Assembly: GCA_964057225.1 (NCBI GenBank)
Contig: OZ059897.1
Location: forward strand, 17,422,001-17,486,000
Length of the DNA: 64,000 bases
DNA from: Auanema rhodensis
Lineage: Eukaryota; Animalia; Nematoda
Direction: 5' to 3'
The notes below the pieces were generated by a model. The model searched no databases. It was not told the DNA's origin and was given only the letters and a program-made list of their open reading frames with translations. Shown here piece by piece: positions 1-64,000 of this stretch; within the stretch, counting starts at the first letter, position 1, and each line of letters opens with the position of its first letter. The position numbers were made by a program, and so were the translations under genes.

Positions 1-3000
1 AATAAAAATTTGTTTTTAGACTAATATAGACATGGGGAATCTAATTTTGAAAATCGCATCTCTTTATCTTTCACGGGAAGCGAGTTTCATACAAGTGCAC
101 ATCACGTGTACATTTAATTAGCATAAATTGAAGTTCACGTGAATTTCAAAGTCATGGTTACCATGCACCAATATGAATAAGAATTTGTTTTTAGACTAAT
201 GTGGACATGGGGAATCTAATTTTGAAAACCGCATCTCTTTATCTTTCACGGGAAGCGAGATACATACCGAGTGCACATCGCGTGTACATTTAATTAGCAT
301 AAATTGAAGTTCACGTAAATATCAAAGTCATGGTTACCATGCACTAATATCAATGAAAATTTGGTTTTAGACTAATATGGATATGGGGAATCTAATTTTG
401 AAAACCGCATCTTTTTATCTTTCACGGGAAGCGAGTTTCATACCAAGTGCACATCACGTGTACATTTAATTAGCATAAATTGAAGTTCACGTAAATATCA
501 AAGTCATGGTTACTATGCACCAATATCAATAAAAATTTGTTTTTAGACTAATATAGACATGGGGAATCGAATTTTGAAAATCGCATCTCTTTATCTTTCA
601 CGGGAAGCGAGTTTCATACCAAGTGCACATCACGTGTACATTTAATTAGCATAAATTAAAGTTCACGTAAATTTCGAAGTCATGGTTACCATGCACTAAT
701 ATCAATGAAAATTCGGTTTTAGACTAATATGGATATGGGGAATCTAATTTTGAAAACCGCATCTTTTCATCTTTCACGGGAAGCGAGATACATACCGAGT
801 GCACATCGCGTGTACATTTAATTAGCATAAATTAAAGTTCACGTAAATTTCAAAGTCATGTTTACCATGCATCAATATCAATAAAATATTGTTTTTAGAC
901 TAATATGGACTTGGGGAATCTAATTTTGAAAACCGCATCTCTTTATCTTTCACGGGAAGCGAGTTTCATACAAGTGCACATCACGTGTACATTTAATTAG
1001 CATAAATTAAAGTTCACGTAAATTTCGAAGTCATGGTTACCATGCACTAATATCAATGAAAATTTGGTTTTAGACTAATATGGATATGGGGAATCTAATT
1101 TTGAAAACCGCATCTTTTCATCTTTCACGGGAAGCGAGTTACATACCGAGTGCACATCGCGTGTACATTTAATTAGCATAAATTAAAGTTCACGTAAATT
1201 TCAAAGTCATGGTTACCATGCATCAATATCAATAAAATATTGTTTTTAGACTAATATGGACTTGGGGAATCTAATTTTGAAAACCGCATCTCTTTATCTT
1301 TCACGGGAAGCGAGTTTCATACCAAGTGCACATCACGTGTACATTTAATTAGCATAAATTAAAGTTCACGTAAATTTCAAAATCATGGTTACCATGCACC
1401 AATATCAATAAAAATTTGTTTTCAGACTAATATGGTCATGGGGAATCTAATTTTGAAAACCGCATCTCTTCATCTTTCACGGGAAGCGAGTTACATACCA
1501 AGTACACATCACGTGTACATTTAATTAGCATAAATTAAAGTTCACGTAAATTTCAAAGTCATGGTTACCATGCACCAATATCAATAAAAAATTGTTTTTA
1601 GACTAAGATGGACATGGGGAATCTAATTTTGAAAACCGCATCTCTTTATCTTTCACGGGAAGCGAGTTACATACCAAGGGCACATCACGTGTACATTTAA
1701 TCAGCATAAATTGAAGTTCACGTAAATTTCAAAGTCATGGTTACCATGCACCAATATCAATAAAAATTTGTTTTTAGACTAATATAGACATGGGGAATCT
1801 AATTTTGAAAATCGCATCTCTTTATCTTTCACGGGAAGCGAGTTTCATACAAGTGCACATCACGTGTACATTTAATTAGCATAAATTGAAGTTCACGTGA
1901 ATTTCAAAGTCATGGTTACCATGCACTAATATGAATAAGAATTTGTTTTTAGACTAATGTGGACATGGGGAATCTAATTTTGAAAACCGCATCTCTTTAT
2001 CTTTCACGGGAAGCGAGATACATACCGAGTGCACATCGCGTGTACATTTAATTAGCATAAATTAAAGTTCACGTAAATTTCAAAGTCATGGTTACCATGC
2101 ATCAATATCAATAAAATATTGTTTTTAGACTAATATGGACTTGGGGAATCTAATTTTGAAAACCGCATCTCTTTATCTTTCACGGGAAGCGAGATACATA
2201 CCGAGTGCACATCGCGTGTACATTTAATTAGCATAAATTAAAGTTCACGTAAATTTCAAAGTCATGGTTGCCATGCACCAATATCAATAAAAATTTGTTT
2301 TCAGACTAATATGGACATGGGGAATCTAATTTTGAAAACCGCATCTTTTTATCTTTCACGGGAAGCGAGTTTCATACCAAGTGCACATCACGTGTACATT
2401 TAATTAGCATAAATTGAAGTTCACGTAAATATCAAAGTCATGGTTACCATGCACTAATATCAATGAAAATTTGTTTTTAGACTAATATGGTTATGGGGAA
2501 TCTAATTTTGAAAACCGCATCTTTTCATCTTTCACGGGAAGCGAGATACATACCGAGTGCACATCGCGTGTACATTTAATTAGCATAAATTAAAGTTCAC
2601 GTAAATTTCGAAGTCATGGTTACCATGCACTAATATCAATAAAAAATTGTTTTTAGACTAATATGGACTTGGGGAATCTAATTTTGAAAACCGCATCTTT
2701 TCATCTTTCACGGGAAGCGAGATACATACCGAGTGCACATCGCGTGTACATTTAATTAGCATAAATTAAAGTTCACGTAAATTTCAAAGTCATGTTTACC
2801 ATGCATCAATATCAATAAAATATTGTTTTTAGACTAATATGGACTTGGGGAATCTAATATTGAAAACCGCATCTCTTTATCTTTCACGGGAAGCGAGTTT
2901 CATACAAGTGCACATCACGTGTACATTTAATTAGCATAAATTAAAGTTCACGTAAATTTCGAAGTCATGGTTACCATGCACTAATATCAATGAAAATTTG

Positions 3001-6000
3001 GTTTTAGACTAATATGGATATGGGGAATCTAATTTTGAAAACCGCATCTTTTCATCTTTCACGGGAAGCGAGTTACATACCGAGTGCACATCGCGTGTAC
3101 ATTTAATTAGCATAAATTAAAGTTCACGTAAATTTCAAAGTCATGGTTACCATGCATCAATATCAATAAAATATTGTTTTTAGACTAATATGGACTTGGG
3201 GAATCTAATTTTGAAAACCGCATCTCTTTATCTTTCACGGGAAGCGAGTTTCATACCAAGTGCACATCACGTGTACATTTAATTAGCATAAATTAAAGTT
3301 CACGTAAATTTCAAAATCATGGTTACCATGCACCAATATCAATAAAAATTTGTTTTCAGACTAATATGGTCATGGGGAATCTAATTTTGAAAACCGCATC
3401 TCTTCATCTTTCACGGGAAGCGAGTTACATACCAAGTACACATCACGTGTACATTTAATTAGCATAAATTAAAGTTCACGTAAATTTCAAAGTCATGGTT
3501 ACCATGCACCAATATCAATAAAAAATTGTTTTTAGACTAAGATGGACATGGGGAATCTAATTTTGAAAACCGCATCTCTTTATCTTTCACGGGAAGCGAG
3601 TTACATACCAAGGGCACATCACGTGTACATTTAATCAGCATAAATTGAAGTTCACGTAAATTTCAAAGTCATGGTTACCATGCACCAATATCAATAAAAA
3701 TTTGTTTTTAGACTAATATAGACATGGGGAATCTAATTTTGAAAATCGCATCTCTTTATCTTTCACGGGAAGCGAGTTTCATACAAGTGCACATCACGTG
3801 TACATTTAATTAGCATAAATTGAAGTTCACGTGAATTTCAAAGTCATGGTTACCATGCACCAATATGAATAAGAATTTGTTTTTAGACTAATGTGGACAT
3901 GGGGAATCTAATTTTGAAAACCGCATCTCTTTATCTTTCACGGGAAGCGAGATACATACCGAGTGCACATCGCGTGTACATTTAATTAGCATAAATTGAA
4001 GTTCACGTAAATATCAAAGTCATGGTTACCATGCACTAATATCAATGAAAATTTGGTTTTAGACTAATATGGATATGGGGAATCTAATTTTGAAAACCGC
4101 ATCTTTTTATCTTTCACGGGAAGCGAGTTTCATACCAAGTGCACATCACGTGTACATTTAATTAGCATAAATTGAAGTTCACGTAAATATCAAAGTCATG
4201 GTTACCATGCACTAATAACAATGAAAATTTGGTTTTAGACTAATATGGATATGGGGAATCTAATTTTGAAAACCGCATCTTTTCATCTTTCACGGGAAGC
4301 GAGATACATACCGAGTGCACATCGCGTGTACATTTAATTAGCATAAATTAAAGTTCACGTAAATTTCAAAGTCATGGTTACCATGCATCAATATCAATAA
4401 AATATTGTTTTTAGACTAATATGGACTTGGGGAATCTAATTTTGAAAACCGCATCTCTTTATCTTTCACGGGAAGCGAGTTTCATACCAAGTGCACATCA
4501 CGTGTACATTTAATTAGCATAAATTAAAGTTCACGTAAATTTCAAAATCATGGTTACCATGCACCAATATCAATAAAAATTTGTTTTCAGACTAATATGG
4601 TCATGGGGAATCTAATTTTGAAAACCGCATCTCTTTATCTTTCACGGGAAGCGAGTTTCATACCAAGTGCACATCACGTGTACATTTAATTAGCATAAAT
4701 TAAAGTTCACGTAAATTTCAAAATCATGGTTACCATGCACCAATATCAATAAAAATTTGTTTTCAGACTAATATGGTCATGGGGAATCTAATTTTGAAAA
4801 CCGCATCTCTTCATCTTTCACGGGAAGCGAGTTACATACCAAGTACACATCACGTGTACATTTAATTAGCATAAATTAAAGTTCACGTAAATTTCAAAGT
4901 CATGGTTACCATGCACCAATATCAATAAAAAATTGTTTTTAGACTAAGATGGACATGGGGAATCTAATTTTGAAAACCGCATCTCTTTATCTTTCACGGG
5001 AAGCGAGTTACATACCAAGGGCACATCACGTGTACATTTAATCAGCATAAATTGAAGTTCACGTAAATTTCAAAGTCATGGTTACCATGCACCAATATCA
5101 ATAAAAATTTGTTTTTAGACTAATATAGACATGGGGAATCTAATTTTGAAAATCGCATCTCTTTATCTTTCACGGGAAGCGAGTTTCATACAAGTGCACA
5201 TCACGTGTACATTTAATTAGCATAAATTGAAGTTCACGTGAATTTCAAAGTCATGGTTACCATGCACTAATATGAATAAGAATTTGTTTTTAGACTAATG
5301 TGGACATGGGGAATCTAATTTTGAAAACCGCATCTCTTTATCTTTCACGGGAAGCGAGATACATACCGAGTGCACATCGCGTGTACATTTAATTAGCATA
5401 AATTAAAGTTCACGTAAATTTCAAAGTCATGGTTACCATGCATCAATATCAATAAAATATTGTTTTTAGACTAATATGGACTTGGGGAATCTAATTTTGA
5501 AAACCGCATCTCTTTATCTTTCACGGGAAGCGAGATACATACCGAGTGCACATCGCGTGTACATTTAATTAGCATAAATTAAAGTTCACGTAAATTTCAA
5601 AGTCATGGTTGCCATGCACCAATATCAATAAAAATTTGTTTTCAGACTAATATGGACATGGGGAATCTAATTTTGAAAACCGCATCTTTTTATCTTTCAC
5701 GGGAAGCGAGTTTCATACCAAGTGCACATCACGTGTACATTTAATTAGCATAAATTGAAGTTCACGTAAATATCAAAGTCATGGTTACCATGCACTAATA
5801 TCAATGAAAATTTGTTTTTAGACTAATATGGTTATGGGGAATCTAATTTTGAAAACCGCATCTTTTCATCTTTCACGGGAAGCGAGATACATACCGAGTG
5901 CACATCGCGTGTACATTTAATTAGCATAAATTAAAGTTCACGTAAATTTCGAAGTCATGGTTACCATGCACTAATATCAATAAAAAATTGTTTTTAGACT

Positions 6001-8510
6001 AATATGGACTTGGGGAATCTAATTTTGAAAACCGCATCTTTTCATCTTTCACGGGAAGCGAGATACATACCGAGTGCACATCGCGTGTACATTTAATTAG
6101 CATAAATTAAAGTTCACGTAAATTTCAAAGTCATGTTTACCATGCATCAATATCAATAAAATATTGTTTTTAGACTAATATGGACTTGGGGAATCTAATA
6201 TTGAAAACCGCATCTCTTTATCTTTCACGGGAAGCGAGTTTCATACAAGTGCACATCACGTGTACATTTAATTAGCATAAATTAAAGTTCACGTAAATTT
6301 CGAAGTCATGGTTACCATGCACTAATATCAATGAAAATTTGGTTTTAGACTAATATGGATATGGGGAATCTAATTTTGAAAACCGCATCTTTTCATCTTT
6401 CACGGGAAGCGAGTTACATACCGAGTGCACATCGCGTGTACATTTAATTAGCATAAATTAAAGTTCACGTAAATTTCAAAGTCATGGTTACCATGCATCA
6501 ATATCAATAAAATATTGTTTTTAGACTAATATGGACTTGGGGAATCTAATTTTGAAAACCGCATCTCTTTATCTTTCACGGGAAGCGAGTTTCATACCAA
6601 GTGCACATCACGTGTACATTTAATTAGCATAAATTAAAGTTCACGTAAATTTCAAAATCATGGTTACCATGCACCAATATCAATAAAAATTTGTTTTCAG
6701 ACTAATATGGTCATGGGGAATCTAATTTTGAAAACCGCATCTCTTCATCTTTCACGGGAAGCGAGTTACATACCAAGTACACATCACGTGTACATTTAAT
6801 TAGCATAAATTAAAGTTCACGTAAATTTCAAAGTCATGGTTACCATGCACCAATATCAATAAAAAATTGTTTTTAGACTAAGATGGACATGGGGAATCTA
6901 ATTTTGAAAACCGCATCTCTTTATCTTTCACGGGAAGCGAGTTACATACCAAGGGCACATCACGTGTACATTTAATCAGCATAAATTGAAGTTCACGTAA
7001 ATTTCAAAGTCATGGTTACCATGCACCAATATCAATAAAAATTTGTTTTTAGACTAATATAGACATGGGGAATCTAATTTTGAAAATCGCATCTCTTTAT
7101 CTTTCACGGGAAGCGAGTTTCATACAAGTGCACATCACGTGTACATTTAATTAGCATAAATTGAAGTTCACGTGAATTTCAAAGTCATGGTTACCATGCA
7201 CCAATATGAATAAGAATTTGTTTTTAGACTAATGTGGACATGGGGAATCTAATTTTGAAAACCGCATCTCTTTATCTTTCACGGGAAGCGAGATACATAC
7301 CGAGTGCACATCGCGTGTACATTTAATTAGCATAAATTGAAGTTCACGTAAATATCAAAGTCATGGTTACCATGCACTAATATCAATGAAAATTTGGTTT
7401 TAGACTAATATGGATATGGGGAATCTAATTTTGAAAACCGCATCTTTTTATCTTTCACGGGAAGCGAGTTTCATACCAAGTGCACATCACGTGTACATTT
7501 AATTAGCATAAATTGAAGTTCACGTAAATATCAAAGTCATGGTTACCATGCACTAATAACAATGAAAATTTGGTTTTAGACTAATATGGATATGGGGAAT
7601 CTAATTTTGAAAACCGCATCTTTTCATCTTTCACGGGAAGCGAGATACATACCGAGTGCACATCGCGTGTACATTTAATTAGCATAAATTAAAGTTCACG
7701 TAAATTTCAAAGTCATGGTTACCATGCATCAATATCAATAAAATATTGTTTTTAGACTAATATGGACTTGGGGAATCTAATTTTGAAAACCGCATCTCTT
7801 TATCTTTCACGGGAAGCGAGTTTCATACCAAGTGCACATCGCGTGTACATTTAATTAGCATAAATTAAAGTTCACGTAAATTTAAAATCATGGTTACCAT
7901 GCACCAATATCAATAAAAATCTGTTTTTAGACTAATATGGACTTGGGGAATCTAATTTTGAAAACCGCATCTCTTTATCTTTCACGGGAAGCGAGTTTCA
8001 TACCAAGTGCACATCACGTGTACATTTAATTAGCATAAATTAAAGTTCACGTAAATTTCAAAGTCATGGTTACCATGCACCAATATCAATAAAAATCTGT
8101 TTTTAGACTAATATGGACTTGGGGAATCTAATTTTGAAAACCGCATCTCTTTATCTTTCACGGGAAGCGAGTTTCATACCAAGTGCACATCACGTGTACA
8201 TTTAATTAGCATAAATTAAAGTTCACGTAAATTTCAAAGTCATGGTTACCATGCACTAATATCAATGAAAAATTGTTTTTAGACTAAGATGGACATGAGG
8301 AATCTAATTTTGAAAACCGCATCTCTTTATCTTTCACGGGAAGCGAGTTACATACCAAGGGCACATCACGTGTACATTTAATTAGCATAAATTAAAGTTC
8401 ACGTAAATTTCAAAGTCATGGTTACCATGCATCAATATCAATAAAATATTGTTTTTAGACTAATATGGACTTGGGGAATCTAATTTTGAAAACCGCATCT
8501 CTTTATCTTT
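1..8510 (+). repeat. Satellite A tandem array, 176-bp monomer (175-bp variant), ~48 copies, continues beyond left edge
   Basis: Motif tgtttttagactaat...ggggaatctaattttgaaaaccgcatc...tttcacgggaagcgag...catggttaccatg recurs every 175-176 bp, with a limited set of recurrent SNP variants. Confidence 0.98.
1265..7840 (+). repeat. 19-monomer (3341 bp) higher-order duplication within Satellite A
   Basis: Rare variants recur exactly 3341 bp apart: cacgtGaatttc 1899/5240 and 3833/7174; aatctaatAt 2851/6192; cactaataAc 4210/7551. Confidence 0.88.
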
Positions 8511-9056
8511 GTTTTTAGATTCGTTTTTTCAAGGCAAAGACGATGGACAATGTTATTCAACGAAAAAATTAATTCTTCAGGGTGAAAATCGAGGATATAA
8601 GTGTGAACTTATATCAGTTGATATCTCGGTGCATTTTCAAGCTAGCGCAAATCTGATAACACAGATCGACGCAGCTTAGAAATCCGCATCGAATGCACTA
8701 TACTACATTGAGAAACGCTTAATACAAAAATTAGTTATGATCGTTTGAAAAATGATGCATTAGTGTATGTTGAGTTTCCATGTACACTCAACATTGCTTC
8801 CAAAAACATTTTGACAAAAATTTTTTCGAAAAATTTCAAGATAATTTAGCAAAAAGTAGATGTTTTTAGATTCCTTTTTTCAAGGCAAAGACGATGGACA
8901 ATGTTATTCAACGAAAAAATTAATTCTTCAGGGTGAAAATCGAGGATATAAGTGTGAACTTATATCAGTTGATATCTCGGTGCATTTTTAAGCTAGCGCA
9001 AATCTGATAACACAGATCGACGTAGCTTAAAAATCCGCATCGAATGCACTATACTA
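8511..9056 (+). repeat. Island of Satellite B (~1.55 monomers) between opposed Satellite A arrays
   Basis: Sequence switches at ctttatcttt|gtttttagattcg to the 351-bp family and runs to ...gaatgcactatacta. Confidence 0.95.
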
Positions 9057-9124
9057 TACACTAATGCATCATTTTTCAAACGATCATAACTAATTTTTGT
9101 ATTAAGCGTTTCTCAATGTAGTAT
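9056..9124 (-). repeat. 69-bp inverted fragment of Satellite B
   Basis: atacactaatgcatc...tctcaatgtagtat is the reverse complement of SatB atactacattgaga...gatgcattagtgtat. Confidence 0.95.
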
Positions 9125-12100
9125 GGTAACCATGATTTTAAATTTACGTGAACTTTAATTTATGCTAATTAAATGTACACGTGATGTGTACTTGGTATGT
9201 ATCTCGCTTCCCGTGAAAGATAAAGAGATGCGGTTTTCAAAATTAGATTCCTCATGTCCATCTTAGTCTAAAAACAATTTTTCATTGATATTAGTGCATG
9301 GTAACCATGACTTTGAAATTTACGTGAACTTTAATTTATGCTAATTAAATGTACACGCGATGTGCACTTGGTATGAAACTCGCTTCCCGTGAAAGATAAA
9401 GAGATGCGGTTTTCAAAATTAGATTCCCCAAGTCCATATTAGTCTAAAAACAATATTTTATTGATATTGATGCATGGTAACCATGACTTTGAAATTTACG
9501 TGAACTTTAATTTATGCTAATTAAATGTACACGTGATGTGCCCTTGGTATGTAACTCGCTTCCCGTGAAAGATAAAGAGATGCGGTTTTCAAAATTAGAT
9601 TCCTCATGTCCATCTTAGTCTAAAAACAATTTTTCATTGATATTAGTGCATGGTAAACATGACTTTGAAATTTACGTGAACTTTAATTTATGCTAATTAA
9701 ATGTACACGCGATGTGCACTCGGTATGTATCTCGCTTCCCGTGAAAGATGAAAAGATGCGGTTTTCAAAATTAGATTCCCCAAGTCCATATTAGTCTAAA
9801 AACAATATTTTATTGATATTGATGCATGGTAACCATGACTTTGAAATTTACGTGAACTTTAATTTATGCTAATTAAATGTACACGCGATGTGCACTCGGT
9901 ATGTATCTCGCTTCCCGTGAAAGATGAAAAGATGCGGTTTTCAAAATTAGATTCCCCATATCCATATTAGTCTAAAACCAAATTTTCATTGATATTAGTG
10001 CATGGTAACCATGACTTTGATATTTACGTGAACTTCAATTTATGCTAATTAAATGTACACGTGATGTGCACTTGGTATGAAACTCGCTTCTCGTGAAAGA
10101 TAAAAAGATGCGGTTTTCAAAATTAGATTCCCCATATCCATATTAGTCTAAAACCAAATTTTCATTGATATTAGTGCATGGTAACCATGACTTTGATATT
10201 TACGTGAACTTCAATTTATGCTAATTAAATGTACACGCGATGTGCACTCGGTATGTATCTCGCTTCCCGTGAAAGATAAAGAGATGCGGTTTTCAAAATT
10301 AGATTCCCCATGTCCACATTAAGCTAAAAACAAATTCTTATTCATATTGGTGCATGGTAACCATGACTTTGAAATTCACGTGAACTTCAATTTATGCTAA
10401 TTAAATGTACACGTGATGTGCACTTGTATGAAACTCGCTTCCCGTGAAAGATAAAGAGATGCGATTTTCAAAATTAGATTCCCCATGTCTATATTAGTCT
10501 AAAAACAAATTTTTATTGATATTGGTGCATGGTAACCATGACTTTGAAATTTACGTGAACTTCAATTTATGCTGATTAAATGTACACGTGATGTGCCCTT
10601 GGTATGTAACTCGCTTCCCGTGAAAGATAAAGAGATGCGGTTTTCAAAATTAGATTCCCCATGTCCATCTTAGTCTAAAAACAATTTTTTATTGATATTG
10701 GTGCATGGTAACCATGACTTTGAAATTTACGTGAACTTTAATTTATGCTAATTAAATGTACACGTGATGTGTACTTGGTATGTAACTCGCTTCCCGTGAA
10801 AGATAAAGAGATGCGGTTTTCAAAATTAGATTCCTCATGTCCATCTTAGTCTAAAAACAATTTTTCATTGATATTAGTGCATGGTAAACATGACTTTGAA
10901 ATTTACGTGAACTTTAATTTATGCTAATTAAATGTACACGTGATGTGCACTTGGTATGAAACTCGCTTCCCGTGAAAGATAAAGAGATGCGGTTTTCAAA
11001 ATTAGATTCCCCAAGTCCATATTAGTCTAAAAACAATATTTTATTGATATTGATGCATGGTAACCATGACTTTGAAATTTACGTGAACTTTAATTTATGC
11101 TAATTAAATGTACACGCGATGTGCACTCGGTATGTAACTCGCTTCCCGTGAAAGATGAAAAGATGCGGTTTTCAAAATTAGATTCCCCATATCCATATTA
11201 GTCTAAAACCAAATTTTCATTGATATTAGTGCATGGTAACCATGACTTCGAAATTTACGTGAACTTTAATTTATGCTAATTAAATGTACACGTGATGTGC
11301 ACTTGTATGAAACTCGCTTCCCGTGAAAGATAAAGAGATGCGGTTTTCAATATTAGATTCCCCAAGTCCATATTAGTCTAAAAACAATATTTTATTGATA
11401 TTGATGCATGGTAAACATGACTTTGAAATTTACGTGAACTTTAATTTATGCTAATTAAATGTACACGCGATGTGCACTCGGTATGTATCTCGCTTCCCGT
11501 GAAAGATGAAAAGATGCGGTTTTCAAAATTAGATTCCCCAAGTCCATATTAGTCTAAAAACAATATTTTATTGATATTAGTGCATGGTAACCATGACTTC
11601 GAAATTTACGTGAACTTTAATTTATGCTAATTAAATGTACACGCGATGTGCACTTGGTATGAAACTCGCTTCCCGTGAAAGATAAAAAGATGCGGTTTTC
11701 AAAATTAGATTCCCCATGTCCATATTAGTCTGAAAACAAATTTTTATTGATATTGGTGCATGGCAACCATGACTTTGAAATTTACGTGAACTTTAATTTA
11801 TGCTAATTAAATGTACACGCGATGTGCACTCGGTATGTATCTCGCTTCCCGTGAAAGATAAAGAGATGCGGTTTTCAAAATTAGATTCCCCAAGTCCATA
11901 TTAGTCTAAAAACAATATTTTATTGATATTGATGCATGGTAACCATGACTTTGAAATTTACGTGAACTTTAATTTATGCTAATTAAATGTACACGCGATG
12001 TGCACTCGGTATGTATCTCGCTTCCCGTGAAAGATGAAAAGATGCGGTTTTCAAAATTAGATTCCCCATATCCATATTAGTCTAAAACCAAATTTTCATT

Positions 12101-14166
12101 GATATTAGTGCATGGTAACCATGACTTTGAAATTTACGTGAACTTTAATTTATGCTAATTAAATGTACACGTGATGTGTACTTGGTATGTAACTCGCTTC
12201 CCGTGAAAGATGAAGAGATGCGGTTTTCAAAATTAGATTCCCCATGTCCATATTAGTCTGAAAACAAATTTTTATTGATATTGGTGCATGGCAACCATGA
12301 CTTTGAAATTTACGTGAACTTTAATTTATGCTAATTAAATGTACACGCGATGTGCACTCGGTATGTATCTCGCTTCCCGTGAAAGATAAAGAGATGCGGT
12401 TTTCAAAATTAGATTCCCCAAGTCCATATTAGTCTAAAAACAATATTTTATTGATATTGATGCATGGTAACCATGACTTTGAAATTTACGTGAACTTTAA
12501 TTTATGCTAATTAAATGTACACGCGATGTGCACTCGGTATGTATCTCGCTTCCCGTGAAAGATGAAAAGATGCGGTTTTCAAAATTAGATTCCCCATATC
12601 CATATTAGTCTAAAACCAAATTTTCATTGATATTAGTGCATGGTAACCATGACTTTGAAATTTACGTGAACTTTAATTTATGCTAATTAAATGTACACGT
12701 GATGTGTACTTGGTATGTAACTCGCTTCCCGTGAAAGATGAAGAGATGCGGTTTTCAAAATTAGATTCCCCATGACCATATTAGTCTGAAAACAAATTTT
12801 TATTGATATTGGTGCATGGTAACCATGATTTTGAAATTTACGTGAACTTTAATTTATGCTAATTAAATGTACACGTGATGTGCACTTGGTATGAAACTCG
12901 CTTCCCGTGAAAGATAAAGAGATGCGGTTTTCAAAATTAGATTCCCCAAGTCCATATTAGTCTAAAAACAATATTTTATTGATATTGATGCATGGTAACC
13001 ATGACTTTGAAATTTACGTGAACTTTAATTTATGCTAATTAAATGTACACGCGATGTGCACTCGGTATGTAACTCGCTTCCCGTGAAAGATGAAAAGATG
13101 CGGTTTTCAAAATTAGATTCCCCATATCCATATTAGTCTAAAACCAAATTTTCATTGATATTAGTGCATGGTAACCATGACTTCGAAATTTACGTGAACT
13201 TTAATTTATGCTAATTAAATGTACACGTGATGTGCACTTGTATGAAACTCGCTTCCCGTGAAAGATAAAGAGATGCGGTTTTCAATATTAGATTCCCCAA
13301 GTCCATATTAGTCTAAAAACAATATTTTATTGATATTGATGCATGGTAAACATGACTTTGAAATTTACGTGAACTTTAATTTATGCTAATTAAATGTACA
13401 CGCGATGTGCACTCGGTATGTATCTCGCTTTCCGTGAAAGATGAAAAGATGCGGTTTTCAAAATTAGATTCCCCAAGTCCATATTAGTCTAAAAACAATA
13501 TTTTATTGATATTAGTGCATGGTAACCATGACTTCGAAATTTACGTGAACTTTAATTTATGCTAATTAAATGTACACGCGATGTGCACTTGGTATGAAAC
13601 TCGCTTCCCGTGAAAGATAAAAAGATGCGGTTTTCAAAATTAGATTCCCCATGTCCATATTAGTCTGAAAACAAATTTTTATTGATATTGGTGCATGGCA
13701 ACCATGACTTTGAAATTTACGTGAACTTTAATTTATGCTAATTAAATGTACACGCGATGTGCACTCGGTATGTATCTCGCTTCCCGTGAAAGATAAAGAG
13801 ATGCGGTTTTCAAAATTAGATTCCCCAAGTCCATATTAGTCTAAAAACAATATTTTATTGATATTGATGCATGGTAACCATGACTTTGAAATTTACGTGA
13901 ACTTTAATTTATGCTAATTAAATGTACACGCGATGTGCACTCGGTATGTATCTCGCTTCCCGTGAAAGATGAAAAGATGCGGTTTTCAAAATTAGATTCC
14001 CCATGTCCACATTAGTCTAAAAACAAATTCTTATTCATATTGGTGCATGGTAACCATGACTTTGAAATTCACGTGAACTTCAATTTATGCTAATTAAATG
14101 TACACGTGATGTGCACTTGTATGAAACTCGCTTCCCGTGAAAGATAAAGAGATGCGATTTTCAAAA
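9123..14166 (-). repeat. Satellite A array in inverted orientation, ~28-29 monomers
   Basis: Reverse-complement monomers (ctcgcttcccgtgaaa, gatgcggttttcaaaattagattcccc) with 176-bp period; an 11-mer recurrence is marked by ttcaaTattag at 11351/13286. Confidence 0.98.
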
Positions 14167-17100
14167 AATGCACTATATTACATTGAGAAACGCTTAATAC
14201 AAAAATTAGTTATGATCGTTTGAAAAATGATGCATTAGTGTATGTTGAGTTTCCATGTACACTCAACATTGCTTCCAAAAACATTTTGACAAAAATTTTT
14301 TCGAAAAATTTCAAAATAATTTAGCAAAAAGTAGATGTTTTTAGATTCCTTTTTTCAAGGCAAAGACGATGGACAATGTTATTCAACGAAAAAATTAATT
14401 CTCCAGGGTGAAAATCGAGGATATAAGTGTGAACTTATATCAGTTGATATATCGGTGCATTTTTAAGCTAGCGCAAATCTGATAACACAGATCGACGCAG
14501 CTTAAAAATCCGCATCGAATGCACTATACTACATTGAGAAACGCCTAATACAAAAATTAGTTATGATCGTTTGAAAAATTATGCATTAGTGTATGTTGAG
14601 TTTCCATGTACACTCAACATTGCTTCCAAAAACATTTTGACAAAAATTTTTTCGAAAAATTTCAGAATAATTTAGCAAAAAGTAGATGTTTTTAGATTCC
14701 TTTTTTCAAGGCAAAGACGATGGACAATGTTATTCAACGAAAAAATTAATTCTTCAGGGTGAAAATCGAGGATATAAGTGTGAACTTATATCAGTTGATA
14801 TCTCGGTGCATTTTTAAGCTAGCGCAAATCTGATAACACAGATCGACGTAGCTTAAAAATCCGCATCGAATGCACTATACTACATTGAGAAACGCTTAAT
14901 ACAAAAATTAGTTATGATCGTTTGAAAAATGATGCATTAGTGTATGTTGAGTTTCCATGTACACTCAACATTGCTTCCAAAAACATTTTGACAAAAATTT
15001 TTTCGAAAAATTTCAAGATAATTTAGCAAAAAGTAGATGTTTTTAGATTCCTTTTTTCAAGGCAAAGACGATGGACAATGTTATTCAACGAAAAAATTTA
15101 TTCTTCAGGGTGAAAATCGAGGATATAAGTGTGAACTTATATCAGTTGATATCTCGGTGCATTTTTAAGCTAGCGCAAATCTGATAACACAGATCGACGC
15201 AGCTTAAAAATCTGCATCGAATGCACTATACTACATTGAGAAACGCTTAATACAAAAATTAGTTATGATCGTTTGAAAAATGATGCATTAGTGTATGTTG
15301 AGTTTCCATGTACACTCAACATTGCTTCCAAAAACATTTTGACAAAAATTTTTTCGAAAAATTTCAAAATAATTTAGCAAAAAGTAGATGTTTTTAGATT
15401 CCTTTTTTCAAGGCAAAGACGATGGACAATGTTATTCAACGAAAAAAACAATTCTTCAGGGTGAAAATCGAGGATATAAGTGTGAACTTATATCAGTTGA
15501 TATATCGGTGCATTTTTAAGCTAGCGCAAATCTGATAACACAGATCGACGCAGCTTAAAAATCCGCATCGAATGCACTATACTACATTGAGAAACGCTTA
15601 ATACAAAAATTAGTTATGATCGTTTGAAAAATGATGCATTAGTGTATGTTGAGTTTCCATGTACACTCAACATTGCTTCCAAAAACATTTTGACAAAAAT
15701 TTTTTCGAAAAATTTCAAAATAATTTAGCAAAAAGTAGATGTTTTTAGATTCCTTTTTTCAAGGCAAAGACGATGGACAATGTTATTCAACGAAAAAAAC
15801 AATTCTTCAGGGTGAAAATCGAGGATATAAGTGTGAACTTATATCAGTTGATTACTCGGTGCATTTTTAAGCTAGCGCAAATCTGATAACACAGATCAAC
15901 GCAGCTTAAAAATCCGCATCGAATGCACTATACTACATTGAGAAACGCTTAATACAAAAATTAGTTATGATCGTTTGAAAAATGATGCATTAGTGTATGT
16001 TGAGTTTCCATGTACACTCAACATTGCTTCCAAAAACATTTTGACAAAAATTTTTTCGAAAAATTTCAAGATAATTTAGCAAAAAGTAGATGTTTTTAGA
16101 TTCCTTTTTTCAAGGCAAAGACGATGGACAATGTTATTCAACGAAAAAATTTATTCTTCAGGGTGAAAATCGAGGATATAAGTGTGAACTTATATCAGTT
16201 GATATCTCGGTGCATTTTTAAGCTAGCGCAAATCTGATAACACAGATCGACGCAGCTTAAAAATCCGCATCGAATGCACTATACTACATTGAGAAACGCC
16301 TAATACAAAAATTAGTTATGATCGTTTGAAAAATGATGCATTAGTGTATGTTGAGTTTCCATGTACACTCAACATTGCTTCCAAAAACATTTTGACAAAA
16401 ATTTTTTCGAAAAATTTCAAGATAATTTAGCGGAAAGTAGATGTTTTTAGATTCGTTTTTTCAAGGCAAAGACGATGGACAATGTTATTCAACGAAAAAA
16501 TTAATTCTTCAGGGTGAAAATCGAGGATATAAGTGTGAACTTATATCAGTTGATATCTCGGTGCATTTTTAAGCTAGCGCAAATCTGATAACACAGATCG
16601 ACGTAGCTTAAAAATCCGCATCGAATGCACTATACTACATTGAGAAACGCTTAATACAAAAATTAGTTATGATCGTTTGAAAAATGATGCATTAGTGTAT
16701 GTTGAGTTTCCATGTACACTCAACATTGCTTCCAAAAACATTTTGACAAAAATTTTTTCGAAAAATTTCAAGATAATTTAGCAAAAAGTAGATGTTTTTA
16801 GATTCCTTTTTTCAAGGCAAAGACGATGGACAATGTTATTCAACGAAAAAATTTATTCTTCAGGGTGAAAATCGAGGATATAAGTGTGAACTTATATCAG
16901 TTGATATCTCGGTGCATTTTTAAGCTAGCGCAAATCTGATAACACAGATCGACGCAGCTTAAAAATCTGCATCGAATGCACTATACTACATTGAGAAACG
17001 CTTAATACAAAAATTAGTTATGATCGTTTGAAAAATGATGCATTAGTGTATGTTGAGTTTCCATGTACACTCAACATTGCTTCCAAAAACATTTTGACAA

Positions 17101-20100
17101 AAATTTTTTCGAAAAATTTCAAAATAATTTAGCAAAAAGTAGATGTTTTTAGATTCCTTTTTTCAAGGCAAAGACGATGGACAATGTTATTCAACGAAAA
17201 AAACAATTCTTCAGGGTGAAAATCGAGGATATAAGTGTGAACTTATATCAGTTGATATATCGGTGCATTTTTAAGCTAGCGCAAATCTGATAACACAGAT
17301 CGACGCAGCTTAAAAATCCGCATCGAATGCACTATACTACATTGAGAAACGCTTAATACAAAAATTAGTTATGATCGTTTGAAAAATGATGCATTAGTGT
17401 ATGTTGAGTTTCCATGTACACTCAACATTGCTTCCAAAAACATTTTGACAAAAATTTTTTCGAAAAATTTCAAAATAATTTAGCAAAAAGTAGATGTTTT
17501 TAGATTCCTTTTTTCAAGGCAAAGACGATGGACAATGTTATTCAACGAAAAAAACAATTCTTCAGGGTGAAAATCGAGGATATAAGTGTGAACTTATATC
17601 AGTTGATATATCGGTGCATTTTTAAGCTAGCGCAAATCTGATAACACAGATCGACGCAGCTTAAAAATCCGCATCGAATGCACTATACTACATTGAGAAA
17701 CGCTTAATACAAAAATTAGTTATGATCGTTTGAAAAATGATGCATTAGTGTATGTTGAGTTTCCATGTACACTCAACATTGCTTCCAAAAACATTTTGAC
17801 AAAAATTTTTTCGAAAAATTTCAAGATAATTTAGCAAAAAGTAGATGTTTTTAGATTCCTTTTTTCAAGGCAAAGACGATGGACAATGTTATTCAACGAA
17901 AAAATTTATTCTTCAGGGTGAAAATCGAGGATATAAGTGTGAACTTATATCAGTTGATATCTCGGTGCATTTTTAAGCTAGCGCAAATCTGATAACACAG
18001 ATCGACGCAGCTTAAAAATCCGCATCGAATGCACTATACTACATTGAGAAACGCTTAATACAAAAATTAGTTATGATCGTTTGAAAAATGATGCATTAGT
18101 GTATGTTGAGTTTCCATGTACACTCAACATTGCTTCCAAAAACATTTTGACAAAAATTTTTTCGAAAAATTTCAAAATAATTTAGCAAAAAGTAGATGTT
18201 TTTAGATTCCTTTTTTCAAGGCAAAGACGATGGACAATGTTATTCAACGAAAAAAACAATTCTTCAGGGTGAAAATCGAGGATATAAGTGTGAACTTATA
18301 TCAGTTGATATATCGGTGCATTTTTAAGCTAGCGCAAATCTGATAACACAGATCGACGCAGCTTAAAAATCCGCATCGAATGCACTATACTACATTGAGA
18401 AACGCTTAATACAAAAATTAGTTATGATCGTTTGAAAAATGATGCATTAGTGTATGTTGAGTTTCCATGTACACTCAACATTGCTTCCAAAAACATTTTG
18501 ACAAAAATTTTTTCGAAAAATTTCAAGATAATTTAGCAAAAAGTAGATGTTTTTAGATTCCTTTTTTCAAGGCAAAGACGATGGACAATGTTATTCAACG
18601 AAAAAATTTATTCTTCAGGGTGAAAATCGAGGATATAAGTGTGAACTTATATCAGTTGATATCTCGGTGCATTTTTAAGCTAGCGCAAATCTGATAACAC
18701 AGATCGACGCAGCTTAAAAATCCGCATCGAATGCACTATACTACATTGAGAAACGCTTAATACAAAAATTAGTTATGATCGTTTGAAAAATGATGCATTA
18801 GTGTATGTTGAGTTTCCATGTACACTCAACATTGCTTCCAAAAACATTTTGACAAAAATTTTTTCGAAAAATTTCAAAATAATTTAGCAAAAAGTAGATG
18901 TTTTTAGATTCCTTTTTTCAAGGCAAAGACGATGGACAATGTTATTCAACGAAAAAAACAATTCTTCAGGGTGAAAATCGAGGATATAAGTGTGAACTTA
19001 TATCAGTTGATATATCGGTGCATTTTTAAGCTAGCGCAAATCTGATAACACAGATCGACGCAGCTTAAAAATCCGCATCGAATGCACTATACTACATTGA
19101 GAAACGCTTAATACAAAAATTAGTTATGATCGTTTGAAAAATGATGCATTAGTGTATGTTGAGTTTCCATGTACACTCAACATTGCTTCCAAAAACATTT
19201 TGACAAAAATTTTTTCGAAAAATTTCAAAATAATTTAGCAAAAAGTAGATGTTTTTAGATTCCTTTTTTCAAGGCAAAGACGATGGACAATGTTATTCAA
19301 CGAAAAAAACAATTCTTCAGGGTGAAAATCGAGGATATAAGTGTGAACTTATATCAGTTGATATATCGGTGCATTTTTAAGCTAGCGCAAATCTGATAAC
19401 ACAGATCGACGCAGCTTAAAAATCCGCATCGAATGCACTATACTACATTGAGAAACGCTTAATACAAAAATTAGTTATGATCGTTTGAAAAATGATGCAT
19501 TAGTGTATGTTGAGTTTCCATGTACACTCAACATTGCTTCCAAAAACATTTTGACAAAAATTTTTTCGAAAAATTTCAAAATAATTTAGCAAAAAGTAGA
19601 TGTTTTTAGATTCCTTTTTTCAAGGCAAAGACGATGGACAATGTTATTCAACGAAAAAATTTATTCTTCAGGGTGAAAATCGAGGATATAAGTGTGAACT
19701 TATATCAGTTGATATATCGGTGCATTTTTAAGCTAGCGCAAATCTGATAACACAGATCGACGCAGCTTAAAAATCCGCATCGAATGCACTATACTACATT
19801 GAGAAACGCTTGATACAAAAATTAGTTCTGATCGTTTGAAAAATGATGCATTAGTGTATGTTGAGTTTCCATGTACACTCAACATTGCTTCCAAAAACAT
19901 TTTGACAAAAATTTTTTCGAAAAATTTCAAGATAATTTAGCAAAAAGTAGATGTTTTTAGATTCCTTTTTTCAAGGCAAAGACGATGGACAATGTTATTC
20001 AACGAAAAAATTTATTCTTCAGGGTGAAAATCGAGGATATAAGTGTGAACTTATATCAGTTGATATCTCGGTGCATTTTTAAGCTAGCGCAAATCTGATA

Positions 20101-23100
20101 ACACAGATCGACGCAGCTTAAAAATCCGCATCGAATGCACTATACTACATTGAGAAACGCTTAATACAAAAATTAGTTATGATCGTTTGAAAAATGATGC
20201 ATTAGTGTATGTTGAGTTTCCATGTACACTCAACATTGCTTCCAAAAACATTTTGACAAAAATTTTTTCGAAAAATTTCAAGATAATTTAGCAAAAAGTA
20301 GATGTTTTTAGATTCCTTTTTTCCAGGCAAAGACGATGGACAATGTTATTCAACGAAAAAAACAATTCTTCAGGGTGAAAATCGAGGATATAAGTGTGAA
20401 CTTATATCAGTTGATATCTCGGTGCATTTTTAAGCTAGCGCAAATCTGATAACACAGATCGACGCAGCTTAAAAATCCGCATCGAATGCACTATACTACA
20501 TTGAGAAACGCTTAATACAAAAATTAGTTATGATCGTTTGAAAAATGATGCATTAGTGTATGTTGAGTTTCCATGTACACTCAACATTGCTTCCAAAAAC
20601 ATTTTGACAAAAATTTTTTCGAAAAATTTCAAAATAATTTAGCAAAAAGTAGATGTTTTTAGATTCCTTTTTTCAAGGCAAAGACGATGGACAATGTTAT
20701 TCAACGAAAAAAACAATTCTTCAGGGTGAAAATCGAGGATATAAGTGTGAACTTATATCAGTTGATATATCGGTGCATTTTTAAGCTAGCGCAAATCTGA
20801 TAACACAGATCGACGCAGCTTAAAAATCCGCATCGAATGCACTATACTACATTGAGAAACGCTTGATACAAAAATTAGTTCTGATCGTTTGAAAAATGAT
20901 GCATTAGTGTATGTTGAGTTTCCATGTACACTCAACATTGCTTCCAAAAACATTTTGACAAAAATTTTTTCGAAAAATTTCAAAATAATTTAGCAAAAAG
21001 TAGATGTTTTTAGATTCCTTTTTTCAAGGCAAAGACGATGGACAATGTTATTCAACGAAAAAATTTATTCTTCAGGGTGAAAATCGAGGATATAAGTGTG
21101 AACTTATATCAGTTGATATCTCGGTGCATTTTTAAGCTAGCGCAAATCTGATAACACAGATCGACGCAGCTTAAAAATCCGCATCGAATGCACTATACTA
21201 CATTGAGAAACGCTTAATACAAAAATTAGTTATGATCGTTTGAAAAATGATGCATTAGTGTATGTTGAGTTTCCATGTACACTCAACATTGCTTCCAAAA
21301 ACATTTTGACAAAACTTTTTTCGAAAAATTTCAAGATAATTTAGCAAAAAGTAGATGTTTTTAGATTCCTTTTTTCAAGGCAAAGACGATGGACAATGTT
21401 ATTCAACGAAAAAAACAATTCTTCAGGGTGAAAATCGAGGATATAAGTGTGAACTTATATCAGTTGATATATCGGTGCATTTTTAAGCTAGCGCAAATCT
21501 GATAACACAGATCGACGCAGCTTACAAATCCGCATCGAATGCACTATACTACATTGAGAAACGCTTAATACAAAAATTAGTTATGATCGTTTGAAAAATG
21601 ATGCATTAGTGTATGTTGAGTTTCCATGTACACTCAACATTGCTTCCAAAAACATTTTGACAAAAATTTTTTCGAAAAATTTCAAGATAATTTAGCAAAA
21701 AGTAGATGTTTTTAGATTCCTTTTTTCAAGGCAAAGACGATGGACAATGTTATTCAACGAAAAAATTAATTCTTCAGGGTGAAAATCGAGGATATAAGTG
21801 TGAACTTATATCAGTTGATATCTCGGTGCATTTTTAAGCTAGCGCAAATCTGATAACACAGATCGACGCAGCTTAAAAATCCGCATCGAATGCACTATAC
21901 TACATTGAGAAACGCTTGATACAAAAATTAGTTCTGATCGTTTGAAAAATGATGCATTAGTGTATGTTGAGTTTCCATGTACACTCAACATTGCTTCCAA
22001 AAACATTTTGACAAAAATTTTTTCGAAAAATTTCAAAATAATTTAGCAAAAAGTAGATGTTTTTAGATTCCTTTTTTCAAGGCAAAGACGATGGACAATG
22101 TTATTCAACGAAAAAATTTATTCTTCAGGGTGAAAATCGAGGATATAAGTGTGAACTTATATCAGTTGATATCTCGGTGCATTTTTAAGCTAGCGCAAAT
22201 CTGATAACACAGATCGACGCAGCTTAAAAATCCGCATCGAATGCACTATACTACATTGAGAAACGCTTAATACAAAAATTAGTTATGATCGTTTGAAAAA
22301 TGATGCATTAGTGTATGTTGAGTTTCCATGTACACTCAACATTGCTTCCAAAAACATTTTGACAAAACTTTTTTCGAAAAATTTCAAGATAATTTAGCAA
22401 AAAGTAGATGTTTTTAGATTCCTTTTTTCAAGGCAAAGACGATGGACAATGTTATTCAACGAAAAAAACAATTCTTCAGGGTGAAAATCGAGGATATAAG
22501 TGTGAACTTATATCAGTTGATATATCGGTGCATTTTTAAGCTAGCGCAAATCTGATAACACAGATCGACGCAGCTTACAAATCCGCATCGAATGCACTAT
22601 ACTACATTGAGAAACGCTTAATACAAAAATTAGTTATGATCGTTTGAAAAATGATGCATTAGTGTATGTTGAGTTTCCATGTACACTCAACATTGCTTCC
22701 AAAAACATTTTGACAAAAATTTTTTCGAAAAATTTCAAAATAATTTAGCAAAAAGTAGATGTTTTTAGATTCCTTTTTTCAAGGCAAAGACGATGGACAA
22801 TGTTATTCAACGAAAAAAACAATTCTTCAGGGTGAAAATCGAGGATATAAGTGTGAACTTATATCAGTTGATATATCGGTGCATTTTTAAGCTAGCGCAA
22901 ATCTGATAACACAGATCGACGTAGCTTAAAAATCCGCATCGAATGCACTATACTACATTGAGAAACGCTTAATACAAAAATTAGTTATGATCGTTTGAAA
23001 AATGATGCATTAGTGTATGTTGAGTTTCCATGTACACTCAACATTGCTTCCAAAAACATTTTGACAAAAATTTTTTCGAAAAATTTCAAGATAATTTAGC

Positions 23101-26100
23101 AAAAAGTAGATGTTTTTAGATTCCTTTTTTCAAGGCAAAGACGATGGACAATGTTATTCAACGAAAAAATTTATTCTTCAGGGTGAAAATCGAGGATATA
23201 AGTGTGAACTTATATCAGTTGATATCTCGGTGCATTTTTAAGCTAGCGCAAATCTGATAACACAGATCGACGCAGCTTAAAAATCTGCATCGAATGCACT
23301 ATACTACATTGAGAAACGCTTAATACAAAAATTAGTTATGATCGTTTGAAAAATGATGCATTAGTGTATGTTGAGTTTCCATGTACACTCAACATTGCTT
23401 CCAAAAACATTTTGACAAAAATTTTTTCGAAAAATTTCAAAATAATTTAGCAAAAAGTAGATGTTTTTAGATTCCTTTTTTCAAGGCAAAGACGATGGAC
23501 AATGTTATTCAACGAAAAAATTTATTCTTCAGGGTGAAAATCGAGGATATAAGTGTGAACTTATATCAGTTGATATCTCGGTGCATTTTTAAGCTAGCGC
23601 AAATCTGATAACACAGATCGACGCAGCTTAAAAATCTGCATCGAATGCACTATACTACATTGAGAAACGCTTAATACAAAAATTAGTTATGATCGTTTGA
23701 AAAATGATGCATTAGTGTATGTTGAGTTTCCATGTACACTCAACATTGCTTCCAAAAACATTTTGACAAAAATTTTTTCGAAAAATTTCAAAATAATTTA
23801 GCAAAAAGTAGATGTTTTTAGATTCCTTTTTTCAAGGCAAAGACGATGGACAATGTTATTCAACGAAAAAAACAATTCTTCAGGGTGAAAATCGAGGATA
23901 TAAGTGTGAACTTATATCAGTTGATATATCGGTGCATTTTTAAGCTAGCGCAAATCTGATAACACAGATCGACGCAGCTTAAAAATCCGCATCGAATGCA
24001 CTATACTACATTGAGAAACGCTTAATACAAAAATTAGTTATGATCGTTTGAAAAATGATGCATTAGTGTATGTTGAGTTTCCATGTACACTCAACATTCC
24101 TTCCAAAAACATTTTGACAAAAATTTTTTCGAAAAATTTCAAAATAATTTAGCAAAAAGTAGATGTTTTTAGATTCCTTTTTTCAAGGCAAAGACGATGG
24201 ACAATGTTATTCAACGAAAAAAACAATTCTTCAGGGTGAAAATCGAGGATATAAGTGTGAACTTATATCAGTTGATATATCGGTGCATTTTTAAGCTAGC
24301 GCAAATCTGATAACACAGATCGACGCAGCTTAAAAATCCGCATCGAATGCACTATACTACATTGAGAAACGCTTAATACAAAAATTAGTTATGATCGTTT
24401 GAAAAATGATGCATTAGTGTATGTTGAGTTTCCATGTACACTCAACATTGCTTCCAAAAACATTTTGACAAAAATTTTTTCGAAAAATTTCAAAATAATT
24501 TAGCAAAAAGTAGATGTTTTTAGATTCCTTTTTTCAAGGCAAAGACGATGGACAATGTTATTCAACGAAAAAATTTATTCTTCAGGGTGAAAATCGAGGA
24601 TATAAGTGTGAACTTATATCAGTTGATATATCGGTGCATTTTTAAGCTAGCGCAAATCTGATAACACAGATCGACGCAGCTTAAAAATCCGCATCGAATG
24701 CACTATACTACATTGAGAAACGCTTGATACAAAAATTAGTTCTGATCGTTTGAAAAATGATGCATTAGTGTATGTTGAGTTTCCATGTACACTCAACATT
24801 GCTTCCAAAAACATTTTGACAAAAATTTTTTCGAAAAATTTCAAGATAATTTAGCAAAAAGTAGATGTTTTTAGATTCCTTTTTTCAAGGCAAAGACGAT
24901 GGACAATGTTATTCAACGAAAAAATTTATTCTTCAGGGTGAAAATCGAGGATATAAGTGTGAACTTATATCAGTTGATATCTCGGTGCATTTTTAAGCTA
25001 GCGCAAATCTGATAACACAGATCGACGCAGCTTAAAAATCCGCATCGAATGCACTATACTACATTGAGAAACGCTTAATACAAAAATTAGTTATGATCGT
25101 TTGAAAAATGATGCATTAGTGTATGTTGAGTTTCCATGTACACTCAACATTGCTTCCAAAAACATTTTGACAAAAATTTTTTCGAAAAATTTCAAAATAA
25201 TTTAGCAAAAAGTAGATGTTTTTAGATTCCTTTTTTCAAGGCAAAGACGATGGACAATGTTATTCAACGAAAAAAACAATTCTTCAGGGTGAAAATCGAG
25301 GATATAAGTGTGAACTTATATCAGTTGATATATCGGTGCATTTTTAAGCTAGCGCAAATCTGATAACACAGATCGACGCAGCTTAAAAATCCGCATCGAA
25401 TGCACTATACTACATTGAGAAACGCTTAATACAAAAATTAGTTATGATCGTTTGAAAAATGATGCATTAGTGTATGTTGAGTTTCCATGTACACTCAACA
25501 TTGCTTCCAAAAACATTTTGACAAAAATTTTTTCGAAAAATTTCAAAATAATTTAGCAAAAAGTAGATGTTTTTAGATTCCTTTTTTCAAGGCAAAGACG
25601 ATGGACAATGTTATTCAACGAAAAAATTTATTCTTCAGGGTGAAAATCGAGGATATAAGTGTGAACTTATATCAGTTGATATATCGGTGCATTTTTAAGC
25701 TAGCGCAAATCTGATAACACAGATCGACGCAGCTTAAAAATCCGCATCGAATGCACTATACTACATTGAGAAACGCTTGATACAAAAATTAGTTCTGATC
25801 GTTTGAAAAATGATGCATTAGTGTATGTTGAGTTTCCATGTACACTCAACATTGCTTCCAAAAACATTTTGACAAAAATTTTTTCGAAAAATTTCAAGAT
25901 AATTTAGCAAAAAGTAGATGTTTTTAGATTCCTTTTTTCAAGGCAAAGACGATGGACAATGTTATTCAACGAAAAAATTTATTCTTCAGGGTGAAAATCG
26001 AGGATATAAGTGTGAACTTATATCAGTTGATATCTCGGTGCATTTTTAAGCTAGCGCAAATCTGATAACACAGATCGACGCAGCTTAAAAATCCGCATCG

Positions 26101-29100
26101 AATGCACTATACTACATTGAGAAACGCTTAATACAAAAATTAGTTATGATCGTTTGAAAAATGATGCATTAGTGTATGTTGAGTTTCCATGTACACTCAA
26201 CATTGCTTCCAAAAACATTTTGACAAAAATTTTTTCGAAAAATTTCAAGATAATTTAGCAAAAAGTAGATGTTTTTAGATTCCTTTTTTCCAGGCAAAGA
26301 CGATGGACAATGTTATTCAACGAAAAAAACAATTCTTCAGGGTGAAAATCGAGGATATAAGTGTGAACTTATATCAGTTGATATCTCGGTGCATTTTTAA
26401 GCTAGCGCAAATCTGATAACACAGATCGACGCAGCTTAAAAATCCGCATCGAATGCACTATACTACATTGAGAAACGCTTAATACAAAAATTAGTTATGA
26501 TCGTTTGAAAAATGATGCATTAGTGTATGTTGAGTTTCCATGTACACTCAACATTGCTTCCAAAAACATTTTGACAAAAATTTTTTCGAAAAATTTCAAA
26601 ATAATTTAGCAAAAAGTAGATGTTTTTAGATTCCTTTTTTCAAGGCAAAGACGATGGACAATGTTATTCAACGAAAAAAACAATTCTTCAGGGTGAAAAT
26701 CGAGGATATAAGTGTGAACTTATATCAGTTGATATATCGGTGCATTTTTAAGCTAGCGCAAATCTGATAACACAGATCGACGCAGCTTAAAAATCCGCAT
26801 CGAATGCACTATACTACATTGAGAAACGCTTGATACAAAAATTAGTTCTGATCGTTTGAAAAATGATGCATTAGTGTATGTTGAGTTTCCATGTACACTC
26901 AACATTGCTTCCAAAAACATTTTGACAAAAATTTTTTCGAAAAATTTCAAAATAATTTAGCAAAAAGTAGATGTTTTTAGATTCCTTTTTTCAAGGCAAA
27001 GACGATGGACAATGTTATTCAACGAAAAAATTTATTCTTCAGGGTGAAAATCGAGGATATAAGTGTGAACTTATATCAGTTGATATCTCGGTGCATTTTT
27101 AAGCTAGCGCAAATCTGATAACACAGATCGACGCAGCTTAAAAATCCGCATCGAATGCACTATACTACATTGAGAAACGCTTAATACAAAAATTAGTTAT
27201 GATCGTTTGAAAAATGATGCATTAGTGTATGTTGAGTTTCCATGTACACTCAACATTGCTTCCAAAAACATTTTGACAAAACTTTTTTCGAAAAATTTCA
27301 AGATAATTTAGCAAAAAGTAGATGTTTTTAGATTCCTTTTTTCAAGGCAAAGACGATGGACAATGTTATTCAACGAAAAAAACAATTCTTCAGGGTGAAA
27401 ATCGAGGATATAAGTGTGAACTTATATCAGTTGATATATCGGTGCATTTTTAAGCTAGCGCAAATCTGATAACACAGATCGACGCAGCTTACAAATCCGC
27501 ATCGAATGCACTATACTACATTGAGAAACGCTTAATACAAAAATTAGTTATGATCGTTTGAAAAATGATGCATTAGTGTATGTTGAGTTTCCATGTACAC
27601 TCAACATTGCTTCCAAAAACATTTTGACAAAAATTTTTTCGAAAAATTTCAAGATAATTTAGCAAAAAGTAGATGTTTTTAGATTCCTTTTTTCAAGGCA
27701 AAGACGATGGACAATGTTATTCAACGAAAAAATTAATTCTTCAGGGTGAAAATCGAGGATATAAGTGTGAACTTATATCAGTTGATATCTCGGTGCATTT
27801 TTAAGCTAGCGCAAATCTGATAACACAGATCGACGCAGCTTAAAAATCCGCATCGAATGCACTATACTACATTGAGAAACGCTTGATACAAAAATTAGTT
27901 CTGATCGTTTGAAAAATGATGCATTAGTGTATGTTGAGTTTCCATGTACACTCAACATTGCTTCCAAAAACATTTTGACAAAAATTTTTTCGAAAAATTT
28001 CAAAATAATTTAGCAAAAAGTAGATGTTTTTAGATTCCTTTTTTCAAGGCAAAGACGATGGACAATGTTATTCAACGAAAAAATTTATTCTTCAGGGTGA
28101 AAATCGAGGATATAAGTGTGAACTTATATCAGTTGATATCTCGGTGCATTTTTAAGCTAGCGCAAATCTGATAACACAGATCGACGCAGCTTAAAAATCC
28201 GCATCGAATGCACTATACTACATTGAGAAACGCTTAATACAAAAATTAGTTATGATCGTTTGAAAAATGATGCATTAGTGTATGTTGAGTTTCCATGTAC
28301 ACTCAACATTGCTTCCAAAAACATTTTGACAAAACTTTTTTCGAAAAATTTCAAGATAATTTAGCAAAAAGTAGATGTTTTTAGATTCCTTTTTTCAAGG
28401 CAAAGACGATGGACAATGTTATTCAACGAAAAAAACAATTCTTCAGGGTGAAAATCGAGGATATAAGTGTGAACTTATATCAGTTGATATATCGGTGCAT
28501 TTTTAAGCTAGCGCAAATCTGATAACACAGATCGACGCAGCTTACAAATCCGCATCGAATGCACTATACTACATTGAGAAACGCTTAATACAAAAATTAG
28601 TTATGATCGTTTGAAAAATGATGCATTAGTGTATGTTGAGTTTCCATGTACACTCAACATTGCTTCCAAAAACATTTTGACAAAAATTTTTTCGAAAAAT
28701 TTCAAAATAATTTAGCAAAAAGTAGATGTTTTTAGATTCCTTTTTTCAAGGCAAAGACGATGGACAATGTTATTCAACGAAAAAAACAATTCTTCAGGGT
28801 GAAAATCGAGGATATAAGTGTGAACTTATATCAGTTGATATATCGGTGCATTTTTAAGCTAGCGCAAATCTGATAACACAGATCGACGCAGCTTAAAAAT
28901 CCGCATCGAATGCACTATACTACATTGAGAAACGCTTGATACAAAAATTAGTTCTGATCGTTTGAAAAATGATGCATTAGTGTATGTTGAGTTTCCATGT
29001 ACACTCAACATTGCTTCCAAAAACATTTTGACAAAAATTTTTTCGAAAAATTTCAAAATAATTTAGCAAAAAGTAGATGTTTTTAGATTCCTTTTTTCAA

Positions 29101-32100
29101 GGCAAAGACGATGGACAATGTTATTCAACGAAAAAATTTATTCTTCAGGGTGAAAATCGAGGATATAAGTGTGAACTTATATCAGTTGATATCTCGGTGC
29201 ATTTTTAAGCTAGCGCAAATCTGATAACACAGATCGACGCAGCTTAAAAATCCGCATCGAATGCACTATACTACATTGAGAAACGCTTAATACAAAAATT
29301 AGTTATGATCGTTTGAAAAATGATGCATTAGTGTATGTTGAGTTTCCATGTACACTCAACATTGCTTCCAAAAACATTTTGACAAAACTTTTTTCGAAAA
29401 ATTTCAAGATAATTTAGCAAAAAGTAGATGTTTTTAGATTCCTTTTTTCAAGGCAAAGACGATGGACAATGTTATTCAACGAAAAAAACAATTCTTCAGG
29501 GTGAAAATCGAGGATATAAGTGTGAACTTATATCAGTTGATATATCGGTGCATTTTTAAGCTAGCGCAAATCTGATAACACAGATCGACGCAGCTTACAA
29601 ATCCGCATCGAATGCACTATACTACATTGAGAAACGCTTAATACAAAAATTAGTTATGATCGTTTGAAAAATGATGCATTAGTGTATGTTGAGTTTCCAT
29701 GTACACTCAACATTGCTTCCAAAAACATTTTGACAAAAATTTTTTCGAAAAATTTCAAAATAATTTAGCAAAAAGTAGATGTTTTTAGATTCCTTTTTTC
29801 AAGGCAAAGACGATGGACAATGTTATTCAACGAAAAAAACAATTCTTCAGGGTGAAAATCGAGGATATAAGTGTGAACTTATATCAGTTGATATATCGGT
29901 GCATTTTTAAGCTAGCGCAAATCTGATAACACAGATCGACGCAGCTTAAAAATCCGCATCGAATGCACTATACTACATTGAGAAACGCTTGATACAAAAA
30001 TTAGTTCTGATCGTTTGAAAAATGATGCATTAGTGTATGTTGAGTTTCCATGTACACTCAACATTGCTTCCAAAAACATTTTGACAAAAATTTTTTCGAA
30101 AAATTTCAAAATAATTTAGCAAAAAGTAGATGTTTTTAGATTCCTTTTTTCAAGGCAAAGACGATGGACAATGTTATTCAACGAAAAAATTTATTCTTCA
30201 GGGTGAAAATCGAGGATATAAGTGTGAACTTATATCAGTTGATATCTCGGTGCATTTTTAAGCTAGCGCAAATCTGATAACACAGATCGACGCAGCTTAA
30301 AAATCCGCATCGAATGCACTATACTACATTGAGAAACGCTTAATACAAAAATTAGTTATGATCGTTTGAAAAATGATGCATTAGTGTATGTTGAGTTTCC
30401 ATGTACACTCAACATTGCTTCCAAAAACATTTTGACAAAACTTTTTTCGAAAAATTTCAAGATAATTTAGCAAAAAGTAGATGTTTTTAGATTCCTTTTT
30501 TCAAGGCAAAGACGATGGACAATGTTATTCAACGAAAAAAACAATTCTTCAGGGTGAAAATCGAGGATATAAGTGTGAACTTATATCAGTTGATATATCG
30601 GTGCATTTTTAAGCTAGCGCAAATCTGATAACACAGATCGACGCAGCTTACAAATCCGCATCGAATGCACTATACTACATTGAGAAACGCTTAATACAAA
30701 AATTAGTTATGATCGTTTGAAAAATGATGCATTAGTGTATGTTGAGTTTCCATGTACACTCAACATTGCTTCCAAAAACATTTTGACAAAAATTTTTTCG
30801 AAAAATTTCAAGATAATTTAGCAAAAAGTAGATGTTTTTAGATTCCTTTTTTCAAGGCAAAGACGATGGACAATGTTATTCAACGAAAAAATTAATTCTT
30901 CAGGGTGAAAATCGAGGATATAAGTGTGAACTTATATCAGTTGATATCTCGGTGCATTTTTAAGCTAGCGCAAATCTGATAACACAGATCGACGCAGCTT
31001 AAAAATCCGCATCGAATGCACTATACTACATTGAGAAACGCTTGATACAAAAATTAGTTCTGATCGTTTGAAAAATGATGCATTAGTGTATGTTGAGTTT
31101 CCATGTACACTCAACATTGCTTCCAAAAACATTTTGACAAAAATTTTTTCGAAAAATTTCAAAATAATTTAGCAAAAAGTAGATGTTTTTAGATTCCTTT
31201 TTTCAAGGCAAAGACGATGGACAATGTTATTCAACGAAAAAATTTATTCTTCAGGGTGAAAATCGAGGATATAAGTGTGAACTTATATCAGTTGATATCT
31301 CGGGGCATTTTTAAGCTAGCGCAAATCTGATAACACAGATCGACGCAGCTTAAAAATCCGCATCGAATGCACTATACTACATTGAGAAACGCTTAATACA
31401 AAAATTAGTTATGATCGTTTGAAAAATGATGCATTAGTGTATGTTGAGTTTCCATGTACACTCAACATTGCTTCCAAAAACATTTTGACAAAACTTTTTT
31501 CGAAAAATTTCAAGATAATTTAGCAAAAAGTAGATGTTTTTAGATTCCTTTTTTCAAGGCAAAGACGATGGACAATGTTATTCAACGAAAAAAACAATTC
31601 TTCAGGGTGAAAATCGAGGATATAAGTGTGAACTTATATCAGTTGATATATCGGTGCATTTTTAAGCTAGCGCAAATCTGATAACACAGATCGACGCAGC
31701 TTACAAATCCGCATCGAATGCACTATACTACATTGAGAAACGCTTAATACAAAAATTAGTTATGATCGTTTGAAAAATGATGCATTAGTGTATGTTGAGT
31801 TTCCATGTACACTCAACATTGCTTCCAAAAACATTTTGACAAAAATTTTTTCGAAAAATTTCAAAATAATTTAGCAAAAAGTAGATGTTTTTAGATTCCT
31901 TTTTTCAAGGCAAAGACGATGGACAATGTTATTCAACGAAAAAAACAATTCTTCAGGGTGAAAATCGAGGATATAAGTGTGAACTTATATCAGTTGATAT
32001 ATCGGTGCATTTTTAAGCTAGCGCAAATCTGATAACACAGATCGACGCAGCTTAAAAATCCGCATCGAATGCACTATACTACATTGAGAAACGCTTGATA

Positions 32101-35100
32101 CAAAAATTAGTTCTGATCGTTTGAAAAATGATGCATTAGTGTATGTTGAGTTTCCATGTACACTCAACATTGCTTCCAAAAACATTTTGACAAAAATTTT
32201 TTCGAAAAATTTCAAGATAATTTAGCAAAAAGTAGATGTTTTTAGATTCCTTTTTTCAAGGCAAAGACGATGGACAATGTTATTCAACGAAAAAATTAAT
32301 TCTTCAGGGTGAAAATCGAGGATATAAGTGTGAACTTATATCAGTTGATATCTCGGTGCATTTTTAAGCTAGCGCAAATCTGATAACACAGATCGACGCA
32401 GCTTAAAAATCCGCATCGAATGCACTATACTACATTGAGAAACGCTTGATACAAAAATTAGTTCTGATCGTTTGAAAAATGATGCATTAGTGTATGTTGA
32501 GTTTCCATGTACACTCAACATTGCTTCCAAAAACATTTTGACAAAAATTTTTTCGAAAAATTTCAAAATAATTTAGCAAAAAGTAGATGTTTTTAGATTC
32601 CTTTTTTCAAGGCAAAGACGATGGACAATGTTATTCAACGAAAAAATTTATTCTTCAGGGTGAAAATCGAGGATATAAGTGTGAACTTATATCAGTTGAT
32701 ATCTCGGTGCATTTTTAAGCTAGCGCAAATCTGATAACACAGATCGACGCAGCTTAAAAATCCGCATCGAATGCACTATACTACATTGAGAAACGCTTAA
32801 TACAAAAATTAGTTATGATCGTTTGAAAAATGATGCATTAGTGTATGTTGAGTTTCCATGTACACTCAACATTGCTTCCAAAAACATTTTGACAAAACTT
32901 TTTTCGAAAAATTTCAAGATAATTTAGCAAAAAGTAGATGTTTTTAGATTCCTTTTTTCAAGGCAAAGACGATGGACAATGTTATTCAACGAAAAAAACA
33001 ATTCTTCAGGGTGAAAATCGAGGATATAAGTGTGAACTTATATCAGTTGATATATCGGTGCATTTTTAAGCTAGCGCAAATCTGATAACACAGATCGACG
33101 CAGCTTACAAATCCGCATCGAATGCACTATACTACATTGAGAAACGCTTAATACAAAAATTAGTTATGATCGTTTGAAAAATGATGCATTAGTGTATGTT
33201 GAGTTTCCATGTACACTCAACATTGCTTCCAAAAACATTTTGACAAAAATTTTTTCGAAAAATTTCAAAATAATTTAGCAAAAAGTAGATGTTTTTAGAT
33301 TCCTTTTTTCAAGGCAAAGACGATGGACAATGTTATTCAACGAAAAAAACAATTCTTCAGGGTGAAAATCGAGGATATAAGTGTGAACTTATATCAGTTG
33401 ATATATCGGTGCATTTTTAAGCTAGCGCAAATCTGATAACACAGATCGACGCAGCTTAAAAATCCGCATCGAATGCACTATACTACATTGAGAAACGCTT
33501 GATACAAAAATTAGTTCTGATCGTTTGAAAAATGATGCATTAGTGTATGTTGAGTTTCCATGTACACTCAACATTGCTTCCAAAAACATTTTGACAAAAA
33601 TTTTTTCGAAAAATTTCAAGATAATTTAGCAAAAAGTAGATGTTTTTAGATTCCTTTTTTCAAGGCAAAGACGATGGACAATGTTATTCAACGAAAAAAT
33701 TAATTCTTCAGGGTGAAAATCGGGGATATAAGTGTGAACTTATATCAGTTGATATCTCGGTGCATTTTTAAGCTAGCGCAAATCTGATAACACAGATCGA
33801 CGTAGCTTAAAAATCCGCATCGAATGCACTATACTACATTGAGAAACGCTTAATACAAAAATTAGTTATGATCGTTTGAAAAATGATGCATTAGTGTATG
33901 TTGAGTTTCCATGTACACTCAACATTGCTTCCAAAAACATTTTGACAAAACTTTTTTCGAAAAATTTCAAGATAATTTAGCAAAAAGTAGATGTTTTTAG
34001 ATTCCTTTTTTCAAGGCAAAGACGATGGACAATGTTATTCAACGAAAAAAACAATTCTTCAGGGTGAAAATCGAGGATATAAGTGTGAACTTATATCAGT
34101 TGATATATCGGTGCATTTTTAAGCTAGCGCAAATCTGATAACACAGATCGACGCAGCTTACAAATCCGCATCGAATGCACTATACTACATTGAGAAACGC
34201 TTAATACAAAAATTAGTTATGATCGTTTGAAAAATGATGCATTAGTGTATGTTGAGTTTCCATGTACACTCAACATTGCTTCCAAAAACATTTTGACGAA
34301 AATTTTTTCGAAAAATTTCAAGATAATTTAGCAAAAAGTAGATGTTTTTAGATTCCTTTTTTCAAGGCAAAGACGATGGACAATGTTATTCAACGAAAAA
34401 ATTAATTCTTCAGGGTGAAAATCGAGGATATAAGTGTGAACTTATATCAGTTGATATCTCGGTGCATTTTTAAGCTAGCGCAAATCTGATAACACAGATC
34501 GACGCAGCTTAAAAATCCGCATCGAATGCACTATACTACATTGAGAAACGCTTGATACAAAAATTAGTTCTGATCGTTTGAAAAATGATGCATTAGTGTA
34601 TGTTGAGTTTCCATGTACACTCAACATTGCTTCCAAAAACATTTTGACAAAAATTTTTTCGAAAAATTTCAAAATAATTTAGCAAAAAGTAGATGTTTTT
34701 AGATTCCTTTTTTCAAGGCAAAGACGATGGACAATGTTATTCAACGAAAAAATTTATTCTTCAGGGTGAAAATCGAGGATATAAGTGTGAACTTATATCA
34801 GTTGATATCTCGGTGCATTTTTAAGCTAGCGCAAATCTGATAACACAGATCGACGCAGCTTAAAAATCCGCATCGAATGCACTATACTACATTGAGAAAC
34901 GCTTAATACAAAAATTAGTTATGATCGTTTGAAAAATGATGCATTAGTGTATGTTGAGTTTCCATGTACACTCAACATTGCTTCCAAAAACATTTTGACA
35001 AAACTTTTTTCGAAAAATTTCAAGATAATTTAGCAAAAAGTAGATGTTTTTAGATTCCTTTTTTCAAGGCAAAGACGATGGACAATGTTATTCAACAAAA

Positions 35101-38100
35101 AAAACAATTCTTCAGGGTGAAAATCGAGGATATAAGTGTGAACTTATATCAGTTGATATATCGGTGCATTTTTAAGCTAGCGCAAATCTGATAACACAGA
35201 TCGACGCAGCTTACAAATCCGCATCGAATGCACTATACTACATTGAGAAACGCTTAATACAAAAATTAGTTATGATCGTTTGAAAAATGATGCATTAGTG
35301 TATGTTGAGTTTCCATGTACACTCAACATTGCTTCCAAAAACATTTTGACAAAAATTTTTTCGAAAAATTTCAAAATAATTTAGCAAAAAGTAGATGTTT
35401 TTAGATTCCTTTTTTCAAGGCAAAGACGATGGACAATGTTATTCAACGAAAAAAACAATTCTTCAGGGTGAAAATCGAGGATATAAGTGTGAACTTATAT
35501 CAGTTGATATATCGGTGCATTTTTAAGCTAGCGCAAATCTGATAACACAGATCGACGCAGCTTAAAAATCCGCATCGAATGCACTATACTACATTGAGAA
35601 ACGCTTGATACAAAAATTAGTTCTGATCGTTTGAAAAATGATGCATTAGTGTATGTTGAGTTTCCATGTACACTCAACATTGCTTCCAAAAACATTTTGA
35701 CAAAAATTTTTTCGAAAAATTTCAAGATAATTTAGCAAAAAGTAGATGTTTTTAGATTCCTTTTTTCAAGGCAAAGACGATGGACAATGTTATTCAACGA
35801 AAAAATTAATTCTTCAGGGTGAAAATCGAGGATATAAGTGTGAACTTATATCAGTTGATATCTCGGTGCATTTTTAAGCTAGCGCAAATCTGATAACACA
35901 GATCGACGTAGCTTAAAAATCCGCATCGAATGCACTATACTACATTGAGAAACGCTTAATACAAAAATTAGTTATGATCGTTTGAAAAATGATGCATTAG
36001 TGTATGTTGAGTTTCCATGTACACTCAACATTGCTTCCAAAAACATTTTGACAAAAATTTTTTCGAAAAATTTCAAAATAATTTAGCAAAAAGTAGATGT
36101 TTTTAGATTCCTTTTTTCAAGGCAAAGACGATGGACAATGTTATTCAACGAAAAAAACAATTCTTCAGGGTGAAAATCGAGGATATAAGTGTGAACTTAT
36201 ATCAGTTGATATATCGGTGCATTTTTAAGCTAGCGCAAATCTGATAACACAGATCGACGCAGCTTAAAAATCCGCATCGAATGCACTATACTACATTGAG
36301 AAACGCTTGATACAAAAATTAGTTCTGATCGTTTGAAAAATGATGCATTAGTGTATGTTGAGTTTCCATGTACACTCAACATTGCTTCCAAAAACATTTT
36401 GACAAAAATTTTTTCGAAAAATTTCAAAATAATTTAGCAAAAAGTAGATGTTTTTAGATTCCTTTTTTCAAGGCAAAGACGATGGACAATGTTATTCAAC
36501 GAAAAAATTTATTCTTCAGGGTGAAAATCGAGGATATAAGTGTGAACTTATATCAGTTGATATCTCGGTGCATTTTTAAGCTAGCGCAAATCTGATAACA
36601 CAGATCGACGCAGCTTAAAAATCCGCATCGAATGCACTATACTACATTGAGAAACGCTTAATACAAAAATTAGTTATGATCGTTTGAAAAATGATGCATT
36701 AGTGTATGTTGAGTTTCCATGTACACTCAACATTGCTTCCAAAAACATTTTGACAAAACTTTTTTCGAAAAATTTCAAGATAATTTAGCGAAAAGTAGAT
36801 GTTTTTAGATTCCTTTTTTCAAGGCAAAGACGATGGACAATGTTATTCAACGAAAAAAACAATTCTTCAGGGTGAAAATCGAGGATATAAGTGTGAACTT
36901 ATATCAGTTGATATATCGGTGCATTTTTAAGCTAGCGCAAATCTGATAACACAGATCGACGCAGCTTACAAATCCGCATCGAATGCACTATACTACATTG
37001 AGAAACGCTTAATACAAAAATTAGTTATGATCGTTTGAAAAATGATGCATTAGTGTATGTTGAGTTTCCATGTACACTCAACATTGCTTCCAAAACATTT
37101 TGACAAAAATTTTTTCGAAAAATTTCAAGATAATTTAGCAAAAAGTAGATGTTTTTAGATTCCTTTTTTCAAGGCAAAGACGATGGACAATGTTATTCAA
37201 CGAAAAAATTAATTCTTCAGGGTGAAAATCGAGGATATAAGTGTGAACTTATATCAGTTGATATCTCGGTGCATTTTTAAGCTAGCGCAAATCTGATAAC
37301 ACAGATCGACGCAGCTTAAAAATCCGCATCGAATGCACTATACTACATTGAGAAACGCTTGATACAAAAATTAGTTCTGATCGTTTGAAAAATGATGCAT
37401 TAGTGTATGTTGAGTTTCCATGTACACTCAACATTGCTTCCAAAAACATTTTGACAAAAATTTTTTCGAAAAATTTCAAAATAATTTAGCAAAAAGTAGA
37501 TGTTTTTAGATTCCTTTTTTCAAGGCAAAGACGATGGACAATGTTATTCAACGAAAAAATTTATTCTTCAGGGTGAAAATCGAGGATATAAGTGTGAACT
37601 TATATCAGTTGATATCTCGGTGCATTTTTAAGCTAGCGCAAATCTGATAACACAGATCGACGCAGCTTAAAAATCCGCATCGAATGCACTATACTACATT
37701 GAGAAACGCTTAATACAAAAATTAGTTATGATCGTTTGAAAAATGATGCATTAGTGTATGTTGAGTTTCCATGTACACTCAACATTGCTTCCAAAAACAT
37801 TTTGACAAAACTTTTTTCGAAAAATTTCAAGATAATTTAGCAAAAAGTAGATGTTTTTAGATTCCTTTTTTCAAGGCAAAGACGATGGACAATGTTATTC
37901 AACGAAAAAAACAATTCTTCAGGGTGAAAATCGAGGATATAAGTGTGAACTTATATCAGTTGATATATCGGTGCATTTTTAAGCTAGCGCAAATCTGATA
38001 ACACAGATCGACGCAGCTTACAAATCCGCATCGAATGCACTATACTACATTGAGAAACGCTTAATACAAAAATTAGTTATGATCGTTTGAAAAATGATGC

Positions 38101-41100
38101 ATTAGTGTATGTTGAGTTTCCATGTACACTCAACATTGCTTCCAAAAACATTTTGACAAAAATTTTTTCGAAAAATTTCAAAATAATTTAGCAAAAAGTA
38201 GATGTTTTTAGATTCCTTTTTTCAAGGCAAAGACGATGGACAATGTTATTCAACGAAAAAAACAATTCTTCAGGGTGAAAATCGAGGATATAAGTGTGAA
38301 CTTATATCAGTTGATATATCGGTGCATTTTTAAGCTAGCGCAAATCTGATAACACAGATCGACGCAGCTTAAAAATCCGCATCGAATGCACTATACTACA
38401 TTGAGAAACGCTTGATACAAAAATTAGTTCTGATCGTTTGAAAAATGATGCATTAGTGTATGTTGAGTTTCCATGTACACTCAACATTGCTTCCAAAAAC
38501 ATTTTGACAAAAATTTTTTCGAAAAATTTCAAGATAATTTAGCAAAAAGTAGATGTTTTTAGATTCCTTTTTTCAAGGCAAAGACGATGGACAATGTTAT
38601 TCAACGAAAAAATTAATTCTTCAGGGTGAAAATCGAGGATATAAGTGTGAACTTATATCAGTTGATATCTCGGTGCATTTTTAAGCTAGCGCAAATCTGA
38701 TAACACAGATCGACGCAGCTTAAAAATCCGCATCGAATGCACTATACTACATTGAGAAACGCTTGATACAAAAATTAGTTCTGATCGTTTGAAAAATGAT
38801 GCATTAGTGTATGTTGAGTTTCCATGTACACTCAACATTGCTTCCAAAAACATTTTGACAAAAATTTTTTCGAAAAATTTCAAAATAATTTAGCAAAAAG
38901 TAGATGTTTTTAGATTCCTTTTTTCAAGGCAAAGACGATGGACAATGTTATTCAACGAAAAAATTTATTCTTCAGGGTGAAAATCGAGGATATAAGTGTG
39001 AACTTATATCAGTTGATATCTCGGTGCATTTTTAAGCTAGCGCAAATCTGATAACACAGATCGACGCAGCTTAAAAATCCGCATCGAATGCACTATACTA
39101 CATTGAGAAACGCTTAATACAAAAATTAGTTATGATCGTTTGAAAAATGATGCATTAGTGTATGTTGAGTTTCCATGTACACTCAACATTGCTTCCAAAA
39201 ACATTTTGACAAAACTTTTTTCGAAAAATTTCAAGATAATTTAGCAAAAAGTAGATGTTTTTAGATTCCTTTTTTCAAGGCAAAGACGATGGACAATGTT
39301 ATTCAACGAAAAAAACAATTCTTCAGGGTGAAAATCGAGGATATAAGTGTGAACTTATATCAGTTGATATATCGGTGCATTTTTAAGCTAGCGCAAATCT
39401 GATAACACAGATCGACGCAGCTTACAAATCCGCATCGAATGCACTATACTACATTGAGAAACGCTTAATACAAAAATTAGTTATGATCGTTTGAAAAATG
39501 ATGCATTAGTGTATGTTGAGTTTCCATGTACACTCAACATTGCTTCCAAAAACATTTTGACAAAAATTTTTTCGAAAAATTTCAAAATAATTTAGCAAAA
39601 AGTAGATGTTTTTAGATTCCTTTTTTCAAGGCAAAGACGATGGACAATGTTATTCAACGAAAAAAACAATTCTTCAGGGTGAAAATCGAGGATATAAGTG
39701 TGAACTTATATCAGTTGATATATCGGTGCATTTTTAAGCTAGCGCAAATCTGATAACACAGATCGACGCAGCTTAAAAATCCGCATCGAATGCACTATAC
39801 TACATTGAGAAACGCTTGATACAAAAATTAGTTCTGATCGTTTGAAAAATGATGCATTAGTGTATGTTGAGTTTCCATGTACACTCAACATTGCTTCCAA
39901 AAACATTTTGACAAAAATTTTTTCGAAAAATTTCAAGATAATTTAGCAAAAAGTAGATGTTTTTAGATTCCTTTTTTCAAGGCAAAGACGATGGACAATG
40001 TTATTCAACGAAAAAATTAATTCTTCAGGGTGAAAATCGAGGATATAAGTGTGAACTTATATCAGTTGATATCTCGGTGCATTTTTAAGCTAGCGCAAAT
40101 CTGATAACACAGATCGACGTAGCTTAAAAATCCGCATCGAATGCACTATACTACATTGAGAAACGCTTAATACAAAAATTAGTTATGATCGTTTGAAAAA
40201 TGATGCATTAGTGTATGTTGAGTTTCCATGTACACTCAACATTGCTTCCAAAAACATTTTGACAAAAATTTTTTCGAAAAATTTCAAGATAATTTAGCAA
40301 AAAGTAGATGTTTTTAGATTCCTTTTTTCAAGGCAAAGACGATGGACAATGTTATTCAACGAAAAAAACAATTCTTCAGGGTGAAAATCGAGGATATAAG
40401 TGTGAACTTATATCAGTTGATATATCGGTGCATTTTTAAGCTAGCGCAAATCTGATAACACAGATCGACGCAGCTTAAAAATCCGCATCGAATGCACTAT
40501 ACTACATTGAGAAACGCTTGATACAAAAATTAGTTCTGATCGTTTGAAAAATGATGCATTAGTGTATGTTGAGTTTCCATGTACACTCAACATTGCTTCC
40601 AAAAACATTTTGACAAAAATTTTTTCGAAAAATTTCAAGATAATTTAGCAAAAAGTAGATGTTTTTAGATTCCTTTTTTCAAGGCAAAGACGATGGACAA
40701 TGTTATTCAACGAAAAAATTAATTCTTCAGGGTGAAAATCGAGGATATAAGTGTGAACTTATATCAGTTGATATCTCGGTGCATTTTTAAGCTAGCGCAA
40801 ATCTGATAACACAGATCGACGTAGCTTAAAAATCCGCATCGAATGCACTATACTACATTGAGAAACGCTTAATACAAAAATTAGTTATGATCGTTTGAAA
40901 AATGATGCATTAGTGTATGTTGAGTTTCCATGTACACTCAACATTGCTTCCAAAAACATTTTGACAAAACTTTTTTCGAAAAATTTCAAGATAATTTAGC
41001 AAAAAGTAGATGTTTTTAGATTCCTTTTTTCAAGGCAAAGACGATGGACAATGTTATTCAACGAAAAAAACAATTCTTCAGGGTGAAAATCGAGGATATA

Positions 41101-44100
41101 AGTGTGAACTTATATCAGTTGATATCTCGGTGCATTTTTAAGCTAGCGCAAATCTGATAACACAGATCGACGTAGCTTAAAAATCCGCATCGAATGCACT
41201 ATACTACATTGAGAAACGCTTAATACAAAAATTAGTTATGATCGTTTGAAAAATGATGCATTAGTGTATGTTGAGTTTCCATGTACACTCAACATTGCTT
41301 CCAAAAACATTTTGACAAAAATTTTTTCGAAAAATTTCAAGATAATTTAGCAAAAAGTAGATGTTTTTAGATTCCTTTTTTCAAGGCAAAGACGATGGAC
41401 AATGTTATTCAACGAAAAAAACAATTCTTCAGGGTGAAAATCGAGGATATAAGTGTGAACTTATATCAGTTGATATATCGGTGCATTTTTAAGCTAGCGC
41501 AAATCTGATAACACAGATCGACGCAGCTTAAAAATCCGCATCGAATGCACTATACTACATTGAGAAACGCTTGATACAAAAATTAGTTCTGATCGTTTGA
41601 AAAATGATGCATTAGTGTATGTTGAGTTTCCATGTACACTCAACATTGCTTCCAAAAACATTTTGACAAAAATTTTTTCGAAAAATTTCAAGATAATTTA
41701 GCAAAAAGTAGATGTTTTTAGATTCCTTTTTTCAAGGCAAAGACGATGGACAATGTTATTCAACGAAAAAATTAATTCTTCAGGGTGAAAATCGAGGATA
41801 TAAGTGTGAACTTATATCAGTTGATATCTCGGTGCATTTTTAAGCTAGCGCAAATCTGATAACACAGATCGACGTAGCTTAAAAATCCGCATCGAATGCA
41901 CTATACTACATTGAGAAACGCTTAATACAAAAATTAGTTATGATCGTTTGAAAAATGATGCATTAGTGTATGTTGAGTTTCCATGTACACTCAACATTGC
42001 TTCCAAAAACATTTTGACAAAACTTTTTTCGAAAAATTTCAAGATAATTTAGCAAAAAGTAGATGTTTTTAGATTCCTTTTTTCAAGGCAAAGACGATGG
42101 ACAATGTTATTCAACGAAAAAAACAATTCTTCAGGGTGAAAATCGAGGATATAAGTGTGAACTTATATCAGTTGATATATCGGTGCATTTTTAAGCTAGC
42201 GCAAATCTGATAACACAGATCGACGCAGCTTACAAATCCGCATCGAATGCACTATACTACATTGAGAAACGCTTAATACAAAAATTAGTTATGATCGTTT
42301 GAAAAATGATGCATTAGTGTATGTTGAGTTTCCATGTACACTCAACATTGCTTCCAAAAACATTTTGACAAAAATTTTTTCGAAAAATTTCAAGATAATT
42401 TAGCAAAAAGTAGATGTTTTTAGATTCCTTTTTTCAAGGCAAAGACGATGGACAATGTTATTCAACGAAAAAATTAATTCTTCAGGGTGAAAATCGAGGA
42501 TATAAGTGTGAACTTATATCAGTTGATATCTCGGTGCATTTTTAAGCTAGCGCAAATCTGATAACACAGATCGACGCAGCTTAAAAATCCGCATCGAATG
42601 CACTATACTACATTGAGAAACGCTTGATACAAAAATTAGTTCTGATCGTTTGAAAAATGATGCATTAGTGTATGTTGAGTTTCCATGTACACTCAACATT
42701 GCTTCCAAAAACATTTTGACAAAAATTTTTTCGAAAAATTTCAAAATAATTTAGCAAAAAGTAGATGTTTTTAGATTCCTTTTTTCAAGGCAAAGACGAT
42801 GGACAATGTTATTCAACGAAAAAATTTATTCTTCAGGGTGAAAATCGAGGATATAAGTGTGAACTTATATCAGTTGATATCTCGGTGCATTTTTAAGCTA
42901 GCGCAAATCTGATAACACAGATCGACGCAGCTTAAAAATCCGCATCGAATGCACTATACTACATTGAGAAACGCTTAATACAAAAATTAGTTATGATCGT
43001 TTGAAAAATGATGCATTAGTGTATGTTGAGTTTCCATGTACACTCAACATTGCTTCCAAAAACATTTTGACAAAACTTTTTTCGAAAAATTTCAAGATAA
43101 TTTAGCAAAAAGTAGATGTTTTTAGATTCCTTTTTTCAAGGCAAAGACGATGGACAATGTTATTCAACAAAAAAAACAATTCTTCAGGGTGAAAATCGAG
43201 GATATAAGTGTGAACTTATATCAGTTGATATATCGGTGCATTTTTAAGCTAGCGCAAATCTGATAACACAGATCGACGCAGCTTACAAATCCGCATCGAA
43301 TGCACTATACTACATTGAGAAACGCTTAATACAAAAATTAGTTATGATCGTTTGAAAAATGATGCATTAGTGTATGTTGAGTTTCCATGTACACTCAACA
43401 TTGCTTCCAAAAACATTTTGACAAAAATTTTTTCGAAAAATTTCAAAATAATTTAGCAAAAAGTAGATGTTTTTAGATTCCTTTTTTCAAGGCAAAGACG
43501 ATGGACAATGTTATTCAACGAAAAAAACAATTCTTCAGGGTGAAAATCGAGGATATAAGTGTGAACTTATATCAGTTGATATATCGGTGCATTTTTAAGC
43601 TAGCGCAAATCTGATAACACAGATCGACGCAGCTTAAAAATCCGCATCGAATGCACTATACTACATTGAGAAACGCTTGATACAAAAATTAGTTCTGATC
43701 GTTTGAAAAATGATGCATTAGTGTATGTTGAGTTTCCATGTACACTCAACATTGCTTCCAAAAACATTTTGACAAAAATTTTTTCGAAAAATTTCAAGAT
43801 AATTTAGCAAAAAGTAGATGTTTTTAGATTCCTTTTTTCAAGGCAAAGACGATGGACAATGTTATTCAACGAAAAAATTAATTCTTCAGGGTGAAAATCG
43901 AGGATATAAGTGTGAACTTATATCAGTTGATATCTCGGTGCATTTTTAAGCTAGCGCAAATCTGATAACACAGATCGACGTAGCTTAAAAATCCGCATCG
44001 AATGCACTATACTACATTGAGAAACGCTTAATACAAAAATTAGTTATGATCGTTTGAAAAATGATGCATTAGTGTATGTTGAGTTTCCATGTACACTCAA

Positions 44101-47100
44101 CATTGCTTCCAAAAACATTTTGACAAAAATTTTTTCGAAAAATTTCAAAATAATTTAGCAAAAAGTAGATGTTTTTAGATTTCATTTTCCAAGGCGAAGA
44201 CGATGGACAATGTTATTCAACGAAAAAATTAATTCTTCAGGGTGAAAATCGAGGATATAAGTGTGAACATATATCAGTTGATATCTCGGTGCATTTTTAA
44301 GCTAGCGCAAATCTGATAACACAGATCGACGCAGCTTAAAAATCCGCATCGAATGCACTATACTACATTGAGAAACGCTTGATACAAAAATTAGTTCTGA
44401 TCGTTTGAAAAATGATGCATTAGTGTATGTTGAGTTTCCATGTACACTCAACATTGCTTCCAAAAACATTTTGACAAAAATTTTTTCGAAAAATTTCAAA
44501 ATAATTTAGCAAAAAGTAGATGTTTTTAGATTCCTTTTTTCAAGGCAAAGACGATGGACAATGTTATTCAACGAAAAAATTTATTCTTCAGGGTGAAAAT
44601 CGAGGATATAAGTGTGAACTTATATCAGTTGATATCTCGGTGCATTTTTAAGCTAGCGCAAATCTGATAACACAGATCGACGCAGCTTAAAAATCCGCAT
44701 CGAATGCACTATACTACATTGAGAAACGCTTAATACAAAAATTAGTTATGATCGTTTGAAAAATGATGCATTAGTGTATGTTGAGTTTCCATGTACACTC
44801 AACATTGCTTCCAAAAACATTTTGACAAAACTTTTTTCGAAAAATTTCAAGATAATTTAGCAAAAAGTAGATGTTTTTAGATTCCTTTTTTCAAGGCAAA
44901 GACGATGGACAATGTTATTCAACAAAAAAAACAATTCTTCAGGGTGAAAATCGAGGATATAAGTGTGAACTTATATCAGTTGATATATCGGTGCATTTTT
45001 AAGCTAGCGCAAATCTGATAACACAGATCGACGCAGCTTACAAATCCGCATCGAATGCACTATACTACATTGAGAAACGCTTAATACAAAAATTAGTTAT
45101 GATCGTTTGAAAAATGATGCATTAGTGTATGTTGAGTTTCCATGTACACTCAACATTGCTTCCAAAAACATTTTGACAAAAATTTTTTCGAAAAATTTCA
45201 AAATAATTTAGCAAAAAGTAGATGTTTTTAGATTCCTTTTTTCAAGGCAAAGACGATGGACAATGTTATTCAACGAAAAAAACAATTCTTCAGGGTGAAA
45301 ATCGAGGATATAAGTGTGAACTTATATCAGTTGATATATCGGTGCATTTTTAAGCTAGCGCAAATCTGATAACACAGATCGACGCAGCTTAAAAATCCGC
45401 ATCGAATGCACTATACTACATTGAGAAACGCTTGATACAAAAATTAGTTCTGATCGTTTGAAAAATGATGCATTAGTGTATGTTGAGTTTCCATGTACAC
45501 TCAACATTGCTTCCAAAAACATTTTGACAAAAATTTTTTCGAAAAATTTCAAGATAATTTAGCAAAAAGTAGATGTTTTTAGATTCCTTTTTTCAAGGCA
45601 AAGACGATGGACAATGTTATTCAACGAAAAAATTAATTCTTCAGGGTGAAAATCGAGGATATAAGTGTGAACTTATATCAGTTGATATCTCGGTGCATTT
45701 TTAAGCTAGCGCAAATCTGATAACACAGATCGACGTAGCTTAAAAATCCGCATCGAATGCACTATACTACATTGAGAAACGCTTAATACAAAAATTAGTT
45801 ATGATCGTTTGAAAAATGATGCATTAGTGTATGTTGAGTTTCCATGTACACTCAACATTGCTTCCAAAAACATTTTGACAAAAATTTTTTCGAAAAATTT
45901 CAAAATAATTTAGCAAAAAGTAGATGTTTTTAGATTCCTTTTTTCAAGGCAAAGACGATGGACAATGTTATTCAACGAAAAAAACAATTCTTCAGGGTGA
46001 AAATCGAGGATATAAGTGTGAACTTATATCAGTTGATATATCGGTGCATTTTTAAGCTAGCGCAAATCTGATAACACAGATCGACGCAGCTTAAAAATCC
46101 GCATCGAATGCACTATACTACATTGAGAAACGCTTGATACAAAAATTAGTTCTGATCGTTTGAAAAATGATGCATTAGTGTATGTTGAGTTTCCATGTAC
46201 ACTCAACATTGCTTCCAAAAACATTTTGACAAAAATTTTTTCGAAAAATTTCAAAATAATTTAGCAAAAAGTAGATGTTTTTAGATTCCTTTTTTCAAGG
46301 CAAAGACGATGGACAATGTTATTCAACGAAAAAATTTATTCTTCAGGGTGAAAATCGAGGATATAAGTGTGAACTTATATCAGTTGATATATCGGTGCAT
46401 TTTTAAGCTAGCGCAAATCTGATAACACAGATCGACGCAGCTTAAAAATCCGCATCGAATGCACTATACTACAATGAGAAACGCTTAATACAAAAATTAG
46501 TTATGATCGTTTGAAAAATGATGCATTAGTGTATGTTGAGTTTCCATGTACACTCAACATTGCTTCCAAAAACATTTTGACAAAACTTTTTTCGAAAAAT
46601 TTCAAGATAATTTAGCAAAAAGTAGATGTTTTTAGATTCCTTTTTTCAAGGCAAAGACGATGGACAATGTTATTCAACGAAAAAAACAATTCTTCAGGGT
46701 GAAAATCGAGGATATAAGTGTGAACTTATATCAGTTGATATCTCGGTGCATTTTTAAGCTAGCGCAAATCTGATAACACAGATCGACGTAGCTTAAAAAT
46801 CCGCATCGAATGCACTATACTACATTGAGAAACGCTTAATACAAAAATTAGTTATGATCGTTTGAAAAATGATGCATTAGTGTATGTTGAGTTTCCATGT
46901 ACACTCAACATTGCTTCCAAAAACATTTTGACAAAAATTTTTTCGAAAAATTTCAAAATAATTTAGCAAAAAGTAGATGTTTTTAGATTCCTTTTTTCAA
47001 GGCAAAGACGATGGACAATGTTATTCAACGAAAAAAACAATTCTTCAGGGTGAAAATCGAGGATATAAGTGTGAACTTATATCAGTTGATATATCGGTGC

Positions 47101-50100
47101 ATTTTTAAGCTAGCGCAAATCTGATAACACAGATCGACGCAGCTTAAAAATCCGCATCGAATGCACTATACTACATTGAGAAACGCTTGATACAAAAATT
47201 AGTTCTGATCGTTTGAAAAATGATGCATTAGTGTATGTTGAGTTTCCATGTACACTCAACATTGCTTCCAAAAACATTTTGACAAAAATTTTTTCGAAAA
47301 ATTTCAAGATAATTTAGCAAAAAGTAGATGTTTTTAGATTCCTTTTTTCAAGGCAAAGACGATGGACAATGTTATTCAACGAAAAAATTAATTCTTCAGG
47401 GTGAAAATCGAGGATATAAGTGTGAACTTATATCAGTTGATATCTCGGTGCATTTTTAAGCTAGCGCAAATCTGATAACACAGATCGACGTAGCTTAAAA
47501 ATCCGCATCGAATGCACTATACTACATTGAGAAACGCTTAATACAAAAATTAGTTATGATCGTTTGAAAAATGATGCATTAGTGTATGTTGAGTTTCCAT
47601 GTACACTCAACATTGCTTCCAAAAACATTTTGACAAAAATTTTTTCGAAAAATTTCAAAATAATTTAGCAAAAAGTAGATGTTTTTAGATTCCTTTTTTC
47701 AAGGCAAAGACGATGGACAATGTTATTCAACGAAAAAAACAATTCTTCAGGGTGAAAATCGAGGATATAAGTGTGAACTTATATCAGTTGATATATCGGT
47801 GCATTTTTAAGCTAGCGCAAATCTGATAACACAGATCGACGCAGCTTAAAAATCCGCATCGAATGCACTATACTACATTGAGAAACGCTTGATACAAAAA
47901 TTAGTTCTGATCGTTTGAAAAATGATGCATTAGTGTATGTTGAGTTTCCATGTACACTCAACATTGCTTCCAAAAACATTTTGACAAAAATTTTTTCGAA
48001 AAATTTCAAAATAATTTAGCAAAAAGTAGATGTTTTTAGATTCCTTTTTTCAAGGCAAAGACGATGGACAATGTTATTCAACGAAAAAATTTATTCTTCA
48101 GGGTGAAAATCGAGGATATAAGTGTGAACTTATATCAGTTGATATATCGGTGCATTTTTAAGCTAGCGCAAATCTGATAACACAGATCGACGCAGCTTAA
48201 AAATCCGCATCGAATGCACTATACTACATTGAGAAACGCTTAATACAAAAATTAGTTATGATCGTTTGAAAAATGATGCATTAGTGTATGTTGAGTTTCC
48301 ATGTACACTCAACATTGCTTCCAAAAACATTTTGACAAAACTTTTTTCGAAAAATTTCAAGATAATTTAGCAAAAAGTAGATGTTTTTAGATTCCTTTTT
48401 TCAAGGCAAAGACGATGGACAATGTTATTCAACGAAAAAATTAATTCTCCAGGGTGAAAATCGAGGATATAAGTGTGAACTTATATCAGTTGATATCTCG
48501 GTGCATTTTTAAGCTAGCGCAAATCTGATAACACAGATCGACGCAGCTTAAAAATCCGCATCGAATGCACTATACTACATTGAGAAACGCTTAATACAAA
48601 AATTAGTTATGATCGTTTGAAAAATGATGCATTAGTGTATGTTGAGTTTCCATGTACACTCAACATTGCTTCCAAAAACATTTTGACAAAAATTTTTTCG
48701 AAAAATTTCAAGATAATTTAGCAAAAAGTAGATGTTTTTAGATTCCTTTTTTCAAGGCAAAGACGATGGACAATGTTATTCAACGAAAAAATTAATTCTT
48801 CAGGGTGAAAATCGAGGATATAAGTGTGAACTTATATCAGTTGATATCTCGGTGCATTTTTAAGCTAGCGCAAATCTGATAACACAGATCGACGCAGCTT
48901 AAAAATCCGCATCGAATGCACTATACTACATTGAGAAACGCTTAATACAAAAATTAGTTATAATCGTTTGAAAAATGATGCATTAGTGTATGTTGAGTTT
49001 CCATGTACACTCAACATTGCTTCCAAAAACATTTTGACAAAAATTTTTTCGAAAAATTTCAAGATAATTTAGCGAAAAGTAGATGTTTTTAGATTCCTTT
49101 TTTCAAGGCAAAGACGATGGACAATGTTATTCAACGAAAAAAGTAATTCTTCAGGGTGAAAATCGAGGATATAAGTGTGAACTTATATCAGTTGATATCT
49201 CGGTGCATTTTTAAGCTAGCGCAAATCTGATAAAACAGATCGACGCAGCTTAAAAATCCGCATCGAATGCACTATACTACATTGAGAAACGCTTAATACA
49301 AAAATTAGTTATGATCGTTTGAAAAATGATGCATTAGTGTATGTTGAGTTTCCATGTACACTCAACATTGCTTCCAAAAACAATTTGACAAAAATTTTTT
49401 CGAAAAATTTCAAAATAATTTAGCAAAAAGTAGATGTTTTTAGATTCCTTTTTTCAAGGCAAAGACGATGGACAATGTTATTCAACGAAAAAATTTATTC
49501 TTCAGGGTGAAAATCGAGGATATAAGTGTGAACTTATATCAGTTGATATCTCGGTGCATTTTTAAGCTAGCGCAAATCTGATAACACAGATCGACGCAGC
49601 TTAAAAATCCGCATCGAATGCACTATACTACATTGAGAAACGCTTAATACAAAAATTAGTTATGATCGTTTGAAAAATGATGCATTAGTGTATGTTGAGT
49701 TTCCATGTACACTCAACATTGCTTCCAAAAACATTTTGACAAAAATTTTTTCGAAAAATTTCAAGATAATTTAGCAAAAAGTAGATGTTTTTAGATTCCT
49801 TTTTTCAAGGCAAAGACGATGGACAATGTTATTCAACGAAAAAATTAATTCTTCAGGGTGAAAATCGAGGATATAAGTGTGAACTTATATCAGTTGATAT
49901 CTCGGTGCATTTTTAAGCTAGCGCAAGTCTGATAACACAGATCGACGCAGCTTAAAAATCCGCATCGAATGCACTATACTACATTGAGAAACGCTTAATA
50001 CAAAAATTAGTTATGATCGTTTGAAAAATGATGCATTAGTGTATGTTGAGTTTCCATGTACACTCAACATTGCTTCCAAAAACATTTTGACAAAAATTTT

Positions 50101-53100
50101 TTCGAAAAATTTCAAGATAATTTAGCAAAAAGTAGATGTTTTTAAATTCCTTTTTTCAAGGCAAAGACGATGGACAATGTTATTCAACGAAAAAATTAAT
50201 TCTTCAGGGTGAAAATCGAGGATATAAGTGTGAACTTATATCAGTTGATATCTCGGTGCATTTTTAAGCTAGCGCAAGTCTGATAACACAGATCGACGCA
50301 GCTTAAAAATCCGCATCGAATGCACTATACTACATTGAGAAACGCTTAATACAAAAATTAGTTATGATCGTTTGAAAAATGATGCATTAGTGTATGTTGA
50401 GTTTCCATGTACACTCAACATTGCTTCCAAAAACATTTTGACAAAACTTTTTTCGAAAAATTTCAAGATAATTTAGCAAAAAGTAGATGTTTTTAGATTC
50501 CTTTTTTCAAGGCAAAGACGATGGACAATGTTATTCAACGAAAAAATTAATTCTTCAGGGTGAAAATCGAGGATATAAGTGTGAACTTATATCAGTTGAT
50601 ATCTCGGTGCATTTTTAAGCTAGCGCAAGTCTGATAACACAGATCGACGCAGCTTAAAAATCCGCATCGAATGCACTATACTACATTGAGAAACGCTTGA
50701 TACAAAAATTAGTTATGATCGTTTGAAAAATGATGCATTAGTGTATGTTGAGTTTCCATGTACACTCAACATTGCTTCCAAAAACATTTTGACAAAACTT
50801 TTTTCGAAAAATTTCAAGATAATTTAGCAAAAAGTAGATGTTTTTAGATTCCTTTTTTCAAGGCAAAGACGATGGACAATGTTATTCAACGAAAAAAACA
50901 ATTCTTCAGGGTGAAAATCGAGGATATAAGTGTGAACTTATATCAGTTGATATATCGGTGCATTTTTAAGCTAGCGCAAATCTGATAACACAGATCGACG
51001 CAGCTTAAAAATCTGCATCGAATGCACTATACTACATTGAGAAACGCTTAATACAAAAATTAGTTATGATCGTTTGAAAAATGATTCATTAGTGTATGTT
51101 GAGTTTCCATGTACACTCAACATTGCTTCCAAAAACATTTTGACAAAAATTTTTTCGAAAAATTTCAAAATAATTTAGCAAAAAGTAGATGTTTTTAGAT
51201 TCCTTTTTTCAAGGCAAAGACGATGGACAATGTTATTCAACGAAAAAATTAATTCTTCAGGGTGAAAATCGAGGATATAAGTGTGAACTTATATCAGTTG
51301 ATATATCGGTGCATTTTTAAGCTAGCGCAAATCTGATAACACAGATCGACGCAGCTTAAAAATCCGCATCGAATGCACTATACTACATTGAGAAACGCCT
51401 AATACAAAAATTAGTTATGATCGTTTGAAAAATTATGCATTAGTGTATGTTGAGTTTCCATGTACACTCAACATTGCTTCCAAAAACATTTTGACAAAAA
51501 TTTTTTCGAAAAATTTCAGAATAATTTAGCAAAAAGTAGATGTTTTTAGATTCCTTTTTTCAAGGCAAAGACGATGGACAATGTTATTCAACGAAAAAAT
51601 TAATTCTTCAGGGTGAAAATCGAGGATATAAGTGTGAACTTATATCAGTTGATATCTCGGTGCATTTTTAAGCTAGCGCAAATCTGATAACACAGATCGA
51701 CGTAGCTTAAAAATCCGCATCGAATGCACTATACTACATTGAGAAACGCTTAATACAAAAATTAGTTATGATCGTTTGAAAAATGATGCATTAGTGTATG
51801 TTGAGTTTCCATGTACACTCAACATTGCTTCCAAAAACATTTTGACAAAAATTTTTTCGAAAAATTTCAAGATAATTTAGCAAAAAGTAGATGTTTTTAG
51901 ATTCCTTTTTTCAAGGCAAAGACGATGGACAATGTTATTCAACGAAAAAATTTATTCTTCAGGGTGAAAATCGAGGATATAAGTGTGAACTTATATCAGT
52001 TGATATCTCGGTGCATTTTTAAGCTAGCGCAAATCTGATAACACAGATCGACGCAGCTTAAAAATCCGCATCGAATGCACTATACTACATTGAGAAACGC
52101 CTAATACAAAAATTAGTTATGATCGTTTGAAAAATGATGCATTAGTGTATGTTGAGTTTCCATGTACACTCAACATTGCTTCCAAAAACATTTTGACAAA
52201 AATTTTTTCGAAAAATTTCAAGATAATTTAGCGAAAAGTAGATGTTTTTAGATTCGTTTTTTCAAGGCAAAGACGATGGACAATGTTATTCAACGAAAAA
52301 ATTAATTCTTCAGGGTGAAAATCGAGGATATAAGTGTGAACTTATATCAGTTGATATCTCGGTGCATTTTTAAGCTAGCGCAAATCTGATAACACAGATC
52401 GACGTAGCTTAAAAATCCGCATCGAATGCACTATACTACATTGAGAAACGCTTAATACAAAAATTAGTTATGATCGTTTGAAAAATGATGCATTAGTGTA
52501 TGTTGAGTTTCCATGTACACTCAACATTGCTTCCAAAAACATTTTGACAAAAATTTTTTCGAAAAATTTCAAGATAATTTAGCAAAAAGTAGATGTTTTT
52601 AGATTCCTTTTTTCAAGGCAAAGACGATGGACAATGTTATTCAACGAAAAAATTTATTCTTCAGGGTGAAAATCGAGGATATAAGTGTGAACTTATATCA
52701 GTTGATATCTCGGTGCATTTTTAAGCTAGCGCAAATCTGATAACACAGATCGACGCAGCTTAAAAATCTGCATCGAATGCACTATACTACATTGAGAAAC
52801 GCTTAATACAAAAATTAGTTATGATCGTTTGAAAAATGATGCATTAGTGTATGTTGAGTTTCCATGTACACTCAACATTGCTTCCAAAAACATTTTGACA
52901 AAAATTTTTTCGAAAAATTTCAAAATAATTTAGCAAAAAGTAGATGTTTTTAGATTCCTTTTTTCAAGGCAAAGACGATGGACAATGTTATTCAACGAAA
53001 AAAACAATTCTTCAGGGTGAAAATCGAGGATATAAGTGTGAACTTATATCAGTTGATATATCGGTGCATTTTTAAGCTAGCGCAAATCTGATAACACAGA

Positions 53101-56100
53101 TCGACGCAGCTTAAAAATCCGCATCGAATGCACTATACTACATTGAGAAACGCTTAATACAAAAATTAGTTATGATCGTTTGAAAAATGATGCATTAGTG
53201 TATGTTGAGTTTCCATGTACACTCAACATTGCTTCCAAAAACATTTTGACAAAAATTTTTTCGAAAAATTTCAAAATAATTTAGCAAAAAGTAGATGTTT
53301 TTAGATTCCTTTTTTCAAGGCAAAGACGATGGACAATGTTATTCAACGAAAAAAACAATTCTTCAGGGTGAAAATCGAGGATATAAGTGTGAACTTATAT
53401 CAGTTGATATATCGGTGCATTTTTAAGCTAGCGCAAATCTGATAACACAGATCGACGCAGCTTAAAAATCCGCATCGAATGCACTATACTACATTGAGAA
53501 ACGCTTAATACAAAAATTAGTTATGATCGTTTGAAAAATGATGCATTAGTGTATGTTGAGTTTCCATGTACACTCAACATTGCTTCCAAAAACATTTTGA
53601 CAAAAATTTTTTCGAAAAATTTCAAAATAATTTAGCAAAAAGTAGATGTTTTTAGATTCCTTTTTTCAAGGCAAAGACGATGGACAATGTTATTCAACGA
53701 AAAAATTTATTCTTCAGGGTGAAAATCGAGGATATAAGTGTGAACTTATATCAGTTGATATATCGGTGCATTTTTAAGCTAGCGCAAATCTGATAACACA
53801 GATCGACGCAGCTTAAAAATCCGCATCGAATGCACTATACTACATTGAGAAACGCTTGATACAAAAATTAGTTCTGATCGTTTGAAAAATGATGCATTAG
53901 TGTATGTTGAGTTTCCATGTACACTCAACATTGCTTCCAAAAACATTTTGACAAAAATTTTTTCGAAAAATTTCAAGATAATTTAGCAAAAAGTAGATGT
54001 TTTTAGATTCCTTTTTTCAAGGCAAAGACGATGGACAATGTTATTCAACGAAAAAATTTATTCTTCAGGGTGAAAATCGAGGATATAAGTGTGAACTTAT
54101 ATCAGTTGATATCTCGGTGCATTTTTAAGCTAGCGCAAATCTGATAACACAGATCGACGCAGCTTAAAAATCCGCATCGAATGCACTATACTACATTGAG
54201 AAACGCTTAATACAAAAATTAGTTATGATCGTTTGAAAAATGATGCATTAGTGTATGTTGAGTTTCCATGTACACTCAACATTGCTTCCAAAAACATTTT
54301 GACAAAAATTTTTTCGAAAAATTTCAAGATAATTTAGCAAAAAGTAGATGTTTTTAGATTCCTTTTTTCCAGGCAAAGACGATGGACAATGTTATTCAAC
54401 GAAAAAAACAATTCTTCAGGGTGAAAATCGAGGATATAAGTGTGAACTTATATCAGTTGATATCTCGGTGCATTTTTAAGCTAGCGCAAATCTGATAACA
54501 CAGATCGACGCAGCTTAAAAATCCGCATCGAATGCACTATACTACATTGAGAAACGCTTAATACAAAAATTAGTTATGATCGTTTGAAAAATGATGCATT
54601 AGTGTATGTTGAGTTTCCATGTACACTCAACATTGCTTCCAAAAACATTTTGACAAAAATTTTTTCGAAAAATTTCAAAATAATTTAGCAAAAAGTAGAT
54701 GTTTTTAGATTCCTTTTTTCAAGGCAAAGACGATGGACAATGTTATTCAACGAAAAAAACAATTCTTCAGGGTGAAAATCGAGGATATAAGTGTGAACTT
54801 ATATCAGTTGATATATCGGTGCATTTTTAAGCTAGCGCAAATCTGATAACACAGATCGACGCAGCTTAAAAATCCGCATCGAATGCACTATACTACATTG
54901 AGAAACGCTTGATACAAAAATTAGTTCTGATCGTTTGAAAAATGATGCATTAGTGTATGTTGAGTTTCCATGTACACTCAACATTGCTTCCAAAAACATT
55001 TTGACAAAACTTTTTTCGAAAAATTTCAAGATAATTTAGCAAAAAGTAGATGTTTTTAGATTCCTTTTTTCAAGGCAAAGACGATGGACAATGTTATTCA
55101 ACGAAAAAAACAATTCTTCAGGGTGAAAATCGAGGATATAAGTGTGAACTTATATCAGTTGATATATCGGTGCATTTTTAAGCTAGCGCAAATCTGATAA
55201 CACAGATCGACGCAGCTTACAAATCCGCATCGAATGCACTATACTACATTGAGAAACGCTTAATACAAAAATTAGTTATGATCGTTTGAAAAATGATGCA
55301 TTAGTGTATGTTGAGTTTCCATGTACACTCAACATTGCTTCCAAAAACATTTTGACAAAAATTTTTTCGAAAAATTTCAAGATAATTTAGCAAAAAGTAG
55401 ATGTTTTTAGATTCCTTTTTTCAAGGCAAAGACGATGGACAATGTTATTCAACGAAAAAATTAATTCTTCAGGGTGAAAATCGAGGATATAAGTGTGAAC
55501 TTATATCAGTTGATATCTCGGTGCATTTTTAAGCTAGCGCAAATCTGATAACACAGATCGACGCAGCTTAAAAATCCGCATCGAATGCACTATACTACAT
55601 TGAGAAACGCTTGATACAAAAATTTGTTCTGATCGTTTGAAAAATGATGCATTAGTGTATGTTGAGTTTCCATGTACACTCAACGTTGCTTCCAAAAACA
55701 TTTTGACAAAAATTTTTTCGAAAAATTTCAAAATAATTTAGCAAAAAGTAGATGTTTTTAGATTCCTTTTTTCAAGGCAAAGACGATGGACAATGTTATT
55801 CAACGAAAAAATTTATTCTTCAGGGTGAAAATCGAGGATATAAGTGTGAACTTATATCAGTTGATATCTCGGTGCATTTTTAAGCTAGCGCAAATCTGAT
55901 AACACAGATCGACGCAGCTTAAAAATCCGCATCGAATGCACTATACTACATTGAGAAACGCTTAATACAAAAATTAGTTATGATCGTTTGAAAAATGATG
56001 CATTAGTGTATGTTGAGTTTCCATGTACACTCAACATTGCTTCCAAAAACATTTTGACAAAACTTTTTTCGAAAAATTTCAAGATAATTTAGCAAAAAGT

Positions 56101-57442
56101 AGATGTTTTTAGATTCCTTTTTTCAAGGCAAAGACGATGGACAATGTTATTCAACGAAAAAAACAATTCTTCAGGGTGAAAATCGAGGATATAAGTGTGA
56201 ACTTATATCAGTTGATATATCGGTGCATTTTTAAGCTAGCGCAAATCTGATAACACAGATCGACGCAGCTTACAAATCCGCATCGAATGCACTATACTAC
56301 ATTGAGAAACGCTTAATACAAAAATTAGTTATGATCGTTTGAAAAATGATGCATTAGTGTATGTTGAGTTTCCATGTACACTCAACATTGCTTCCAAAAA
56401 CATTTTGACAAAAATTTTTTCGAAAAATTTCAAAATAATTTAGCAAAAAGTAGATGTTTTTAGATTCCTTTTTTCAAGGCAAAGACGATGGACAATGTTA
56501 TTCAACGAAAAAAACAATTCTTCAGGGTGAAAATCGAGGATATAAGTGTGAACTTATATCAGTTGATATATCGGTGCATTTTTAAGCTAGCGCAAATCTG
56601 ATAACACAGATCGACGCAGCTTAAAAATCCGCATCGAATGCACTATACTACATTGAGAAACGCTTAATACAAAAATTAGTTATGATCGTTTGAAAAATGA
56701 TGCATTAGTGTATGTTGAGTTTCCATGTACACTCAACATTGCTTCCAAAAACATTTTGACAAAAATTTTTTCGAAAAATTTCAAAATAATTTAGCAAAAA
56801 GTAGATGTTTTTAGATTCCTTTTTTCAAGGCAAAGACGATGGACAATGTTATTCAACGAAAAAATTTATTCTTCAGGGTGAAAATCGAGGATATAAGTGT
56901 GAACTTATATCAGTTGATATATCGGTGCATTTTTAAGCTAGCGCAAATCTGATAACACAGATCGACGCAGCTTAAAAATCCGCATCGAATGCACTATACT
57001 ACATTGAGAAACGCTTAATACAAAAATTAGTTATGATCGTTTGAAAAATGATGCATTAGTGTATGTTGAGTTTCCATGTACACTCAACATTGCTTCCAAA
57101 AACATTTTGACAAAAATTTTTTCGAAAAATTTCAAGATAATTTAGCAAAAAGTAGATGTTTTTAGATTCCTTTTTTCAAGGCAAAGACGATGGACAATGT
57201 TATTCAACGAAAAAAACAATTCTTCAGGGTGAAAATCGAGGATATAAGTGTGAACTTATATCAGTTGATATATCGGTGCATTTTTAAGCTAGCGCAAATC
57301 TGATAACACAGATCGACGCAGCTTACAAATCCGCATCGAATGCACTATACTACATTGAGAAACGCTTAATACAAAAATTAGTTATGATCGTTTGAAAAAT
57401 GATGCATTAGTGTATGTTGAGTTTCCATGTACACTCAACATT
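14167..57442 (+). repeat. Satellite B tandem array, 351-bp monomer, ~123 highly homogeneous copies, with 1053-bp (3-mer) and 1755-bp (5-mer) higher-order repeats in the core
   Basis: The 351-bp period is visible throughout. Spacings of the variant-marking 65-aa ORF are multiples of 351 (351, 702, 1053), apart from one 1-bp deletion near 37092. Confidence 0.99.
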
Positions 57443-57600
57443 AGTAGAGAGCCGTGCAAAATTTACTAACCACGCCCCCAAACAGCTGTCAAAAACATAC
57501 TTTTGGGGGCGTCAGCTGCTAAAAACATACTTTTGGGGTGCGTCAGCTGTCAAAAACATATTTTTGAGCGTCAGCTGTTAAAATCATATTTTGGGATCAT
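57443..57600. repeat. Predicted terminal inverted repeat (outer part) with four 28-31 bp subterminal tandem repeats
   Basis: AGTAGAGAG start; units cagctgtcaaaaacatacttttgggggcgt begin at 57483, 57513, 57544 and 57572. The partner TIR lies outside the window, so the inner boundary is unknown. Confidence 0.8.
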
Positions 57601-57930
57601 GGATTTTCCTTTTTTAAATATAAAAGTCATGATTTAAAGCATGATTTTTTTTTTTTTTAATTTTTTTTTTTTTAAATCAAATTTAAATATGCTTTTTCAA
57701 ATGTATGTATATATTTTCAATTATTTTTAAATATATTAAGTAAAAATAAAAATCTTAATTTTAAATATTTAAATTATATTTAAATTTTATATATATATAA
57801 ATTTTATTTAAACTTTAATTATTTCTTTATTTCTTTATTATATTTATTAATAATGTTTGTTTACTTGATTTGTTTATTTTTTATTGTGTTTGTACTATTT
57901 TATTGTTTTTATTTTAAAGATCAATAAAAT
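57601..57930. other. Extremely AT-rich low-complexity tract with poly-T runs
   Basis: Almost G/C-free sequence with T runs at ~57644-57673; no ORFs. Confidence 0.85.
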
Positions 57931-57977
57931 TTTTGCATGTAGATAATTTTGTTCACCGTACTTGTTATGGGTAATTC

Positions 57978-58071
57978 AATGGAACACATATCGAAAGTTA
58001 ATTCGATAAGAACGATATGAAATACCAAAATTTAATGGAACACATATCGAAGGTTAATTCGATAAGAACGA
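57978..58071. repeat. 38-bp direct repeat x2 (period 56) with internal dyad
   Basis: aatggaacacatatcgaa(a/g)gttaattcgataagaacga at 57978-58015 and 58034-58071; contains tatcgaa-N6-ttcgata. Confidence 0.9.
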
Positions 58072-58724
58072 CATTAAATTATTAATTTTTGAAATTACAA
58101 ATTGTTATTAATTATATTTATTCTAACAAGTAAAAGTTTCAAATTATAATAAAAGATTAGTTTTAAACTTTATTTTACTAATATAACAATACAATAACTA
58201 AATAGAGCACACATTGAAGGTAAATACAATAAGATTAACAAACAGTTGAGCTGACCTCAACGCACATCGATGGTTAATAAACACTAATAACTGCACTGTG
58301 GGGGTCTAAATATAGGATAATCATTTTAACATTTCAAAAGTTTTAGTAATATAATCATTGGTAAATATTAAAGAATGAAATATTTTTTACATATAAAACG
58401 TTGGCAGTCATATGTTTTGTGGTACAATATGGGTTTAAAAGTATACTATGATTAATATATGAGCTATTAAGCAAAGTTTAAAAAGCGTAAATGTTTTACA
58501 GAGATGGCTGTTGTTTATGGCACAAACGGTAAACAATAATGTTTAAAGAGATGTAAAAACTAATTAATATGCAGATTGTTTACAGGTTCAGAGTGCGCCA
58601 ACTGCTGGCAACTGTCGATGAGATGAGTATATCTGCATAAATATGCTGTAAAATCTAATTAATAAGAGAATTTCATCAGCAAACTTGATTGTAACACAAT
58701 GGGTTGTACTTTACAAAAATCTTT

Positions 58725-58763
58725 GTATAAAAGGTTGGCAATTTTGCTACATTTACATTTCAG
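58725..58763 (+). promoter_or_regulatory. Putative core promoter: TATA box GTATAAAAG plus downstream TTTCAG (initiator or trans-splice acceptor)
   Basis: GTATAAAAG at 58725-58733 and tttcag at 58758-58763, upstream of the ATG at 58885. Confidence 0.55.
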
Positions 58764-58884
58764 CTCTGCCGACTATCCGAGGATCCGACGTTTCACCATC
58801 TCCTGCCACTCTTTGCCATTCGCCATAGACTGCTCCTCTCTGCAAGTTTGCCTTATATTTTAGAAAGTTGGATCTTTAGCGGAA

Positions 58885-59471
58885 ATGAAGCGTGCTGTAC
58901 TTGCTGATGTGACAAATGTTGTGCGCAAATCGCCTGAACCTGAAGTACCACGACCACCCACACCAGCTCCAAATTTTACAAGTTTTGGTATGAACCTTAA
59001 CTTGTATTTTTTAAATCTTTAATTTAGATTCACCAATAAAGCAGATGGAGATTCTGAGAGAGAGCACTCCACCAAGGAGTGTATTAATGAGACCAATTTG
59101 TCTCTGCAAAACTTGTAGGGAATCATTGCAGGTTATAGACGAGTATCACTGTTTCAGCCTCTGTATAAAGTGTAGAGGAAGGAATGATGCGTTGGGTCTT
59201 TTGAAGGAATTTCGTCACTATAAGCCCGAAAAGTTCTCTATTAATGTAAGCTTGCATATTTATTTATTTTCAATTTTATCATTTTTTTTAGATGCGCTCT
59301 TATAACACCATGACGTGCAAGCAATTGTTGAACAATATGGGCTATATTGTTATATATGCAGATGAGGCTACTGTAAAGACTTTTGGTTATAAGCAGAATG
59401 TATTCTACTTTAAACTAAGTCCAGAAGCACTCAACCTGAACATGTTTATCCGCTTTGATCCTTCATTTTGA
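58885..59471 (+). CDS. Spliced accessory gene, ~166 aa; exons 58885-58987, 59028-59245, 59292-59471; N-terminal D-box, Pro-rich linker with S/T-P sites, Cys/His cluster
   Basis: GT..AG introns of 40 nt (gtatga..atttag) and 46 nt (gtaagc..ttttag) join three exons in one open frame: MKRAVLADVTNVVRKSPEPEVPRPPTPAPNFTSFDSPIKQMEILRESTPPR...CLCKTC...HCFSLCIKC...FSIN/MRSYNTMTCKQ...FDPSF*. Exon 2 contains the start of track ORF 59045. The 3' structure is uncertain. Confidence 0.7.
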
Positions 59472-59766
59472 CTACAACAAGCACAAATAGTACAATTGGC
59501 GTTTTATTCTTGTTTTGTTATGTGGCATTTTTATATTCTCAGCCGTAACATTTTTTTTCCAGCTCTTGCGAATATCCATCAATGGCTCATCAATTGAGGA
59601 CGAATGATCAACCAACTGGTAAGAATTTGAAAATTTGAATAGTCTACATTTTTTTTTTTCCAGGTTGAATTGTTGTTTGTATTTTGCTGGTTTTTTTATT
59701 GTTACATTATTCGATATATCAAATAAATCATTTATTATAATTACAATTGTTTATAACATTGAAAAA

Positions 59767-60834
59767 TTATACATTTAAATTTTCTGCATCTATCCATTCA
59801 TTAAAGTTGTCGGGATATCCACTCCATTTTACAAATACTTGACGTTTACCGCTTCGAGTACGCTCTTTTAAAACTTTTTCTATATAGTACTTGTTGCTTT
59901 TATTAGTAGCCAAGACAAGTTCAGGTTCGTAGAATATCCCCTTTATACGTTCACCATTATAATCTACAAGTTTATACACGGTTGGGTTTCCGGTTACAAC
60001 CTCATCAATTGTGAATAGCTCCATTGTATATCCAGACTCGTAGCTTTTTTCAAAAGTACGCCTATTTTTGCTTATGCGAACAGTATCACCAATTTTAAAG
60101 CGGCTTTTAACAGCTGATGCATATTCTTCAATGAATATATTTGCTTTAACATCAATGGGCCGCATTTTTATAGAGCGGTTATAAGATTTGTTTATTCCTT
60201 CAACCAAATCATCTAGGATATCAATCCATCGATGATTATTCTTGTAATAGAGATATTTCATCATGCGTGTTTTTAAAGTTCTATTTGCTCGCTCCACCAT
60301 TGCAGCCTTTTGTGGTGAACTTGTAGATCCGTGCAGTATGGCAAACTTTTTGAATAGTTTTTCACAATGACTATTATAAAACTCTGTGCCATTATCAGTA
60401 ATCAACTGAATTGGTATAAAATTCTTGAATAAACTTTCAAATGCACTAGCAACCTCTATACCACCTTTAGTTTTCAAAGGCCTAACATATAACATGCGTG
60501 TATAAACATCAATCATGGTCAACATGTAAGCATAGCCGTCGTTTAATTTTTTATATTTTTGCATATCAACCAAATCTGCTTGCACTGTTAGAAATCGACC
60601 ACATCCTCTAGTCTTTCTAGTCTGCATACGCATTCTGGTTGGTTTATGCCGTGTAAAAGTTTCAGAATCTTGCAAAAAATCATCAACTTGTACCTTTGAA
60701 ATGCCATGTTTTCGTGCTTGCGATAATAAATTCTTGGCTGATGTATATGAAGCTGGGTGTTTTATATCGTAATAAATGCTCGCCAAAATATCATTTCCAT
60801 AATCTAATGTAGAACCTTTTACGACCTTGGCCAT
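59767..60834 (-). CDS. Polinton retroviral-like DDE integrase with C-terminal chromodomain
   Basis: Catalytic motifs QADLVDM, ITDNGTEF and MVERANRTLK; Polinton-type N-terminus IYYD..HPASY; FKIGDTVRISK; chromodomain YYIEKVL...VKWSGYP...NEWI. First in-frame ATG is at 60834 (track start 60885 is TTG). Confidence 0.96.
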   Translation of the reverse strand: MAKVVKGSTLDYGNDILASIYYDIKHPASYTSAKNLLSQARKHGISKVQVDDFLQDSETFTRHKPTRMRMQTRKTRGCGRFLTVQADLVDMQKYKKLNDGYAYMLTMIDVYTRMLYVRPLKTKGGIEVASAFESLFKNFIPIQLITDNGTEFYNSHCEKLFKKFAILHGSTSSPQKAAMVERANRTLKTRMMKYLYYKNNHRWIDILDDLVEGINKSYNRSIKMRPIDVKANIFIEEYASAVKSRFKIGDTVRISKNRRTFEKSYESGYTMELFTIDEVVTGNPTVYKLVDYNGERIKGIFYEPELVLATNKSNKYYIEKVLKERTRSGKRQVFVKWSGYPDNFNEWIDAENLNV

Positions 60835-61507
60835 TCTGTGAGTCTCCTTCTTGTGGTGTGTAATATGATTCGGCGGCAGTATCAAAAGTCTTTGACCTTT
60901 TACTTTTGAGTGTACGAACCGGTGATGGTGAATATCTAATAACAGCTTTACGATGACGAGGCGTTCTAGGTAATATAGTAGAGTCCAAGTCTGTAACAGC
61001 CGGTTCAGCTCTAGTTACAACGTCAACTGAATCATTGTCAGCCGACTCTCTTCTAGTTTGTTTCTTGTTAGAACTTGGTACGCCTTTACTGGCTAAAAAC
61101 TTTGACAAAACTGAAAATCCATTGGGCTCCGTTTTTGTTTTATCCAATACAAAATCTAAAATTTTTGTAATATTCGTGTTTGGTACAGCCTCATTATTAA
61201 TCACAAGTTGGTTATTCTTGTTTGTGCGCACCTCTGGAAATTTCTCCCACAAATTGTTATACTTTCTTGGCAACTTGTATTCTGGCAATAGAGGTGGATC
61301 AGCATTTTCCACTTGTACTGATATGGGCGCATCTATACTTTCTCTATAGTTTTTGAGACGAGCAATCAAGTCTTCGTATAGTTCAGCCTTTTTATAGTCG
61401 GGTATAGCTCTATTTTCTCGTAAAAGCTTGAGCTCTGCATCAAACTTGTCTATATTAACTGTTTCCTCGTCGACAGGAATTAGTCGATATTTATGGTTGA
61501 GCTTCAT
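60791..61507 (-). CDS. Uncharacterised Polinton protein (238 aa), basic low-complexity C-terminus; possibly virion core/DNA-binding
   Basis: Long ATG-initiated ORF in the tightly packed ATPase-INT cassette; K/R-rich tail with a QNGQG motif. Function is inference only. Confidence 0.75.
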   Translation of the reverse strand: MKLNHKYRLIPVDEETVNIDKFDAELKLLRENRAIPDYKKAELYEDLIARLKNYRESIDAPISVQVENADPPLLPEYKLPRKYNNLWEKFPEVRTNKNNQLVINNEAVPNTNITKILDFVLDKTKTEPNGFSVLSKFLASKGVPSSNKKQTRRESADNDSVDVVTRAEPAVTDLDSTILPRTPRHRKAVIRYSPSPVRTLKSKRSKTFDTAAESYYTPQEGDSQNGQGRKRFYIRLWK

Positions 61508-61812
61508 GATTTAAAACCAAAATAGGCAATACCACATGTAACTATTGTTTTCAATTGTTTGTGTGAAAGCGTTTCCAATAATGATTTAGCCTTTTCCGGT
61601 GTGCGTATCAAAGCTATTTGACGTAATAATGAAGATATGGGCAAGAGGGTTTTATATTCCTTGTTAGTTAAAAGAAAATTATTATTTTTCACAATATTAA
61701 ATACAATTTCAACAATAATTTCAATTTGTGCAAAAGAAAATGAGGAAACAGAACAAGGAGTTTTGGCGCAAGAAGACAAAAAGTTGAAATTTGACAAAAT
61801 ACGACCACTCAT
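61504..61812 (-). CDS. Small Polinton protein (102 aa) downstream of ATPase
   Basis: ATG 12 nt after the ATPase stop; its stop overlaps the next ATG (ATGA). The pattern IVEIVFNIVKNN..L....K.L.....LLRQIA resembles, from memory, the small helical protein found next to Polinton ATPases. Confidence 0.7.
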   Translation of the reverse strand: MSGRILSNFNFLSSCAKTPCSVSSFSFAQIEIIVEIVFNIVKNNNFLLTNKEYKTLLPISSLLRQIALIRTPEKAKSLLETLSHKQLKTIVTCGIAYFGFKS

Positions 61813-61824
61813 TGAACAAGCACT

Positions 61825-62472
61825 TTAAACACTAAACACATTTCTGGCAACATAAACAATAGGGTTCTCCGCTGTTATATCAGATAGTATACGCTGCTTC
61901 TCACTTGTTAAAGGATGATTGTCAATCAGTAAATGACTATAGGGAGTAGACATTGCATCATCATACGCCTCTAGAGCATTTTTGAAACGTGGCCCAAATA
62001 ATTGCTGCAGACAATTACGTATTTGTAATATATCTGAATGACTTTTCATCAGTATTATATATGTACTATTGATTCGACTGGTCCTGTCCAGTTGAAATGC
62101 CGCTTGCACAAGATTAAACACTGCCAAATTCCAGTGATGAGCCCATACTGTAAAAATGTTGTTGAGTAATTCCTTTGCTGCTTTATTCGATGAAAAAAAG
62201 TTCATCAAATCATCCAGCACTAGTATAGTATTTACTCCCTTTTGTTCTTTTATCAAATCAGGATCAGGAGGCCCTTGAATAATTATTAAACGCTCATCAT
62301 TTATTGGTACACCTGACGATGACCCACATTGACTAAACCAGAATATTCTATCAATGGGGACGTTGAAAAACTTTTCAGTATTTTCACATATGTGCTTTAT
62401 GAGGGTTGTTTTACCGCATTGGGTAGCACCTATTACAGTTGTCTGACTGGGTAGTTTGAAGCTGAAAACCAT
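61825..62472 (-). CDS. A32/FtsK-HerA-type DNA packaging ATPase
   Basis: Walker A GATQCGKTT, Walker B ILVLDD, FTVWAHHWN..VFNLVQ and C-terminal PYSHLLID. First ATG is at 62472 (track start 62505 is TTG). Confidence 0.95.
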   Translation of the reverse strand: MVFSFKLPSQTTVIGATQCGKTTLIKHICENTEKFFNVPIDRIFWFSQCGSSSGVPINDERLIIIQGPPDPDLIKEQKGVNTILVLDDLMNFFSSNKAAKELLNNIFTVWAHHWNLAVFNLVQAAFQLDRTSRINSTYIILMKSHSDILQIRNCLQQLFGPRFKNALEAYDDAMSTPYSHLLIDNHPLTSEKQRILSDITAENPIVYVARNVFSV

Positions 62473-62551
62473 AATCAACCACTCGTAAATGTACCTAAAA
62501 TGCAAATGATTTCATTTGCAATAGTGTACACGTATCAAGTGGTGGTTTGTC
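62473..62551. promoter_or_regulatory. Putative bidirectional promoter with dyad symmetry between ATPase and minor capsid genes
   Basis: 79-bp divergent gap centred on the perfect inverted repeat tgcaaatga-tt-tcatttgca (62501-62520), with mirrored GTACA..AGTGGT..ATG arms. Confidence 0.65.
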
Positions 62552-63409
62552 ATGGATGATTTTTACATTACTCTTCCATCATCAGTTGACTCTGAAAAAA
62601 GTAATACATCATCAGTGTTTCTTACCAGATTACCTGAAACACTAAGGCTACGCAATAATAGGTATTGTATTGGGCTGACAGACATCATTTTTCCTTGTTC
62701 TATATTAAATGTTCAAAAAGATTTATCTTATACACTACGTTTTTCCAATAGAAAATTTATTCTACACTTGCCTAAAGGCAACTATGCAAATGGTGATGAA
62801 ATAATACGCGGAATCAATGCTGGAAGAGAATCATTTATCGCCAACAATACAAAGCCTCTTGGAGCTGAGGAAGAAGCACGTATAAAAAGTTTAATAGATA
62901 AAGATGAAGATGTAAAAAAATGGTATAATAATCGCCAGGCTGAGGCTAAGCTAGTGGAGGAAATGCTCGCAGATGCCACATTTCAGTTTAACAAAACATT
63001 GCAGCGCATAGAGTTTGTAACAAGCAAGCGACTATTAATGAATGCAACGCTTGGTGATGATTTTGCATATTTTCTTGGTTTTGAAAATAAAAACATCAAC
63101 GATACAATAATAGCCAGGCGTCCCATTGATTTTTCAAATAACATTAATACAATGTATATATATTGTGATATTGTAGAATATTCCATTCTTGGTAATGTGA
63201 AAGCTAATTTACTTGCATGTTTACCTGTACCACCTCCTACTGAATTTGGTAAAATGATTGCCAAAACATTTAATCCTATTCGTTATGTACCAATCACTAG
63301 ACAAACACTCGATACCATACGTATTGAAATTTTAGATGAATTTGGTCGTCCTATGCAATTTAATTATGGTTCTACAGTTGTTACATTGCATGTTAAAAAT
63401 ATGAAATAA
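62552..63409 (+). CDS. Polinton minor capsid protein (penton, single jelly-roll)
   Basis: Characteristic termini FYITLPS..NTSSVF.TRLP..L.L...Y.IGLTDIIFP and MYIYCDIVE..ILGNV.ANLL...RYVPI....DTIRIEILDEFGRPMQF..G.TVVTLH. Confidence 0.9.
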   Translation: MDDFYITLPSSVDSEKSNTSSVFLTRLPETLRLRNNRYCIGLTDIIFPCSILNVQKDLSYTLRFSNRKFILHLPKGNYANGDEIIRGINAGRESFIANNTKPLGAEEEARIKSLIDKDEDVKKWYNNRQAEAKLVEEMLADATFQFNKTLQRIEFVTSKRLLMNATLGDDFAYFLGFENKNINDTIIARRPIDFSNNINTMYIYCDIVEYSILGNVKANLLACLPVPPPTEFGKMIAKTFNPIRYVPITRQTLDTIRIEILDEFGRPMQFNYGSTVVTLHVKNMK

Positions 63410-63419
63410 ACGTTTTATT
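63405..63419. terminator. Back-to-back polyadenylation signals overlapping two convergent stop codons
   Basis: AATAAA (+, 63405-63410) contains the minor capsid TAA; TTTATT (63414-63419) contains the zinc-finger gene TAA on the minus strand. Confidence 0.6.
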
Positions 63420-63879
63420 CAACAGTTATACAATACCACATTTTTATTTTCGAAGGTTTAAAAGATAGTTTAGGGCAGTTTTGTTTGTCGCTCGGCTCGT
63501 GTTGTGAATGTTCTCCGTCACTATTGCTGCGGCATCTTTTTGATTGGGTTGAATGTACAAACTCCTCAGCTTTTTCAAAGGGTTTGCTGGTATCATTTCC
63601 ATCACCATCTTCACCATTCGTTCCATTATTATTATGAATACGCCGAATATGACGCTCACAATTGAATCTTGTTCCAAAAGTTTCACTACAATGAGGGCAC
63701 AAACGTCTACGAACACCATCCAAATGTCCATATTTTTGAATAAAGTCAGCATTGCTGATATAATTGTTACATATGGGTTGAATCCCTGCATGTCTTTTCA
63801 AAACGTGATCACTAAAATGCTTGGTTGAAGAAAATATTTCCTTGCATGTACCACAATATTTGTTACATAAAAGTTCCAT
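63415..63879 (-). CDS. C2H2 zinc-finger protein (two fingers, ~154 aa)
   Basis: CGTCKEIFSSTKHFSDHVLKRH and CPHCSETFGTRFNCERHIRRIH fit C-x2-C-x3-F-x8-H-x4-H. First ATG is at 63879 (track start 63909 is TTG). Confidence 0.85.
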   Translation of the reverse strand: MELLCNKYCGTCKEIFSSTKHFSDHVLKRHAGIQPICNNYISNADFIQKYGHLDGVRRRLCPHCSETFGTRFNCERHIRRIHNNNGTNGEDGDGNDTSKPFEKAEEFVHSTQSKRCRSNSDGEHSQHEPSDKQNCPKLSFKPSKIKMWYCITVE

Positions 63880-63917
63880 TAGAGGAAAATGAAAAACGAC
63901 CACACGCAATCAACCCA

Positions 63918-63927
63918 CTTTTATATA
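63918..63927 (-). promoter_or_regulatory. Putative TATA box of zinc-finger gene
   Basis: Minus strand reads TATATAAAAG about 40 nt upstream of the ATG at 63879. Confidence 0.5.
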
Positions 63928-64000
63928 ATGAGCAATAATATGACTAGTGTTGTACAAAAGCCCAATCCCAATGCTATACCTTTAATAAATGGCACTGAAA

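Follow-up and report, generated by a model that had tools for sequence, protein, structure and literature searches.

A spliced cargo gene with a candidate APC/C degron in a Maverick element of the nematode Auanema rhodensis

The window analysed here, a 64,000-nt stretch of Auanema rhodensis DNA, consisted of satellite DNA over its first 57.4 kb. A 351-bp satellite occupied positions 14278-57442 (~43 kb), with 125 copies counted that were mostly 97–100% alike, and it was preceded by another repeat array, present in both orientations, at positions 1-14166. The 351-bp unit was interrupted at position 57442, and Maverick sequence began with AGTAG at position 57443. The left end of this element (57443..57600) carried 28–30-bp subterminal repeats and is probably the start of a terminal inverted repeat, the partner of which would lie beyond the window. 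We also observed a 56-bp tandem duplication (57973-58079), located after a very AT-rich stretch within the left end of the element. The window covers ~6.5 kb of the Maverick and, of its two junctions, the left one is in view.

From position 59767 on, six ATG-initiated ORFs of at least 100 aa occupied the minus strand and a single one the plus strand; this part of the element encoded an integrase and an ATPase, along with a conserved ORF of 285 aa, a C2H2 ORF, and two ORFs without a name. The integrase (59767..60834, minus strand) matched the rve and chromodomain families of Pfam (E-values of 1e-8 and 3e-8, respectively) and was convergent with the spliced gene described below. Of its 447 relatives, the best with a name belonged to Auanema (69%, across 59% of the query) and to Caenorhabditis (42–46%). 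For the packaging-type ATPase (61825..62472, minus strand), 26 of the 91 integrase-bearing loci contained a relative, and the conserved Maverick ORF of 285 aa (62552..63409, plus strand), which is presumably the minor capsid protein, had relatives in 39 of the 91. The reading frames of the integrase and the ATPase were unbroken. The stretch from position 57443 onwards represents the left portion of a Maverick.

Between the ATPase and the integrase, two further minus-strand ORFs were located at 60791-61507 (238 aa) and 61504-61812 (102 aa). Neither had a Pfam match; weak matches (best E-values of 0.002 and 0.024) were found upstream of integrases elsewhere, and the two are probably fast-changing genes of the core region. 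The accessory ORF at 63415-63879 (minus strand) encoded two C2H2-like fingers, with a Pfam E-value of 4e-5 that fell below the cut-off. It had its own TATA box, TATAAAAG, at position 63925 on the minus strand, resembling the box at 58726, and was overlapped by a 115-aa frame; splicing may occur here too. In a distant Maverick-like locus (L010, ~3590-4230), a C2H2 ORF and an ORF that we take, by its motif, to be BIR/IAP-like were located upstream of the integrase.

The spliced gene occupied the plus strand between the left end of the element and the integrase. Joining exons at 58885-58987, 59028-59245, and 59292-59471 across two GT-AG introns, 40 and 46 nt long, produced an open frame of 166 aa. 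The exons, introns, and codon count put forward in an earlier note on this DNA were thereby reproduced, as was its TATA box, a TATAAAA found at 58726..58732. RNA cover began, at its 5′-most, ~40 nt downstream of this box (58770), which would serve as the promoter. The string TATAAAA-N-GTTGGCA was present twice, at 58392 and 58726, 334 nt apart, and none of the four runs examined gave RNA cover over the upstream copy. The transcribed leader (58770..58884) was covered from 58770 in the run labelled X14 and from 58820 in X12 and X13, and was devoid of an upstream ATG; the single ATG within 58730-58887 was that at 58885.

Coding exon 1 (58885..58987) encodes the string RAVLADVTN, a D-box, at residues 3–11 (58891-58917) in a Pro-rich context, with S16-P and T26-P. 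It is followed by intron 1 (58988..59027; 40 nt, GT..AG, 80% AT) and by exon 2a (59028..59114), which carries the full CDK sites S36 and T48 and the residues C59 and C61. A 43-nt segment (59115..59157) separates exon 2a from exon 2b (59158..59245), which provides the second CxxC (C80, C83) of the long form and the stop codon (59166-59168) of a short one. Next come intron 3 (59246..59291; 46 nt, GTAAG..AG, 83% AT), which was the second intron of the earlier note, and the last coding exon (59292..59471), 59 aa long and predicted to form a small α/β domain. An intron of 45 nt (59619..59663, GTAAG..CAG) lies in the 3′ UTR, and an AATAAA at 59722..59727, just beyond the 3′-most RNA cover (59710), is a candidate poly(A) signal.

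Public runs containing the gene stretch or part of it numbered 16, and four were examined for joints. These four gave eight contigs with a depth of 3.6–7.2; three runs of one study (X12–X14) were guessed to be RNA, and one run of another study (X16) was recorded as RNA. The last (share 0.09) covered only positions 59425-59572 and was junction-free, and the junction data come from one study only, with a depth of 4–7 and a guessed RNA label. Assembled contigs also drop rare splice forms. Eleven DNA-like runs, from three studies and with five organism labels that are coded, contained 0.48–0.81 of the words of the gene stretch.

X12 and X14 both lacked intron 1, and X13 had a loose end that jumped from 58987 to 59028. 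The program placed the 40-nt joint at 58980/59021, which would give AG..TT ends; we read it as 58987/59028 because the end of the exon resembles the end of the intron and the loose end in X13 begins at 59028. The 46-nt intron was skipped (59245/59292) in X12 and X13. Both junctions that the earlier note had predicted were thus present in RNA-like contigs, together with two GT-AG introns that it had missed, 59115-59157 (X12, X13) and 59619-59663 (one contig of X12). Removal of the former takes away C64, H75, and C76, shifts the frame, and leads to the stop at 59166-59168, giving a product of 66 aa. All three skips in the coding region were found on a single contig of X12 (record 1), which represents the 66-aa form, and X13 agreed with it. 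In X14, intron 1 was out, and the 43-nt segment was read unspliced to 59143, where the contig ends. The complete 166-aa path was found in none of the eight contigs. The 166-aa model of the earlier note therefore holds as to its frame and its two introns, but its Cys/His stretch was spliced out in two of the three runs, and its whole path was present in no contig examined.

The gene is transcribed and spliced, with four GT-AG introns. Mismatch counts at 58981-58987 suggested that the transcribed copies differ by one base from the window near the end of exon 1. Because of this one-base difference, the RNA likely derives from another, near-identical copy or strain. The splice joints might conceivably stem from a processed DNA copy. 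None of the four runs covered the integrase part at 59798-61000; the runs had been picked via the spliced gene, so this gives no ranking of expression.

The 43-nt segment is an optional intron within coding sequence, exitron-like, with GT..TTTCAG ends. TTTCAG-like acceptors are the nematode intron consensus, and the introns here are 40–46 nt long; these features, like the named relatives of the integrase, point to a rhabditid nematode as host. The AT content of the segment (25/43, 58%) was like that of coding exons (60%, p = 0.87) and differed from that of the other three introns (78–83%, p = 0.008). The segment was stop-free in the long frame only, and its donor (GTAGGG) was weak. When retained, it completes a CxxC-x15-CxxC pair by adding the fourth Cys, and the Cys/His stretch of the earlier note carried CxxC motifs in the 166-aa frame, at residues 61–64 and 80–83. 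Adenovirus E1A likewise has two splice forms, only one of which contains a zinc finger, and the internal splice that would remove a zinc module is alike in the two genes.

A diverged contig from X14 covered 59322-59487 with 24 differences, of which the 17 away from the contig ends were listed. In the frame of the last exon, nine of these fell on third, seven on first, and one on second codon positions, giving eight synonymous and six non-synonymous codons with no stop. The other two frames of the same contig had 13 and 16 non-synonymous codons and contained a stop. Random placement of the differences would be expected to yield 11.2 non-synonymous codons (p = 0.0013; p = 0.0054 for the synonymous ones). 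By eye, the 25-nt loose 5′ end of the contig stays in frame with four of eight residues kept, the 3′ end departs 16 nt past the stop, and one Cys of the last exon is lost. The contig spans the last exon, and both the D-box and the CxxC pair lie outside its range. A long product is under selection: the 66-aa form leaves the last exon untranslated, so that selection on this exon calls for a long form in at least some copies. We infer that the 166-aa form, with the 43-nt segment retained, is the working product. The read-through in X14 could represent half-processed pre-mRNA.

The D-box directly follows the first ATG, is flanked by K2 and K15, has the two full CDK sites nearby, and is kept in both splice forms. 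As the earlier note had claimed, it is a strong match to the consensus: it conforms to RxxLxx[VIL]xN and shares six of nine residues with the Hsl1-derived peptide. The same number is identical to the tested consensus peptide RAPLGDVSN (PMC12401543 for both peptides). The 11-residue extended consensus has a Pro before and an Asn after the motif, with V7 and N9 preferred (PMC3690534, in the available text). The preferred Val at position 7 and Asn at position 9 are present here, and the Pro and Asn flanks are absent. The Pro-rich N-terminal context suggests that the motif is exposed. The CDK sites of the earlier note also stood, as full sites at S36 and T48 and minimal S/T-P sites at S16, T26, and S150. 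A KEN box was absent from every exon peptide, an LXCXE Rb-binding motif was absent from the exon peptides of the gene, and an ABBA-like pattern was located inside the predicted folded last exon.

In 200,000 residue shuffles, the strict pattern RxxLxD[ILV]xN occurred at a frequency of 0.0004, RxxLxx[ILV]xN at 0.012, RxxLxxxxN at 0.059, at least two full CDK sites at 0.023, and at least two CxxC at 0.021; the patterns were picked post hoc from this very sequence, so the true surprise is smaller than these p values. It is increased by the position of the D-box at the extreme N-terminus, among CDK sites. In a six-frame translation of 91 other Maverick-like loci (1,091,006 residues), the strict motif was met once, and RxxLxxxxN had 54 matches in 208,067 stop-free residues. 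The D-box is a credible candidate for an APC/C degron.

Searches for homologues used the exons singly. In Pfam, the three exon peptides matched no family at E-values up to 1, and a sequence search of the PDB gave nothing under E 0.2. A resemblance to zinc fingers of the nuclear-receptor, GATA, and E1A kinds found no support in Pfam. Two large protein libraries were queried with exon 2 and the last exon. The word-indexed search of longer proteins returned two candidates for the last exon and one for exon 2, none of which was scored, and exon 2, run in full through HMMER against 1.84 billion representatives, had one match, rejected as a translated tandem repeat. Exact look-up of the ORFs matched none of nine, and scans of metagenome and viral contigs with the exons or the ATPase gave no confirmed match. 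When the exon peptides were compared by tblastn with the 91 integrase-bearing loci (35–43% integrase identity), no match was obtained at E < 0.001; the best (E 0.053) was located in the BIR-like ORF of L010 and was rejected. For exon 1, the PDB search and the comparison with the 91 loci yielded no homologue. Because single short exons are weak queries, the absence of homologues in these searches is weak evidence. On these searches, the gene is an orphan of no detectable family.

Exon 2 and the last exon were also folded one by one, without an alignment. Five models were made of the last exon; the top one was a small α/β structure with a mean pLDDT of 81.6, the other four reaching 55–66, with a pTM of 0.49. 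Foldseek found no match to it at E 0.001 in the PDB or BFVD, and VIA found none at Z 2. The exon 2 model (pLDDT 58) was unstructured up to residue 18 of the piece and helical beyond, and no zinc site was seen in it. A fold search with this model gave no match, the best hits (Z up to 3.1) being unrelated helical chains.

The location of the gene agrees with what has been described for nematode Mavericks, in which the 2–5-kb stretch that separates the left repeat from the integrase is a cargo slot marked by intron-bearing genes, the core genes are intronless, and the cargo regions are fast-changing, host-derived DNA (bioRxiv 10.1101/2022.07.12.499685, in the available text). The slot here, which starts at the left end (57443) and reaches to the integrase, is ~2.3 kb including the repeat, and the gene within it has introns. 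The earlier note was right that an intron-bearing gene stands beside an intronless core; this arrangement is not unusual, being that of the described cargo slot. The cargo described comprises wasp proteases and krma kinases, with an N-terminal ubiquitin-like module proposed to set abundance (bioRxiv 10.1101/2022.07.12.499685). Our gene resembles them in its slot, in its introns next to an intronless core, and in joining an N-terminal module, proposed to control abundance, to a C-terminal domain. It differs in size, with 166 or 66 aa compared to 325 and 430 aa, and a 166-aa protein with a Pro-rich N-terminus is too small for both of their domains. Pfam found in it no ubiquitin-like, protease, or kinase domain, and its candidate control module is a linear APC/C degron instead of a ubiquitin-like one.

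With APC/C substrates and the Hsl1 D-box, the protein shares R1, L4, D6, V7, T8, and N9 of the motif, an N-terminal Pro-rich context, CDK sites, and nearby lysines (PMC12401543, PMC3690534). Unlike those substrates, it is encoded by a mobile element, mismatches the 11-residue flanks, and has no KEN box. The comparison with Emi1 and Acm1 holds in outline, as a D-box is combined with a Cys-rich stretch (PMC11579458, PMC3690534). Emi1 acts via its D-box, a zinc-binding region (ZBR), a C-terminal LRRL tail, and a KEN box (PMC11579458); the reading of the present protein as an Emi1-type decoy, raised by the earlier note, sits poorly with a chain that ends in DPSF and has neither of the last two elements. 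In addition, its D-box is at the extreme N-terminus, and its Cys stretch can be spliced out. As to a ZBR, the retained form offers only two CxxC and one His-Cys, with no Pfam match and a low-confidence exon 2 model.

The ‘Oncoid’ genes of Polintons and adintoviruses, defined by LXCXE, combine cell-cycle motifs with paired CxxC (PMC8502044). The similarity lies in a small accessory protein of a Polinton-type element that has cell-cycle linear motifs beside paired CxxC, here C61-C64 and C80-C83 in the long form only. The differences are the missing LXCXE and a motif that points to the APC/C and not to Rb. The 153-aa MULE-associated protein (MAAP) came into consideration on account of its size.

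Two readings of the D-box compete with that of a substrate degron. In one of them, the 166-aa protein or the 66-aa peptide would bind the co-activator undestroyed and delay mitotic exit or G1 entry, in the manner of Acm1 or Emi1. The resemblance to the high-affinity D-box of Hsl1 speaks for such a role, as D-boxes of this kind underlie the pseudosubstrate action of Acm1 (PMC12401543), and so does the short form, seen in two of the three runs, which is little more than a degron with CDK sites. The long form joins the D-box to Cys ligands, Emi1-like in outline (PMC11579458), and several DNA viruses are described as targeting the APC/C. Set against this, known pseudosubstrates combine several binding motifs (PMC11579458, PMC3690534), whereas here the KEN box and a C-terminal LRRL or IR tail are absent, no exon gave a Pfam match to a zinc region, and the ABBA-like pattern is located in the last exon, which is predicted to fold. 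The lysines beside the D-box are also those that a substrate would have, and we consider a decoy quite improbable. The other reading, which we regard as unlikely although it deserves serious weight, takes the D-box-like string for a product of chance or a leftover of a captured host fragment, the gene being kept for its C-terminal module with no relevance to the cell cycle. RxxL motifs without degron activity exist (PMC12401543), looser D-box patterns are common by the shuffle and match counts given above, and selection was demonstrated for the last exon only. Moreover, cargo regions consist of fast-changing, host-derived DNA (bioRxiv 10.1101/2022.07.12.499685), and no such gene was found in the 91 distant Maverick-like loci. 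It is the rarity of a strict N-terminal match (p = 0.0004) together with two full CDK sites (p = 0.023) that argues against a chance origin.

The splicing data allow for a different architecture as well, to which we assign a similarly small probability as to a decoy. The segment 59115-59157 would then be an ordinary intron and the long product would arise via another splice of intron 1, or else this copy would yield mostly truncated RNA and would itself be decaying or silenced by host splicing. If intron 1 were spliced to an in-frame acceptor after 59041 or 59044, the product would be 147 or 146 aa long, would have a single CxxC, and would lack any full CDK site. The segment does have a perfect TTTCAG acceptor and a typical length and was removed in two of the three runs, and with all introns out there remains an ATG-less open frame of 117 codons, from 59029 to the stop of the last exon. 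Nevertheless, the 59028 acceptor was used by all three runs crossing intron 1, the segment combines a weak GTAGGG donor with exon-like composition, and the adjoining integrase and ATPase frames are uninterrupted, which does not suggest a decaying copy.

The explanation that we prefer, with a confidence that stops somewhat short of even, is that of a cargo gene in a nematode-type Maverick whose protein would likely be a substrate of the APC/C; a role as a decoy, while conceivable, lacks support. The presumably unstructured N-terminal tail, with the D-box and CDK sites, would confine the C-terminal module to S, G2, and early mitosis. The D-box would bind the host co-activators Cdc20 and Cdh1, and the protein would be destroyed at mitotic exit, which may time the activity of the element to dividing germ-line or embryonic cells. 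The C-terminal module is predicted to fold and likely binds zinc, and it would be the working part of the protein; our best guess is that it would be an adaptor, stabilised by zinc, for some protein of the host or of the element. Removal of the 43-nt segment, which would lower or divert output, gives the 66-aa peptide, in which the D-box and CDK sites remain and the module is lost, possibly as a down-regulating form or a by-product. Such a layout of degron plus domain fits the slot, since an N-terminal ubiquitin-like module, proposed to set abundance, is found in the cargo proteases and kinases already known. A bolder proposal, which we hold to be rather doubtful, is a Maverick-encoded regulator that engages the APC/C and is switched by splicing from a protein with a zinc module to a bare peptide of D-box and CDK sites, so that the element ties its activity to the cell cycle of the host germ line or holds host cells before mitotic exit; it would be an E1A-like early gene aimed at the APC/C and a third family of nematode Maverick cargo.

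The cargo slot, intron-bearing cargo, and the Polinton Oncoids were known already. What is new is an orphan cargo gene with a candidate APC/C degron and an unexpected internal splice. Among the matches listed in our literature search, mostly of non-subscription literature, none reported by its title or abstract opening a Maverick or transposon gene with an APC/C degron. The non-core ORFs of published elements were left as ‘uncharacterized’ in the available text of PMC10748475, and the present gene may be among the ORFs so labelled on the element maps. Three short motifs of the protein were absent from the available part of the supplement to that paper, whose tables hold coordinates and not sequences.

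The gene bears on how Mavericks time their activity in animal hosts, and the nematode cargo families described so far are a protease and a kinase. Should the motif prove inert, the gene would be merely another orphan of the cargo slot. As a transcribed orphan cargo gene with a strong predicted APC/C degron, it offers a direct and cheap test of whether the element is coupled to the cell cycle of its host.
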